Positions 1 through 60,000 are shown, numbered from the stretch's first letter. The stretch is DNA of 60,000 bases from a bacterium (GCA_030537465.1 JAUNMP010000002.1:1-60000); one strand, 5' to 3'. The notes: generated by a model from the letters alone, not told the origin. Made by a program: numbers and translations.

Positions 1-52
1 TTATTTACAGGACTTCGCTACATTGAGCCCCTCAAAAAATGGGGTAATTCCA
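1..52 (-). mobile_element. Terminal 52 bp of a second, slightly diverged copy of the IS4-family element at 6491-8478 (the rest lies off-window)
   Basis: 49/52 identity to 8427-8478, including the terminal inverted repeat CCCCTCAAAAAATGGGGTAATTCCA, which ends at 52. Confidence 0.6.
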
Positions 53-318
53 AATTTTGTTGAGGCATATTCTATAAATTACCATCCCTCGCGTCAATCA
101 CAACCTTTTGGAGATTCACCCTCGGTACCAGGCAAGAGGGGGGGGAGGGAAACCGAACGGGCGTTTCGGCGCCTTCCGTGGTCAAGTCCAGATACTGCTA
201 CAAACCAGCGACAGACATCATGTCATAAAATCGTGATTTTCAGATTTTATGACATTTGCGTTACGCCCAAAGGTGATTTCTGATAGAATATGCCTGATTT
301 TGCAAAAGGATAAAAGGT

Positions 319-1764
319 ATGTTTATCGGACGCAAGGAGCAATTGGCAGATTTGATGACATTATGGCGTAAGCGTACATCATCGATCGTAGCCTGTCGGG
401 GGCGGCGGCGAATCGGCAAGTCGACCCTTTTCAGAGAGTTTGCCCGGAGGTCTGCCGATGCGTATATTGAAATTGAAGGGCTTGCTCCGCAGCAGGAAAA
501 CCCTCCGACGACGCAGGATCAGCTTGATCACTTCATCGAGGTTCTTTCGGGGCTGACGGGGTGCGACTCTTCGAAAATCGACAATTGGTTTGCGGCGTTC
601 AAGCGCCTGGAAGAACAGATTGACGACACGAAGAAGACGGTCGTTCTTCTGGATGAGATTTCCTGGATGGCCGGTAGCGATGCGAATTTCCCGGGAAAAC
701 TTCGAACGGCATGGGAGACCCTGTTTCATCGGCACGAGCATCTGATTCTGGTTATTTGTGGTTCGGTTTCCAGCTGGATCAAGAAGAACATTCTCGGGAA
801 TACCGGTTTTACGGGAAGGTTTTCGCGGGACTATGTACTGAAGGAACTCACGTTGGCGGAATGCGCGGAGTTCTGGGGGGCCGCCAGAGACCGCTTGGCT
901 CCTCGTGAGATTCTTGACGTGCTGTCGGTGACGGGCGGCGTACCGCGATACTTGGAGGAGGTCGATCCAGGGCTTTCGGCAGACGAGAACATCAGGCGAA
1001 TGTGTTTCCTCAAAAGCGGAGAACTGTATAAGGATTTCGACGCGATCTTCGATCCGATCTGGGGCGAAGGCACGGTGCTGAAGAGGAAGATTCTCGAGTC
1101 GTTGGCGGAAACGCCGATGACCGCAGGAAATCTATCCAAGGCCGTAGGGGTCGCCTATAACGGGAGGTTTATCTCCCTGATGCGGGAACTTGTCGAAGGC
1201 GGTTTTGTGGATGACGATCCGGGGAAGAATCCGGAAACTGGCAAACCGGTTGGAGTCGCCCGATATCGTCTACGCGACAACTATACGAGATTCTTCTTGA
1301 AGTACATCGCCCCGCACAAACAGGAGATTGAATACGGTTCTTACTTTTTCTCCTCGATGGAACAGTTGCCGGGTTGGGATGCGATCATGGGCTTGCAGTT
1401 TGAAAATCTGGTCGTCAACAATTCCATGCAGCTCATTCGGCATCTGGGCGTTGGAAACGCGATCATCGAGTCGGCGGCACCGTATCGCAATTCAAAGCGA
1501 CGGGGGAAGGACAGCGCACGTGGTTGCCAGGTCGATCTCCTGATTCAAACGGCGAGAACGGCCTATGTGGTCGAGATCAAGCGCAAAAGATTCATCGACG
1601 CGGAAATTGTCAGCGAAGTCGAAGAGAAGGTTCGCCGTCTGCCGCTCAGAAAAGGATTGAGCGCCCGCCCCGTGTTGGTGTACGACGGAGAACTGCAGCC
1701 TTCGGTTGAAGGCACGGGATATTTCGACGCGGTCGTCAATGCCAGACAGCTCCTGGCCCTCTGA
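319..1764 (+). CDS. AAA+ ATPase of the archaeal-ATPase (PF01637-like) type with a DUF234-like C-terminal region
   Basis: 481-aa ORF with an ATG preceded by AAAGGA. Walker A-like GRRRIGKST and Walker B-like VVLLDEISW. Overall family resemblance is recalled, not searched. This is the only plus-strand gene in the window. Confidence 0.7.
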   Translation: MFIGRKEQLADLMTLWRKRTSSIVACRGRRRIGKSTLFREFARRSADAYIEIEGLAPQQENPPTTQDQLDHFIEVLSGLTGCDSSKIDNWFAAFKRLEEQIDDTKKTVVLLDEISWMAGSDANFPGKLRTAWETLFHRHEHLILVICGSVSSWIKKNILGNTGFTGRFSRDYVLKELTLAECAEFWGAARDRLAPREILDVLSVTGGVPRYLEEVDPGLSADENIRRMCFLKSGELYKDFDAIFDPIWGEGTVLKRKILESLAETPMTAGNLSKAVGVAYNGRFISLMRELVEGGFVDDDPGKNPETGKPVGVARYRLRDNYTRFFLKYIAPHKQEIEYGSYFFSSMEQLPGWDAIMGLQFENLVVNNSMQLIRHLGVGNAIIESAAPYRNSKRRGKDSARGCQVDLLIQTARTAYVVEIKRKRFIDAEIVSEVEEKVRRLPLRKGLSARPVLVYDGELQPSVEGTGYFDAVVNARQLLAL

Positions 1765-1777
1765 ACGAGCAGGGGGG

Positions 1778-1798
1778 GGCGGGCAGCCCCTGCCCGCC
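1778..1798. terminator. GC-rich hairpin between convergent genes (possible bidirectional terminator)
   Basis: GGCGGGCAG-ccc-CTGCCCGCC, a perfect 9-bp stem between the stops at 1764 (+) and 1827 (-). No clear U-tract. Confidence 0.35.
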
Positions 1799-1826
1799 GT
1801 GGAGAGGACGACGAGGGGCGCGTGGA

Positions 1827-4800
1827 TCAGCGGAACAGAATCACCGTGCCGCGCGGGCGAATGAAGAGCGCACCACGACCATTGAGCGTCCCCAGCAGCT
1901 CGGGATTGTCCGCCAGCGAAACCACGCCAACGTATTTCTTCCCGGCGACGCTGAGCGAACGGACTTCGTTCGTTCCGTCGAAGTCGAGCGTCAGCTGCGC
2001 CCCGGCGGCCACGGCGATTTCGAGCTGCTCGGGGAGATCGATCGGCTTCTCCGTTTCGATGCGATAGAGCTGCGCGCCATCGAGAATCGTCGTGCGGTCG
2101 ACCTTGCTGGAATCCGAGCCGCCCCAGACACTCTGCCCTTGGAAGCCGACGTCGTACGTGCCGCCGGCTTCGGGCACGCGGACGATGAAGGCGTATTCGT
2201 GGAAGTTCGTCATCGTCACCTTGTCCGTGCAGCCGAGCCAGTTCGTCACGCCGTTCCGGGCCATGAAGAACGCCACGGGATTCTGTCCATTCCCGAAGCT
2301 GCCCGACCCCGGCGCGCTGCGCGACTCCATGCTCGCCGAGAAACGGTAGAGTCCACCGGTCGGGAACGTCACCGTCTGCGCGATCACGTCGTCGTTCACC
2401 AGCTTGACGCAGTAACTTCCCTCGAACTTCTCCATTCCGAAATGGGTCTGATAGAACGACCCGTAGTCCTGACGCTGCGAACCGCCAACCGCGGTGGGCT
2501 TCGGCGTGACGACAATCCGCCACGGAGTCGCAGCCTCGAAGCCGCCCTGCTTGAGGAGATTCTCCCCGGCTCCCACCACGCGGACCAGCGCGAGATTGTC
2601 GAAGATGGCATGACCGGCCCGCTGCGTCGCCGACGGGAGGGCTCCCGTCAGGGTCAGCGTCACCGGCGTCACGCCGTCCACGGTGAACGCATTCGGCCAA
2701 TCCCGCGGAAGCAGGGCGTGCGAGGTGTTTGTCAACGTCCCCAGGAAGATCTGCTCGCCGTTCAAGGCGATCTGCGCGGACACCCAATACGACTCATATC
2801 CCCAGGACTCCGCCCAGAAGCAGGAATCCGCGCGGAAACGCCAGGTTCCCGCCGGCGGCGTAAAGGTCGTCGACAGCTGCGACCCATTGCCGGACATGTA
2901 GAACTGCGTTTCGCTTCCCGTGCGGTTCCAGGGAAGATTGAAGTGCGCATTGGAATCCGTTCCCCGCGTCGTGAAGGTCGAGAGGCCCTGGTTGTTCTCG
3001 CTGGCGCTTCCCGGGGTGTCGCACGCCTTCACGGTGAATCCGGGCACGCAGGCGGCGTTGGCCGCCGTAAAGCTCTGGCTGAAGGCGGACGTGTGCAGTT
3101 CGAAACTGCCGTTCGGCAGCGTCCATTCATGCGCATCCGACTCGCGGACCAGGCGGATGTCGTCGAACTGCGTGCAGCGGTCGGTGTTCAGGACCTTCGA
3201 CTTGAACCAGAGCTGCTGGCGTCCCGCGGACAAGCGCATCTTGGAGAAGGTAAAGGTCTGCCAGGAAATGACCGTCGTCTTGAACGCGCCGAACGAGACG
3301 AGCGAATTCTCGTCGGGACCGATCATGACGTCGAGCTGATCGCCCGTGTAGCCCGCACGCGGCGCCGCGCGGAAGCTCAGCACATAGTCGCCATCGGACG
3401 GAATGTCGACCTCGCACCAGGCCGAGGCGTTGTTTTTGATGACGAACACGCCAGTCGGCGGCGTCTGGAGATTCATGTTCCAGCCTGCCGGGCTCCCCAG
3501 GCGCTGGTCGTAGAAGAAGACCGCACTGTTCGCCGTGCTCTCGCCGATCAACCCGGGGACGACGGCATGCCAGCCACGAACGGTCTGCCCATCCCCGATA
3601 TAGGAATAGGCGGTTGTGGGGGATGTCGCAGGATAGGCTTCGAAATCGGCGTCGGGAATCTCGACCGCCACCGTCTCCGTCGCCGGGGGCACAAGATTCT
3701 GCGACCGCTCGGGATCGGCTAGTCGAAGCTCGCCGGCGTTGACGACCAGATTCGTCACTCCTTCGGGGATGCCGTCCAGCGTGATGGGCCCCGACCCGTT
3801 CTTGACGAGACGCGACGGATCCCCGCCCGCCGTCGGCGGCTGGATTTCCGGACCATAGTACCGTCGATAGGAAGTGATCGTGTCACCCGCCGCGCAGACG
3901 AGCGGCAACGGATAGCCCAGCAGCAGACTACCCTGCTCGACCTTGACCCGACGGGACGAATTGTGGGGACCGTAGAAGGAGCGCAAGGCAAAAGTCCCTT
4001 CACCCGTCTTGAGAAGCGTCCCGTCGCCAGCCAGGGTCACCGTGGGGGACAACGCGCCTCCCGACACCTCGAACTCGGCATTCGTCGCCAGCGCCACCGT
4101 CGTCGTGGGCAGCATGGCCGGCGGCAGCACACCCCGCCACTTCTGGTTGAGCCAGTCGGAGACCGCCATCCGCTCAACGAGGGTCAGCGAATTGGTGAAC
4201 AGCAGGACCTCGAACAGATACTCTCCGCCGGCACGGTTGTTGCCGCCCGTCTGGGATGCCGCACCGAGGATCGCGTTCATCGCCTTGCCCTCGGCGTTGT
4301 TCGCCATGTTCGTTCCGGCGGTCGTCTTCAACTGCATGTCGCGGTCATTGAAGAAGCACATCGCGCCCAGCGGCAGGTCCAGCGTCTCGACCTCCACGAC
4401 ATGGATGCTCGACGCGGGATAGGTGGTCGTGAACGGATCCACTTCATGTCCGTTCAGATAGGTCCGCGACGCGTGTATGGGCTTGTTTTCGGAATTGTGG
4501 TTGATCCAGAGCGGATTGTTGCCCGAACGCTGGAGATACGGCTGCCCGTCCTTCCGCTGCCCCAGAATATCGCCCTTGGAATTCACGCCGCCATGCGCGA
4601 TGAACAGATGACGGATTCCCGTCAGATTCTGCTGGGCGCCATCCGGCTTCAGCCAGTTCATGAAGCAGCCGCTGCCGTAGCCATGGCAGTAGACGCCCGT
4701 CTTTTCCTGATAGGCCTTCTGCACCGGGAAGGCCGTGAGCCAGTCGTTCGTGAACGCCACGGCGCGCGTATAGACAAACGGATTCGCCTCGGAGCCATCG

Positions 4801-5207
4801 CCCGTCTCGCGGACGTCGAGCCAGGCTTCGACTTCGTCGGCGCTGCCATCCTTCATCTGGACATTCTGCGAGGACTCCATCCAGAACGCCGCGCGGTTTA
4901 TGATCTCGGTCGGCTCCGCAAAGGTTGTCGTCTGCGGTTCGGACGTCTCAATCGCCACCGCGCCTTCACGCACGTTCACCGTCACGGACTGGTTCTCGAC
5001 GAACGCCCCGCTCTTCAGAGTCAATTTGCCGGTTCCCGTCTTCTCAAGCGCGGAACGATCCGCCAGCCGAACGGCCGCATCCTGCGTGACCGCCGTGTCG
5101 TTCGCGAACGTATGGGACTCACCCGGGCCGAGAACAATCGTCTCCGCCAGAGCGGCGGAACAGCATCCGCCCAGAATCGCCGCAATCAAAAGGCTTCGTG
5201 AATTCAT
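1827..5207 (-). CDS. Large secreted surface protein (about 1126 aa) with autotransporter-associated beta-strand (PATR-like) repeats and probable carbohydrate-binding/beta-sandwich regions
   Basis: Internal ATG at 5207 preceded by AAAGGAGGA. Signal peptide MNSRSLLIAAILGGCCSAALA. Repeats such as GTGKLTLKSG, GDGTLLKTGEGTFAL and KNGSGPITLDG. Confidence 0.7.
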   Translation of the reverse strand: MNSRSLLIAAILGGCCSAALAETIVLGPGESHTFANDTAVTQDAAVRLADRSALEKTGTGKLTLKSGAFVENQSVTVNVREGAVAIETSEPQTTTFAEPTEIINRAAFWMESSQNVQMKDGSADEVEAWLDVRETGDGSEANPFVYTRAVAFTNDWLTAFPVQKAYQEKTGVYCHGYGSGCFMNWLKPDGAQQNLTGIRHLFIAHGGVNSKGDILGQRKDGQPYLQRSGNNPLWINHNSENKPIHASRTYLNGHEVDPFTTTYPASSIHVVEVETLDLPLGAMCFFNDRDMQLKTTAGTNMANNAEGKAMNAILGAASQTGGNNRAGGEYLFEVLLFTNSLTLVERMAVSDWLNQKWRGVLPPAMLPTTTVALATNAEFEVSGGALSPTVTLAGDGTLLKTGEGTFALRSFYGPHNSSRRVKVEQGSLLLGYPLPLVCAAGDTITSYRRYYGPEIQPPTAGGDPSRLVKNGSGPITLDGIPEGVTNLVVNAGELRLADPERSQNLVPPATETVAVEIPDADFEAYPATSPTTAYSYIGDGQTVRGWHAVVPGLIGESTANSAVFFYDQRLGSPAGWNMNLQTPPTGVFVIKNNASAWCEVDIPSDGDYVLSFRAAPRAGYTGDQLDVMIGPDENSLVSFGAFKTTVISWQTFTFSKMRLSAGRQQLWFKSKVLNTDRCTQFDDIRLVRESDAHEWTLPNGSFELHTSAFSQSFTAANAACVPGFTVKACDTPGSASENNQGLSTFTTRGTDSNAHFNLPWNRTGSETQFYMSGNGSQLSTTFTPPAGTWRFRADSCFWAESWGYESYWVSAQIALNGEQIFLGTLTNTSHALLPRDWPNAFTVDGVTPVTLTLTGALPSATQRAGHAIFDNLALVRVVGAGENLLKQGGFEAATPWRIVVTPKPTAVGGSQRQDYGSFYQTHFGMEKFEGSYCVKLVNDDVIAQTVTFPTGGLYRFSASMESRSAPGSGSFGNGQNPVAFFMARNGVTNWLGCTDKVTMTNFHEYAFIVRVPEAGGTYDVGFQGQSVWGGSDSSKVDRTTILDGAQLYRIETEKPIDLPEQLEIAVAAGAQLTLDFDGTNEVRSLSVAGKKYVGVVSLADNPELLGTLNGRGALFIRPRGTVILFR

Positions 5208-5260
5208 CGTTCGTCCTCCTTTGAAAAGATTTCCATACGGTCGGCAACCGCGCACACAAC

Positions 5261-6490
5261 TCAGTTGAAGTCGGTGGCGGGCACGATCTTCACCTTCATG
5301 CCCTCGCCCAGCTTGTGGACGCCCTGCACGACGATGCGCTCGCCGGCCTTCACGCCCTCCATGACGCGGACCTTGCCGTTCGCACGGGAGCCCGGGACGA
5401 TCTCGCGGAAGTGGACGACGTCATCCTCGCCCACCATCCAGACTCCGGTTGCCTGCCCGCTCTTGGCGACGGCGAGATTCGGCACCACGGGGACGGGTTC
5501 GGGGCTGGCCTCGTCCGCCAGCACCGTCACATACGCGTTCGGCACCAGCACGCGGCCCTTGTTCGGGAAGAGCGCGCGGATGATCAGCGTCGCCGTGGAG
5601 GCGCTCATCTCGTTGTCGGAGAACTCCCAGTCGCCGTTCGCCTGGTAGATGGAATCGTCCGCCAGGCGCAGACGGAGCCGACGCGTGTCGCCCACCTTCG
5701 CGCCATGGGCGTCGGCGGAGCGTCCCCAGGCGAGATAGGCGCGGTCCGTGATCGGGAAGCAGACGCGGACGGGGTCCGTCTGAACGATGCGCGCAAGCGC
5801 CTCCTTGGACGGCGACACATAGTCGCCAGCATGGCGCAGACTCTTACCGATGCGGCCGGAGATCGGTGCGTAGATCCTCGTGTGCTTCATGTTGAAGGCC
5901 GTTGAGGCGAGCTTCGCCTCCGCCTGCAAGACCGCGGCCTTTGCTGCAACCAGTGCGGCCTTGTCGGAAGCGAGTCCCGTCTCCGCAGCATCCATCTCGG
6001 TCTGCGTGATGCCACGGGAATCCGCGGCCTGCAGACGCCGCAGCAGACGTTCGGCGCGCTCGACCGCGGCCTCCGCCTGAATGACTTTGCTCTTTGTGGC
6101 GGAGACTTCTGCCTTTGCCACGCCCTCATCCGCAGCATAGCGTTCGTCATCGATCTCGAAGAGAAGATCACCCTCCTTGACCAGATCGCCCTCGGCGAAC
6201 CTGACCGCCTTCAGGTAGCCTTCGATCTGCGGCAGAATGTCAACCTCCTGCACGGGCTCGACGTGGCCGATGAACTCCTCGGGCGGATTGAAGATCTCGG
6301 CATGGACCTCGTCCACGGCAACCGACGGAATGCGTGCGTCAACACGTCCGGCCTTCTTCTGCTCGCCGCCCCAGAACGCATGCGCGAACCAGCCGACGCC
6401 AAACACCGCCACCAGGGCGCAGGCATGCACAAACACCCCCGCGGCGAAACGCGCGGCGGATCCCTTCCTATCAGCAGTCTCTCCGCTCAT
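5261..6490 (-). CDS. Efflux RND-type periplasmic adaptor (membrane fusion protein, HlyD/AcrA family)
   Basis: 409 aa with an N-terminal TM segment, lipoyl/barrel-sandwich motifs and a coiled-coil hairpin (AEVSATKSKVIQAEAAVERAERLLRRLQ...AKAAVLQAEAKL), ending in a beta-barrel region. Confidence 0.85.
   Translation of the reverse strand: MSGETADRKGSAARFAAGVFVHACALVAVFGVGWFAHAFWGGEQKKAGRVDARIPSVAVDEVHAEIFNPPEEFIGHVEPVQEVDILPQIEGYLKAVRFAEGDLVKEGDLLFEIDDERYAADEGVAKAEVSATKSKVIQAEAAVERAERLLRRLQAADSRGITQTEMDAAETGLASDKAALVAAKAAVLQAEAKLASTAFNMKHTRIYAPISGRIGKSLRHAGDYVSPSKEALARIVQTDPVRVCFPITDRAYLAWGRSADAHGAKVGDTRRLRLRLADDSIYQANGDWEFSDNEMSASTATLIIRALFPNKGRVLVPNAYVTVLADEASPEPVPVVPNLAVAKSGQATGVWMVGEDDVVHFREIVPGSRANGKVRVMEGVKAGERIVVQGVHKLGEGMKVKIVPATDFN
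6481..6490. repeat. Target-site duplication, left copy (CTCCGCTCAT)
   Basis: Identical 10-mer at 8480-8489. It contains the reverse-complement ATG of the adaptor gene. Confidence 0.75.
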
Positions 6491-6516
6491 TGGAATTACC
6501 CCATTTTTTTGAGGGG
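6491..6516. repeat. IS left terminal inverted repeat TGGAATTACCCCATTTTTTTGAGGGG
   Basis: Reverse complement of 8454-8478 apart from one extra T in the homopolymer. Confidence 0.85.
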
Positions 6517-6757
6517 TGCCTCCAGCGCGTATTTTAACGAATTTGCGCGCGGAAATCCATCGGAAATTTCAACAAATTTATATTGATTTTACCCCCCCCC
6601 TCGCGTTTTTCGCAATTATACGCCAACTGATGCATTGTCGCCCCCTGTTGGCGGACACAAAAGCCGCCTTGACATCCGGACAATCGGATGCGTGCAGACC
6701 CGCCGAGAGCGGGAAATTCCACCCGCCGAAGGCGTTCTGGCGGGCGTTTTCCGCCTG

Positions 6758-8056
6758 TCATGCGCTTGAATAGTCGAAGTCGAACTCCATCTGCGGGTTC
6801 GGACGCTCCTTCTTCCTCGAGATGGCGGGGTTCCAGCGGGCATGCCGCATGAAGAGGTCGCGCACGCCGTCCGCGATGGCGTAGTAGTGGAACTCGGGCG
6901 TCCCGAAGATGCGCCGCGCGACGTTCGTGATGTGCTGGCGCAGGACCGCGCGCTTCTGGTAGAGACCCAGACGCACCGTGACGAAGTACGTCACCGCCAG
7001 CACGAGCGCCGCGACGTTGCGCACGCGCGCGAACATCAGGTTGCGCACCTCCTCGACGTGGTAGGACTGCTTCACGAACCGTATCGTCTCCTCGACGCGC
7101 CAGCGCGTCAGATAACCCTGCACGACCTCCCACACGGCGTCGCGCGTGTCCTCGAGCGCAAGTGTGGTCAGAAGCATCATCGGCGTCTTCCCGAACCCTC
7201 TCACGACCACGAGGCGCAGCTTCGCCCCGCCGACCTCGGGACGCTCCGCGTCCTCGGGCAGGCACACGTCGATCACGCCGAAGGATATCCTCGTAGGCTC
7301 GTCCTCGCCGTGGGCGTTGAACTCGATCCAGGCCTCGTATGGCGTATGGCATATCCTCGCCACCTGCTCGACCTCCATGATGTGTTTCTTCCACACCAGC
7401 CTGCGCGTCTTGATCAGCCGGACGATGAAGTCCAGGCCTTTCCTGAGGAAATAGAGGAAGAACTCGATGCGGTCGCCGCCACGGTCGTAGACGTAGATGC
7501 CGCGCCTCTTCGTCTCAGCGCATATGGAGTCGACGACCTTCTCGATCTCCTCGTTCTCGCTCCTGTAGAGGGGATCCTTCGCCGACCACACGCGGAACTG
7601 GAGCGGAACCACGCGCCGTCCGCCGTTCTCGCAGGCGATGGCCATACACCCCCAGTATCCGAGGCCCTCTCCCTTTTCGCCTCGGCTGCCGTCCCAGGTC
7701 CTGGCGAGGTAGTCCATCTTCTTCGCGTAGGGCTTCTGGATGTCGGACGGATCGACGATGATCAGCGTCCGCCGATGGACGAGCCGGGCGGCCTCCCTCA
7801 TCACCGCCTTGTGGATCTGGTCGCCCAGGGACGCCGTGCCGAGGTTGCGGCAAAGCCGCTCCTCCGTCTTTTTGGGGGTTGTCCCCTCGCGTAGTTCGTG
7901 GCCGATGCGCGTGAGCAACACGGACTTGGCGGCCTGGATGCCAAAGAGCATCTGGCCGATGAACTTCAGGAGCGGCACGGAAAAGTGGGGAGAAAATATC
8001 CCCAGAAAATCTTCAAGCTGCACTCGCGTCTGAAGGGCGGTTTTGCTATCATACAT
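6758..8056 (-). CDS. IS4-family DDE transposase (432 aa)
   Basis: ATG at 8056 preceded by AAAGGAGGGG. YLTRWRVEETIRFVKQ matches the IS4 Y(2)R(3)E(6)K motif. DDE-like IIVDPSD and YVYDRGGD blocks. Confidence 0.85.
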   Translation of the reverse strand: MYDSKTALQTRVQLEDFLGIFSPHFSVPLLKFIGQMLFGIQAAKSVLLTRIGHELREGTTPKKTEERLCRNLGTASLGDQIHKAVMREAARLVHRRTLIIVDPSDIQKPYAKKMDYLARTWDGSRGEKGEGLGYWGCMAIACENGGRRVVPLQFRVWSAKDPLYRSENEEIEKVVDSICAETKRRGIYVYDRGGDRIEFFLYFLRKGLDFIVRLIKTRRLVWKKHIMEVEQVARICHTPYEAWIEFNAHGEDEPTRISFGVIDVCLPEDAERPEVGGAKLRLVVVRGFGKTPMMLLTTLALEDTRDAVWEVVQGYLTRWRVEETIRFVKQSYHVEEVRNLMFARVRNVAALVLAVTYFVTVRLGLYQKRAVLRQHITNVARRIFGTPEFHYYAIADGVRDLFMRHARWNPAISRKKERPNPQMEFDFDYSSA

Positions 8057-8453
8057 GTGCGGTTCCCCTCCTTTGCTTTTCTTTTTTGCAATCGTATTGT
8101 ATACGATTTTAAGCGCGGAGGGAACCGCCCTTTTCGTGGGCGCGCGTCCTTCTTCAACCTGTGGAACTGTTTGCGTCTGTTCGCGCCGGTTCGTTCTGTT
8201 CGCGGTTCCCTGGCCGCTGTTCGGCTGGTGACGCGTTGGACAAGACCAGGCCGACGAAATGGAAATTCTCTTGGAACGTGCGTGGAACGGCAAATGGACG
8301 GGAAACGGTGCGAGGGCGGTTCCGCCGAGACGCCCGCCACTGCGGACGTCCCCGACACGCAGGGAAACTGGGAGGCCGGGAAGCGGTTTTCCACTTGCGG
8401 CGAAACCTAAAAGCGCATCCCAGCCTTTATTTACAAGGCTTCGCTACATTCAG

Positions 8454-8478
8454 CCCCTCAAAAAATGGGGTAATTCCA
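8454..8478. repeat. IS right terminal inverted repeat CCCCTCAAAAAATGGGGTAATTCCA
   Basis: Inverted match to 6491-6516. Also present at 28-52. Confidence 0.85.
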
Positions 8479-8479
8479 G

Positions 8480-8489
8480 CTCCGCTCAT
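8480..8489. repeat. Target-site duplication, right copy (CTCCGCTCAT)
   Basis: Identical to 6481-6490. One nucleotide (g8479) separates it from the IR. Confidence 0.75.
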
Positions 8490-8535
8490 GGTGACAGTAT
8501 ACCACATCTACCCAGGAAACGACGGCCTGCAAATC

Positions 8536-9798
8536 TCAGCGAGATTCCCAGGAGACGGACTTCGCGCGCTTGAGCGGGGCGTTGGAGCCAGGCTTCGAGG
8601 CGACCGCGCCATCCGACTGGACGGCGCCATTCAGCGTGACACCCTTGTAGACAAGGCCCGCACAGCCTGCGACCTGGACGGGATCGCCCTTCGCCTCCAC
8701 GTCGGCGGAGACGTTCTCCAACAGCACGGATCCGATCTCATGCCCCTGGTTGCCGATGAACCGCAGCGGACGGCGGCTCCGCACCTTGAGATTGCGGAAG
8801 ACGAATCCGTCCACCTTGCGGACCTTCACGCCGGGCTCGGAGACGATCTGGACGGCGCTGCCGGTGAAGTGCCCCGTGTAGTTCTCGATGGTGATGTTCC
8901 GGATATCCATGTATCCCTCGTCGTCCGATCGCAGGTAGCGCTCGGGGAAGTCGGCGAAGATGCCGTTGTTGCCCTCGGCGACGATGTCGCGGAAGACGGC
9001 ATTGCGGATCGTGTCGTCGGAGGGGCATCCCAGGCGGATCGTCTGGCAGCGGCTGTTCAGCACGCAGTTCGAGACCACCACGTCCTCGCACACGACGCGC
9101 TCGGAAGCCCCCTTCTCGCGCATTGCCCGCAGGATGAGGCAGTCGTCGCAGGTCTTGAAGCGGGAGTTGCCCACGCGGATGCGGCGGCAGCCGTCGAAGT
9201 CGATGCCGTCGTTGTTGATCATCTTCTGGTCGGCCGTGATCAGGATGCCGTCCACCGTGATGTCCTCGCAGAGGCGGATCAGCATCGTCCAGCAGGGGGA
9301 GTCCTTGAAGGTGACGCCCTGGAGCCGCACGCCGCGGCAGCGGACGAACTGCACCATGCGCGGACGCTCCACGGGCGGCTTCGGGTAGTAGCCCCATTTG
9401 CTGGCGGCCTTCGTGTCGAAGAACTTCGGGCCCTGCCCGTCGATCACACCCTCGCCCGTCACCGCGATGTCCTCGGCGTCCCACGCGTAGAGGAACACCT
9501 TGCTCGAGCCCTCGGGCTTGATCGAGCAGATCTCCGCGGGAAAGCTGTCGTAGTCCTCGCTCTTCGCGCCGCCCAGGAGGTTCGCCCCCTTGTCGAGATG
9601 GAGGTCGACATGGCTTCTCAGGCGCAGAGAACCTGTCTGGTAGTCCCCCGCGGGCACGACGACACGGCCGCCGCCCTGCGCCGCGACCTGGTCGATCGCG
9701 GCCTGGATGTCACGCCCCGTGTTCCCCTTCACCGTCACATCGACGGCCTGCGCCCACACGGCGCTTGCCACCACCAGAAACAACAACATGCCTCTCAT
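8536..9798 (-). CDS. Secreted pectin-lyase-fold glycoside hydrolase, GH28-like
   Basis: Signal peptide MRGMLLFLVVASAVWAQA. GH28-style N-terminus (IQAAIDQVAAQGGGRVVVPAGDYQTGSLRLRSHVDLHL). NNDGID and CDDCL catalytic-type motifs. The GHG motif was not recognised. Confidence 0.7.
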   Translation of the reverse strand: MRGMLLFLVVASAVWAQAVDVTVKGNTGRDIQAAIDQVAAQGGGRVVVPAGDYQTGSLRLRSHVDLHLDKGANLLGGAKSEDYDSFPAEICSIKPEGSSKVFLYAWDAEDIAVTGEGVIDGQGPKFFDTKAASKWGYYPKPPVERPRMVQFVRCRGVRLQGVTFKDSPCWTMLIRLCEDITVDGILITADQKMINNDGIDFDGCRRIRVGNSRFKTCDDCLILRAMREKGASERVVCEDVVVSNCVLNSRCQTIRLGCPSDDTIRNAVFRDIVAEGNNGIFADFPERYLRSDDEGYMDIRNITIENYTGHFTGSAVQIVSEPGVKVRKVDGFVFRNLKVRSRRPLRFIGNQGHEIGSVLLENVSADVEAKGDPVQVAGCAGLVYKGVTLNGAVQSDGAVASKPGSNAPLKRAKSVSWESR

Positions 9799-9840
9799 TT
9801 TCCGTCTCCTCTAATTCCACTCTGGAAAAAACTTCGGAAC

Positions 9841-9852
9841 ATTATACCACAA
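9841..9852 (-). promoter_or_regulatory. Extended -10 promoter-like element TTGTGGTATAAT upstream of the GH28-like gene
   Basis: The minus strand reads TTGTGGTATAAT, 42 nt upstream of the ATG, followed by an AGAGGAGA Shine-Dalgarno. The same TGTGGTATA core occurs at 8496-8506 and 59188-59198. Confidence 0.4.
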
Positions 9853-9916
9853 CAAGAGAATGTCCCTGCAGCCTGTAGTAGACCGCGAGTTCCGCGTGAT
9901 CACGACCGAGCATCTT

Positions 9917-10855
9917 CTACGAGAGGGCGGAGATTCGCGCACGGACGAAAGCATTCAACCGCGACTTGAAGTCCTCGGAGAGGAACGAACGTTCCAACGC
10001 AAGCGGAAACGCCGTCTCGAATTTCGCGAGAAACGCCGTCAGAGCCTTCTCGTATCGCACGCCGGTGAGGTTGCAGGATTCGGCGAAACGGAGGAAGTCC
10101 GTATGCGTGAGCCGGTTCTTCTTGCCATTCAGGTTCAAAGCCAGCTCATCCGGATCCTGCGGCATCAGGATCTTTACCGGCAGGAGATCATAGCCCGCCG
10201 CCAAATGCCAATCGCCGTTGTGCTCGCGCAGAAGCGAGAAGTTCTTGAGGTGCATGTCGGAGTTGCCGATCAGATATGCATAGACGATCTCGTTGAAGAA
10301 CTCGCCCAAGTCCAAGCCACTTGAGGCCGATACGGCCTTGATTGCCTTGGCGGTCTGTTCGTAGGAGCCCGCATACTTGCGCTCGGTGTCACGCAGGGTC
10401 AACTGGCACATGTCGAGCATGTGCTTCACGCCATCGACACGATCCAGCCGCTTTGTGAGATACGCACGCTCTCCCGACTCAAGCCGCACAAGCGCATATG
10501 CCGCCGTTTTGAGTCCGCAAAGGGATGCAAGCATCATACCAAAATGTTCGGCCTCAGTGATCTCCGGATAAGCCGTCGTCGGCAGCTTCAGGATATAATC
10601 TCCTTCAAAACCGACAATCGTGAATCGATCGACATCCTCCGTATGCTCAAGGTGAACCGAGAGCTTGGCCTGGACCCCCGGCACACTAACACGCGACAGA
10701 ACCAGATTCTTGGCCAGAGCATTGACTTCATCGGTCTTATACGGGAAGACGGGAATCTTTCTCGACCCGAAGAATGCCTTCGCGCATTTCGCATGATACT
10801 CGCCCGAGACCTCGCCCCCCAGCGGCAGTCCGCAGATCAGACACCGCGCACTCAT
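9917..10855 (-). CDS. hipT: HipT-like Ser/Thr kinase toxin (HipA C-terminal kinase core without the N-subdomain)
   Basis: 312 aa from the ATG at 10855, which overlaps the hipS stop (ATGA). Gly-rich loop SVPGVQAKLSV, catalytic GNSDMHLKNFS, and Mg-binding YDLLP. N-terminal CxxC...HxxC knuckle. Confidence 0.8.
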   Translation of the reverse strand: MSARCLICGLPLGGEVSGEYHAKCAKAFFGSRKIPVFPYKTDEVNALAKNLVLSRVSVPGVQAKLSVHLEHTEDVDRFTIVGFEGDYILKLPTTAYPEITEAEHFGMMLASLCGLKTAAYALVRLESGERAYLTKRLDRVDGVKHMLDMCQLTLRDTERKYAGSYEQTAKAIKAVSASSGLDLGEFFNEIVYAYLIGNSDMHLKNFSLLREHNGDWHLAAGYDLLPVKILMPQDPDELALNLNGKKNRLTHTDFLRFAESCNLTGVRYEKALTAFLAKFETAFPLALERSFLSEDFKSRLNAFVRARISALS

Positions 10856-11175
10856 TCCACCACCTCGCGGATACTGGCCGCGCCGATGCAATCCCTGCAA
10901 CAGGCCAGAAGGCACGAGAACCGATCTCGCGGATTGATCTTCCAGGTTCTTTCGGCGATGTCGAGCAACCATCCCTCGGGTATGAGTCCGTCAAAGAAGG
11001 GGAAAAGCGCATCGCTCTCATACGGCTCATCGCGAAGCGGCATCAACGGCATGAGAGGGATCGCACCCTCCTTCGCCCGATAATCCGCAGCATAGGTAAA
11101 GCGAAACCCACGCGGCTCCCTTTCCTCCAGAAGCCCCACATGCTCATTGAAAAGATAGACGTCAGCCTTCCGCAT
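10852..11175 (-). CDS. hipS: HipS-like protein (stand-alone HipA N-terminal subdomain)
   Basis: 107 aa with the couple_hipA-type motif FPFFDGLIPEGW. Overlaps hipB by 14 nt and hipT by 4 nt. Confidence 0.8.
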   Translation of the reverse strand: MRKADVYLFNEHVGLLEEREPRGFRFTYAADYRAKEGAIPLMPLMPLRDEPYESDALFPFFDGLIPEGWLLDIAERTWKINPRDRFSCLLACCRDCIGAASIREVVE

Positions 11176-11380
11176 AGCTCAGATTTCTCTCCATCTCGCC
11201 GACAACCAAAGTCGAACTGAACATCTCCAGAACCTGATTCACCTTGTCCATCCTAAGCGTAGACTTGCCTTGCTCAAGTTCGCGCAGAAAACGCAATCCG
11301 ACCCCGCTTTTTTCTGCGAGTTCAATCTGCGTGAGCCTATATTCTTTGCGCTTCAGTTTGACAAATTCGGCAACTTTCAT
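11162..11380 (-). CDS. hipB: HipB-like XRE-family helix-turn-helix protein
   Basis: 72 aa. LTQIELAEKSGVGLRFLRELEQGK is a typical XRE HTH. First gene of the three-gene module. Confidence 0.8.
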   Translation of the reverse strand: MKVAEFVKLKRKEYRLTQIELAEKSGVGLRFLRELEQGKSTLRMDKVNQVLEMFSSTLVVGEMERNLSYAEG

Positions 11381-11388
11381 ACACTACA

Positions 11389-11479
11389 CCCGATAAGGTA
11401 TAATTCTTGTGGAAAGCCAAGAACTGACCCCGTTCGGGTATAATTCTTGATCTGACGTCGAGAATTATACCCTATCGGG
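11389..11479. promoter_or_regulatory. Operator-like repeats: three copies of GGTATAATTCT (two direct, one inverted)
   Basis: A 19-bp inverted repeat, CCCGATAAGGTATAATTCT (11389-11407) / AGAATTATACCCTATCGGG (11461-11479), with 1 mismatch. An inner 12-bp perfect IR GGGTATAATTCT (11436-11447) pairs with 11461-11472. Confidence 0.55.
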
Positions 11480-11493
11480 GGTAATTCTGTCAA
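11464..11493 (-). promoter_or_regulatory. Consensus sigma70-type promoter for hipBST (TTGACA-18 nt-TATAAT)
   Basis: On the minus strand, TTGACA is at 11493-11488 (overlapping the uvrD stop) and TATAAT at 11469-11464, inside the right operator arm. Confidence 0.55.
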
Positions 11494-13634
11494 ATGGATC
11501 CAAACTGAGGCTCGAGGATCAGGGAGGAGAGCCAGCGCGTGGTCGGAAGCGAGTCGAACTTGACGCAGCAGGTGCCGTTTTCGGTCTTGACGTCCTGAAC
11601 TGTTCCGGAGCCGAAGACCTTGTGGCGGACGCGGGCGCCGACGGGAATCGTCGGTCGCGTGGGGGCGTCGATCCTGTTCTCCTCGCAGGCGACCTTCACG
11701 CGCACGGCCTCCAGCAGGTCCTTGCGCGGCGGAACCTCGTAGTCGAAGGTGTCCGGGTCGATGTCGAGCAGGAAGCGCGAGGGGAAGCGCGGGGAACCGT
11801 CGAAGGCGCGTCCACCGGACGATGTGAGGAAGAGCGCCTTCTCGGCGCGCGTCATCGCCACGAAGGCGAGACGGCGCTCCTCCTCCATCTGTTCGCGGGT
11901 CTCGGTCTTGCGCGAGGGGAAGATGCCTTCGTTGAGCGAGCACAGGAACACGTAGGGGAACTCGAGGCCCTTGGCGGTGTGCACGGTCATGAGCTTCACG
12001 CGATCCGCCTTGCCGGTGTCGGCGTCGCGGTTCGTGAAGAGCGCGACGTGCGAGAGGTAGTCGCCGATGCCGCACTCTTCGCCGCAGCTCTCCTCGTACT
12101 GGCAGATGCCGTTCTTGAGCTCGGAGAGGTTGTCCAGGCGCGCCTGGGCGCCCTCGGTGCGCAGCATCGCCTCGTAGCCGCTCTCGTCCATCAGCGCCGC
12201 AAGCGTCTCCGAGACGTTCTCCGTGGCGGACTGGTGGCGTTCGACGAGCGCGACCAGTTCACGGGCCTTTGTCCCCTTGAAGATCTCGGCGTCCAGGCTC
12301 GTTTTCAGTGTTTCATAGAGGGATTTGCCGTTCTCATCCGCCCGCTCCTTCAGGAACGCGATCCGCCGCGTGCCGAGGTTGCGGCGCGGTTTGTTCGCCA
12401 CGCGCAGGAAGGCAAGGTCGTCGCGGGAGTAAACGAGCCGCAGGTAGGAGAGCGCGTCCTTCACCTCCTCGCGGTCGTAGAACTGCACGCCGCTGTAGAT
12501 CGTGTAGGGGACCTCCGCCTTCTGGAGTGCGGTCTCGGTCTCGCGCGTGACGTAGTGCGCCCGGTAGAGCACCGCCATCTCCGCGTACGGAACGCCGGCC
12601 TCGTGGAGGGCCTTCATCTTCTCGGTGATCCAGGCAGCCTCGTCGGCGGGGCGCGCACCCTGGCGACAGAGGACGCGCGGACCAGTCCCCTTCTCAGCGA
12701 CGAGGTTCTTGTGGATCCGCAGCGAGTTCTTGCCGATGAGCGAATTCACCACGGAGAGGATCTCCGGCGTGGACCGGTAGTTGCGGTTCATCATCACCGT
12801 CTTCGTACCGGGAAACTTCTGGTCGAACTCGAGCAGATACTTCACGTTCGCGCCGCGCCAGGTGTAGATCGTCTGGTCGGGGTCCCCCACCACGAAGAGA
12901 TTGCGGTGATGGGCCGTGAGCTCCTCCATCAACTTGTACTGGAGGGGATCGATGTCCTGGAACTCGTCGATCATCACGTATTCGAGACGTTCCTGCCACT
13001 TGCGTCGGATCTCGGGCTTGTCCGCGAAGATCATCAGCGTGAACATGATGAGGTCGTTGTAGTCGAGGGCGAAGCACTTCTTCTCGCGGTAGATGTAGCC
13101 GTTGAAGAGGATGTCGCCGACGGTCGTCGACTCGTCGTAGCGCCGCTTCAGCTCCTCGAGCGGAAGATTGGCCATCCGCCGGCAGTAGCCGGGCTCCTTG
13201 ACGCACTTGCGGATCTCGAAGGCGTCGCGCGCGTTGGCGAAGGTGCAGTCGCGCATGGTGAGCCCGCGTTCCTCGTAGATGCCGCGCAGGATGACGTCGA
13301 TGTCCGAGTTGTCGAGGATGGGGAAGTTCTGGGGATAGCCGACGGCGTGGCCGTCCTCCCGCAGCACGCCGGCGCAGAAGCCGTGGAAGGTATTGACGAG
13401 ACCGGTGTCGTTGTCGCCCGTGAGCGCGCGGATGCGCGTGCGCATCTCATTTGCCGACTTGCAGGAGAATGTGACGCAGAGGATGTGCGCGGGCAGCACG
13501 CCCAGCTGCTGGACGAGGTAGGCGAACCGATGCGCGAGCGCGCGGGTCTTTCCGCTGCCCGCGCCCGCGACGACGCGGACGTACCCCTCCGTCGTCTCGA
13601 CCGCCTCGCGCTGCTCCTCGTTCAGGTCTGCCAT
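11490..13634 (-). CDS. uvrD: ATP-dependent DNA helicase, UvrD/PcrA family
   Basis: Start MADLNEEQREAVE, Walker A AGAGSGKT, and helicase motifs (DEFQD, VGDPDQTIY, TVHTAKGLEF). C-terminal Tudor-like tail. Confidence 0.85.
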   Translation of the reverse strand: MADLNEEQREAVETTEGYVRVVAGAGSGKTRALAHRFAYLVQQLGVLPAHILCVTFSCKSANEMRTRIRALTGDNDTGLVNTFHGFCAGVLREDGHAVGYPQNFPILDNSDIDVILRGIYEERGLTMRDCTFANARDAFEIRKCVKEPGYCRRMANLPLEELKRRYDESTTVGDILFNGYIYREKKCFALDYNDLIMFTLMIFADKPEIRRKWQERLEYVMIDEFQDIDPLQYKLMEELTAHHRNLFVVGDPDQTIYTWRGANVKYLLEFDQKFPGTKTVMMNRNYRSTPEILSVVNSLIGKNSLRIHKNLVAEKGTGPRVLCRQGARPADEAAWITEKMKALHEAGVPYAEMAVLYRAHYVTRETETALQKAEVPYTIYSGVQFYDREEVKDALSYLRLVYSRDDLAFLRVANKPRRNLGTRRIAFLKERADENGKSLYETLKTSLDAEIFKGTKARELVALVERHQSATENVSETLAALMDESGYEAMLRTEGAQARLDNLSELKNGICQYEESCGEECGIGDYLSHVALFTNRDADTGKADRVKLMTVHTAKGLEFPYVFLCSLNEGIFPSRKTETREQMEEERRLAFVAMTRAEKALFLTSSGGRAFDGSPRFPSRFLLDIDPDTFDYEVPPRKDLLEAVRVKVACEENRIDAPTRPTIPVGARVRHKVFGSGTVQDVKTENGTCCVKFDSLPTTRWLSSLILEPQFGSI

Positions 13635-13636
13635 CC

Positions 13637-14542
13637 TCAATCCTGCCCTGTCGACCAGCACGCGCAGCGGCGGAAGCCCGACACTGTCTCGGTCGGCTGT
13701 TCCTGCTGGCAACGGTCCTGCACGGCGGCACAACGCGGCCAGAAGGCACAGCCAGTGGGCCAGGCATCGGGCGGAGGCACCGTTCCGGGAATGTCCGCAA
13801 GCGGAGCATCGCGCGGCGCGTCAAGCGCGGGCACGGCGGCGAGGAGCCCCTTCGTGTAGGGATGGCGCGGATGGGCTAGCACCTCCATCACGGGACCACT
13901 CTCGACGATGCGGCCCGCATACATTACGTTGACCTCGTCCATACGCCCGGCAACAAGGCCGAGGTTGTGCGTGATCAGCAATACAGCCATGCCCGTCTCT
14001 TCGGCCAAAGAATCAATCAGCTCGAGCACTTGCTTCTGCGTGGTGACGTCAAGAGCCGTCGTCGGCTCGTCGGCGATCAGCAGGTCCGGCGAGGCGGCGA
14101 GCGCCATGGCGATCATGCAGCGCTGCTGCTGTCCACCAGAGAGTTCGCAGGGATAGGCGTGGGCCGCGCGCGCAGGGTCAGGAAGACCCGTCCGGGCGAG
14201 CAGTTCGAGAATACGCGCGTCCTGCGCCTTGCGGTCCATGTCCTTCGGCAGCGCCTCGCGGATCTGCGCGGCAATGCGCATCACCGGGTTGAGGGAGTCG
14301 CTGGGATTCTGGAAAACATAGGCAATGCGGCCGTTGAACTTCGTCGTGCCAGAGATGGAGGCTCGGTCCGTCGGAGAGAGGCGTGCAAGTGAGAGCGCGG
14401 TCAGGGACTTGCCGCAACCCGATTCGCCGACGAGGGCAACACGCCCGTGTTCGGGAACGGAAAACGAAACGTCGCGCACGGGGACGATCTCCTTGCCGTC
14501 GCGATGAAAGGCGATTCTCAGGTTCTCGACTTCAAGCAGCAT
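13637..14542 (-). CDS. ABC transporter ATP-binding protein, oligopeptide/dipeptide (OppD/DppD) type
   Basis: Walker A GESGCGKS, signature LSGGQQQR, Walker B LLIADEPTTALD, and a C-terminal HPYTKGLL oligopeptide-type extension with a Cys cluster. Confidence 0.8.
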   Translation of the reverse strand: MLLEVENLRIAFHRDGKEIVPVRDVSFSVPEHGRVALVGESGCGKSLTALSLARLSPTDRASISGTTKFNGRIAYVFQNPSDSLNPVMRIAAQIREALPKDMDRKAQDARILELLARTGLPDPARAAHAYPCELSGGQQQRCMIAMALAASPDLLIADEPTTALDVTTQKQVLELIDSLAEETGMAVLLITHNLGLVAGRMDEVNVMYAGRIVESGPVMEVLAHPRHPYTKGLLAAVPALDAPRDAPLADIPGTVPPPDAWPTGCAFWPRCAAVQDRCQQEQPTETVSGFRRCACWSTGQD

Positions 14543-14543
14543 G

Positions 14544-15278
14544 TCACGCTCCCTTCTCCAGGCAAACCGTCCAGGGTCCGTGTTCGGACCAGATGCGCTT
14601 TACGTTCGCGGCCGTCTCCTCCGCCGTTTCGCCAATCTGCACATAGAGCGGCGTGGCCTGATGACGGAACCAGGTATCCTGGCGCTTGGCCAACTGACGC
14701 GTCCGTACGAGGATCTTCTCGCGGACGGCATCGGGGGCCAATCCGTCGATGAACTCCTTGTAGCCAATCGCGGCAGAAGCCGTATCAGACCAGACAGGAT
14801 ATTCCTCACGAAGAGCGGCAACCTCGGCGGCGAGTCCATCCATGAACATCGCGTCGAGCCGGCGCGCGATTCGGCCATGAAGAATGGCGCGCTCAACCTG
14901 GAGCACGGGATATTCGGGTGGAGGATTCGTCCATTCCCGATCAAGGCCACGTAGCAGCGCGGAGAAATAGAGACCCGTCCCTCCGACAATCACGATTGGA
15001 CGAGAGGCGGGAATCTCGTCCAGCCAATTCGCCGCGGCACGCAACCAGGCTCCCGATGAGAAGTGCTCGGCAGGCGTGACGACATCAACGCCGCCCATTG
15101 AGAATTCCGTGCGTTCCTCGGGGGTGGGCTTGGCCGTACCCACGTCCATGCCACGGTAGACGAGCATGGAATCGGCGCTTAGAATCGCAGCGCCTATTTC
15201 ACGGGCAAGAATCGCCGCGGCCGCGGATTTGCCACTGGCGGTCGCGCCAGCCAGGAGATAGGCCTCACGCGTCGCCAT
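14544..15278 (-). CDS. miaA: tRNA dimethylallyltransferase
   Basis: P-loop GATASGKS and SADSMLVYRGMDVGTAKPT. Start chosen at the ATG at 15278; an alternative ATG exists at 15320. Confidence 0.8.
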   Translation of the reverse strand: MATREAYLLAGATASGKSAAAAILAREIGAAILSADSMLVYRGMDVGTAKPTPEERTEFSMGGVDVVTPAEHFSSGAWLRAAANWLDEIPASRPIVIVGGTGLYFSALLRGLDREWTNPPPEYPVLQVERAILHGRIARRLDAMFMDGLAAEVAALREEYPVWSDTASAAIGYKEFIDGLAPDAVREKILVRTRQLAKRQDTWFRHQATPLYVQIGETAEETAANVKRIWSEHGPWTVCLEKGA

Positions 15279-15780
15279 TGGCACCGTCCTTCTCCGGTGC
15301 GGGGATGGGCTTGCCGTCATTCTTCTTCTGGAAGAGACCCAGCACGACCAGAATCGTCGCCGCGACGGTGATGTAGGAATCCGCGACGTTGAAGCAGGGG
15401 AAATGATGTACGCCCCAATGGAAGTCGAACATGTCGATCACGCAGTGGCGAGCCAATCGATCGACCAGGTTCCCAATGATGCCGGCGTAAAGCAGCATCT
15501 CGGCGACAACGCCCAACTTGCCGACGGGGAAGACCTCCGTTCGCTTCCAAATCAAGACACCCAGGGCGACAACGGCAAAGATGGCCAACGGCCAGACCTG
15601 CCCCTGGAACATTCCCCAGGCGCAACCACGGTTCTCGACATAGGCGAGATTGAAGACGTTCTCAATGACAACCCGCGGAGGCTGGGCTTTCAGGTAAAAA
15701 ATGGCCGCCGCCTTCACGACCTGGTCCAGAAGGAGCAGGTGCACGACGGCGGCGAACGTGAAGACGAGTCTTCTCAGCAT
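15265..15780 (-). CDS. lspA: Lipoprotein signal peptidase II
   Basis: 171 aa, 4 TM segments, NRGCAWGMF and FNVADSYITV motifs. Confidence 0.85.
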   Translation of the reverse strand: MLRRLVFTFAAVVHLLLLDQVVKAAAIFYLKAQPPRVVIENVFNLAYVENRGCAWGMFQGQVWPLAIFAVVALGVLIWKRTEVFPVGKLGVVAEMLLYAGIIGNLVDRLARHCVIDMFDFHWGVHHFPCFNVADSYITVAATILVVLGLFQKKNDGKPIPAPEKDGANGDA

Positions 15781-16532
15781 CAGCGATTACCGAAGGGGTT
15801 CTCCATGGCGGTCTGACATTCCATGCACGTATGCACGAACGGCAGATTCAGCAGACGAGGCTTGCGGATCAACTGCCCGCAGACTTCGCAGATGCCATAC
15901 TTGCCCTCGGCGATGCGCCCCAGAGCCTCGTCGATCATCTGAATCGTCTTGTTCTGGGAGTCGACCTGATTGAGGTTCTGCAGACGCATGAATGCGTCGG
16001 AACCATCCTCATCCTCGCTGCCACGATCATCCGTCTGCTCCAAGGCACTGGTCTTGAGGTTCGCGGACTGGCCCAGAGCCTCCTGGCGAAGCATGATGAG
16101 GCGCTTGCGGAATTCCTCAAGATCCTCCGCGGGGAACTGAAGGGTCTGCTCACCTTTCGTACGCGTCGTCGGACGACGCGAGAGTTTCACCTCGGGAGTG
16201 GACGCCTGCGCCAACTTGTCCGCTTCGCGGGCACGCTGCTTCATACGCTCTGCGAAGGAGAACGCCATATCCTGACTGTGGTTCTCAAACGCCGTCGGCG
16301 CCTCCGGCTTCTTGAGGGGCGTCTTGGGTGTCTTCTTGACCACCGTAATGGGCTTGCGGACGTACTCCTTCTTCTCGACCTTTTCAACCTTTTCGACAGG
16401 AGCCTCGACCCCCGCAGATGCCTTCTTGGCAGGCGTCGACTTCTTGTCGGCAGCCTTCTTCGCCGGTGCGGACTTCACAGGCTTCTTCGCGGGTTCGGAC
16501 TTCTTCGCCGACGACTTCTTCGTTGCGCTCAT
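15780..16532 (-). CDS. DksA/TraR-family C4 zinc-finger protein with a Lys/Ala/Pro-rich N-terminal tail
   Basis: C-terminal CEVCGQLI...HTCMECQ zinc finger and a coiled-coil region. The first ~85 aa are KKxAxKK repeats. GAGGAGGAA Shine-Dalgarno. Confidence 0.75.
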   Translation of the reverse strand: MSATKKSSAKKSEPAKKPVKSAPAKKAADKKSTPAKKASAGVEAPVEKVEKVEKKEYVRKPITVVKKTPKTPLKKPEAPTAFENHSQDMAFSFAERMKQRAREADKLAQASTPEVKLSRRPTTRTKGEQTLQFPAEDLEEFRKRLIMLRQEALGQSANLKTSALEQTDDRGSEDEDGSDAFMRLQNLNQVDSQNKTIQMIDEALGRIAEGKYGICEVCGQLIRKPRLLNLPFVHTCMECQTAMENPFGNR

Positions 16533-16576
16533 GAGGTTCCTCCTCTCTATCTCATGTACAGGATTCCGGCGGACAC

Positions 16577-18793
16577 TCAGACTGCGGCCGGAGTCTCCTT
16601 GATCCAGGCCCGGACTTCATCGGTGAGAGCCGACACGGCCTTAATCGTCGCGACAGACACATTTCCCTCGGCATCAGGAAGCTCAAACGTCTCGCCGACG
16701 GACTTGCCCAGCATATTCAGCGCAAGCTTGGTCTTGTTCGAGATGACGCCGCGATCAAGGTCATTGTCCCACTCGCCAAGAATCGTGTACACCAGCTCGC
16801 TGCCAGCCGCCGTCGTGATGGTGACCATCGATCCCGGGCAGACGACCGTGGGAGCGACCACATCGGCGAAGTCAACGGCCTTGACCTCGTTGAGGTCCTT
16901 CTGGAGGACAGACTCCTTCTGCATAAGGGCGCGCTGTTCGTCCTTCGCGTACTGATATTCGGCGTTTTCGGAGAGGTCGCCGTAGCTCTTCGCGAATTCG
17001 ATGCGCTTCGTGTTCTCGGGAATCTCCACCTTGACGAGCTTCTCGTACGCGGCCTGACGCTCGGCATAGGAGCGGAGCGAGGTGATGCGCTCGATCTTCT
17101 TGACCTCTTCCTTCTTGACCTGGCGTGCGGCAAGTTCCGGCACGATGTGCGTCATGCGCACGACAATCAGGTGGTGAGTTGAGGGATCCCACGCGATGGA
17201 AGCCTGGAAACGCTCGAAGAAGAGAGCCTGGTCGGCTGGCTTCAACTGCTTGAAGATGCCCTCGAGCCACTTCGCATCAGCAAAGAGACGGCGGATCACA
17301 TTCTGCATCCGCAGCGTCTCGCCGCCCTGCTTGCCCTCGCCAAGGGCGATGGCATGCGTCAGCAACGTGATGAAGTCGGGCAGACACTCCCAGCCCTTCG
17401 CCACCTTCTCCTCGCCAGGCACAGCCTCACGAGCGGCAAACGCGCGCTGTTCCTTGTAGAACTCCTCGTGCGAATCATGGCGACCAAGAATCAACGTCAC
17501 CAGCGTGGCGGGCGCAGACGGCTGGCGGAGCAGCGCCGCAACGGCCTCGCCGCAGTCGGCATCCTTGCGGAAGTAGGCGAGCGTCTCGGACAGTAGCGGG
17601 AAACACATCTGCGGCAGCACGGCAAAGAGCTGCTTTTTCGTGCCCTCACGGTCGGCGGCAGTCAGGAACGCGACGAGGTTACCCGTCTCGCGAGCCGGCA
17701 GCGTACGCGCGGCGGCAAGATAGCGCTCCTCGTCCTTGAGGCCCTTCTCCCAGAGATAGGTGCGCGCCTTCGCGACAATCTCGGAATCGAGCTTGAGATC
17801 ATCCATGCAGAACGCGATGCGTGCATAGAGCGCGTCGTCGACACCGCGAGCGGCCTTGAGCGCGAAGGCGAGGCGCTCGGCAACAATCGCGCGCGTCTCG
17901 TCATCGAGAGCCTTCGTGCGACCAACACCCTGAAGCTCGCGGACGCTCGAGAGAATGCTCTTGGGATCACGCTGCTGGGCAAGGGCCTTGAACCACATGT
18001 CGCCATAGTCCTCGGCGGCGGCCTTGAGGTGAATCGGGTCGGCGCGGCGCGTGGGGATCTCCACGCACTTGTCCTTGCGGAGGTCGCCACGGGCCCCCTC
18101 CCAGAACTTCTTCCAATTGGCCTGCTTCACGAAACCATGCTGAGAGCAGAGCTCCTCAAGGCGAGTGATGGGCATGTCGCCAAAGCTGCGGAGCATCTCC
18201 TTGACGAACTCGGCCGGAGCATCCTTCAACATCATGGCGATGCGGTCGGGATCGGCCTTCTGGGTCACCAGAATATGGTTTTCCGGCGCCAGGACGAGCG
18301 TCTCGCAGGCTGCATCATAGGTGAGCTGGTGTCCTTTGCGAACACGGAAGTCAACCATCACGCGGCGGTAGAAGTAGTCAATCGACTTGACCTCGCCAAG
18401 CCCCCAGGCGGCGCTGAGCACGAGCGCGCCCTTGTGGAAGGAGAGCAGACGGCCCAGACGACCGACGGCCTCCTTGAGGACGCGCGTGTCGAACCCAACG
18501 CCATCGATGAAGGAAAGGATTTCACGGTCACGTGTCGTCTTCTTGAGCGCATCGCGCACGCCAATGCCCTGCAGGCGCGAACCAAGCAGATCGAAGCATG
18601 CGTAAACCAACTTGAAGGCTCCGTCGAAGTCAGAGGCCTCGACGAACTTGCCGAGCAACTTGGCGGACATTTCCTCGCCACGTCCCGTGGGAACGTTCTT
18701 GATCAATTCCACCATCTCGTCCACGGGATAAGGGGGCTGCTGCAGCAGCTCTTCGAAACGCGCTTCCATCTCTTCTACCGTCTTCTTGTCCAT
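16577..18793 (-). CDS. Long (738 aa) GreA-domain transcript-cleavage factor homolog
   Basis: The C-terminal ~150 aa carry GreA motifs (YGDLSENAEYQYAKDEQ...). The large N-terminal extension resembles chlamydial/PVC GreA. Confidence 0.7.
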   Translation of the reverse strand: MDKKTVEEMEARFEELLQQPPYPVDEMVELIKNVPTGRGEEMSAKLLGKFVEASDFDGAFKLVYACFDLLGSRLQGIGVRDALKKTTRDREILSFIDGVGFDTRVLKEAVGRLGRLLSFHKGALVLSAAWGLGEVKSIDYFYRRVMVDFRVRKGHQLTYDAACETLVLAPENHILVTQKADPDRIAMMLKDAPAEFVKEMLRSFGDMPITRLEELCSQHGFVKQANWKKFWEGARGDLRKDKCVEIPTRRADPIHLKAAAEDYGDMWFKALAQQRDPKSILSSVRELQGVGRTKALDDETRAIVAERLAFALKAARGVDDALYARIAFCMDDLKLDSEIVAKARTYLWEKGLKDEERYLAAARTLPARETGNLVAFLTAADREGTKKQLFAVLPQMCFPLLSETLAYFRKDADCGEAVAALLRQPSAPATLVTLILGRHDSHEEFYKEQRAFAAREAVPGEEKVAKGWECLPDFITLLTHAIALGEGKQGGETLRMQNVIRRLFADAKWLEGIFKQLKPADQALFFERFQASIAWDPSTHHLIVVRMTHIVPELAARQVKKEEVKKIERITSLRSYAERQAAYEKLVKVEIPENTKRIEFAKSYGDLSENAEYQYAKDEQRALMQKESVLQKDLNEVKAVDFADVVAPTVVCPGSMVTITTAAGSELVYTILGEWDNDLDRGVISNKTKLALNMLGKSVGETFELPDAEGNVSVATIKAVSALTDEVRAWIKETPAAV

Positions 18794-18829
18794 GGGCCAC
18801 CCTTCCTTGTTGAAAAAAATGTGGGGAAT

Positions 18830-18858
18830 AGTATATCATTTCCGCCCGACTTGCGCAA
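18830..18858 (-). promoter_or_regulatory. Promoter-like TTGCGC-17 nt-TATACT upstream of the GreA-like gene
   Basis: On the minus strand, -35 at 18858-18853 and -10 at 18835-18830. The ATG lies 36 nt downstream, with an AAGGAAGGG Shine-Dalgarno. Confidence 0.4.
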
Positions 18859-18889
18859 CGCGCCGCTTTTCAAATCGCGAACCTCGTCA

Positions 18890-19771
18890 TCAGTAGTTGA
18901 GCCGCACTTGAATGGACTTGGGTTCAGCGCCGATCTCGCGAATCACGACGGGACATTTGGCAAGAAACAGAAACGCGATCGGCCGATCAACGCGGTCGCT
19001 CATCGTCTCGAAGTTCGCCTGTCCCTTGGCGACAATCAAGTCCGCGGACGCAAATGCCTCTCGGAATTCACTGCCGCAGGTCGCATCAACAACCCCTGGC
19101 ACTCCATCGTCGTTCGAGACCACTCCACCTGCGGCAAAATCATCTGCATATCCGCTTTCCGCAAGTTCGGCGCGTGTTATGTCATTGAAGGCCGGCCGTC
19201 CACGGACGGCGAGGGTGATCTTGCTCCGATATGGTTCCATCAGCAGCCGGTCAAACACGGCCTCCCCGCAGTTGTCGAAGATCCAGAGGATGCTCTTCGC
19301 CGCGTCCATAGACGCCTTCAGTTTCGCGACGGCGGCCCCGTCGACGGGCTTTGTGAAAGCGGTTGCAACCGTCTCCATCGCCGCGGCGATGTCAAGGTCC
19401 GCATAGACCGAAAAATCCAGGATGTTCCCCGCCACGGCGAGCCGCAGGCGACTTTCAAAGGACGTTGGATCCCAACCGGGGATCTCCGGGAGACGCTCCA
19501 TCAGCCGCAGTGCCAGCTTCGTAGAGGTCTTCTTCTCCGGCCCCCACGGGTCGGGCACCTTCCCTCCACTTTTCTCCAGCGCATTGTCGATCAGGCGGCG
19601 GGCATAGCACGGCGGCGGCAGTGGATAACCCTCTGCGGCGGCGGCACCCAGAATTCGCATGCCGGATGCGGCGATCTCGCGTTCGAGAACAGTATCGCCG
19701 CAGGCGCTTTTCCTCGCGAGATCGATCGCGTTCCGCGCCAGGCAGGGCAGACAATCCAGACAGGCCTTCAT
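18890..19771 (-). CDS. DUF89 (ARMT1-like) family protein, putative damage-control sugar-phosphate phosphatase
   Basis: N-terminal MKACLDCLPC motif typical of DUF89. ATG at 19771 with an AGGAGA Shine-Dalgarno, 13 nt after the upstream stop. Confidence 0.65.
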   Translation of the reverse strand: MKACLDCLPCLARNAIDLARKSACGDTVLEREIAASGMRILGAAAAEGYPLPPPCYARRLIDNALEKSGGKVPDPWGPEKKTSTKLALRLMERLPEIPGWDPTSFESRLRLAVAGNILDFSVYADLDIAAAMETVATAFTKPVDGAAVAKLKASMDAAKSILWIFDNCGEAVFDRLLMEPYRSKITLAVRGRPAFNDITRAELAESGYADDFAAGGVVSNDDGVPGVVDATCGSEFREAFASADLIVAKGQANFETMSDRVDRPIAFLFLAKCPVVIREIGAEPKSIQVRLNY

Positions 19772-19784
19772 GTGACGATCTCCT

Positions 19785-20651
19785 TCAACCAAGCATCATC
19801 CGCTCGAACACCAGCGCCTCCCGGGCGGCGGCGTCCATCGCCTCCTCCGAAGTGTCCGCCTCGAGATTGCGCCACACCTTGATGTCCGCCCCCACTTTGC
19901 CGCCGGGACGAATAAACGGCTCCATTGCGACGTTCCCCTCGTATCCAATGTCCTTCAGTGCCTCACCAATCTCGCGCCAGGGCGTACGGCCACGCCCTGG
20001 CACGCGGCGATTGCATTCGCCCGTGTGGAAATGCCCCAGCAATCCCTTTGTCGAACGGATTGCCCCTCCGATGGAGTCCTCCTCGATGTTCATGTGGAAC
20101 GTGTCGAGCATTACCTTCACGGATGGCACGCCGACCTCCTCGACGAACTTCACGCCTTCGGCCGCGGTATTGAGCAGGTACCCTTCGAAGCGATTGAGAA
20201 CCTCGAGGCAGTAGTCGACCCCGCAGTCGCGCGCGACGAGTCCCATCTCGCGCACACCTTCGACCGAACGCGCCCAGTCCGCCGGCTTGTCGATCGGCTT
20301 CGAGTAGTCGACCGGCCAGTAGCTGTAGATGCCACCGCCAATGGTGTGGATTCCCAGCACCTCGAGATTCCTCAAGAGCGTTGTAAAGAAGGCCTTCGCG
20401 TTCGCCCGTACCGCGGGATCCGGCGAAGCGAGGTTCTGGTCTGCGTTCGGCCCGTGCCCTGCCGTGAGGAAGATGCCATTGTCCGCCGCGCATTTCCTCA
20501 AGTCCTTCAGGGTCTGCCGATCATAGCCGTTGATCGGCGTACAGGCAATCTCAAGAAAGTCGAATCCCAGTTTCGCCACCTTCTCGATATACTTGAAGTA
20601 ATCTGCCTTCCACTGGTCTTCCCAATACGCGTAGTAGATTCCGTATTTCAT
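19785..20651 (-). CDS. Ketose 3-epimerase (D-psicose/D-allulose / D-tagatose 3-epimerase family)
   Basis: 288 aa. Strong block-by-block resemblance to Agrobacterium D-psicose 3-epimerase (MKYGIYYAYWE..., LEVLNRFE, DTFHMNIEE, GHFHTGECNRRVPG, MEPF). ATG overlaps the upstream stop (ATGA). Confidence 0.85.
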   Translation of the reverse strand: MKYGIYYAYWEDQWKADYFKYIEKVAKLGFDFLEIACTPINGYDRQTLKDLRKCAADNGIFLTAGHGPNADQNLASPDPAVRANAKAFFTTLLRNLEVLGIHTIGGGIYSYWPVDYSKPIDKPADWARSVEGVREMGLVARDCGVDYCLEVLNRFEGYLLNTAAEGVKFVEEVGVPSVKVMLDTFHMNIEEDSIGGAIRSTKGLLGHFHTGECNRRVPGRGRTPWREIGEALKDIGYEGNVAMEPFIRPGGKVGADIKVWRNLEADTSEEAMDAAAREALVFERMMLG

Positions 20652-22024
20652 TGTGCGCCTCCATAGCCGTTGGGTTTCGTATTCCACAGACAAAGGAAAA
20701 GAGCTGCGCCGATCGCGGTACAGACAAGAACGACATAGAACGGGGCTGCCCAGCCCCCCGTCTGATCCGAGAGCAGCCCCATACCCCATCCAGAAAGAAC
20801 CACGCTTCCATAGGAGAACAGCGACGTGAATCCAACCGCCGTCCCGGCAAAACGCTTCGTCGCGAGATTGACCGCCGTCACACCCGTCATGGCCTGCGGA
20901 CCATAGACGCAGAAGCCCGCTCCCGCCAGCGCCAGCACCGACAGAACCATTGGCACGCCCTTCGGCAGAAACCAGAACGCCGCCATGAAAAGCCCCGCGC
21001 CCAGCATCATGAACATACACACGCGAGGAGCCCGCCCACCCGCTAGACGATCTGTCGCCCAACCGGAGAACAGCGTCCCCAGAATTCCCGCGATCTCGAA
21101 GCAGGCTACCGTCCACCCCGCACCCGCAAGAGAGACGCCCTTGGATTCCTTCAGCAACATCGGCCCCCAATCAAGAATGGCGAACCGTGTCACGTAGACC
21201 ATGAAGCAGCAAAGTCCGACAATCCAGATCGTCGGATTCAAGTAGACCATCTTCAGAGCAGAGGGCGCCTTTCCGTCGGGAATCAGGCAGTCAGCCTCCT
21301 GGGGAACGACCTCCGTGCCCGGCAGATCAGGCAGATTCTCCTCGCGCGGAGTTCCAGGCAGTGTGAACCAGAGAACAGCCAGACCCAAGGCGCAGATGAT
21401 CGCGGGCGCGAAGAAGCACCAGCGCCACATGTCCACACCCACGCCGTCTGCGCCGAGCGCCCCCAGGCCCATGATGTACCCGCAGAGAATCGTCACGAGT
21501 CCCGCGCCGATCGAATGCGACGAATTCCAGAGTGCGAGCTTGGTGGCAAGCTCCCCAGGAGGAATCCAATGGGAAATCAACTTCAGGCAGGGAGGGTTCC
21601 CACTTGCCTGCAGGAATCCATTCACGACCCACACAACGCCGAGGACGGTCACAAGCGCGGACGTGAAGGCGGGTCCATTCCCTCCTCCGGCGACAAGCGC
21701 GGCTAGGACGGGACCGAACCCGAAGGCCACGTTGGCCAGCATCGCCAGGAGAAGCCCCACCATCAGAAAAGTCCTCGGACGGCTTCGATCGGAAATCGGC
21801 CCCGCGACGAACTTCCCCAGTCCATAGACTACGCCGTGAAGCGTGAGGAAGAGCCCGAGCGACGCCTTCGTGACGCCATAGTCCTGTACAAGCCCCGGCA
21901 TCGCCAGCGACAGGTTCTTGCGCAGGAAATAGAACAGCGTGTAGCCCAGAATGGTCGTGGCAAGCATACGCCACTGACCACGCCGGAACTGACGATCAAC
22001 CTCTGGATCGGCGAAGAGCCCCAT
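20648..22024 (-). CDS. MFS transporter, organophosphate:Pi antiporter (GlpT/UhpC-like) family
   Basis: 458 aa, 12 TM segments. N-terminal block YTLFYFLRKNLSLAMP...GLGKFVAGPISDR is typical of OPA-family antiporters. Confidence 0.7.
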   Translation of the reverse strand: MGLFADPEVDRQFRRGQWRMLATTILGYTLFYFLRKNLSLAMPGLVQDYGVTKASLGLFLTLHGVVYGLGKFVAGPISDRSRPRTFLMVGLLLAMLANVAFGFGPVLAALVAGGGNGPAFTSALVTVLGVVWVVNGFLQASGNPPCLKLISHWIPPGELATKLALWNSSHSIGAGLVTILCGYIMGLGALGADGVGVDMWRWCFFAPAIICALGLAVLWFTLPGTPREENLPDLPGTEVVPQEADCLIPDGKAPSALKMVYLNPTIWIVGLCCFMVYVTRFAILDWGPMLLKESKGVSLAGAGWTVACFEIAGILGTLFSGWATDRLAGGRAPRVCMFMMLGAGLFMAAFWFLPKGVPMVLSVLALAGAGFCVYGPQAMTGVTAVNLATKRFAGTAVGFTSLFSYGSVVLSGWGMGLLSDQTGGWAAPFYVVLVCTAIGAALFLCLWNTKPNGYGGAQ

Positions 22025-22026
22025 GC

Positions 22027-23388
22027 CTACGGCGCCATCACCTGGGATCCGGAGGACTCATTGAAGTAGAACTCCTGTCCCGTCGCGTCCATGACACTGC
22101 GCCACAGATCTCCGTCAAGGGGGACCTGCTGGCGCTCGATCGTGGCGAGCCGAATCGGCACGAGCGTGAAGTTTTCGCCCACGGTACCGACCACGCAGTT
22201 CGTACGGCCGGCCATTGCGGCGTGCACCGCATTACGGGCAAGCGTATAGCAGCGGATGGCGTCCGTGCCCCGGGCGGGCACGCTGCGGATCATATAGCTC
22301 GGATCGAAGTACTTGACGCTGGAGGGGATGCCTTTGGCCTTGAAGTGGGCGGAGATCTTCTGCTTGAGGAACTCGCCGATGTCCTTCTTGAGCACATTCC
22401 CGCTCGCATCCGTTCCCGCCTCACCGTCCATGAGCTTCTGCCCGGCACCTTCGGCGACGACGATCACAGTATGGGTCTTTCCGCTCGCGAACCGACGTTC
22501 CAGGGCCGTGAGGAGCCCGTTCGGACCATCCAGCTCAAAATCGACTTCGGGAATCAGGCAGAAGTTGACCACGGGATTCGCCAGCGCGGCGTAGGCCGTA
22601 ATGAACCCGGAGTCTCGGCCCATGAGCTTCACGAGACCGACGCCGTTCATCGTGCCCTTCGCCTCGACATGCGCGCTGCGGACCACATTCGTCGCCTCTG
22701 CGACCGCTGTTTCGAATCCGAAGGACGGCCCCACGAACTGCAGATCGTTGTCAATGGTCTTCGGCACGCCCACGACGGAGATCGACAGATGCCGCGCCAG
22801 GCACATCTCGGCGATGTCACGCGCGCAGCGAAGCGAACCATCGCCACCGATGCAGAAAAGAACGTTGATGTTCATCCGCACAAGCGTGTCAACGATGTCC
22901 TCGGTCGGCTGCTGGCCTCGGGAACTGCCGAGAATCGTACCGCCGATCTCGTGGATCGTGTCCACTTCGTCGGGGTTCAGCAGCAGCGGCTCCTGTCCAC
23001 CCCGAGGCGTGAGCCCCGCGTAGCCATAGCGAATGCCGTAGATGGTCTTAATGCCGTAGTCGAAGGTGAGAATCTCGACGAGGCCCTTGATGACATTGTT
23101 GAGACCGGGGCAGAGTCCGCCCGCGGTGAGAATGCCCACGCGCGTCCAGCTGGGGTCGTGGTAGATCTTCTCATGGGGGCCCGCACGCTCGAAGCTCGGT
23201 TCGTGCCCCAGTCGCTCTTCAAGAAGGCGCAGCAGCGGAACGCTCTCATCCATATAGACGCGTCCGCCCTCGGGGATGAAGGCATGGTGGCGTACGGGAG
23301 AGGCGATCTTGCAGGCCCCCAGCGTATCCACGTCGAAGGGATAGGCCGCAGGATTCGCGGCGATCTTATCAAGTGTACTCGTCAACAT
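22027..23388 (-). CDS. 6-phosphofructokinase (long-form; the GGDGS motif suggests it is ATP-dependent)
   Basis: GILTAGGLCPGLN, IGGDGS and VPKTIDNDL motifs. Confidence 0.85.
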   Translation of the reverse strand: MLTSTLDKIAANPAAYPFDVDTLGACKIASPVRHHAFIPEGGRVYMDESVPLLRLLEERLGHEPSFERAGPHEKIYHDPSWTRVGILTAGGLCPGLNNVIKGLVEILTFDYGIKTIYGIRYGYAGLTPRGGQEPLLLNPDEVDTIHEIGGTILGSSRGQQPTEDIVDTLVRMNINVLFCIGGDGSLRCARDIAEMCLARHLSISVVGVPKTIDNDLQFVGPSFGFETAVAEATNVVRSAHVEAKGTMNGVGLVKLMGRDSGFITAYAALANPVVNFCLIPEVDFELDGPNGLLTALERRFASGKTHTVIVVAEGAGQKLMDGEAGTDASGNVLKKDIGEFLKQKISAHFKAKGIPSSVKYFDPSYMIRSVPARGTDAIRCYTLARNAVHAAMAGRTNCVVGTVGENFTLVPIRLATIERQQVPLDGDLWRSVMDATGQEFYFNESSGSQVMAP

Positions 23389-23411
23389 CTCAAGCTCCGT
23401 TCTGAATGGGA

Positions 23412-24428
23412 TTACGATCCTGCCTTGATGATGAGACCCAATCCTGCCAGGAACAACAGGAACATCACGAAATTAAGAATGTTCGCCTTCTTGGGGGCAC
23501 CGGCGAACTCCCGCCAGACAAGGATGCCCCAGAGGGCCGAGACCAGCGTCGCCCCCTGCCCAAGACCATAGGAGATTGCCGTGCCGGCTTTGCCCGCGGC
23601 GACAAGGTTGATGCCGTTTCCGAGTCCCCAGATCAAGCCTCCGAGGATGCCGACCAGGTGAACGGGCAGCTTTCCCTTGAAGTACTCCTTCCCGGAGATC
23701 GGCTCGCCCGTCACCGGCTTGCGCATGGCGATGCCGTTGAAGAGGAACGTCGAGGCGAAGACGCCGACCGTGAACACGAAGAACGCGGAGTATGGCGTCA
23801 TCTTGCCCATTGCGGGGGCAGCAGCCGCGAAGTCCATGTCCATCGTCCGCGCCACGAATCCATAGAAGAAGCTCATCAGCACGCCACAGATGATCGAGAG
23901 GCCAATGCCCTTGCGGAGGTTCGCGGACTTTCGCTCCTTCGCCATGCCGTCCTTGATCTTATAGGCGAAGGCGTTGCAGAGGATCGCCACCACGATGAGC
24001 GCAACGCCCAGCAACAGCAGCGTGGGATCACCCTTGCGGTCGATGAGGTGGTTCATGAAGACGCCGAGAACAAGCGCGAGGCCGATGCCCACGGGAAACG
24101 CCACGCTCATGCCGGCGATCGAAATCGCCGCCGCGAGGAGGATGTTCGCCGCGTTGAACACGATTCCGCCGAAGAAGGCACTGATCAGATTCGACTGGCT
24201 CGCCTGCTTCAGGTTCGCGAGGAAACTCCACTCGCCGCCGCCCCAGCTGCCGGCTGTCAGACCAGAGATCAACGCGAAGAGCAGCACGCCGATCACGTAG
24301 TCCCAGTAGAAGAGCTCGTAGCGCCAGGTCTTGCCGGCAAGCTTCTGGGTGTTACCCCAACTGCCCCAGCAGAACATGGTCACAACACAGAAGAAAACGG
24401 CCAGCGCATAATTGTTGCAGAAGTACAT
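23412..24428 (-). CDS. DMT/GRP-superfamily sugar transporter (RbsU/GlcU-like)
   Basis: 338 aa, about 10 TM segments. Sits next to ribokinase. Family assignment is from recall only. Confidence 0.55.
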   Translation of the reverse strand: MYFCNNYALAVFFCVVTMFCWGSWGNTQKLAGKTWRYELFYWDYVIGVLLFALISGLTAGSWGGGEWSFLANLKQASQSNLISAFFGGIVFNAANILLAAAISIAGMSVAFPVGIGLALVLGVFMNHLIDRKGDPTLLLLGVALIVVAILCNAFAYKIKDGMAKERKSANLRKGIGLSIICGVLMSFFYGFVARTMDMDFAAAAPAMGKMTPYSAFFVFTVGVFASTFLFNGIAMRKPVTGEPISGKEYFKGKLPVHLVGILGGLIWGLGNGINLVAAGKAGTAISYGLGQGATLVSALWGILVWREFAGAPKKANILNFVMFLLFLAGLGLIIKAGS

Positions 24429-24443
24429 GGCGGGGAGATTCCT

Positions 24444-24491
24444 GGTTTAATGTTTGAAGTTCAAGGTTCCGGGGGGAAAGTTAAAGGTTGA
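24444..24491. repeat. Degenerate heptamer tract (GGTTTAA TGTTTGA AGTTCAA GGTTCCG ... AAGTTAA AGGTTGA)
   Basis: AT-rich, 7-nt periodic sequence between the rbsK stop and the transporter start. Related to the tract at 27765-27813. Confidence 0.5.
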
Positions 24492-24497
24492 AGACGA

Positions 24498-25385
24498 TCA
24501 CTTCACCTCGCGGCGGTGGGGGACGGACGACTGGGCACCGGGACGCGTGACCGCGATGGCGGACGCCTTCTGGGCGAACGCAATCGCCTCGTCAATGGCC
24601 TTACCCTCAGCAAGCGCGACGACGAAGGCTCCATTGAACGTATCACCGGCGGCGACCGTGTCGACGGCCTTCACCCTCACACAGGGATGGATCTTCCCAG
24701 CCGCATAACACCCCTTGGAGCCAAGCGTGATGACGACGTTGCCGACACCCCGCTTCCGCAACACGGCCTCGGCCTTCTGTGCACTTGCGAGATCGACGAC
24801 CTTCACGCCCGTGAGGAGCTCCGCCTCCGTCTCGTTGGGCGTGATCCAGTCCAGACACCGGTAGAGCTCCTTCGGCAACTTCGCCGCGGGGGCGGGATTG
24901 AGCACGACGGGCACGCCCTTCGCTTTCGCGGTCTGCGCCGCCCACAGCACCGTCTCGAGCGGCGTCTCGAGCTGAAGCAGCAGTGCGTCGGCGGACTGGA
25001 TGTCCTTCGCGAACTTCTTCACGTCCTTCGGGAGGAGCGTGCCATTTGCGCCCAGCGCAACGGAAATGCAGTTCTGCCCCTTCGGGTCCACCAGAATGAG
25101 CGCGGTGCCGGACGCGACCTTCTTGTCGACGACCAGTTTTGCGTCGATTCTGTCAGCAGCGAGCCGAGCCGCGGTCTCTCGACCGAAGAGGTCGTCGCCA
25201 ACCTTGGCGATAAAAGTGCACTGACCCTTCTTCGCGGCAAGACGCGCCACGGCCACAGCCTGATTCGCGCCCTTCCCGCCGGGATTCATCATGAACGAAC
25301 CTCCACAGACGGTCTCCCCTGGAACGGGGATCTTCGCACCTGAAATCACCATGTCCGTGTTCGTGCTGCCCAATACGACGATCAT
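24498..25385 (-). CDS. rbsK: Ribokinase
   Basis: PfkB-family motifs GGKGANQAVA and DTVAAGDTFNGAF, 295 aa. Confidence 0.85.
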   Translation of the reverse strand: MIVVLGSTNTDMVISGAKIPVPGETVCGGSFMMNPGGKGANQAVAVARLAAKKGQCTFIAKVGDDLFGRETAARLAADRIDAKLVVDKKVASGTALILVDPKGQNCISVALGANGTLLPKDVKKFAKDIQSADALLLQLETPLETVLWAAQTAKAKGVPVVLNPAPAAKLPKELYRCLDWITPNETEAELLTGVKVVDLASAQKAEAVLRKRGVGNVVITLGSKGCYAAGKIHPCVRVKAVDTVAAGDTFNGAFVVALAEGKAIDEAIAFAQKASAIAVTRPGAQSSVPHRREVK

Positions 25386-25415
25386 ATGGCGGTTCCTTTC
25401 TGAGACGGTGAATGG

Positions 25416-26471
25416 CTAGGCGAGGGCATCCCTCACGATGGACCTCAGGTTCTTCAACTGGTCTCGGGAGCAGACTAGAGTGGCCGTGGGAGTCTGCACA
25501 ACGACAACGTCCTTCAACCCCGCCACGACAAGCCGATGGTTGTTGGTGGCATTGAGGACGACGGCTCCGGACGTGTTCGTCAGGCTGGCGCCGCCAACGA
25601 CCGTATTCCCGGAGTCATCCTGGGAGAAATGGTGCTCAACCGCGGTCCAAGACCCGACATCGTCCCAGTCGAACCGACTTTCGGCGACGAGAAGCTTCTT
25701 CGCCTGCTCCATGATGGCGAAGTCGACGGAAATCGACCGCAGGCGCGGGTAGAAATAGTTGACCTCGGCAGCGGGATTCCCTTTCGCGACGGCGTCGATG
25801 AGCGGTGAAATGTCGGCCGCATACTCCCGGTAGGCATCGCGCATGACGGAGGCCTTCCAGATGAACATACCCGAGTTCCAGAGGAATCCCCCAGTCGCGA
25901 GATAGAACCGCGCAGTCTCCATGCTCGGCTTTTCGACGAAACGCCGCACATCGTGGAAGACGGTCTGGGTGCCAAGATCAACGCGGGGGCCGCACTCGAT
26001 GTAGCCAAATCCCGTCTCAGGACGCGTGGGAACAAGTCCAATCGTGACGATGGCATCCGTTTGAGACGCCATGTCGATCGCGTCCGCAAGCGTCGCGCGG
26101 AAAGTCTCGGCAGGCGATATCAGATGATCCGCCGTGAGAATACAACCCACGGCGTCCTCTCCACCATGCTTCAGGACAAGGCCGCAGGCGGTCGCCACCG
26201 CCGGCGCGGTATCGCGGCGGCAGGGCTCACCCACGATGTTCTCCGGCGGCAGCATCGGCAGCTCCTCCCGCGTGAATGCGGAGAATCGCTCGGCCGTGAC
26301 GACGAAAGTCCGCTCCGGGGGAATCAGTCCCTCCAGTCGCTCCACGGCCTGACGGATGAGGGACCGTCCACCGAAGAGATCGAGAAACTGCTTCGGGCGC
26401 TCCGGCGTGGACATCGGCCAGAACCTCTCGCCGTTGCCCCCCGCCATGATGATTGCGTATGCCGAAGCCAT
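25416..26471 (-). CDS. Mannose-1-phosphate guanylyltransferase (nucleotidyltransferase domain only)
   Basis: N-terminal IIMAGGNGERFWPMS...PKQFL motif, 351 aa. Confidence 0.8.
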   Translation of the reverse strand: MASAYAIIMAGGNGERFWPMSTPERPKQFLDLFGGRSLIRQAVERLEGLIPPERTFVVTAERFSAFTREELPMLPPENIVGEPCRRDTAPAVATACGLVLKHGGEDAVGCILTADHLISPAETFRATLADAIDMASQTDAIVTIGLVPTRPETGFGYIECGPRVDLGTQTVFHDVRRFVEKPSMETARFYLATGGFLWNSGMFIWKASVMRDAYREYAADISPLIDAVAKGNPAAEVNYFYPRLRSISVDFAIMEQAKKLLVAESRFDWDDVGSWTAVEHHFSQDDSGNTVVGGASLTNTSGAVVLNATNNHRLVVAGLKDVVVVQTPTATLVCSRDQLKNLRSIVRDALA

Positions 26472-26501
26472 CTTGGTCTCCCGTTTGGACTCTCAGAGTC
26501 C

Positions 26502-27761
26502 TTATGCCATCGCCGCGGCAAGCGCATCGCCAAAAGCGGAACACTTGACCTCGGTGGCGCCCTCCATCTGACGGGCGAAGTCATAGGTGACGGTCTTGGC
26601 GGCAATGACCTTGTCCATAGCCTCGACGATCTTGTCCGCCGCCTCGATCCACCCCATATAGCGCAACATCATCTCGCCGGAGAGAATGAGCGAACCTGGG
26701 TTGACCTTGTCAAGGTTGGCGTACTTGGGAGCCGTGCCGTGGGTTGCCTCGAAAACCGCGACGCCTGTCTGGTAGTTGATATTCGCGCCCGGGGCAATGC
26801 CAATGCCGCCGACCGTTGCGGCGAGGGCGTCGGAGACGTAGTCGCCATTGAGGTTCAAGGTGGCGATCACATCGTATTCGGCGGGGCGCGTGAGAATCTG
26901 CTGCAGAAACGCGTCGCAGATGCAGTCCTTGACCGTGATCATACGACCCGTCTTCGGGTTCTTGAACTCGCACCAGGGCCCCTTGTCGATCAGCGTGGCA
27001 CCGTACTCACGCTGCGCGAGCTTGTAGCCCCAATCGCGGAACGCGCCTTCGGTGAACTTCTGGATGTTGCCCTTGTGGACGATCGTCACCGACTTGCGGT
27101 CGTTTGCGATCGCGTAGTCGAGTGCGGCCTTCACGAGACGCTCCGTGCCCTCAAGGGAGACGGGCTTGATGCCAATGGAGGCGGTCTCAGGGAAGCGGAT
27201 CTTCTTGACGCCCATCTCCTTCACGAGCCAGTCGACGACCTTCGCCGCCTCAGGCGTACCATGAAGCCACTCGATGCCGGCGTAGATGTCCTCGGTGTTC
27301 TCGCGGAAGATCACCATGTCCGTGAGTTCGGGACGCTTCACGGGGGAGGGCACGCCCTTGAACCAACGCACGGGACGCAGGCAGACATAGAGATCAAGCT
27401 GCTGGCGCATGGCCACGTTGATGGAACGGATACCACCGCCAACGGGCGTGGTGAGCGGCCCCTTGATTGAAACAAGGTAGTCGCGGCACGCATCGAGCGT
27501 CTCCTGCGGCAACCAGGTGTTCGGGCCATACACGTCATTGGACTTCTCGCCCGCGTAGACCTCCATCCAGGAGATTTTCCGGCTGTCGCCATACGCGGCC
27601 TTGACCGCGGCGTTCCACACGGTCATCGCCGCCTTCGTGATGTCAGGTCCAGTGCCATCGCCCTCGATGAACGGAATGATCGGGTTGTTCGGGACGACGA
27701 GCTTGCCATCCACCATCGTGATCTTCTCGCCAGCGGGAACCGTGATTTTTTCGTATGACAT
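26502..27761 (-). CDS. icd: NADP-dependent isocitrate dehydrogenase
   Basis: 419 aa. [13 protein letters not shown] and [12 protein letters not shown] blocks, with overall similarity to bacterial Icd. Confidence 0.9.
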
Positions 27762-27764
27762 AGC

Positions 27765-27813
27765 AGTTTAAAGTTTAAGGTTCAAGGTTTAAGGGTTAAG
27801 GGTTAAGGTTTAA
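27765..27813. repeat. Seven tandem heptamers AGTTTAA AGTTTAA GGTTCAA GGTTTAA GGGTTAA GGGTTAA GGTTTAA
   Basis: Read directly from the sequence. It begins 3 nt upstream of the icd ATG and fills most of the 62-nt intergenic gap. Confidence 0.85.
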
Positions 27814-27823
27814 GGGCGAGGAA

Positions 27824-28855
27824 CTAGGCCGAGACGAGCAGGTCGTTGCGGTAGAGAGCACGAACCGCATCGCAGTCCTGCGTATGACCGCTGCGATAGC
27901 TCACCACAGTGCCGACGAAGCGGTCGGGGCCCGTGAGCGCCAGGGCGGCCAGCAGATCCAGCATCGCACGATGCCAGACAGGCTCGAGGAACTTGTCCGT
28001 ACCCGCGAGCGGGAAGCGAGGATCGCCATACCAGCGCCTGTGCCCGTGGATGAGAATGTTCTTCTTGTTGTAGCCAAGATTACGCGTATCGGCGAACAGC
28101 AGCCCGAACGTCTTGGCGATCTGGTACTGGCGATGCGTCGCGTTGGTGCGCGCGTAGGCGCCGTAGGCGAAGGTCTCCGGCGTGACGTCAAAGACGATTC
28201 GCTGATCTCCGATCACCGTATTCCAGTTGATTGCGACATCCAGGTGGATCATCCGCGAACCATCGTCCGGCAGGAAGAGCAGGAAGTCACCACGCGTACC
28301 ACCGAATGCGACGGGTTCTCGGACAGTGACGTAGGACGCAGTCTCGAGCTTGTCGACCAGACCCGCGCCCCTGACGGCATTCACGAGCGGCACAGAGGAG
28401 TCATCGAAAAGCGGCGGATCCCCGCTATTCGTCTTCAACACCACGTCATCAAGGCCAAGACCGGCCTTGAGGGCGATGATGTGCTCCACCATGCGGAGAT
28501 AATTGTGAGGTGAACCACTACGGAGCACAAGATTACGCGCCGAGGTCCAGAGATTCGCGATGTCGACGAGCGTGTCCAGCTGTTCGGGCTGGTCCGTACG
28601 ACGAATCCACCAACCAGGACGCGCCGAGGGGGCGAAGGTGATGGTGCGCTTCTCCCGACCGCGGAACGTTCCGACTCCCTCGACCGAGCACTCGGTCGCA
28701 AGCGTCGTTCTCCTGGGCGACCACCCGCTCGTCTCGGCGAGACGGATGTCGTCGACGGGTTGCGCGTTGAAACGAGCGAGCGCCGCATCGAGCGAGGCCT
28801 GGGAGCCCCGCACGAGGCGGCACTGCGGATAGCTGAACTTCTGCGGCTCGGCCAT
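27824..28855 (-). CDS. LpxC-family (UDP-3-O-acyl-GlcNAc deacetylase-like) protein, divergent
   Basis: Alignable blocks to E. coli LpxC: MVEHIIALKAGLGLDD (TVEHLNAALAGLGIDN), FDDSSVPLV (MDGSAAPFV), WHRAMLDLL (RHKMLDAI) and YRSGH (YKSGH). Confidence 0.6.
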   Translation of the reverse strand: MAEPQKFSYPQCRLVRGSQASLDAALARFNAQPVDDIRLAETSGWSPRRTTLATECSVEGVGTFRGREKRTITFAPSARPGWWIRRTDQPEQLDTLVDIANLWTSARNLVLRSGSPHNYLRMVEHIIALKAGLGLDDVVLKTNSGDPPLFDDSSVPLVNAVRGAGLVDKLETASYVTVREPVAFGGTRGDFLLFLPDDGSRMIHLDVAINWNTVIGDQRIVFDVTPETFAYGAYARTNATHRQYQIAKTFGLLFADTRNLGYNKKNILIHGHRRWYGDPRFPLAGTDKFLEPVWHRAMLDLLAALALTGPDRFVGTVVSYRSGHTQDCDAVRALYRNDLLVSA

Positions 28856-28859
28856 TGGA

Positions 28860-29552
28860 CTATTTCCACTTCTTGGGGTCGTCGGGATTCTCGATGATCT
28901 TGTTCACGAGCGGCGAGATCACGGGCTCGATTCCCGCCGTACGGAAATTGTCCACAACCTGCGAGAGCCACACGCCGAAGCCACCCTCCTTGTCGTAGGC
29001 CGCAAAGCGGAAGAGTTCCTTCTGGCACTGCGAGTCAACGCAGATGACAGCCGGATAGCTGGCAAGGTCCGTATACTTCGGCTCATCCTTCTTCTGCTGT
29101 TCGGCCCTCTTCTTCATATGCTCGTTCACGACGAAGTTCTCAAGGAACTTGAGTTCGGGTTCCTTCATCCCGCGCGTCTCGATCTGCTTGGGCTTCTTCG
29201 AGTCCGGCTTGATCTTCACGAAGCAGAGCACGCAGTTCTGCGCCGCGAAGTCCTTGAGGAACTCCTTGCGGTTGATGACCTTCTGCTTCAGGAACTGAAC
29301 CGCCGGGTTTCCGTCGGGAAGGAGCGCCACAATCAAAGGAAGCCCCGCCTTTTCGGCGACCGTCTTCGCCTCGACGAACTTGGTGTAGGACGGCTTCTTG
29401 GCCTTCCGCGCCTTCAGCTGCTCCGGCGTCGGCCCCGCCGCCTCGGCAGCGGCCGCATCATCCTTCTTGTCCGCGGCGGAGGCAACCATCACCGGAGACA
29501 CCGCCAGTACGGCGGCAAGCGCGAATACGAGATTCATCTTCATCGTCTTCAT
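28860..29552 (-). CDS. Secreted hypothetical protein (possibly thioredoxin-like fold, no CxxC)
   Basis: Signal peptide MKTMKMNLVFALAAVLAVSPVMVASA. ATGA overlap with the upstream murC-like gene. Confidence 0.55.
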   Translation of the reverse strand: MKTMKMNLVFALAAVLAVSPVMVASAADKKDDAAAAEAAGPTPEQLKARKAKKPSYTKFVEAKTVAEKAGLPLIVALLPDGNPAVQFLKQKVINRKEFLKDFAAQNCVLCFVKIKPDSKKPKQIETRGMKEPELKFLENFVVNEHMKKRAEQQKKDEPKYTDLASYPAVICVDSQCQKELFRFAAYDKEGGFGVWLSQVVDNFRTAGIEPVISPLVNKIIENPDDPKKWK

Positions 29553-30808
29553 TCCTTTTCTGCGAGACGGCGGGCGAGAACCGGGAGGCCCGGATCGCGC
29601 GCGCCGGCCGCGACCAATGCGCCGAACGCCGACGCCCGCGTGCGGAGAATGGATTCCGCATCCTCAAGATCTTCCACGAGCTGCACAGGGGCTCCGACAA
29701 GCTTCGCCACCAGCGCGTCCGAATTGACGGATCGGTCCGTTGTTCCACCCGCGTCGTAGACGGGCGGCAGCAGCAGCAGGTCGCATGCCCGAAGCGTCCC
29801 ACGGAACATCGTCGCCAGTGCATCCATCATCTTGCGCAGCGGCGCGTAGCCGTGCGGGCGCCACACAACCGCGATTCCCTTCGGGTATGCACTCTGTAGA
29901 GTCGTCAGCATCGCGTGCAGCTTCTCGGGATTATGCGCATAGTCATCGTAGACCACCGCTTCGCCACACACGCCCACACGCTGAAGGCGGCGTTCGACGC
30001 CGGGGAAGGTCTTCAACGCCGCGGCGATCTTCGCCGATTCGGCGCCTAGAGCCAGAGCCATACGCACCGCGCACTCCGCATTCACCGCGTTGTGCTCCCC
30101 CGGCAGCGGAATTGTCCGCGCGAGGTCAGACGGCACAATCGGCGCAACGCGGCCGTCGATGACAGGGCCGGGGACATTCTCGACGAACGCGTCGAACACC
30201 GCGTCCATCTCCTCCTTGGAATAATGGTCCGCCGATGCATTGGTCACCACCGCGGCATACGGCTTGAAGGCGACAAGCGACTTGTCGCTCTCATCCACCT
30301 CGGCCACGGCAAACTCGCCACAGCCCCCACGAGTCGAGCCCACGCGCGTTCCCGCGGCATCCCAGCCAACAATCTGCGCGCCATTCACGACAACGGGATC
30401 GAAGCCACACGCCGTGAGCAGATGACCGAGAATTGCGGTGACCGTGGACTTTCCGCACGTCCCCGCAACGGCAACGAGCTTCTTGGAGGACAGCACCTCC
30501 GCTAGCGCGGCGGCACGGTGCGTCACGGGAACGCCAAGCTCCCGTGCACGACGAAGCCCTGGATTGGTCTCTTCCACCGCCGTCGAAATTACGACTCGCG
30601 CCGTCGTCGGCGACACTCCGGACCCATCATCGGGAAACAGGCGGACGCCCTGGCACTCCAACTCCTGCAGCACGGGTGAACGTGCACCAGATCCGTCGCC
30701 CAGCGACCGATCCGCACCCGTCACGGTAAACCCTGCATCGAGGAACGCCTGGGCGAGGGCACTCATGCCCACGCCGCCAATGCCGATCAGATGGATTTCA
30801 GAAGCCAA
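29549..30808 (-). CDS. Mur ligase, MurC/Mpl family (UDP-N-acetylmuramate--L-alanine ligase-like)
   Basis: IHLIGIGGVGMSALA and AGTCGKSTV motifs. The start appears to be TTG at 30808, because no upstream in-frame ATG precedes the conserved N-terminus. Confidence 0.7.
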   Translation of the reverse strand: MASEIHLIGIGGVGMSALAQAFLDAGFTVTGADRSLGDGSGARSPVLQELECQGVRLFPDDGSGVSPTTARVVISTAVEETNPGLRRARELGVPVTHRAAALAEVLSSKKLVAVAGTCGKSTVTAILGHLLTACGFDPVVVNGAQIVGWDAAGTRVGSTRGGCGEFAVAEVDESDKSLVAFKPYAAVVTNASADHYSKEEMDAVFDAFVENVPGPVIDGRVAPIVPSDLARTIPLPGEHNAVNAECAVRMALALGAESAKIAAALKTFPGVERRLQRVGVCGEAVVYDDYAHNPEKLHAMLTTLQSAYPKGIAVVWRPHGYAPLRKMMDALATMFRGTLRACDLLLLPPVYDAGGTTDRSVNSDALVAKLVGAPVQLVEDLEDAESILRTRASAFGALVAAGARDPGLPVLARRLAEKE

Positions 30809-30812
30809 GAAA

Positions 30813-31655
30813 TCACTTCCCGAAAGGATTCAGTTTCTTGAGGCTCTCCGCCGCGCTCTTTGCGCTATTGCCAATCGCCTCCGTCCTCTTCCCCAGGGCT
30901 TCCGTGGCCTTGCCGACCGCATCTTCGGCCCCGCCCACCGCGCCTTTGAGCAATCCCGAAGCGGCCCCGCCAAAGTCCGCCATGCGCTTCGTGCAGGCAT
31001 CCTTGATTTCGGTTCCGACTTCTGCAAAGGTCGTGCCGCCGGAATTCTTGCCGATGTCATTGAGCGTGATGCTGGGAATCGGAATCGTCAACCCCATCTT
31101 CACACGCGTTCCGGAGAGTTCGAAGTGATCGATGATGATTTTCTTCGAAGGCCCTTCATCCTTGGCCTCCGCCTCCTTCTCTTCCCCTTCCGAGGAACCA
31201 AGCTTGGATTTGAGGTTGGCGAGAATCGCCATGAAGTTGTTGGTGCCATTCTCCATGGCGATACCAACGAAGGGGCCCTGAACCGTGATGTCCTTCACAT
31301 GGATCGTCGACGTGAGCAGCGAGAAAGTCGCGACCTCCACGTTCACCGTCGACACGCTGAAGGCCTCGGGTTCTTTATATCCTTCAGGGTTGGACAAGTG
31401 CACCTCGGTGATGCGAAGCTTGCCGGAGAACGGATTCAGGTTGAATTTCTCCATCTTGAACTTGCATCCCGTGAAGACCGGGACGACCGATTCCGCGACG
31501 GACGTAGCGACCGGGCTAATCCAAAGCGGCAAGGTGATCAGGACCACGGCAATGAGTGCTACGAGGCCCCCCAGCACGTAAAGCGCAATCTTGAGCCCCT
31601 TCTTCATTCCCTTTTTCGCGACAGGCATCGCCGCTTCTTCCACTGGCTTCTCCAT
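30813..31655 (-). CDS. Membrane-anchored hypothetical protein
   Basis: 280 aa with a single N-terminal TM segment (LKIALYVLGGLVALIAVVLITLPLW). No family recognised. Confidence 0.5.
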   Translation of the reverse strand: MEKPVEEAAMPVAKKGMKKGLKIALYVLGGLVALIAVVLITLPLWISPVATSVAESVVPVFTGCKFKMEKFNLNPFSGKLRITEVHLSNPEGYKEPEAFSVSTVNVEVATFSLLTSTIHVKDITVQGPFVGIAMENGTNNFMAILANLKSKLGSSEGEEKEAEAKDEGPSKKIIIDHFELSGTRVKMGLTIPIPSITLNDIGKNSGGTTFAEVGTEIKDACTKRMADFGGAASGLLKGAVGGAEDAVGKATEALGKRTEAIGNSAKSAAESLKKLNPFGK

Positions 31656-31743
31656 GACTTTTCCTTTCGTTTCAAAATTGATGAGTGGATATTGTACCCC
31701 GAGGGAGTTCCCCGGTCAAGGGAGAATGGCGAGGTCAGAAGCC

Positions 31744-32529
31744 TCATAGTTCCCGTAGCCCGTCAACGGTGATCTTTGTGCGGTGGCGTGCCCCAAGTGT
31801 CTCGACCTCGAGCACGGACACCATCCACTTGCCATCCATCTTCTTGATACGGGTTCCCCAGAGACGGCGGGTCGGCTTACCGTCCACACCGACCTGCTCC
31901 GCCTGCATAAGACAGCCGGTCTTCTTATCCACCCAGAGCCTGACGCCCGACAACCCTTCGATGCGCACCTCTGGCTTGACGAAAATGACGACGCACTTCT
32001 GCCCATGCACGCTCTCCCCCTCGCGGTCCTTCTCGTAGGAGGCCTTTGACCACCAGAGGAAGTCGAACGTTAGGTCCAGCCACGTCACATCCGTCCCCTG
32101 GACGCTTGCAAGCGGAGATTCGACGATCTCCGCCTCGGACGCACCCGGCTTGGAAAGGCGAATCACAGGGCACATCCCCAGTCGACGCGAAATCGTCACA
32201 ACCGCGACCTCGTTGGTTTCTCCGCGCGGCATAAGCTTAACCGTCAGAAGCGAGACCTCGTCACTGCGGCGCATCACCAGTCGGTAGTCGTGCTCGCTCG
32301 CGGCAATGCCCTTGCGCGTTCGCAGAATCAAAGACCCAGTCAGCTCGACGGGACGCACGGGCAGCATGGCGCGACAGGCGCGAAGCACGTCTACAGCCTC
32401 CATTTCCGCTGCCAGGACGGGCGGGGTCTTGCCGTGCCCCGAAACCACCTCGATTGCCGCATTCGGCGTCTCGTCCGCGAATGCGGAGACCCCAAGCACC
32501 AGACAGGCGAATAGAAGAAACTGCATCAT
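31744..32529 (-). CDS. LolA-like outer-membrane lipoprotein-sorting family protein
   Basis: Signal peptide MMQFLLFACLVLGVSAFA. The C-terminal pattern resembles the LolA_like family (recalled). ATGA overlap with the TPR gene. Confidence 0.5.
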   Translation of the reverse strand: MMQFLLFACLVLGVSAFADETPNAAIEVVSGHGKTPPVLAAEMEAVDVLRACRAMLPVRPVELTGSLILRTRKGIAASEHDYRLVMRRSDEVSLLTVKLMPRGETNEVAVVTISRRLGMCPVIRLSKPGASEAEIVESPLASVQGTDVTWLDLTFDFLWWSKASYEKDREGESVHGQKCVVIFVKPEVRIEGLSGVRLWVDKKTGCLMQAEQVGVDGKPTRRLWGTRIKKMDGKWMVSVLEVETLGARHRTKITVDGLREL

Positions 32530-33419
32530 TTCCGGTTCACCTTCGCTTCAAGGGCCTCGTCCCTCGGTCCCCCAAGGGAACGACCCTGCTCATAGTATTC
32601 GCGAGCCACCTCGACATCCTCGCCAAGCCTCAGCGTCAAATTCGCCAGGTTGTAGCAGGGCAGATAGGATTTAGGATGCTCGCGCATCGCCTTCTCAAGA
32701 GTCCGCCGAGCGGCGAACAGACTACCCGCGCCTGCCTGCGCGGCGGCGCGAAGCAGCAGTGGATTGAGTTCTTTCGGGCGGTCCTTCATGACTTCTTCAA
32801 GCAAGTGGTCCGCAGCCCCATAGTCTCCCGCGCGGATGGCATCCAACGCCCTCTGCAGACGCGTATCCTTGGATGGCTGCGCCATCTCCGATGCAGGTTC
32901 CGGCTTCTCGGCCGACTCCCCCTCGACCTTCTCGACCTTGTTGGTCTTGGCAGCCTCGCGCCGGACGAATTCCTCGTCGGCCTTCGTCTGAAGTCCATGT
33001 TTGATGCGCCACTTCCGCTCGAGATCACGCGTGTTCGACACGGAAACGGCCCGCTCGTTCTCGTTTACCTGGGCGAAGCGGATGGTGTCGATCGCCGCGG
33101 AACAGGTTGCCCGCTTGGTGCGCAGAGGGGCGAACTCTGGAGACTCCGCGCGGTCGGGGTTCTCCTCCTCGACGCGATCAAGTTCCTTGAGCGCAAGGCG
33201 GTAGTTCTCAATCGCCTTTTCACCATTCCCTTCAAGCACGTCATCCTCGGCAAGTTCGATGTACTCGTTCGCCTTCTCAAGCAGCCGATGGAGTCGAGGA
33301 GGCTTGTTCGTGCTGTCGGGATCGAAGTCAAAAGGCCAATACCAGGCCGCTGGCGCGGCGAAGGCAAGACCACAGACCACGACAAACAGCGTCGCAAGCT
33401 TTGAGCAGGGAATCCGCAT
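32526..33419 (-). CDS. Secreted TPR-repeat protein
   Basis: Start at the ATG at 33419 (MRIPCSKLATLFVVVCGLAFA signal peptide). TPR-like helical repeats at both ends. Confidence 0.6.
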   Translation of the reverse strand: MRIPCSKLATLFVVVCGLAFAAPAAWYWPFDFDPDSTNKPPRLHRLLEKANEYIELAEDDVLEGNGEKAIENYRLALKELDRVEEENPDRAESPEFAPLRTKRATCSAAIDTIRFAQVNENERAVSVSNTRDLERKWRIKHGLQTKADEEFVRREAAKTNKVEKVEGESAEKPEPASEMAQPSKDTRLQRALDAIRAGDYGAADHLLEEVMKDRPKELNPLLLRAAAQAGAGSLFAARRTLEKAMREHPKSYLPCYNLANLTLRLGEDVEVAREYYEQGRSLGGPRDEALEAKVNRK

Positions 33420-33435
33420 GGTCAATCTCGGATGG

Positions 33436-34800
33436 CTAGTTCTTGAAGCTGTGGATGGGAGCGGGGATGCGTCCCTTGCGCCCAACAAATTCGTCGCACG
33501 CAAAACGATTGACGGGCATCACGGGCGCATGCCCCAGAAGTCCACCGAACTCGACATTATCGCCGACGGTCTTTCCGATGACGGGAATGATGCGCACGGC
33601 CGTTGTCTTCTGGTTGACCATGCCAATGGCGGCTTCATCCGCGATGACACCGGCAATCGATGCAGCAGACGTGTCGCCGGGCACGGCAATCATATCAAGA
33701 CCGACGGAACAGACACAGGTCATCGCCTCAAGCTTTTCGATCGTGAGCGCGCCCGCCTCGACTGCGTCGATCATCCCCTGATCCTCCGAGACGGGGATGA
33801 AGGCCCCAGAGAGCCCGCCCACGTAGGACGAGGCCATCACACCGCCCTTCTTGACCTGGTCGTTGAGCAGCGCCAGCGCCGCCGTCGTACCCGGCGCGCC
33901 GGGGTGCTCGAGCCCGATGGCCTTGAGAATGTCCGCCACGGAGTCCCCAACGGCCGGCGTCGGGGCAAGAGAGAGATCGATGATGCCAAACGGAACACCC
34001 AGCCGACGCGAAGCCTCCTGGGCGACAAGCTGCCCTACGCGGGTAATCTTGAACGCGGTCTTCTTGATTGTCTCGCAGAGCGTCTCGAAATCAGCCCCTC
34101 GGATCTGCTCGAGGGCGTATTTTACAACGCCCGGCCCCGAGACTCCGACATTGATGATCGCATCGGCCTCGGTGACGCCATGGAAGGCTCCCGCCATGAA
34201 GGGATTGTCGTCAGGCGCATTGCAGAGCACAACGAGCTTCGCACAGCCAAGCGAATCATGCTCCTTCGTGCGTTCCGCCGTCTGCTTCACGATTTCACCC
34301 ATCAGGCGAATCGCGTCCATGTCCAGGCCTGTCTTCGTGGAACCGACGTTGACGCTGGAGCAGATGCGCTCGGTGACGGCGAGGGCCTCGGGAATCGAGC
34401 GAATCAGCAGTTCGTCGGAGGGCGTCATGCCCTTCGAGACGACAGCGGAGTAACCGCCCAGAAAGTTGACGCCAAGCTCGCGCGCAGCACGGTCGAGCGT
34501 CTTCGCGATTTCGACATAATCCCCCGGCGTCTTGCAGCAGGACGCCCCCACGAGGGAAATTGGCGTGATGGAAATGCGCTTGTTGACGATCGGCACGCCA
34601 AAGTCGCGCGAGATCTCCTCCCCTGTCTGTACAAGGCGGCCCGCATAGCGCAGCAGCTTCGCATAGATGTTCTTGCAGCAGACCTCAAGATTCGAATCCG
34701 CGCAGTCAAGAAGGCTGATGCCCATCGTGATGGTGCGGACATCCAGGTTCTCGTCCTGGATCATCTTGTTCGTCTCAAGCACTTCGGAGATATTGATCAT
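33436..34800 (-). CDS. UPF0210/DUF711 (PFL-like) family protein
   Basis: [33 protein letters not shown] is typical of UPF0210. Paired with the upstream ACT-domain UPF0237 gene, as in many genomes. Confidence 0.8.
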
Positions 34801-34810
34801 GGAACCGTCC

Positions 34811-34845
34811 CAACTCCTCAACTTCTCAACTCTTCAACCTAACAG
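34811..34845. repeat. About 7-nt periodic YCAAC tract (reverse complement GTTGR), related to the heptamer tracts at 24444 and 27765 but inverted
   Basis: CAACTCC TCAACTT CTCAACT CTTCAAC CTAACAG, between the ACT gene stop and the UPF0210 start. Confidence 0.45.
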
Positions 34846-34856
34846 CGGACGAAGAA

Positions 34857-35129
34857 CTAGATTCGGTGCATCTTCTCGAAGATCTCGGCCTTCTGGCACT
34901 TGATCTGGAGCCCCAGCGTATTACCGACCGCAGCGAGATCCGCGCCTAAATCCGCAAAGGGCTTGACGGCGCGGGAAACGTCGACGATCATCATCATATT
35001 GAAGTAGTCCGAGCGGACTGTCTGGGAGATGTCGAGGATATTGACGCCATTCTCGGCGAGACAAGTACAAGTCTTGGCGAGAATACCGACGGTATCCTTG
35101 CCGACAACGGTGATAATGGCTTTGTTCAT
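34857..35129 (-). CDS. ACT-domain protein (UPF0237 family)
   Basis: 90 aa. MNKAIITVVGKDTVGILAKT is a typical ACT N-terminus. TATACT lies 9 nt upstream of the ATG. Confidence 0.8.
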   Translation of the reverse strand: MNKAIITVVGKDTVGILAKTCTCLAENGVNILDISQTVRSDYFNMMMIVDVSRAVKPFADLGADLAAVGNTLGLQIKCQKAEIFEKMHRI

Positions 35130-35151
35130 AGGCAGATTAGTATATCAAAAA

Positions 35152-37287
35152 TCAGTCTTCCTGGGAGGCGTTTGGATCCTTGAGCGAAATGCCGACGTCC
35201 TTCATCCGCAGTGTGACAAGTTCCTCCGCCGAGGGATCAGACAACCCGGTGACCCGAAGGGACTGACGTTCAACCGCCTTCTCGAAGAGATTGCGCGCCC
35301 AGCGTGCATTGCCAAAGGTCTTGCCCTTGTTCTTCGTGCGCACAGAGATGAACCCATCCAGCCATTTCTCGACATCTGGCGACAATTGGTATTTCCCTTT
35401 TTGGGCCATCGACCGGAAGATCTGGCCAAGCTCGCGAGTCGTGAAGTCGGGGAAGTCGATCAAGCGGTTGAATCGGCTCTCCAGGCCGGAGTTGAGATCC
35501 ATGAACTTCTTCATCTCATCCTTGTAGCCGGCAATGATCACGACCATCGACCCTCGTGCGTCCTCCATACGCTTGAGCAGCGTCGCGACGGCCTCAGATC
35601 CATACTGATCGTGTTCTCCCTGGTTGAGCTGGTAGGCTTCGTCGATGAAAAGAATGCCGCCCATTGCGGAGTCGATGAGCTTATTCGTCTTGGCCGCCGT
35701 CTGGCCCTCGTACTTTGCGACGAGTCCAGAACGGTCCGTTTCAACGAAGTTCGCGCGATCTAGAATTCCGAGCGCACGGAACGCCTTCCCAAGTATGCGA
35801 GCAACTGTAGTCTTGCCAGTTCCCGGATTGCCGGTAAAGACGAAATTGTAGCTCATCGTCACGCTGTTCTCCACGCCCTTCGCCTCGCGAAGCTTATTGG
35901 CTCGCACAGTGGCAATCAGGCGGCGAATCTCGTCTTTGACAGGCTGCATTCCCGTGAGTCCGTCAAGCTCGGCAAGGACCTCGTCGATAGATGGGGCGCG
36001 GACGTCTTCACGTTTCTCCTTCAATCCCAGGTCTGCCAGAACCAACGTCGTGAGCGCATTGCCGTCCAACGTTCCCGCGGAGGCAAGCCGATTCGCCTGG
36101 CGGCCCGTGGCGTCCTCGAACAACTGGCGCATCGCACGCGCATTGCCGAACGTCCGGTCACGCTTCTTAGTCAGCTTCTTGATTGCGTCCTCCAGTCCCT
36201 CGTCAAGATCGGACGCCAATTGGAACTGGTTCTTCTTCGCCATAGATCGAAAGATCTTCGCCAGTTCTACCGCAGTGTAGTCGGCGAACTCGATCTTCTT
36301 CGCAAAGCGGCTCTGCAGACCCGAATTCGCGTCAAGGAAATCCCGCATTTCATCCGTATAGCCAGCCGCGATGACAATGAGCTTGTCCCGGTTGTCCTCC
36401 ATCCTCTTGAGTACAGTCGCTATGGCCTCCTTGCCATAGCTGTCGTTGTCGCCGCTGGCGAGCTGATACGCCTCGTCAATGAAGAGAATGCCGCCAGGAG
36501 CCTTCGCAACCGCCAAAGCTCGCTCCTTGGCGGAGAGCTCGATGGGGCTGCCGTTTTTGTCCGTGTGCACGGCAATGCCCATCGCCTCGTCGCACTTGGC
36601 GTTGGTCTTTACCGCGGTTTCGCCGGAATAGCGTCCCACCAGTCCCGACCGATCGACCTCGACAATCGTCTTGTTGCCGATGATTCCCAAGGCGACGAAG
36701 GCACGCGCGACGATCCGCGCGACTGTAGTCTTTCCTGTGCCGGGATTGCCGGTGAAAACCATATGGTACGTCATCGGCGGGACCTTGAGTCCCTGCTTGC
36801 GGCGGGCCTCGTTGACCTTGACGAGATTGACGATCTTGCGGACCTCAGCCTTTACGCCTTCAAGCCCGACCAAAGCATCCAATTCAGCGAGGATGTCCTC
36901 GACATTCTCGGTCGGCGCCGGTGAAGTGACCACGGAATCGGTAGTAGGTTGTACGGTTCCGACAATCTTCTCTCCTCCGCGCTGCACGTTGGATTGGCCT
37001 GCCTTGTCCGTTATCGGAAAGAAGATTGCAATCACAAAGCACAGCACGGCCCCCAAAGGGCCAAGCCCTGCACGCACCCATATTGGAGTGGAGTCGTTGA
37101 AGAAACAGTATCGGATGAAATTCGCGGGAATCGCCATGAGCATCATATAGATCAGGGCACTTGCACATTGATCGGAAGAGAGCACCGTGACGACAGCAAA
37201 CAACAGTCCCACTTCCAGAAGACACCCAATGCCCCAGGCAAATTTACGGCCCTTACCAGACGCCTCTGATTTTGTCTGACAGTCCAT
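35152..37287 (-). CDS. Membrane-anchored AAA+ ATPase with two tandem CbbX/SpoVK-type modules
   Basis: N-terminal ~100 aa with 3-4 TM segments. Two repeats of LxELDxLxGxxxVK...FTGNPGTGKTTVARI...GILFIDEAYQL...VIIAGY. Confidence 0.75.
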   Translation of the reverse strand: MDCQTKSEASGKGRKFAWGIGCLLEVGLLFAVVTVLSSDQCASALIYMMLMAIPANFIRYCFFNDSTPIWVRAGLGPLGAVLCFVIAIFFPITDKAGQSNVQRGGEKIVGTVQPTTDSVVTSPAPTENVEDILAELDALVGLEGVKAEVRKIVNLVKVNEARRKQGLKVPPMTYHMVFTGNPGTGKTTVARIVARAFVALGIIGNKTIVEVDRSGLVGRYSGETAVKTNAKCDEAMGIAVHTDKNGSPIELSAKERALAVAKAPGGILFIDEAYQLASGDNDSYGKEAIATVLKRMEDNRDKLIVIAAGYTDEMRDFLDANSGLQSRFAKKIEFADYTAVELAKIFRSMAKKNQFQLASDLDEGLEDAIKKLTKKRDRTFGNARAMRQLFEDATGRQANRLASAGTLDGNALTTLVLADLGLKEKREDVRAPSIDEVLAELDGLTGMQPVKDEIRRLIATVRANKLREAKGVENSVTMSYNFVFTGNPGTGKTTVARILGKAFRALGILDRANFVETDRSGLVAKYEGQTAAKTNKLIDSAMGGILFIDEAYQLNQGEHDQYGSEAVATLLKRMEDARGSMVVIIAGYKDEMKKFMDLNSGLESRFNRLIDFPDFTTRELGQIFRSMAQKGKYQLSPDVEKWLDGFISVRTKNKGKTFGNARWARNLFEKAVERQSLRVTGLSDPSAEELVTLRMKDVGISLKDPNASQED

Positions 37288-37328
37288 ATTTCATTCCCTT
37301 TCTTTCTGAACCTATGCTTGCAATGGCA

Positions 37329-37337
37329 AGTATAACA
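37329..37337 (-). promoter_or_regulatory. Extended -10 promoter-like element TGTTATACT upstream of the tandem AAA+ gene
   Basis: The minus strand reads TGTTATACT, 41 nt upstream of the ATG at 37287. It sits just downstream of the rplL terminator. Confidence 0.35.
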
Positions 37338-37382
37338 TATTTCGGGCATGCGATAGACTCCGCGTCTCGCCTCTCATAGACT

Positions 37383-37411
37383 AAAAAAGCGCGCCCCGTA
37401 CGGGACGCGCT
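37383..37411 (-). terminator. Rho-independent terminator after rplL
   Basis: The minus strand reads AGCGCGTCCC-GTAC-GGGGCGCGCT (one mismatch) followed by TTTTTT, 23 nt after the rplL stop. Confidence 0.75.
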
Positions 37412-37434
37412 CTTGAATCGCGTAAGCAAAACGC

Positions 37435-37800
37435 TTACTTGATCTCGACTTCGGCACCAGCCTTCTTGAGCTGCTCGGCGATCTTGTCGGCGTCTTCCTT
37501 GGAAGCACCCTCCTTGACCGTCTTCGGCGCGCCCTCGACCATGTCCTTGGCGTCCTTGAGGCCAAGACCCGTGATCGCACGGACTTCCTTGATGACCGCG
37601 ATCTTGTTCGCACCAGCGGCCTTGAGGATCACGTCGAACTCCGTCTTCTCTTCAGCAGGAGCGGCACCGGCGGCAGGACCGGCAACGGCGACGGCGGCAG
37701 CGGCGGAAACGCCCCACGCCTCTTCGAGCGCCTTCACGAGTTCGTTGATTTCGAGGACCGTCTTGCCCGACAGTTCCTTGATGATTTCTTCGTTCGTCAT
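37435..37800 (-). CDS. rplL: 50S ribosomal protein L7/L12
   Basis: 121 aa. Ala-rich hinge and a C-terminal [21 protein letters not shown] block. Confidence 0.95.
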
Positions 37801-37872
37801 TTTCTCTTCTTCTTTCTTGTTTCAACCGCTGGCGTTTTTCATCCAGAGGGTTTCGCTGTTTTACGAAAGTAC

Positions 37873-38358
37873 TTATTCGCCCTTCTTCGCCTTCTCGGAG
37901 AGGACACGCGCCAGGCGCGTCGCCGGCTCCTTGAGGAGCATGAGGAACGTCGCACGGAGCTCGTTCTTGCCAGGCACCTTCGAGAGAGCCTCGACCATCT
38001 TGGCATCCACGATGGCACCATCATAGTCGGCACCCTTAACGGACGCACGGCCATCGGCACCTTCGACGAACTTCATGATCGCCTTTGCAACGGCCGTAGG
38101 CTCGCCCTTGCCCGTCACAATCGCCGTCGTGCCAGTGAGCATCGCCTTGACATCATCAGACCAGCCCTTTTCAGCCGCGACCTTGCCGAGGAACGAGTTC
38201 TTCACGACGAGCAGGCGAGAGTCGCACGCACGAAGATCGGCACGGAGAGCACCCATCTTCACGACATCGACACCACCGTAGTTCACGATGAAGCAGTAGT
38301 CCGACTCCTTGACACGGGTCGTGACTTCATTGAGGATTGCAACCTTTTCAATTCTCAT
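37873..38358 (-). CDS. rplJ: 50S ribosomal protein L10
   Basis: 161 aa, positioned between rplA and rplL, with L10-like sequence. Confidence 0.9.
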   Translation of the reverse strand: MRIEKVAILNEVTTRVKESDYCFIVNYGGVDVVKMGALRADLRACDSRLLVVKNSFLGKVAAEKGWSDDVKAMLTGTTAIVTGKGEPTAVAKAIMKFVEGADGRASVKGADYDGAIVDAKMVEALSKVPGKNELRATFLMLLKEPATRLARVLSEKAKKGE

Positions 38359-38370
38359 GGCTCAAACTCC

Positions 38371-39063
38371 TTATTCGGCAGCCGCAATCGTGCACGGAAC
38401 GCCGATGCCCATTGTGGACGAGAGCGTGATCGTCTTGATGAAGACGCCCTTGACGGCAGCCGGCTTGGCGGCCTGAACGGCTTCAACGACGGCATTCACG
38501 TTTGCAAGGAGCTTATCAGCATCGAACGAGAGCTTGCCCGCGATCACGCAGCAATTGCCCGTCTTATCCATACGGAAGTCAACCTTGCCCGCCTTGGCAT
38601 CCTTGACGGCAACAGCGGGATCGTCCGTGACTGTACCAGTCTTGGGGTTCGGCATAAGACCACGAGGACCGAGAACGCGAGCGCACTTACGAACGCTCTT
38701 CATCGCTTCGGTCGTCGCAATCGCGACGTCGAAGTCCGTCCAGCCGCCCATGACCTTCTCGATCAAATCGTCGAGACCAACGAAATCGGCACCAGCCGCC
38801 TTCGCCTGCTCAGCATGATCGCCACCCGCGAAGACAACAACCTTGACATCCTTACCGGAACCGGCGGGAAGCTTCACGATACCGCGCACAGGCGTGTCGG
38901 TCTTCGTGATGTCCGCGCCAAGGCGCATGCAGACGTCAAGCGTCTCGTCGAACTTCTTCGAACCAGGATGCGCCTTGATGAACTTGATGGCCTCAGCGAT
39001 GGAGACCGCGCTCTTCGGCGCTTCCTTCATCGTGTTGACATATCTCTTGCTATGCTTGGACAT
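38371..39063 (-). CDS. rplA: 50S ribosomal protein L1
   Basis: 230 aa. [16 protein letters not shown] motif. Confidence 0.95.
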
Positions 39064-39076
39064 GGATACGTTCCTT

Positions 39077-39502
39077 TCAGTCCACGACTTCGATGCCCAT
39101 GTTGCGGGCTGTGCCAGCGATCATGCGCATCGCGGCCTCAACGTCGGTCGTATTGAGATCAGCCTTCTTCGCCTCGACGATCTTCTTCAGATCTTCCTTG
39201 GTGACCTTGCCGACCTTGTTCTTGTTCGGAACGCCCGAGCCCTTCGCGAGACCGGCGGCCTTCTTGAGGAGCACCGACGCCGGCGGCGACTTGAACTGCA
39301 GCGAGAAGCTACGATCCTGATAAACGGTGATGATCACGGGGATCACGAGACCGGCCTGCTTCTGCGTCTTGGCGTTGAACTCCTTGCAGAACTGCATGAT
39401 GTTCACGCCGGCGGAACCGAGAGCCGGACCCACAGGCGGCGCAGGATTCGCGGCACCAGCGGGAATCTGGAGTTTGACAACTCCCTTGACCTTCTTAGCC
39501 AT
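39077..39502 (-). CDS. rplK: 50S ribosomal protein L11
   Basis: 141 aa. [20 protein letters not shown] motif. Confidence 0.95.
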
Positions 39503-39572
39503 TGTTTTCCTTCACTTTCCGCGGAACCTCCCGGCATCCCAACCGGTACGGACGGCCCGCAAGACCAACGTC

Positions 39573-40178
39573 TTATTCCTGAGGCTGAGTCTGCATATCC
39601 TCAAGGGATACCTTCTCAACCTGCCAGTAATCGACGTCGACAGGGACCTTGCGGCTGAAGACACTGACCTCAACCTTGAGCTTGCCCTTGTCGGGATCCA
39701 CCATTGAAACGAGGCCCGTCAAACCCATGAACGCGCCTTCGTTGATCTTCACCGTGTCATTCACGTTGAAATTAATCTTCGGACGCGGCTTTTCGGCGGC
39801 CTGAGCCGGCTTAGTCGAAAGAATCGCATCCACTTCACGCTGAGCAAGAGGAGTCGGGCGCTGCATCAGCCAGGACCCAATCACCCCAGGCGTCTCGCGC
39901 AAGAACTGCCACGTGCGTTCCACAATCGGACGCTTCCCTGTCGCGACATCCTTGCCATCGTCATAGAGCGCCATTTCCACAAGCACATAACCCGGGAAAA
40001 CCTTCTTATTCAACGTGCGCTTCTTGCCGTTCTTGGTCTCAGTGACCTTTTCCATCGGGATCAGACACTGACCAATGTACTCGCCCATCTCCTCAAGCGC
40101 AACACGCGCCTTGATTGACGTCTGGACCTTGTTCTCCTGACCCGTCAGCGTCTGAAGAACGAACCATTCCTTCTTCAT
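39573..40178 (-). CDS. nusG: Transcription termination/antitermination factor NusG
   Basis: MKKEWFVLQTLTGQENKV NGN domain, a C-terminal KOW (VKINEGAFMGLTGLV), and an insertion typical of some phyla. Confidence 0.9.
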   Translation of the reverse strand: MKKEWFVLQTLTGQENKVQTSIKARVALEEMGEYIGQCLIPMEKVTETKNGKKRTLNKKVFPGYVLVEMALYDDGKDVATGKRPIVERTWQFLRETPGVIGSWLMQRPTPLAQREVDAILSTKPAQAAEKPRPKINFNVNDTVKINEGAFMGLTGLVSMVDPDKGKLKVEVSVFSRKVPVDVDYWQVEKVSLEDMQTQPQE

Positions 40179-40193
40179 AAATCGCCAATCCTC

Positions 40194-40394
40194 TTAGACG
40201 CCAGCATGGACAAGTGAAATGAACTTTCCGATCACCCAATCGCAAGTCAAAGTGGTGACCGCGAGAATGATGATGAAAGCAATAACAACGAGCGTGGAAT
40301 CATAGAGCTCATGCTTACCCGGCCAAGTGACTCGGCGTGCTTCGCCCTTCACCTCAGTGAAGTATCCCACAACTCGCTCAAAGAACTTTTTCAT
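40194..40394 (-). CDS. secE: Preprotein translocase subunit SecE
   Basis: 66 aa from the ATG at 40394 (the longer ORF would overlap tRNA-Trp). Single TM segment. Conserved position before nusG. Confidence 0.85.
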   Translation of the reverse strand: MKKFFERVVGYFTEVKGEARRVTWPGKHELYDSTLVVIAFIIILAVTTLTCDWVIGKFISLVHAGV

Positions 40395-40413
40395 CTCATC
40401 CTCGGAAAAAAAG

Positions 40414-40487
40414 TGGCAGGGTAGGAGGGAGTCGAACCCCCATAGGCGGTTTTGGAGACCGCTGCACTGCCATTGTGCTACTACCCT
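40414..40487 (-). tRNA. tRNA-Trp (anticodon CCA), CCA end encoded
   Basis: The minus strand reads AGGGTAGTAGCACAATGGCAGTGCAGCGGTCTCCAAAACCGCCTATGGGGGTTCGACTCCCTCCTACCCTGCCA. Cloverleaf fold with anticodon loop CTCCAAA. Confidence 0.9.
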
Positions 40488-40520
40488 AAACGGTTTCCGC
40501 ACGAAGCGGAAATCCTTAAA

Positions 40521-40673
40521 TTACTTGACTTCCTTGTGACCGGTGCGCTTACGGCAGAAGGGACAGAACTTAGCCTTCTCAACACGTTCCGTCATTGTCT
40601 TCTTGTTGCGCGTCGTCGTATAGTTGCGACGCTTGCACTCGGTGCACGCCAGAATTGCCAATTCGCGGGGCAT
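40521..40673 (-). CDS. rpmG: 50S ribosomal protein L33
   Basis: 50 aa from the ATG at 40673. [25 protein letters not shown]...[12 protein letters not shown] zinc-ribbon. Confidence 0.9.
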
Positions 40674-40796
40674 TGTATCAAATCCTTCCGTCGTCTGCAA
40701 GTGGAATCTTCGAGAAATCAGCCCACCCTTTGCCCCGACCGACCACTGTAGGCCGGGACTCCGGGCAGGCATCTCACAGAAGACGCATCTTCGTTT

Positions 40797-42008
<1,212 letters not shown>

Positions 42009-42048
42009 TTTGGACTCCTGTGAGTTGTGTTACCTTGTTCATCAAAAC

Positions 42049-42124
42049 TGGAGCCACCTAGCGGAATCGAACCGCCGACCTCATCCTTACCAAGGATGTG
42101 CTCTACCTACTGAGCTAAAGTGGC
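42049..42124 (-). tRNA. tRNA-Thr (anticodon GGT), CCA end encoded
   Basis: The minus strand reads GCCACTTTAGCTCAGTAGGTAGAGCACATCCTTGGTAAGGATGAGGTCGGCGGTTCGATTCCGCTAGGTGGCTCCA. Canonical position upstream of tuf. Confidence 0.9.
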
Positions 42125-42144
42125 TTTTTTTGACAAGCCCGAAT

Positions 42145-42173
42145 AGTATACCCTAGTCGGCGCGAAGACGCAA
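42145..42173 (-). promoter_or_regulatory. Promoter-like TTGCGT-17 nt-TATACT upstream of tRNA-Thr/tuf
   Basis: On the minus strand, -35 at 42173-42168 and -10 at 42150-42145, 20 nt before the mature tRNA 5' end. Same architecture as at 18830-18858. Confidence 0.4.
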
Positions 42174-42192
42174 GAGGGTATGTTAAGAAAAT

Positions 42193-42978
42193 TCAGTCTG
42201 CCAATTCGGCCTTCAGAGCCTCGTCTCCGCGCCAGGCATAATACTTCTTCAACTTCAGTTTCGAGGCTGCTGCCGCATCGCAGAACACCCATGCGTCCTG
42301 ATGCATCTGGAGCGCGCTCGCCGTGCAGAACTGGGAGACGCCACCCTCGACCATCCCCTTCACCGCATCCGCCTTGTTCGCGCCGAACGCAAGCAACACG
42401 ATGCGCTTCGCCTCCATGATCGAACCGACGCCCATCGAAAGCGCCTGCCTCGGGACATCCGCCGCCTTCTTGAAGAAGCGCGCGTTGTCCTTGATTGTCT
42501 GTGGCGTGAGCGAGACGATACGCGTGCGGCTCGCGAGCGAGCTTCCCGGCTCGTTGAACGCAATGTGGCCGTCGGATCCGATGCCGAGGACCTGAAGGTC
42601 GATTCCGCCCGCCTTCTTGATTGCGGCCTCGTAGGACGCCACTTCCTTTTTCCAATCCTTCGCGAGGCCATTGAGGACATGCGTGTTCTTCTTCACGATG
42701 TCGATCGAGTCGAAGAGATTCTCGTCCATGAAGTAGCGGTAGCTCTGGTCATGGGTGGGCGGCAGGCCCCAGTATTCGTCCAGATTCCAGCTGCGGACGC
42801 CCTTGAACGAGACCTTCTTCGCCTTGTTGTCGGCAATCAGGCACTTGTACATCTCCACGGGCGTCGAACCCGTCGCGAGACCAAGCACCGCCTTCGGATT
42901 CGACTTCACAAGCGCCGTCACGAGATCGGCAGCCTTGCGGCTCGCCTCTTCCTTCGTCTTGCAGATGATGATTTCCAT
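42193..42978 (-). CDS. nagB: Glucosamine-6-phosphate deaminase
   Basis: 261 aa. VLGLATGSTP, DEYWGL and GIGSDGHIAFNEPGS motifs. Confidence 0.9.
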   Translation of the reverse strand: MEIIICKTKEEASRKAADLVTALVKSNPKAVLGLATGSTPVEMYKCLIADNKAKKVSFKGVRSWNLDEYWGLPPTHDQSYRYFMDENLFDSIDIVKKNTHVLNGLAKDWKKEVASYEAAIKKAGGIDLQVLGIGSDGHIAFNEPGSSLASRTRIVSLTPQTIKDNARFFKKAADVPRQALSMGVGSIMEAKRIVLLAFGANKADAVKGMVEGGVSQFCTASALQMHQDAWVFCDAAAASKLKLKKYYAWRGDEALKAELAD

Positions 42979-42998
42979 GATTAGTCCTTTCTAGGTTG

Positions 42999-43040
42999 TC
43001 TAGAGGTTCTAGAGCATCTAGAGCATCTAGAACCTCTAGA
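42999..43040. repeat. Five TCTAGA palindromes at exact 9-bp spacing (TCTAGAGGT TCTAGAGCA TCTAGAGCA TCTAGAACC TCTAGA)
   Basis: Read directly. The outer 15 nt form perfect inverted repeats. It lies 10 nt after the aroE stop and 20 nt before the nagB ATG. Confidence 0.9.
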
Positions 43041-43050
43041 ATCCGAGACG

Positions 43051-43941
43051 CTACTTTACGCGAATTGCCTTCAGCATCGCCGCGCGATCGGCGGTGACGC
43101 CAGTCCACAGCTCAAACGACTTTGCGCCTTGCCCCACAAGGAACTCGAGTCCGTCCGAAGCGTCGGCGCCCGCCGCTTTCGCGGCCGTGGCCGTCGGTGG
43201 GAAGTGGACCGTGGGGACAATGTCCAGCACAAACTGGCCAGAATGGAACGCCGTCGGCGGCAACGCGCTGGGTTCGCCTTCGTGAAGTCCCATCGGCGTT
43301 GCGTTGATGACGATCTCCGCCGTCTCCGCGGCGGTGCCCCAGAGGATCTTGGACGCATCAAGGTCGGCGCCGCAGACTCCCGAACCCGGCGTCTTCTCGG
43401 GAACCGGCAACAGCGCCGTGACCTGCGTCCCCGTGTTCAACGCCGTGAGTTTCTCCGCAAGGGCGGAGATCCGGGGCGCGTCAAGGTCCGCCACCGTGAG
43501 CGCAGCCGCCCCTTCATAGCAGCAGGCCGTCGCGAGCGCACTGCCCGCACCACCACATCCGACGATGAACACCTTCTTCCCCGCCAACTTGTAGCCATGC
43601 GCCTCAAGTCCGGTCACAAAACCGATCACGTCGGTATTGAACCCCGTCAGGGTGCCATCCTTCTCGAAGCGAATCGTGTTGCACGCGCCATAGCGTGCAA
43701 CGCTCTCGTCCACGTGGTCGAGGAGCGGAATCACCGCGAGCTTGTGCGGCACCGTCACATTGAGGCCCGTGTAGCCCTCGTCGCGCTTCGCGCGCACGAA
43801 GGACGCGACATCCTCCGGCGCCACGTCGAACTTCTCGTACGTCGCGTCGAAACCAATCGAGGCGAAATTGGCCGCGTGCATCTTCGGCGAGAGCGAATGC
43901 GCCACGGGGTGACCGATAACCGCGAATTTGAGAGTTGCCAT
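43051..43941 (-). CDS. aroE: Shikimate dehydrogenase
   Basis: VIGHPVAHSLSPKMHN-type N-terminus and the GCGGAGSA NADP site, 296 aa. Confidence 0.88.
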   Translation of the reverse strand: MATLKFAVIGHPVAHSLSPKMHAANFASIGFDATYEKFDVAPEDVASFVRAKRDEGYTGLNVTVPHKLAVIPLLDHVDESVARYGACNTIRFEKDGTLTGFNTDVIGFVTGLEAHGYKLAGKKVFIVGCGGAGSALATACCYEGAAALTVADLDAPRISALAEKLTALNTGTQVTALLPVPEKTPGSGVCGADLDASKILWGTAAETAEIVINATPMGLHEGEPSALPPTAFHSGQFVLDIVPTVHFPPTATAAKAAGADASDGLEFLVGQGAKSFELWTGVTADRAAMLKAIRVK

Positions 43942-43950
43942 GGTTCCACC

Positions 43951-44205
43951 TCACTTCTTCGCCGCATGGCGGCATGTGACTTCGATGACGTTCACCTGGT
44001 TCTCAAGCTGGAGGACGACCTGGTTGAGCGCCTTGTCATCGGCCAACACGTCGATCTTCATGCGGGAGACCGTGCCGTCCTCCGTCGGACCCACGCTCAG
44101 CGTCTGGATGTTGTAGCCCCGCCCGGAGATGAGCCCGACAATGCGCGCGAGCACGCCCGGCTTGTTCTCCACGAAGCAGTTCAGCCTGTGCAGTTCTTCC
44201 TTCAT
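43951..44205 (-). CDS. ilvN: Acetolactate synthase small (regulatory) subunit, short ACT-only form
   Basis: 84 aa from the ATG at 44205, which overlaps the ilvB stop (ATGA). VENKPGVLARIVGLISGRGYNIQTLSV ACT motif. The upstream 235 codons of the ORF lie within ilvB (44202-45938). Confidence 0.85.
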   Translation of the reverse strand: MKEELHRLNCFVENKPGVLARIVGLISGRGYNIQTLSVGPTEDGTVSRMKIDVLADDKALNQVVLQLENQVNVIEVTCRHAAKK

Positions 44206-45938
44206 TCGAAAATCATTCCTTCCACCGGCTGACCACCCGGCTGCATGGGATACACATTGGCCCGCGGCTCCACAATCACCTCCACGAAGGTGGTCTTCGC
44301 CGAATGGACCGCCTTCTTCAGCGTCGCCTCGAGCTTCGCCGGATCGATTACGCGGTACGCCTCGGCGCCGTGCGCCTGCGCGAGCTTCACGAGGTCGGGC
44401 AGATAGTCGTATTCGAGGTCCTGGTCGAGATGCTCGTTCGCGCAGCGCCCCTTCACGGTCAGAATCGAATCCGCGTAGCGCTTCGAGTAGAAAAGCTCCT
44501 GCCACTGGCGCACCATGCCGAGGCAGCCGTTGTTGATCACGACGAACGTGACCGGCAGCTTGTGCTCCACCGCCACCACGACCTCCTCGAAGGTCATCTG
44601 CGCCCCGCCATCGCCGCACACGGCCACAACCTTGTGGTCTGGCTTGCCGAACGCCGCACCAATCGCCGCGGGAATGCCGAAGCCCATCGTGCCCATGCCG
44701 CCGGACGAGAGAAAGTGCCGCGCGTGCCCGTGGCGGAAGTACTGCGCGCTCCACATCTGGTGCTGGCCGACGTCCGTCACCAGGATCGCCTCGCCCTTCG
44801 TCACGCGATCGAGCGTCTCGATTACGCTCTGCGGCATGATCACGCCCGGATGCATTGGTTTGTAGCTCATTGGACGCTGCTGCCACCATTTGGCAATCTG
44901 CCCGAGCCACGCGTCGTGCGTCGCCGCCTTCACGCGGGAGGACACCGTCGTCAGCACGTCCTTCACGTCCGCCACGATGCCAAGGTCCACGGCGACGTTC
45001 TTGTTGAGCGAACTCGGGTCACAGTCGACGTGCACGATCTTCGCATGCTTCGCATAGGCCGCCAGCTTGCCCGTCACACGGTCCGAGAACCGCACGCCGA
45101 ACGCGAGCAGAAGGTCGCAGTGGTTCACCGCATAGTTCGCCGCCGCCGTGCCGTGCATGCCGGCGAGACGCAGCGAGAGCGGATCCGTCTCGGGGAAGGA
45201 TCCCAGCCCCATCAGCGTCGTCGCAACGGGAATCTGCGCCTTGCGCGCGAGCGCCGCCACGTCCTTCGAGGCCCCCGACGCGATCACGCCGCCACCCGAG
45301 TAGATGACGGGACGCTGAGCCTCGTTGATCAATTTCGCGAGGCGCGTCAACTGCGCCGAAGTCGCCGTCGACTCGGGATGGTACGCCCGCAGCGAAACGC
45401 GCTCGGGATAGAACGCCGTCGTCATCGCCCGCTGCACGTCCTTCGGCATGTCGATGACCACCGGTCCGGGCTTCCCGTGCGTGGCGATGTAGAACGCCTC
45501 CGCAACGACCTCCGGAATCTCGTCCGCGCTCTGCACGAGGAAGCTGTGCTTCGTCACCGCACGGCAGATGCCATTCATGTCGGCCTCCTGGAAGGCGTCC
45601 GTGCCAATCTGCGGCAGCGGAACCTGCCCCGTGATGCACACCATTGGAACGCCGTCCATATTCGCCGTCGCGAGTCCCGTGATCGTGTTCGTCGCACCGG
45701 GGCCGCTCGTCACCAGGCAGACACCCGGCTTCCCCGTCGCGCGGGCGTAGCCGTCCGCCATATGAACACTGCCCTGCTCATGGCGCCCCAGCACAAAGCG
45801 GAATGGGGCTTCCGGCAGGCAGTTGAAGATGTCGAGGACACTGCCGCCCGGATAGCCGAACAGAACCTCCGTGCCGGCTTTCGCCAGCGAATCCACCAGG
45901 GTCTGCGCCCCAGACTTCTCTTTCTTCTTCGTCATCAT
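44202..45938 (-). CDS. ilvB: Acetolactate synthase large subunit (biosynthetic type)
   Basis: 578 aa. ThDP-enzyme blocks (GYPGGSVLDIF, GPGATN, GGMGTMGFGIPAAIGA, NNGCLGMVRQWQ). Confidence 0.92.
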   Translation of the reverse strand: MMTKKKEKSGAQTLVDSLAKAGTEVLFGYPGGSVLDIFNCLPEAPFRFVLGRHEQGSVHMADGYARATGKPGVCLVTSGPGATNTITGLATANMDGVPMVCITGQVPLPQIGTDAFQEADMNGICRAVTKHSFLVQSADEIPEVVAEAFYIATHGKPGPVVIDMPKDVQRAMTTAFYPERVSLRAYHPESTATSAQLTRLAKLINEAQRPVIYSGGGVIASGASKDVAALARKAQIPVATTLMGLGSFPETDPLSLRLAGMHGTAAANYAVNHCDLLLAFGVRFSDRVTGKLAAYAKHAKIVHVDCDPSSLNKNVAVDLGIVADVKDVLTTVSSRVKAATHDAWLGQIAKWWQQRPMSYKPMHPGVIMPQSVIETLDRVTKGEAILVTDVGQHQMWSAQYFRHGHARHFLSSGGMGTMGFGIPAAIGAAFGKPDHKVVAVCGDGGAQMTFEEVVVAVEHKLPVTFVVINNGCLGMVRQWQELFYSKRYADSILTVKGRCANEHLDQDLEYDYLPDLVKLAQAHGAEAYRVIDPAKLEATLKKAVHSAKTTFVEVIVEPRANVYPMQPGGQPVEGMIFE

Positions 45939-45947
45939 CTTGCTTCG

Positions 45948-47063
45948 TCACCTCAAACCGTTCTGCCGCAGCCAGGCCTGTGCGTTCCGATCGCCTCGCG
46001 CAGCACGCGAGCGGATCTTCCACTCTAGCGCGAGATGCTCGTCCGCACGCACGCCCGACCCCCGTTCATAGCACGTCGAGACGTTCTCCATCGCCGGAGG
46101 ATAACCGGCCGAGGCCGCCTTCATGAAAAGCCCGAACGCCCTCCGCGGATCCGCCTCGATTCCCTCGCCCTTCCAGAGCGCGACGCCGAAGACGTCGATC
46201 GCCTCGACGCATCCCCCCGCGGCCGCCTTCTCCAGAAGCTTCGCGGCCGTCTTGTAGTCCTGCTTCACGCCTTCACCCCGACGAAGGGCCAGAGCGTAGT
46301 TGAACTGACCGAAGGGATTGTCATAGCTCGCCGACTTCGCAAACCACTTCGTCGAGAGCTCAAGGTCCTTCTCGACCACGATTCCGTCCCGGAAGAACGC
46401 GCCGATGTTGTTGATTGCCTCGGGATGCCCCTTCTCCGCAGCCGAGCGGAAGCAGTTGAAGGCCGCCGTTTCGTCCTTCGGCACGCCCAATCCCCGCCAG
46501 AGGCACATGCCGAGATTGTAGAGGCCGTTCGCGTCGCCCTGTCCGGCCGCGCTCTTGAAGAACCCATGCGCCTGCGAGAGCGCGACCTCGACTTCGTTCG
46601 ACGGGGCTCCGCCAGCAATGGCCTTCGAGAAGATCATGGCGCCCCAAGCGTTCAGCGCCTGGATGTTGCCGGCCTGCGCGGCACGGTGGAGGAGGTTCGT
46701 GTCGCCCTCCTCCAGGGAGAGCAGGTAGAGCGCCATCGGATTGTTGCGCTCGTTCGCAATGCGCTTAATCGGCGCACGGTACTTCTCAAGGTACTCCCTG
46801 CGCTTCTCCTCGCCGATCTTCGCCGCGGGAGGGGCGTCCTTCTCGCGCGACACAAGCGCGAGCACGAATGCATAGACGGCCTTGCCCTCCTTGGCCTGCA
46901 CCGCCACCTCCTCCGCGGCCTCCGCGTATCCCCGGGGAGACCCCGAGGCCCGCGAATTCAGAAGGCGCAGAATCGCGTTCGAGGCATCGGAATCCTGCGC
47001 GCCGAAGGCCGCAAGTCCGCACAGAACCGCCACAAGGGCTCCGAATATCCCTTTCCCGATCAT
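45948..47063 (-). CDS. Secreted Sel1-repeat (SLR/TPR-like) protein
   Basis: Signal peptide MIGKGIFGALVAVLCGLAAFGAQ. At least 5 Sel1-type repeats (GxxxAxxxLGxxYxxGxGVxxD pattern). Confidence 0.8.
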   Translation of the reverse strand: MIGKGIFGALVAVLCGLAAFGAQDSDASNAILRLLNSRASGSPRGYAEAAEEVAVQAKEGKAVYAFVLALVSREKDAPPAAKIGEEKRREYLEKYRAPIKRIANERNNPMALYLLSLEEGDTNLLHRAAQAGNIQALNAWGAMIFSKAIAGGAPSNEVEVALSQAHGFFKSAAGQGDANGLYNLGMCLWRGLGVPKDETAAFNCFRSAAEKGHPEAINNIGAFFRDGIVVEKDLELSTKWFAKSASYDNPFGQFNYALALRRGEGVKQDYKTAAKLLEKAAAGGCVEAIDVFGVALWKGEGIEADPRRAFGLFMKAASAGYPPAMENVSTCYERGSGVRADEHLALEWKIRSRAARGDRNAQAWLRQNGLR

Positions 47064-47079
47064 CTTCGCCCCCCTTCGC

Positions 47080-47694
47080 TCAGTTCCTGCCCCGCGCACG
47101 CGGTGACAACATAGCCGAGGAGACCGGCATCGTCGCGCCGACGATTGGAGCCCCCCTGTTCCGCCAGTTCTTCCGGCCGGCGCACACCGTCAGCGTACGG
47201 CCAGCCGTTCCAAAACGCCACCACGGCGGACGCTTCAGCCCAACGACGTCAAAACCGTCCCGCAACAGCTCGTACACCGCTCGGGCCGTCCAGCCTCGGC
47301 TGTCCTTCGCCGCCTCCTCCACCGTGAAGATCAGGCATCCGCCTCCCTGCAGCACGCGGTGCGCCTCCCGCACCAGCGTCACCAGACGCTCGGAAGACGA
47401 ACCATCCAGCACCGAACGGGAGAAAAGCGCCACCTCGAACTGGTGGTCCTCGAAGGGCAGTTCCCCGTTCGCCCCCAGCTGCAGCACGGTCTTGGGGTCG
47501 AGCGCGGCCGCGGTGGAGGTGCGCGCGGCGGCATCGCACTCGACCGTCATCCACACGCCATCGTGCGACGCGCGGAAGGCCTGGGACGCCTGGGCATTCG
47601 CAAACCCCAGGTCAAGACCGGCCTTGACACGTGAATAACGCGCGTCAAGCTCCGCGAGTGTTGCCGCCTCGAATATGTCCAGACTAGAGCTCAA
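47080..47694 (-). CDS. Methyltransferase-fold-like hypothetical protein
   Basis: 204 aa with a TTG start. The post-I/II region LVREAHRVLQGGGCLIFTV resembles class I SAM methyltransferases, but the GxGxG motif is degenerate. Confidence 0.45.
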   Translation of the reverse strand: MSSSLDIFEAATLAELDARYSRVKAGLDLGFANAQASQAFRASHDGVWMTVECDAAARTSTAAALDPKTVLQLGANGELPFEDHQFEVALFSRSVLDGSSSERLVTLVREAHRVLQGGGCLIFTVEEAAKDSRGWTARAVYELLRDGFDVVGLKRPPWWRFGTAGRTLTVCAGRKNWRNRGAPIVGATMPVSSAMLSPRARGRN

Positions 47695-48955
47695 CGATTG
47701 TCTCTTCCCGTGTTGCCAGGTCCTTCATCCTCGCCTGCCCGGCCGTCACGTCGTCCGGACCCAGAAACACCGCCTTTGCGCAAGAACTTGCCCCCGCACG
47801 GGAGAAGAACTGCTTCGGCTTCGCCTTGCGGAGCGCCAGATTGACACACTCTCCCTGCGCACGCAGTTTCGCCGCAAGTTTCAGTGCCGCGTCGCGCTGC
47901 TCTGGGAACATCCACCCCACGTAGACGCCCTTCTTCGGCGCCGGCGCATCCGCACCCAGACGAGCCTTCAGGAGCTCCGTCACCACCACGTCGCCAAAAC
48001 CAAGCCCCACTGCCGTCGCAGGGTCGCCGCCGATCGTGGTGAGAAGGTTGTCATAACGACCACCTCCGAAGATGGCACGGAACTCGCGCTGCACATCAAA
48101 GCACTCGAAGACGATGCCCGTGTAGTAGCTGAGCCCGCGGATCACCGAGATGTCGAACATCAGGCACTCCGCGAATCCGGCGATCTCCGCCAAACGGAAG
48201 AGCTCACGCAGTTGCGCGACCGCGGGCGATCCCGCCCCCGCAAGGTTTTCCGCCTCGTCGAGGGTCTTGAGGTCCATGATCGCGAAGGTTGCCTTCACGC
48301 CCGCCTCGTCCACGCCGCCGTCGCGCAGCATCGCCGCGATCTCTTCGTCGGGCATCTTGCCGCGCTTGTCGAGCGCAAGGAACACCTGCGCATGCAGATC
48401 CGCAGGGATACCGCTCGCCGCGAGCAGCTCAGAGAGAAGCGCGCGGTTCGAGACGTGCACGCGGAAGTCCGCATTGGAAAGACCCATGCGGCGGAGCGCG
48501 TCGCAGGCGGCACCGAGCACCTCGGTCTCCGCAAGCACGCTCTCCTCGCCTACAATGTCGCAGTTCCACTGGTAGTGTTCGCGCTTGCGTCCCTTCGTCA
48601 TGCGCTCGTAGCGGAAGCACTGGGCAATCGTCGTCCACTTGATCGGGAACGCCAGCGATCCCTGCCGCTGCGCGACCATACGCGCGAGCGTGGGCGTCAT
48701 CTCCGCACGCAGCGCAATGTGGCGGTCGCTCTTATCGTGGAAGTGGTAGATCTGTTCACCCACCTCCTCACCAGCCTTGCGCGCGAGGAGCTCATAGCTT
48801 TCCACCACGCACGCGTCGTACGGCTCGAAGCCCGCGGCCTCGCCGGCGGCGCGGAACGCGTCGAACACGCGGTTGCGCCACACCATGTCCTCGGGGTAGA
48901 AGTCCCGCATGCCGCGGGGCGCCTCGAAACTGATCTTCGTCTGCTCGTCCATCAT
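47684..48955 (-). CDS. hisS: Histidine--tRNA ligase
   Basis: PRGMRDFYPED motif and class II aaRS motifs. Start is ATG at 48955 or TTG at 48958; both overlap the upstream stop. Confidence 0.9.
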   Translation of the reverse strand: MMDEQTKISFEAPRGMRDFYPEDMVWRNRVFDAFRAAGEAAGFEPYDACVVESYELLARKAGEEVGEQIYHFHDKSDRHIALRAEMTPTLARMVAQRQGSLAFPIKWTTIAQCFRYERMTKGRKREHYQWNCDIVGEESVLAETEVLGAACDALRRMGLSNADFRVHVSNRALLSELLAASGIPADLHAQVFLALDKRGKMPDEEIAAMLRDGGVDEAGVKATFAIMDLKTLDEAENLAGAGSPAVAQLRELFRLAEIAGFAECLMFDISVIRGLSYYTGIVFECFDVQREFRAIFGGGRYDNLLTTIGGDPATAVGLGFGDVVVTELLKARLGADAPAPKKGVYVGWMFPEQRDAALKLAAKLRAQGECVNLALRKAKPKQFFSRAGASSCAKAVFLGPDDVTAGQARMKDLATREETIVEL

Positions 48956-49221
48956 CAACCTTCCTGCTCCGACTCCTTGCGGAGGACTTGGAGAACCCGT
49001 CCAATGGCCTCGATGATCGCCTGGGACTCGAACCGGTCGATCCAGTTGTCGGCCAGCTGCCCCTCAAGCGCCTTGAGCGCAAAGGCGAACTCCGTCCCGC
49101 GCTGGTGCTCCTCGAGCCAACGCTTCACCACGCGGGCCTCCATCGCCTCAACCTTGGAATCCTGCAGAATGCCCTGCGTGAGCATCCAGAACTCGTCCCG
49201 TTCCTCTTTGCGCGTCATCAT
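48955..49221 (-). CDS. Small hypothetical protein (88 aa) between proS and hisS
   Basis: ATG with a GGGAGA Shine-Dalgarno. The stop overlaps the hisS start. Helical, acidic sequence with no recognised family. Confidence 0.45.
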   Translation of the reverse strand: MMTRKEERDEFWMLTQGILQDSKVEAMEARVVKRWLEEHQRGTEFAFALKALEGQLADNWIDRFESQAIIEAIGRVLQVLRKESEQEG

Positions 49222-49239
49222 GATGGCCCGTCTCCCGTG

Positions 49240-50946
49240 TTACGCCAGAAGTTCCTTGATTGCGGCGACCGCGTCCTCCGGAGCGACGATCTTCATCGCC
49301 TCCTTCGGGTCGCGGCGCGCCTTCACCTCCACGCCGCCCTTGGCAAGGCCCTTCGCGCCCACCACCACGCGCACCGTGAAGCCGATGAGGTCGGCGTCCT
49401 TGAACTTGACGCCGGGACGCTCCTCGCGGTCGTCCACGATCACGTCGATTCCATCCGCCTCGAGCTTCGCCTCGAGCTCCTCCGCGACCTTCGCCACGGC
49501 CTCGTCCTTCGGATCGAGCAGGTCGATCACCACCTGGAACGGCGCCACGGCGGCCGGCCACACGATGCCTTCCTTGTCGTGGCTCTGCTCGATGACGGCC
49601 TGCACCGTGCGGCTCACGCCAATGCCGTAGCAGCCCATCACCATCACCTGTTCCTTGAGGTCGTCCGTCTTGTAGACGGCGTTGAAGGCGTCCGTATACT
49701 TCGTGCCGAGCTTGAAGACGTGCCCGACCTCGATGCCGCGCTTGATGACCATCGGCTTGCCGCACTTGGCGCAGATGTCGCCGTCCTGGACGATCGTGAT
49801 GTCGGCGTACGCCGCAATCGTGCAGTCCCGATCGAAGTCGACGTTGCGCAGGTCGATCTCGCCGTCCCGGTTTCCACCCGTGATCATGCCCTTTGCATGC
49901 TCGAGCTCGATGTCGGCGTAGACCTTGACATCGCCCTTCGGCGCGACGGGGCCGGCGTACCCGATCGGCGCGCCCGTCACGTTCATCACCGTCTCGAAGT
50001 CGGCGAGCGCAAACGTCTTCGCGCCCACCAGGTGCTTGGCCTTGACCTCGTTGAGCTCGCGGTCGCCCGCGACGCAGAAGAGCACCGGCTTGCCGTCCGC
50101 CACGTAGACGAGCGTCTTGACCATCTTCTTGGCCGAAACCCCGAAGAACTTCACCATGTCCTCAATGGACTTCGCCGGCGTCGGCGCCTCCTCAATCGGT
50201 CCGCACGGCTCATCATTGCGGGGGGCCACCTTGCGCTCGGCCTTTTCGAGGTTCGCCGCGTAGCCGCAGCCGTCGCAGAACGCAATGCCATCCTCGCCGG
50301 AATCCGCCAGCACGTGGAACTCGTGCGAGAACTTGCCGCCGATGTCGCCCGTATCAGCCTCGACGGGATAGGCCTTCAACCCACAGCGCTCGAATACGCG
50401 CTTGTAGGCGTTGAACATCGCCATGTAGCTCGCGTCCGCCGCCTCGAGCGAGGTGTCGAACGAGTAGGCGTCCTTCATCAGGAACTCCTTCGAGCGCATC
50501 AGGCCGAAGCGCGGACGGATCTCGTCGCGGAACTTCCACTGGATCTGGTAGAGCGTCACGGGCAGCTGACGGTAGGAGTTGACCACATTCTTCGCGAGAT
50601 CGGTCACCAGCTCCTCGGCCGTCGGACTCAGCGCGTACGCGTGCTGACCGCGGTCCTGGAGACGGAACATCCCCGGACCCATCGACTCCCAGCGTCCGCT
50701 CGTCTTCCAGAGCTCGGCCGGCTGCAGAATCGGCATCACGATCTCCTGGGCGCCCGCGCGGTCCATCTCCTCGCGCACGATCTTCGCCACCTTGTTCAGG
50801 GACCGCATGCCGAGCGGCAGATACGTGAACAACCCGCCCGCGACCTTCTTCACCAACGAGGCGCGCACAAGCAGCTTGTGGGAGTCAATTTCCGCATCCC
50901 CCGGGTCTTCCCGGAGGGTCTGAATCATCATCTTGGTCCACTTCAT
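49240..50946 (-). CDS. proS: Proline--tRNA ligase (bacterial type with INS editing domain)
   Basis: Start MKWTKMMIQTLREDPGDAEIDSHKLLVRA aligns with the ProS N-terminus. 568 aa. Confidence 0.9.
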   Translation of the reverse strand: MKWTKMMIQTLREDPGDAEIDSHKLLVRASLVKKVAGGLFTYLPLGMRSLNKVAKIVREEMDRAGAQEIVMPILQPAELWKTSGRWESMGPGMFRLQDRGQHAYALSPTAEELVTDLAKNVVNSYRQLPVTLYQIQWKFRDEIRPRFGLMRSKEFLMKDAYSFDTSLEAADASYMAMFNAYKRVFERCGLKAYPVEADTGDIGGKFSHEFHVLADSGEDGIAFCDGCGYAANLEKAERKVAPRNDEPCGPIEEAPTPAKSIEDMVKFFGVSAKKMVKTLVYVADGKPVLFCVAGDRELNEVKAKHLVGAKTFALADFETVMNVTGAPIGYAGPVAPKGDVKVYADIELEHAKGMITGGNRDGEIDLRNVDFDRDCTIAAYADITIVQDGDICAKCGKPMVIKRGIEVGHVFKLGTKYTDAFNAVYKTDDLKEQVMVMGCYGIGVSRTVQAVIEQSHDKEGIVWPAAVAPFQVVIDLLDPKDEAVAKVAEELEAKLEADGIDVIVDDREERPGVKFKDADLIGFTVRVVVGAKGLAKGGVEVKARRDPKEAMKIVAPEDAVAAIKELLA

Positions 50947-51065
50947 GTGTCTAATCTCTTTCCGTCCCGCCCCTTCTGAGGGCGAGCAAGGATGGTATTT
51001 TATCATAAATTACCGCATTCTGCACAAATCATGCGCGACTGAACACGGATGCGCGGCAAGGGAGA

Positions 51066-52151
51066 CTATTTACCCTCCTGGCGCAGCGCTTCCCCATAGA
51101 GCGCGCGCCAGGTCTCGCGGGCCTGCTTCTCCAGCTTCGCCTCGGCCTCCATCTTGGACTCTCCAAGTTTCCGGTCGTAGATCCAGAACGGCTTCTTCAG
51201 TCCGGCCCCGGCGTAGGAGAAGACGCGCGGGACTTCGATGAGCCGGCCGTTGTCCTTTCGGACAATCTTCGTCCCGTCCGTGAAAACAACCTTCGCCGTC
51301 TTCACGGATATCGCCGGCCGAGCCTCTGGCTTGACCTCGACCGGCACCTCGGGAGACTCGTCCTCGGCAACCTTCTCTGTCGAAGACTCCTGCTCTCGCA
51401 CAGGCTCGGACGCCTCCTCGCGCGCGGGCACCACCACCCGTTCCTGCACGACAGCCGCCAAACGGACTTTGCGCAGCTCCGCCTGCGTCTGCTCCAGAGT
51501 CTGCTGAAGCTCCCCCAGTCGGCGTTGCAGATTCACCACGTCCGTGTTCCGACGCGCGAGCTCCTGCCCCGTCTTCACCCGCGAATGGACAAGGAACAGG
51601 CAGATGAAAACCATCACGACGCCGAAGCCGAGGGCAACAGGCACTCCCCATCGCCCGGAGGCGGAGGGTTCGGAATCCGCCACAACCCGCAGCCCTTGCA
51701 CCAGGGAAGGACGGGCCATCACCTTCGCCCTGGGAATGGGCAGGTCCTTCGCCGGGCGGGACTTCGGAAGCTCCGGTTGCCCGACCGCGCCCTCCAATTC
51801 CTTCGGCGGCAGTTCGGGGACCGCCCGTTCCTCTTCCTCTCGTTTCGCCAGCAGGTCACGGAGATACCGCTTCGTCTCCTTGTCCCGCTCGAACCGAATC
51901 AGGTACTTGAGATCGTTCGGCGTCAGGGACGGTTCGATCTCCTCCAGGCACGCCTTATACTGCGCCGTGTCCGTCTTCTCGCCGAAATGCGTGGAGTAGA
52001 AGCCCAGGCCGATGAACAGGCGGGCACCGGGCGGGGCGAACCTGAAAAGCCGGTCAAGCTCCGGGTCCTGCCGGCAGGCAGAGATCGCGGTCCGGAAATC
52101 CTCCTCCGGGATGACGGGTCCGTCGCTCTCGATCACATCTTCTTCAGCCAT
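51066..52151 (-). CDS. Single-pass membrane protein with coiled coil (hypothetical)
   Basis: ATG at 52151 with a GAAGGGAAG Shine-Dalgarno (alternative GTG at 52181). TM segment WGVPVALGFGVVMVFICLFLV followed by a coiled coil LQRRLGELQQTLEQTQAELRK. Confidence 0.55.
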   Translation of the reverse strand: MAEEDVIESDGPVIPEEDFRTAISACRQDPELDRLFRFAPPGARLFIGLGFYSTHFGEKTDTAQYKACLEEIEPSLTPNDLKYLIRFERDKETKRYLRDLLAKREEEERAVPELPPKELEGAVGQPELPKSRPAKDLPIPRAKVMARPSLVQGLRVVADSEPSASGRWGVPVALGFGVVMVFICLFLVHSRVKTGQELARRNTDVVNLQRRLGELQQTLEQTQAELRKVRLAAVVQERVVVPAREEASEPVREQESSTEKVAEDESPEVPVEVKPEARPAISVKTAKVVFTDGTKIVRKDNGRLIEVPRVFSYAGAGLKKPFWIYDRKLGESKMEAEAKLEKQARETWRALYGEALRQEGK

Positions 52152-52167
52152 GGCAGAACTTCCCTTC

Positions 52168-53523
52168 TCAACGAGCGCCACCCCTCAGACCAAACGCGTA
52201 CCGAGGCCAATCCGGAATGTAGTCGCCCACCCCCAGCAGGACCGTAAGGTTCGGATGGTCGTCGGCTGGACAACCAGCCGAAAATTCTCCGCAGACCACG
52301 TGGCATGTCTTCGACCCGATCTTCGCCGCGAGCCAACCGTCCGGCTTCTCCGGGGACAGCACGCAGACGCCCTCCAGATGTGGGAAACGCACCAGCTCCG
52401 ACGGTTCCAGCATGGCCGCCTTTCCACAGAGCGTCAAATGACGCACACAGTCCGGAACGGCCTCCACCGAGTCCGCAATCCCATAAATGTCGCAAGACTC
52501 CTTCGCCCACGCGCGCAAAACGCGGCCGAAAGAGGCCCCCCCCAGCGTGCCCGCATCATACACGATCCACAAACGCGGCAGCCCGACATCCCAATTCTTG
52601 CCCAGGAAGGAAACGACCGTTCGACCAGCTCCACCATCCCGCGTGATGCGCGGGTTCCCATCCGACCCCTGCCACGCACCGATCATCTCCAGTCCGGCAA
52701 GGGCCACGCCTCCCAGCACACAGGCCGCGCCAAGCCCCCATCCGCACACCACCCACTGATGCCGCGCGCGAATCGCCCCCACAACGGGCACCAACGCCAC
52801 CGCGGGCAGCACCCAGAGCTCCCACGCCTCCGCGACGGAACTGAACAGGGACGCCGTCCCCAGGGCAAGCCACAGCGCGAGCGGCAGTCCCTGTCTTCGA
52901 CGGAGGCAGTGGACACCGCAGACCCCCAAGACGAACAACCATCCCGCCAGATAGGCGAGGCGTCCCCACCGCCCCAGCTCGACCAGCCACGTGAAATGGC
53001 TCCCCACCAGCGTACGATAGTTCTCCCGTCGTTCCACGGGCTGGTACCAACTCATGAAGGACGCACCCGAGTTTCCCAGCCCCCATCCGCCCGGGGCATC
53101 GGCCACCATGCGCGGAACGGCCTGCCAGAGGACCATCCGATTCCCCACGGACGCGTCCCGCCCGGGAGCCGCCTTGGACAAACGCCCGAGCGCGCTTCGT
53201 CCCACGGGAAGAGCCATGAGGCACGCGACCACGGCCAGCAGTGGCACCAGCCGCCGACCACTGAAGGCCAGAACGGCAAGAGCCCCCACAACCAGCGCCA
53301 ACAGTCCTCCCCGGGAGAACGTGTGCAGGAGCGCGTAGCAGAAGACGGAGAATAGGGCATAGCCCGCACATATTGTCCACCGGCGGTGCGCGGTGACGGC
53401 GCAGGCCAACGCCACCAACGCCAGAGCGGCAAAGAGAACCGCCGCCTTGTTGGGGTTGTCGAACCAGAGCTGCCAACGCGACATGCCCGCGTAGGAGAAG
53501 ACGTCTGTGGCGAACAGGCTCAT
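52168..53523 (-). CDS. O-antigen ligase (Wzy_C)-like polytopic membrane protein with an extra C-terminal soluble domain
   Basis: LLHTFSRGGLLALVVG motif typical of the Wzy_C/WaaL family, and about 10 TM segments. The ATG at 53523 overlaps the upstream stop (ATGA). Confidence 0.65.
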   Translation of the reverse strand: MSLFATDVFSYAGMSRWQLWFDNPNKAAVLFAALALVALACAVTAHRRWTICAGYALFSVFCYALLHTFSRGGLLALVVGALAVLAFSGRRLVPLLAVVACLMALPVGRSALGRLSKAAPGRDASVGNRMVLWQAVPRMVADAPGGWGLGNSGASFMSWYQPVERRENYRTLVGSHFTWLVELGRWGRLAYLAGWLFVLGVCGVHCLRRRQGLPLALWLALGTASLFSSVAEAWELWVLPAVALVPVVGAIRARHQWVVCGWGLGAACVLGGVALAGLEMIGAWQGSDGNPRITRDGGAGRTVVSFLGKNWDVGLPRLWIVYDAGTLGGASFGRVLRAWAKESCDIYGIADSVEAVPDCVRHLTLCGKAAMLEPSELVRFPHLEGVCVLSPEKPDGWLAAKIGSKTCHVVCGEFSAGCPADDHPNLTVLLGVGDYIPDWPRYAFGLRGGAR

Positions 53524-54491
53524 TCGTCCAGCCACCGGGACTGCAAGTCCTCCGGCAGCAGCATGCGGTATTCAAGCGGAATGCAGGAGAAGTCCTCCAC
53601 GGGGAAGACCATCTGGTTCTTGACATCGGCGACCATCGCCGCCGAGGCGAAGATGTCCTCCCAGTCCGGCTGCACGGGCTTCCCGCCATTGCGGCGCGTG
53701 GCCCGCGCATATTCGGCCAACGCGTAGTCGAAGCACGCGCGTCCCAGCAGGCCGGATTTCGCGGACCCCTCCAGGTGGCTGACGCCCGCGTACGCCTTGT
53801 ACACGATGGGATAGCGCATGTCGCGGACAACACGGAAGAACGCCAGTGATCGTTCATAACCACCATCGAGACGCTCTCCCGTCGTGAGGCACCAGAGGAC
53901 CTTCCGTCCGGCCTTCGTCGGCTCGTCGAAACTGCCCGGGATGTTCGTGTGCACCGCCAGGAACCGCTCAGGTTTCCGAAGCGCAAGACGCTGCACGAAC
54001 TGTCCAGCACCACAACTCCCCGCCATCAAGAAGCCGGACTCGGGGATTCCATGGTGCTTCGCGAACCAGGCGATGCCGAAATCCCAGCCCAGCGACACCT
54101 GGTCGAACGTGACGTCGATCTGACGCGCCTTCTCGCGCGGCAGTTCGTTCCAGTTCTTGTTGGGATCCCAGATGCTGCGCGAGCCCCAGGCGACGATGGC
54201 AAGCTGGCGTTGCTCCGCATAATCGTAGAGTCCCCCCTTGCCCGCGCTGACCTTCTCCTTGACCTCGGCCGGGCTATCCGCAAGCAGACAGAGGCAGAGG
54301 ACGCCCTTCACAGGCACCCCGCCACGCGGCAGACGCAAAAACATCGTCAGCTGAGGGTAGTTCTTCGCCTTCAGCTTCTCGACGTGCTCGATGACATCCA
54401 CCACCTCGACAGCGCCCCCTCCCTTCGTCTCCGCCGCGGGGCAGAGTCCAGCCAGGAAGGACGCCGCGAGAAGCAGCGCACGCTTTGTCAC
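53520..54491 (-). CDS. Secreted hypothetical protein, possibly alpha/beta-hydrolase-like
   Basis: GTG at 54491 overlaps the peptide stop (GTGA); an alternative ATG is at 54524. Signal-like TKRALLLAASFLAGLCPAA. AGSCG nucleophile-elbow-like motif. Confidence 0.55.
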   Translation of the reverse strand: MTKRALLLAASFLAGLCPAAETKGGGAVEVVDVIEHVEKLKAKNYPQLTMFLRLPRGGVPVKGVLCLCLLADSPAEVKEKVSAGKGGLYDYAEQRQLAIVAWGSRSIWDPNKNWNELPREKARQIDVTFDQVSLGWDFGIAWFAKHHGIPESGFLMAGSCGAGQFVQRLALRKPERFLAVHTNIPGSFDEPTKAGRKVLWCLTTGERLDGGYERSLAFFRVVRDMRYPIVYKAYAGVSHLEGSAKSGLLGRACFDYALAEYARATRRNGGKPVQPDWEDIFASAAMVADVKNQMVFPVEDFSCIPLEYRMLLPEDLQSRWLDE

Positions 54492-54781
54492 TCGTTTCCG
54501 TTCGGCTTGTCCGAGGCCGCGCATGTATCCGTCTTGCAGACGGGAATCGGCGGCTGCGCATCGGGAGCCGGAGCCCGGCAGGAGTCCTGGCCCTTGCCGC
54601 CGCTGTTTCCGCAGCTGTCGCCGTGAGTACCTCCGGTCGAACAGGCGTCCTTGCCGACCTGGCATCCCATCACGCCCTTCTCGGCGTCGACCGCGGGGGC
54701 CGCGACCAGCGTGAAGTTCGCCAACGAACCCGCCGCGACGCAGGCCACCAGCCTCTCGCTGAAGTTCTTCCTCGTGATCAT
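54488..54781 (-). CDS. 97-aa Cys-rich peptide, candidate RiPP precursor (hydrophobic N-terminus, six Cys and four D-x-C motifs in the C-terminal 58 residues)
   Basis: The ATG overlaps the rSAM stop (ATGA at 54778-54781). Sequence MITRKNFSERLVACVAAGSLANFTLVAAPAVDAEKGVMGCQVGKDACSTGGTHGDSCGNSGGKGQDSCRAPAPDAQPPIPVCKTDTCAASDKPNGNE. Confidence 0.6.
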   Translation of the reverse strand: MITRKNFSERLVACVAAGSLANFTLVAAPAVDAEKGVMGCQVGKDACSTGGTHGDSCGNSGGKGQDSCRAPAPDAQPPIPVCKTDTCAASDKPNGNE

Positions 54782-56178
54782 GTCACTTCTCCTTTGTTCG
54801 TCTGTTGCCTTCTCTTCAAATCCAGATACCAGGCCCCCTGGCGAATGTTCCCGAGGACCTCGTCGCAGTAACTCGGGTCCATCCGGAACGTGCCGTCCTC
54901 GCGGGCCACCGCCCAGGGACACGGCCCGCCGCAGATCCGGTACGCCCAGCACTTCGAGCAGGTCTCCTTCACGCAGGCGCGCCAGTTCCGCCAGAACGCC
55001 CGACAGCGATCAAGGTCGGGGCCCTCCGCCATCGTTCCGACCACCCAGTCCTTCATGCCGACGAAGCGGTGGCAGGGATAGAGCGTTCCGTCCGCCCCGA
55101 CCGTCGTCGTGCCGCGGCAGGCCCCGCAGCGGAATGGCGACACGCCCGGCGCACGCGCGCAGACCTGGTCCTCCTCGAGATCGGAAAAGGGATTGTACTT
55201 CGGCTCCCGTCCCGACGCGACCTCGTCCAGCATCCAGGGCACGACCTCGTCCGCCGTCTGGCGTTCCATCTGCCTGCGGTCCTCCGCCGTGAAATCGCAC
55301 GCGCTCGGGAAAATCGGATTGGAGACCGGCCCCAGAACGATGCGCGTGAAGCCGAATCCGTCGAAGAAGCGGATCAGCTTCATCAGATCCGGAACGGGAT
55401 GCGCCATCGTGCAGCGCACGGTCACGCGGCTGCGGCGCTTCATCAAGCGGCGGATGCCGGCTGTCGCGAGGTCCCACGACCCGTTGCCGTCGCGCGTCGG
55501 ACACTGCGCGTCGTGCAGCTCCTGCGGACCGTCCAGGCTCACCATCAGCCCGAAGTTGTAGGTCTTGATGAGATCGATCGCCTCGTCGTCGAGCAGCGTG
55601 CCGTTCGTCGTCATCACGTATTCGGCCTTCACCCCACGCTCCGCGGCGAGCTTCTGGCTGAGCGCGATCGCCTCCTTCATCACCTGCTTGTTGAGCAGCG
55701 GCTCCCCGCCGAAGAACGTGATGGAGACGTCGTCCTTTCCGCTGTGGGCGAACAGCCATTCGACGGCCCGTCGTGCGATTTCGGACGGCATCAGCCCGCT
55801 GTTCGGCACCTCGTCGCGGCAGGTCCCGCAATAACAGTACCGGCAGGCGAGGTTGCACCGCTCTGAAAGCGACAGCTCCAGCCTGCTCCAGTTCTCCGAA
55901 TACCTGCGCGCCAACGCCTCCTCGAATTCGGAATCCCCACAAAGCTCTGCCTCAACAGGCTGGAAGAATCCATTCGCCTCCAGCGTCCCGACCTCCGCCA
56001 GCACGTCCACCGCAGCCGGATGCCGTGCGCGGAACTTCGCCTCCACTTCGTCCTTCGAGAACGTCTGCCGCAGCTCCAGGTAGTCGTAGGCGGCACGCGA
56101 GATGGACATGAACTTTCCGAGGGCCCGATGGTAGACGAACGGCACACCCCGATACTCGAAGAGATGATAGGGCGTCAT
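54778..56178 (-). CDS. Radical SAM/SPASM-domain peptide-modifying enzyme with an N-terminal RRE-like extension
   Basis: 466 aa. CNLACRYC (Cx3Cx2C) at residues 108-115. C-terminal auxiliary-cluster cysteines (CGACRG...YPCHRF...CSKCWAYRICGGPCPW). About 100 aa precede the rSAM core. Confidence 0.8.
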   Translation of the reverse strand: MTPYHLFEYRGVPFVYHRALGKFMSISRAAYDYLELRQTFSKDEVEAKFRARHPAAVDVLAEVGTLEANGFFQPVEAELCGDSEFEEALARRYSENWSRLELSLSERCNLACRYCYCGTCRDEVPNSGLMPSEIARRAVEWLFAHSGKDDVSITFFGGEPLLNKQVMKEAIALSQKLAAERGVKAEYVMTTNGTLLDDEAIDLIKTYNFGLMVSLDGPQELHDAQCPTRDGNGSWDLATAGIRRLMKRRSRVTVRCTMAHPVPDLMKLIRFFDGFGFTRIVLGPVSNPIFPSACDFTAEDRRQMERQTADEVVPWMLDEVASGREPKYNPFSDLEEDQVCARAPGVSPFRCGACRGTTTVGADGTLYPCHRFVGMKDWVVGTMAEGPDLDRCRAFWRNWRACVKETCSKCWAYRICGGPCPWAVAREDGTFRMDPSYCDEVLGNIRQGAWYLDLKRRQQTNKGEVT

Positions 56179-57350
56179 GGCGTCATGTCCTTTCCGTCCA
56201 GGCGCAGACGCCGGACCTTCCCGTCCTCCGCATACCAGCGCTCCTCGCGCGCCGGGAGGGAATTCCCTTCACGTTCTTCGGTTCCCCGCGAAAGGCGGTG
56301 GAAGACAATCCGACGCCTGCTGTCGTACGAATAGTCGTTCCGGTGCAGGAGCGCGCCCTTCCGCGTCTTCTCCGACCAGCGCATCAGGCCATACAGGTCG
56401 CCGGCCGGGAACCGCGCCCACTTGTACTGCGTGCCATCCGCTTCGCGGTACTCTCCCTTCCCATTTGCCAGATTGAACCAGTAGAACTCCTGGCGCCCAT
56501 CAAGATTCAGTCGGCTGATGGACGGATTGTTCCACTCGGGCTTCCGCTCCCCGAACGTGTAGCTCCAGCCCCCATAGGAACCAAGCCTCTTCGAATACCG
56601 GTCCCACGTCACGGTCAGGTCGCCGACCTTGAGCGACTCGGCGTTTCCGACGACCCCTCGGGTGAAGGTCTTCCGCAACCCGTCCGGCCACGTCATCGAC
56701 AGACTGTCCGCCCCCCGCTCCACAGCCACCGAGCCCTTGCCCGCGAATTGGAACTCAGCCTTCGAGCCCCCACGGGCGTCGCGCACCACGGTGAGCAGAT
56801 TCTGCCCCCGGCTGTTGATCTTCTCGAGATGCCGGCCGGAGTATCCGAAGTCGAATGTTCCCTCCTCCGTCTTCATCCGGGCCAGGCGTCCCTTCCGGAA
56901 CGACAGCACGATCCGTTCGCCACCACCGATGTCGCCCTGCAGGGAGATCTCGTCGCCCTTCGCGCGTCCGGACCAGACCCGGGGACTGGTCAGAACCTCG
57001 GGATTGTCCCGGCTCACGCGGATGTCGCGCTTCAGGCCATCCGGCTGGAGGAACTCGTAGGTCTTCTCGTCCACCGGCATGATCCGACTCTCCAGCAGCG
57101 GAATATGCCACCCGGGGCCCAGAACACCATGTGGAGCCGACTCGTCCGAAGTCCAGTACGCATAGAGCGGAATGGCCCCAACGTCGCCGAGCTTCTCGAC
57201 CAGAAAGGCCCGTCCCGCCGCGTCGACGCCCTCGAAGGGCCCCGCAAGTCCACTGAGCCGATCGAAGAGAAAGCTCTCCGCCATCGCCGACAACGCCAGC
57301 AAGGCCCCAAGCCCTCCAAGGACCAACCGTATGGACGACAGATGCGTCAT
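56175..57350 (-). CDS. Secreted beta-rich hypothetical protein with YD/RHS-like repeat remnants
   Basis: The ATG at 57350 overlaps the upstream stop (ATGA). Signal peptide MTHLSSIRLVLGGLGALLALSAMA. NDYSYDSRRRIVFH is a YD-like motif. Confidence 0.55.
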   Translation of the reverse strand: MTHLSSIRLVLGGLGALLALSAMAESFLFDRLSGLAGPFEGVDAAGRAFLVEKLGDVGAIPLYAYWTSDESAPHGVLGPGWHIPLLESRIMPVDEKTYEFLQPDGLKRDIRVSRDNPEVLTSPRVWSGRAKGDEISLQGDIGGGERIVLSFRKGRLARMKTEEGTFDFGYSGRHLEKINSRGQNLLTVVRDARGGSKAEFQFAGKGSVAVERGADSLSMTWPDGLRKTFTRGVVGNAESLKVGDLTVTWDRYSKRLGSYGGWSYTFGERKPEWNNPSISRLNLDGRQEFYWFNLANGKGEYREADGTQYKWARFPAGDLYGLMRWSEKTRKGALLHRNDYSYDSRRRIVFHRLSRGTEEREGNSLPAREERWYAEDGKVRRLRLDGKDMTP

Positions 57351-58171
57351 CCAATCCCTCGCTCCAGTTCCGCCCACGCCGACGAGAACTTCTTCAGGTA
57401 CTCGCCCCCCGGCTTCGCCGCCTCGACGACGATGAGGTCACGCACGCGCTGCTGCTCGACCACGTACTGCTCGGTCGTGAAAGTTCCCTTGAAGTGCTCC
57501 ACCCGCAGCCACAGCAGATAGGTCGTGAGCGCGTCGAACACGTTGTACTGCACGATCTCGCGTACCTTGCCCCCGTAGAACAGTCCCGCCACGTCGTCCC
57601 CCGTGGTGTCGAGTTTACCGGGGATTCCGCAGAGGTTCGCGATTTCGTTGAGGGAGCAGTTGTAGCCCTTCCCGCGGCCGCCGACCAGCTCCATCAGGTC
57701 GTAGGCGTTCATCTCCCAGGGCTTGCACTCCATCTGGTGCGCGAAGGACGGCAGGCGCAGTCCGTTCACGATCGCCCGCTGGGCGAGGATGTGCATGTCG
57801 GCGTTCTTCGAGTTGTAGCCGACCAGAAGCGGATTCGCCGTGCCGAACTTCTCGAGATAGCGCCTGAGGATGTCCGCTTCGGCGAGGGACTTGTCCTCGG
57901 GATTCTCGGGCAGCGCCCAGAGATGGAGCTTGACGCCGCCATCCTGCTCCTCCACGCGGACCACAGTTGCGATGGAGACGATGCGGCAGAGCACGGTCTT
58001 GAGGAACGGCTGGGGATTGGTCTCTCGGTCGAAGTCGGGACCGTTCTCCCACATCACCCGCATCACCTCGTCATCCGGAACATCCACGCCGAGATGGTAG
58101 AGGCGGCGCCCCGCCGTCATGTCGGGGGCCCACTCGCAGTCAAATGCCCAGACCTGTCGCTTCACCGCCAT
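57347..58171 (-). CDS. DEDDy 3'-5' exonuclease related to the PolB exonuclease domain (PF10108/COG3298-like)
   Basis: ExoI FDCEW, ExoII YNSKNADMHIL and ExoIII YNVFDALTTY motifs, 274 aa. Confidence 0.65.
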   Translation of the reverse strand: MAVKRQVWAFDCEWAPDMTAGRRLYHLGVDVPDDEVMRVMWENGPDFDRETNPQPFLKTVLCRIVSIATVVRVEEQDGGVKLHLWALPENPEDKSLAEADILRRYLEKFGTANPLLVGYNSKNADMHILAQRAIVNGLRLPSFAHQMECKPWEMNAYDLMELVGGRGKGYNCSLNEIANLCGIPGKLDTTGDDVAGLFYGGKVREIVQYNVFDALTTYLLWLRVEHFKGTFTTEQYVVEQQRVRDLIVVEAAKPGGEYLKKFSSAWAELERGIG

Positions 58172-58178
58172 CCCGGCC

Positions 58179-59282
58179 TCACTTTCCCGCCACGGCGCCG
58201 CGGACGATCGCCTCGTAGGCGTCCGCCTGCTCCTCCATGGACTTCACCATCTTGAACTGGGTGCGGCACCGCACGAGGTTGTGGTCCTCGCACGTCGTGT
58301 GGAAATAGACGTCGCCCGCCAGATAGTCCGTGAGGAACCTGACGCCGATCGTGAACGTGATGAGCCGCCCCGAGAACGCGAGGTTCTCGAGCTCGGCGTC
58401 GTTGAGGAACTTCGCCTCGGAGAGATAGCCCTTCACGAGCTGTTCGAAGTACTCCTTGCGCGAGAACACCTTCGAAAGGTCGCGCTCGTCCTCGGCGGCC
58501 GCGGCCGTCGACGTGCGCACCATGTCGCCGAAGTCGTAGAGCGCGCAGCCCGGCATCGTCGTGTCGAGGTCGATCACCGCCACGCCCTCGTTCGTCACGT
58601 CGTCAAGCATTACGTTATTGATCTTCGTGTCGTTGTGCGTGATGCGCTCGGGAATCGCCCCGCTCGCCATCAGGTCGAGGATGCGTCTCGCCTCGGCGCG
58701 ATGCGCCTCGACGAACGCCATCTCCTCGGCGACGTCCTTGAGGCGCCCCTTCACGTCGGCCTTCGCCGCCGCATCGAGCTGCGCGAGGCGGGCCCGCGTG
58801 TCGTGGAAGTGCGGAATGATGTCGTGGAGGCGCGGCTCGGGAAGATCCGCCAGATCGTTCTGGAACTTCGCGAACGCCTGCGCGACCTTGAACGCCTGCT
58901 CGGGCTTCTCGATGAGATCGACCGTGCGGGCTCCCTCGATGAAGACGTACTGACGCCACGGCTTCGTGTAGTCCATCACCGTGAGCGTGCAGCGCGGATT
59001 GTCCGGATGCTTCGAGCGAATATGCGCCGTCACGCGGCGGATGTTCTCCATCAGCGCATCCGCGTCCGGGAAGATCGACGTGTTGATCTTCTGGAGGATG
59101 TACTTCGGTCCCTCGGGACACGTCACGAGATATGTCTCGTTGATATGCCCGCTTCCATATCTCTCAATTGTCGGCTGCATGACGGGAAGTATACCACAAA
59201 ACCATTTTCGGTGCCGTGGAATCGCGCTGATAGAATCTAAGAATGTTCGAATGGATTGTTTCCCGAATGTTTCCCGAATCAT
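58179..59282 (-). CDS. nahK: N-acetylhexosamine 1-kinase (NahK/LnpB-like APH-fold kinase)
   Basis: Extensive block similarity to Bifidobacterium NahK (YGSGHINETYLV, ILQKINTSIFPD, HFHDT, ITHNDTKINNVMLD, VIDLDTTMPG, FLTDYLAGDVYF, EDHNLVRCRTQFKMV). The start is uncertain (ATG at 59282 or 59180). Confidence 0.8.
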   Translation of the reverse strand: MIRETFGKQSIRTFLDSISAIPRHRKWFCGILPVMQPTIERYGSGHINETYLVTCPEGPKYILQKINTSIFPDADALMENIRRVTAHIRSKHPDNPRCTLTVMDYTKPWRQYVFIEGARTVDLIEKPEQAFKVAQAFAKFQNDLADLPEPRLHDIIPHFHDTRARLAQLDAAAKADVKGRLKDVAEEMAFVEAHRAEARRILDLMASGAIPERITHNDTKINNVMLDDVTNEGVAVIDLDTTMPGCALYDFGDMVRTSTAAAAEDERDLSKVFSRKEYFEQLVKGYLSEAKFLNDAELENLAFSGRLITFTIGVRFLTDYLAGDVYFHTTCEDHNLVRCRTQFKMVKSMEEQADAYEAIVRGAVAGK

Positions 59283-59505
59283 TCACAAATCCTTCACACG
59301 ACCGTGAAGAATTTTGAGCAGAACGGGATCGAAAACAGTGTTGGGAAAGGAAAATACGGACATTCTGTGAAAGATTTGTGGGCAAACGAAAAGTCAGGTG
59401 AACCAACGGAAATGTCTTCGGGACCAAAGGGGTGGGGGCGGCAGGCATCCTTTTCCCGATATCGTCCCTTCAGGATCGCCGAATCGAGAATCCGCCTGAC
59501 GATTC

Positions 59506-59564
59506 GGCAGACAGGCAGGCCCGGCAGACCAGTCGGGCAGACCCAAATCAACGAACGGGCAGAC
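59506..59564. repeat. Four direct copies of GGCAGAC(C) at irregular spacing, next to a 9-bp-stem hairpin (59478-59508)
   Basis: GGCAGAC at 59506, 59523, 59536 and 59558. GCCGAATCG-13 nt-CGATTCGGC immediately upstream. Confidence 0.6.
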
Positions 59565-59619
59565 CCCGTGCTTCCATTGCCGCCGATGCCCAGAGTCCTA
59601 AGGAGCGGCGGCGATATGA

Positions 59620-59844
59620 TCACTCAAGAAGGATTTGAATTACCTGTGCGGGCAAACCGTTGGTATACGCGCCCCAATCCGTCGAACGCCTTTCGACTGG
59701 TACCGAAAGTGCAGCGGCGAGCTTCAGCGAATTCGTGATGTCAAATTCGACCGAGTCCTTTTGAAATATACGTACTAGCGTCGTTCTCTTTCGCTCAACG
59801 TCAAAACACGAAGTCCCCTTCACATCAACCAGTTTCATTGCCAA
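59620..59844 (-). CDS. Hypothetical small ORF (74 aa) in a lower-GC segment
   Basis: ORF only. No recognisable motif, and its composition is atypical for the window. It may not be expressed. Confidence 0.2.
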   Translation of the reverse strand: MAMKLVDVKGTSCFDVERKRTTLVRIFQKDSVEFDITNSLKLAAALSVPVERRSTDWGAYTNGLPAQVIQILLE

Positions 59845-60000
59845 CTCCGTCTCGCATCAATCATTTTATATCATCTAGAAACATATTAATTGCGCTGACC
59901 GGCAAAGAATTGGTAAAGATACCTACCTCTTCCCCACGATTATGTACGCAGCGACTCCGCCATCGCCGTCGTGACGGTCACCAACGAAACGGAGAAGGAA

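Follow-up and report, generated by a model that had tools for sequence, protein, structure and literature searches.

The window, a stretch of 60,000 nucleotides of bacterial DNA (GCA_030537465.1 JAUNMP010000002.1:1-60000), encodes a radical SAM/SPASM maturase followed by a small protein rich in Cys and Asp. The first-pass annotation had taken the 97-aa peptide to be the substrate of this enzyme, and gene coupling, locus-wide pairing and the conservation of the leader and of the Cys/Asp positions support such an enzyme-substrate pair. All of its sequence observations are confirmed, and none of the computational conditions that it set for a refutation came true when examined. Judged by sequence, the pair belongs to a widespread and undescribed family whose substrates are export-signal-bearing proteins with 4 to 56 Cys…Asp units, and the window peptide is a minimal member of the substrate family. 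These units are probably stitched into thioether rings ahead of export. The features of the locus are the following (supporting evidence in brackets):

52168..53523, minus strand: Wzy_C (O-antigen-ligase-like) membrane protein (PF04932, TIGR03097)
53520..54491, minus strand: secreted alpha/beta-hydrolase-like protein (junction, signal peptide, conserved motifs)
54488..54781, minus strand: gene of the 97-aa precursor, the putative substrate (ATGA coupling, 10 homologues, leader HMM)
54491..54682, minus strand: precursor core, with alternating Cys and Asp, six of each (translation, family statistics)
54683..54781, minus strand: precursor leader, Tat-like signal MITRKNFSERLVACVAAGSLANFTLVAAPAVDA (leader alignment of 40 representatives)
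54778..56178, minus strand: radical SAM/SPASM maturase with N-terminal RRE-like domain, 466 aa (PF04055, NCBIfam, CteB alignment, AF2/Foldseek)
54865..55128, minus strand: SPASM auxiliary-cluster cysteines C351, C354, C369, C407, C410, C416, C420 and C438 (translation, alignment, CteB/anSME alignment)
55834..55857, minus strand: CX3CX2C cluster motif CNLACRYC, maturase residues 108-115 (translation; invariant in 24 homologues)
55894..56178, minus strand: RRE-like winged-helix domain, about residues 1-95 of the maturase (model and alignment with the CteB N-terminal domain)
56175..57350, minus strand: secreted Rhs/YD-repeat-like beta-sheet protein, 391 aa from the ATG at 57350 (junction, homologues, AF2/Foldseek)

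Translation and junction sequence confirm that the 466-aa and 97-aa ORFs overlap: the ATGA at positions 54781-54778 is common to the stop codon of the maturase gene (TGA) and the start codon of the precursor gene (ATG), with a Shine-Dalgarno-like AAAGGAG located 8 nt 5' of the latter. The junction sequence also shows the gene of the Rhs-like protein to be ATGA-coupled to the maturase start, whereas the hydrolase gene is GTGA-coupled to the precursor stop and the Wzy_C gene ATGA-coupled to the hydrolase stop. Ten protein-level homologues of the precursor (34-96% identity) indicate that the 97-aa ORF is a real gene.

The maturase is matched by PF04055 in a Pfam search (E=8.5e-19), and its CNLACRYC motif lies at residues 108-115, behind an N-terminal extension of about 100 aa, as first described. 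The SPASM-like cysteine cluster noted at its C-terminus turns out in the translation to be a full SPASM pattern (C351/C354, G364-x4-C369, C407-x2-C410-x5-C416-x3-C420, C438), in which C354...G364-x4-C369, C407-C420 and C438 match the seven-Cys form C-x9-15-G-x4-C ... C-x2-C-x5-C-x3-C ... C. The CX3CX2C motif and all eight SPASM Cys are invariant in an alignment of 24 maturase homologues. Because the Pfam SPASM model gave no match to the maturase at E<=0.01, the SPASM assignment rests on this Cys pattern, on homology with CteB and anSME and on the structure model. A sequence search aligned CteB (5wgg) with maturase residues 4-421, the CteB RRE included (E=1e-37), and Foldseek placed CteB as the top structural match to the AF2 model (pLDDT 90), over its full length (TM 0.76-0.79, 462-475 alignment columns), with anSME second (TM 0.63). 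The modelled N-terminal domain is composed of three strands (residues 4-9, 12-17 and 22-25) and then three helices (28-37, 42-52 and 57-68); this beta3-alpha3 order is that of an RRE, a winged helix with three strands and three helices, and the domain is described here as RRE-like. The maturase has no signal peptide.

The HMM and tree placement that the first-pass annotation had proposed assigned the enzyme to no curated family. Its best NCBIfam matches are the PapB, nif11, QhpD and SCIFF models (181-238 bits), all under their cut-offs. The top one, the PapB model NF047865 (238.4 bits, cut-off 340), is to be read as generic because genuine QhpD and SCIFF enzymes give 264-293 bits with the same model. 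The QhpD model TIGR03906 gave 192.6 bits (cut-off 453; positive controls L018 and L008, 615 and 516 bits) and the SCIFF model TIGR03974 180.8 bits (cut-off 425; positive controls L016 and L045, 751 and 477 bits). In the NJ tree, the maturase family forms a separate clade, distinct from QhpD and SCIFF. In the NCBIfam comparison, the nearest enzymes to the maturase are PapB, QhpD and SCIFF, which form Cys-Asp/Glu or Cys-Thr thioethers, and the family sits in this thioether-maturase supergroup as a clade of its own.

That the enzyme is not an anSME agrees with this tree, with CteB being its best solved relative and with the anSME models TIGR03942 and NF010321, which gave only 105 bits (cut-off 349) and 78 bits (cut-off 441). 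Kiritimatiellae are rich in sulfatases and anSME is the second-best structural match, which would suit a sulfatase-maturase-type enzyme next to an incidental small ORF. However, the RRE-like extension of about 100 aa is absent from anSME, the translated peptide has no C/S-x-P/A-x-R sulfatase target motif and both the sequence and the synteny of the small ORF are conserved. We thus reject the anSME identity; this explanation, already refuted by the tests run, is hardly credible.

The conservation of the small ORF next to enzyme homologues, predicted in the first-pass annotation, holds throughout the family. Of 87 family loci, 66 had a substrate detected by the leader HMM; of the other 21, 15 lack DNA past the enzyme gene and five encode the same repeats behind a divergent leader. 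Where DNA 3' of the enzyme gene is available (72 loci), 71 loci have a gene for a substrate-type protein close by, nearly always as the very next gene, and nearly all substrate starts lie between -13 and +150 nt relative to the enzyme stop codon. This pattern is seen in Kiritimatiellae, Verrucomicrobia, Chloroflexia and Anaerolineae. The substrates range from 85 to about 589 aa and contain 4-56 Cys repeats, some with low-complexity inserts (PEH, DK, TEDTCG); since large members reach 540-589 aa, 'RiPP' here grades into 'modified exported protein'. Asp makes up 15% of their residues, Gly 13% and Cys 9%. As expected from the earlier reading, the Cys/Asp positions are conserved: Asp is found at -2 in 94% of 718 Cys from 30 large substrates, with a modal Cys-Cys period of 10, and, in the family as a whole, a D/E separates 755 of 775 Cys from the following Cys or from the C-terminus. 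Asp is not universal, since L147/L148 hold Asn or His at the Asp position. No Pfam or NCBIfam model matched the substrates and our literature search found no paper describing the enzyme/Cys-Asp substrate system, in line with the initial impression that no described precursor class fits.

The six Cys of the window precursor (C40, C47, C57, C68, C82 and C87) all fall within its last 58 residues, and the four D-x-C sites first noted are present (D45-A-C47, D55-S-C57, D66-S-C68 and D85-T-C87), with spacings of 10 (C47-C57) and 11 (C57-C68). At the Asp frequency of this tail, chance alone would place Asp at -2 of four or more of the six Cys with P ~0.0014. These 58 residues contain exactly six Asp, in strict alternation with the six Cys (C-D-C-D...), and can be read as six C-(x)2-8-D units. 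The translated 97-aa precursor ends in Glu and contains no Trp. C47, D55, C57 and D74 are conserved among the 10 homologues, and D45, C68, C82, D85, C87 and D91 are kept in at least 90% of the sequences.

The N-terminus of the precursor was originally labelled as Sec- or TM-like. A signal-type leader is indeed present, but the family alignment points to a conserved leader of the twin-arginine type. The Tat pattern taken for comparison is [ST]-R-R-x-F-L-K followed by an h-region of mild hydrophobicity and a cleavage site of the A-x-A type. The 97-aa precursor matches the family leader HMM (E=3.9e-14) and displays T-R-K-x-F, an h-region with N22-F23 and a V-D-A cleavage-type site. The consensus of 40 representatives is [ST]-R-R-x-F-x(9-12)-G-x-L-[AST]-[HN]-F-x-L-[LV], with RR in 38 of them in the [ST]-R-R-x-F context; the window leader has R-K in place of R-R (T-R-K-N-F), and its close homologues have RK or RR. 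M1, I2, T3, R4, L11, A16, G18, L20, A21, N22, L25, V26 and A27 are invariant in these close homologues. The Tat-signal models TIGR01409 and PF10518 did not match the window peptide, and their best scores in the family, both for L004, did not pass the cut-offs (11.5 vs 16.7 and 16.1 vs 22.7, respectively). There are no tat genes within the 60-kb window; tatA-tatC adjoin the cluster in L086, L103, L124/L126 and L147, which are four distinct clusters. The leader sequences and the tatA-tatC neighbours of these clusters suggest that the precursor is probably exported via Tat.

Two pairings of Cys with Asp can be read in the core. In the first, each Cys would be linked to the Asp at -2 in a tight D-x-C ring, or D-x-C would be the recognition motif for another Cys modification. 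The frequency of Asp at exactly -2 in large substrates, far sharper than the Cys-to-next-Asp distance, and the position of four of the six window Cys in D-x-C speak for it; this near-fixed spacing is without explanation under a Cys-to-downstream-Asp model and could reflect a reaction between Asp(-2) and Cys themselves. However, the ends of the arrays are asymmetric: D/E occupies -2 for only 17 of 39 first Cys versus 676 of 731 later ones (Fisher p=7e-14), whereas 42 of 44 last Cys have D/E within 11 residues downstream. Moreover, in 14 representatives of the small-peptide subfamily D/E is found at -2 for 30% of Cys and at +7 to +9 for nearly every Cys, and the four conserved Cys all have D/E at +7 to +9 but, for three of them, usually none at -2. 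In the L006 substrate, from a sister clade, 19 of 23 Cys have D at +3 (C-x-x-D) and only 11 have D/E at -2. These three observations suggest a Cys-(x)n-Asp unit, and the strict alternation of Cys and Asp in the window core is in keeping with it. Both characterised Cys-Asp systems also use a downstream acidic residue: PapB joins the Cys sulfur to the beta-carbon of Asp and accepts C-Xn-D motifs with n=0-6 (PMC9413430), and QhpD forms Cys-to-Asp/Glu links such as Cys41-Asp49 (PMC7876137). By analogy with the orientation that these precedents share, and from the sequence statistics, a reaction of Cys with a downstream Asp is the more probable, so that D-x-C would be the junction of successive rings and not a three-residue ring; the tight-ring or recognition-motif reading is unlikely. 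Another SPASM chemistry, be it sactionine formation (S-C-alpha), C-C bonding, epimerisation or oxidation of Cys, may apply instead.

The operon partners of the pair are themselves conserved. Among the 42 loci encoding a homologue of the Rhs-like protein, most have it directly 5' of the maturase; its AF2 model (pLDDT 85) is matched by Foldseek to Rhs cores (E about 1e-9), and a distant homologue carries PF05593. The hydrolase, which has a signal peptide, has homologues in 30 loci with conserved G-x-S-[GA]-x-A-Q elbow, TTGE and G-L-G-H motifs, the window protein having a Cys in place of the nucleophile Ser of the family; its PDB profile matches to esterases are weak (E 0.5-1). The Wzy_C protein (PF04932, E=8.6e-11; TIGR03097, E=1.5e-5) is encoded in the same position in 22 loci. 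Some loci have no hydrolase and encode CarboxypepD_reg-like proteins instead.

This conservation of a secreted hydrolase and an Rhs-like protein in a translationally coupled operon would suit a QhpC-like, thioether-stapled subunit of a periplasmic enzyme complex with these two proteins, in place of a structural protein or a free natural product. QhpD is an RRE-bearing SPASM enzyme that forms several sequential Cys-to-Asp/Glu thioethers in the cytoplasm in QhpC, a periplasm-bound protein of about 100 aa (PMC7876137), and its model scores 193 bits on the maturase and 263-278 bits on Chloroflexi members of the family. The spacings are also comparable, C-x5-D, C-x7-D and C-x8-E in QhpC (PMC7876137) and C-x5-D, C-x7-D and C-x8-D in the window peptide. 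However, the window enzyme remains far under the QhpD cut-off and in a separate clade, the peptide has neither Trp nor a CTQ site and no qhpA/B/E/F/G homologues were found by Pfam and NCBIfam searches among the neighbouring genes. Substrates that vary from 85 to about 589 aa and from 4 to 56 repeats, and that include low-complexity inserts, fit a fixed subunit poorly, and the hydrolase is replaced in some loci. Whereas the QhpC leader is removed by QhpE and the protein exits via an ABC exporter, the window leader itself resembles a Tat signal. We consider such a subunit distinctly improbable.

An exported metallothionein-like metal binder with free thiols, the radical SAM enzyme acting elsewhere or performing a non-crosslinking step, would be in keeping with the Asp-, Gly- and Cys-rich composition, suited to cation binding, and with the Tat pathway, which commonly transports cofactor-loaded proteins. 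Against it, the maturase has a peptide-recognition (RRE-like) domain, the enzyme gene is coupled or adjacent to the substrate gene in essentially every locus of several phyla, the leader is conserved far beyond the needs of a plain signal peptide and the 1:1 Cys:Asp count is predicted by a pairwise cross-link, not by simple chelation. Free thiols for metal binding are therefore very improbable.

The explanation that we favour, with slightly better than even confidence, joins RRE-leader binding, Cys-(x)2-8-Asp thioether rings, probable Tat export and extracytoplasmic action with the operon partners. The RRE-like domain of the cytoplasmic enzyme would bind the conserved leader of the substrate, which would also be its twin-arginine-type export signal. 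The catalytic domain would take an H atom from each acceptor Asp, and the resulting carbon would be bonded to a Cys sulfur. The ring unit would be Cys-(x)2-8-Asp, from N to C, with six in-line rings in the window peptide (putatively C40-D45, C47-D55, C57-D66, C68-D74, C82-D85 and C87-D91), D-x-C being the end of one ring and the start of the next. The cross-linked product would be exported, probably via Tat, and its leader cleaved at V-D-A|E. The mature polyanionic, polycyclic peptide would then work outside the cytoplasm with the co-transcribed products, namely the Rhs-like protein, the alpha/beta-hydrolase and the Wzy_C protein. A broader proposal, to which we give somewhat less than an even chance, is that an RRE was recruited to read a Tat signal, leader and export signal being the same element, in a Tat-proofreading maturase that installs 4 to >50 in-line Cys-Asp rings in exported polypeptides as long as about 550 residues. 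The products would be a so far unrecognised class of polycyclic polyanionic extracytoplasmic proteins, whose partners in PVC bacteria and in Chloroflexi would be a Ser/Cys hydrolase, a ligase of the Wzy_C type and a dedicated shell protein resembling Rhs.

Several known systems resemble parts of this scheme. PapB/PapA (freyrasin) shares a radical SAM/SPASM maturase and a precursor with repeated Cys...Asp, Cys ahead of Asp, and PapA and the window peptide have six motifs each. In addition to the sub-threshold PapB score (238 bits against 340), the window family differs in its variable spacing (x2-x8, modal repeat 10, versus CX3D in PapA), its twin-arginine-like leader, its substrates of up to 540-589 aa and up to 56 Cys, and its Rhs-like, hydrolase and Wzy_C operon partners. 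CteB is the best solved relative by sequence and fold, including the N-terminal RRE and two auxiliary clusters; its characterised link joins Cys to Thr C-gamma. The window enzyme scores only 181 bits on the SCIFF model (cut-off 425), and SCIFF precursors, of about 45 aa with six Cys and without signal peptide, contrast with the substrates of the window family. Like the window system, anSME is a cytoplasmic SPASM radical SAM enzyme modifying a signal-peptide-bearing protein ahead of export, but it has no RRE domain and converts one Cys or Ser to formylglycine in C/S-x-P/A-x-R, and the window enzyme scores far under its HMM cut-off. In REMPs of the TorD/DmsD/NapD type, a cytoplasmic protein binds the Tat signal peptide and retains the substrate until maturation ends. 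The parallel with these Tat proofreading chaperones would be a conceptual analogy only, with no sequence or fold relation to the maturase, and the binding module of the window system would differ in being an RRE fused to the modifying enzyme.

To our knowledge, radical-SAM Cys-Asp thioethers are known from two settings only, the freyrasin peptide and the QhpC subunit, and PapB is already in use for peptide stapling. If the proposed mechanism is true, the window family would provide a natural enzyme that closes rings of widely varying size (from x2 to x8 and beyond) and acts in a highly processive manner, on up to 56 sites in protein-sized substrates. A leader that apparently doubles as a Tat signal would tie the logic of RiPP leaders to Tat quality control. 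The family marks an envelope module, conserved but so far undescribed, of Kiritimatiellae and Verrucomicrobia (organisms of gut and rumen) and of Chloroflexi.

The maturase gene lies in a compact cluster on the minus strand of the window (52168-58171), in which five consecutive junctions each consist of a four-base start/stop overlap:

Start/stop overlaps in the gene cluster
57350, minus strand: ATGA, PolB-like exonuclease gene (PF10108) to Rhs-like gene
56178, minus strand: ATGA, Rhs-like gene to maturase gene
54781, minus strand: ATGA, maturase gene to peptide gene
54491, minus strand: GTGA, peptide gene to hydrolase gene
53523, minus strand: ATGA, hydrolase gene to Wzy_C gene

Translation of the minus-strand ORF 54778..56178 yields a 466-aa protein with the radical SAM motif CNLACRYC at residues 108-115 and a series of C-terminal cysteines (C351, C354, G364-x4-C369, C407-x2-C410-x5-C416-x3-C420 and C438). 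The motif and, in the alignment, all SPASM cysteines are invariant across 24 homologues, and the C-terminal set reads as a complete SPASM pattern, in agreement with the radical SAM motif and SPASM-like cluster described in the first-pass annotation. The only Pfam matches are Radical_SAM and Fer4_12, and none of the cut-offs of the tested NCBIfam models is passed by the maturase or by its relatives from the loci L086, L004 and L005 (L-numbers designate loci of other genomes or metagenomes carrying relatives of the maturase).

Scores of the window's maturase against NCBIfam models
PapB: 238 bits (cut-off 340)
nif11-type maturase: 224 bits (cut-off 519)
QhpD: 193 bits (cut-off 453)
SCIFF maturase: 181 bits (cut-off 425)
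anSME: 105 bits (cut-off 349)

Genuine QhpD (L018, L008) and SCIFF (L016, L045) enzymes, used as positive controls, exceed their own cut-offs and also score 264-293 bits on the PapB model, indicating that the match of the maturase to this model is a supergroup signal and not a sign of membership. Among solved structures, CteB (5wgg; E=1e-37) is the best match, aligned over residues 4 to 421 and thus including the CteB N-terminal domain. In the AlphaFold2 model (pLDDT 90), residues 4-68 form three strands followed by three helices, a predicted RRE-type winged helix. Foldseek searches with this model ranked CteB first (TM 0.76-0.79) and anSME second (0.63); an anSME identity, already doubted from the sequence, was rejected on the score of the anSME model, far below its cut-off. 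In a neighbour-joining tree, the maturase family forms its own clade, apart from QhpD and SCIFF.

The TGA of the maturase gene overlaps the ATG of a 97-aa ORF (54488..54781, minus strand), which is preceded, 8 nt upstream, by the sequence AAAGGAG. The encoded peptide (MITRKNFSERLVACVAAGSLANFTLVAAPAVDAEKGVMGCQVGKDACSTGGTHGDSCGNSGGKGQDSCRAPAPDAQPPIPVCKTDTCAASDKPNGNE) contains six Cys in its last 58 residues, four of them within D-x-C (P ~0.0014 given the local Asp content), so that the coupling, length and cysteine pattern read from the sequence were all confirmed. The same tail contains exactly six Asp, which strictly alternate with the six Cys. A free-thiol metal-binding protein is an improbable rival reading of the peptide. 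Ten homologues (34-96% identity) have a nearly unchanged N-terminus and also retain C47, D55, C57, C68, D74, C82, D85, C87, D91 and the C-terminal motif SDKPxGNE. A spurious small ORF was rejected on the basis of these conserved homologues and of their syntenic pairing with maturase relatives, and a 154-aa version starting at a GTG was rejected because the homologues begin at the ATGA-coupled Met. A lipobox at L11-V12-A13-C14 was also discarded, since it lacks a preceding h-region and C14 is not conserved. Searched exhaustively as a profile, the peptide alignment retrieved 8 clusters only, suggesting that this subfamily is either rare or too short to be detected.

Of the 86 loci with maturase relatives that we collected, most (78) came from a metagenome scan whose query was a family-specific sub-alignment (A3); protein look-ups added 5 and a genome scan 3. 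A scan of the genome collection with the single maturase sequence gave no match, and one with the full-length alignment, which carries generic radical SAM patterns, gave at least three true family loci among the matches listed, the others being mainly SCIFF and QhpD loci, with L006 among a handful of further relatives. With the window included, 66 of the 87 loci contain an ORF that matches an HMM of the leader (the N-terminal part preceding the Cys/Asp-rich core). Among the 21 misses, 15 correspond to loci ending at the maturase gene, in five (L001, L104, L118, L120 and L128) the leader has diverged and the core after it is of the same kind, and one (L107) is ambiguous. The conservation of a small ORF beside homologous enzymes, proposed as a check in the first-pass annotation, is thus observed, most misses having no downstream DNA. 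The substrate gene starts -13 to +150 nt from the maturase stop codon in nearly all cases, and the junction is always ATGA in the subfamily of the window. This pairing is found in Kiritimatiellae, Verrucomicrobia, Chloroflexia and Anaerolineae, and the adjacent ORF very likely encodes the substrate of the maturase. In the locus L003, a partial duplicate of the SPASM end of the maturase separates two substrate genes (5880-6992, 7962-8492 and 8512-9660), through local duplication or as an artefact of the assembly.

The leader consensus is [ST]-R-R-x-F-x(9-12)-G-x-L-[AST]-[HN]-F-x-L-[LV], with RR in 38 of 40 representatives; the window's peptide has R-K and its closest relatives R-K or R-R. By its motif, the leader is shaped like a twin-arginine signal, and a polar-aromatic pair within its h-region is unusually conserved. 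Both tatA and tatC adjoin the cluster in several loci, immediately upstream of the maturase gene in L086 (4591-5749) and also in L103 (32-1081), L124/L126 (1506-2373) and L147 (3056-4044), and may be dedicated copies. The Tat-signal HMMs remained below their cut-offs on the substrates tested, and no tat genes are present in the 60-kb window. Taken together, the motif and the tatAC adjacency make Tat export by a dual-use leader plausible and rather probable.

The substrates range from 85 to about 589 aa, with 4 to 56 Cys in the core. In the large ones (30 representatives, 718 Cys), Asp occupies position -2 of 94% of the Cys, successive Cys are most often 10 residues apart and the repeat reads roughly C-P-G-G-x4-D-x. 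The largest array noted is in a 540-aa substrate (L086, 7505-9127) whose core has 56 Cys, contains about 30 tandem TEDTCG units and shows D/E at -2 of 55 of the 56. A variant substrate (L147, 1616-1966; L148, 5224-5574) has eight Cys in C-x7-C repeats and mostly Asn/His, not Asp, at -2; it may use a different acceptor residue. In L001 (7403-7747) and L111 (5783-6127), the D-x-C repeats of the window's peptide are replaced by low-complexity spacers, (PEH)n and (DK)n respectively, which connect the leader to the conserved C-terminal core; L001 is left with only two C-x5/7-D units. The last residue is Glu in 30 of 44 substrate representatives, and the ending, which commonly reads D-H-V-E, D-x-P-E or D-Y-V-E, comes directly after the final Cys-...-Asp unit. 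The window's peptide (C-terminus at 54491-54502) ends in D-K-P-N-G-N-E; this conserved tail could be a sorting, processing or first-ring signal.

The D-x-C repeats had been proposed as crosslink sites. The signature itself is real, but several patterns point to another unit. Only 17 of 39 first Cys of an array have D/E at -2, compared with 676 of 731 later ones (p=7e-14), and in 42 of 44 cases a D/E lies no more than 11 residues after the last Cys. In the small-peptide subfamily, with a typical core ...NPC-NGHGKA-D-Q-C-HGQGAKA-D...C-RSGARMGQ-D...C-RSAGGKE-D-HVE, D/E is present at -2 for only 30% of the Cys and at +7 to +9 for essentially all. In a sister clade (enzyme 36% identical), the L006 substrate (5558-6127; QRRRF leader) consists of C-x-x-D units: 19 of its 23 Cys have D at +3 but only 11 have D/E at -2. 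This also suggests from sequence that the association of a Tat leader with Cys-Asp repeats extends beyond the clade studied. All four patterns point to Cys-(x)n-Asp, read in the downstream direction, as the unit. The characterised Cys-Asp systems have the same orientation, from Cys to a downstream acidic residue: PapB modifies C-Xn-D motifs (n=0-6) at the Asp beta-carbon (PMC9413430), and the links formed by QhpD include Cys41-Asp49 (PMC7876137). The window's peptide would accordingly carry six in-line rings (C40-D45, C47-D55, C57-D66, C68-D74, C82-D85 and C87-D91). This downstream pairing leaves the sharp D-x-C spacing unexplained, which keeps alive the alternative of D-x-C micro-rings, or of another Cys modification. 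Considering the clade, the motif and the precedents, thioether chemistry on Asp is nevertheless plausible, with fair confidence.

Other proteins of the cluster recur with the pair. The Rhs-like family occurs in 42 loci, in most of them as the gene immediately preceding that of the maturase. The window's member carries a signal peptide, and its confident model (pLDDT 85) is a sheet of beta-hairpins; Foldseek matched it to Rhs/teneurin YD-shell cores (E about 1e-9) with low TM scores, indicating a fragment of such a shell, and a PDB profile search with the family gave no match. The hydrolase family (30 loci), encoded downstream of the peptide gene, has a signal peptide and conserves G-x-S-[GA]-x-A-Q, TTGE and G-L-G-H arranged as in an alpha/beta-hydrolase triad, its PDB profile matches reaching only E about 0.5-1. 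The nucleophile-elbow Ser, present in 16 of 18 aligned members, is replaced by Cys in the window (53520-54491, minus strand) and in L001 (8524-9477), with GSCGAGQ instead of GxSGAAQ. For the hydrolase, a start at the ATG at 54665 was discarded because of the 178-nt overlap with the peptide gene that it implies; translation from the GTGA-coupled start yields a normal signal peptide. The Wzy_C protein comes next in 22 loci, and in other lineages the partners are instead CarboxypepD_reg-like proteins; the PolB-exonuclease-like gene is outside the cluster in other loci. A 371-aa ORF (51066-52181, minus strand) shares 14 nt with the end of the Wzy_C gene. Its product has a charged, coiled-coil-like stretch and a single predicted membrane segment, and in other loci the ORF does not obviously belong to the cluster. 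The signal peptides and recurrent partner families suggest that the products are extracytoplasmic and belong to a conserved module.

The window's system is predicted to work in a similar way to PapB/PapA and QhpD/QhpC, and the QhpC genes caught in our scan carry C-x8-E, C-x5-D and C-x7-D spacings; that the peptide is a QhpC-like enzyme subunit is a less likely rival reading. The system nevertheless falls outside both, as neither the curated cut-offs were reached nor the defining partners found when tested. No curated model was found for the maturase-substrate system, Pfam and NCBIfam assign no family to the peptide, six larger substrates or the Rhs-like and hydrolase neighbours, and literature searches for a Tat-leader radical SAM or RiPP system and for Kiritimatiellae radical SAM peptides returned nothing relevant, consistent with the initial impression that no described precursor class fits. 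We lean slightly towards the proposal as a whole, i.e., an enzyme-substrate pair with Cys-Asp thioethers and a Tat-type dual-use leader. Its twin-arginine-type leader, tandem architecture scaling to protein size, variable ring size, conserved C-terminal acidic tail and operon partners all appear to be new.
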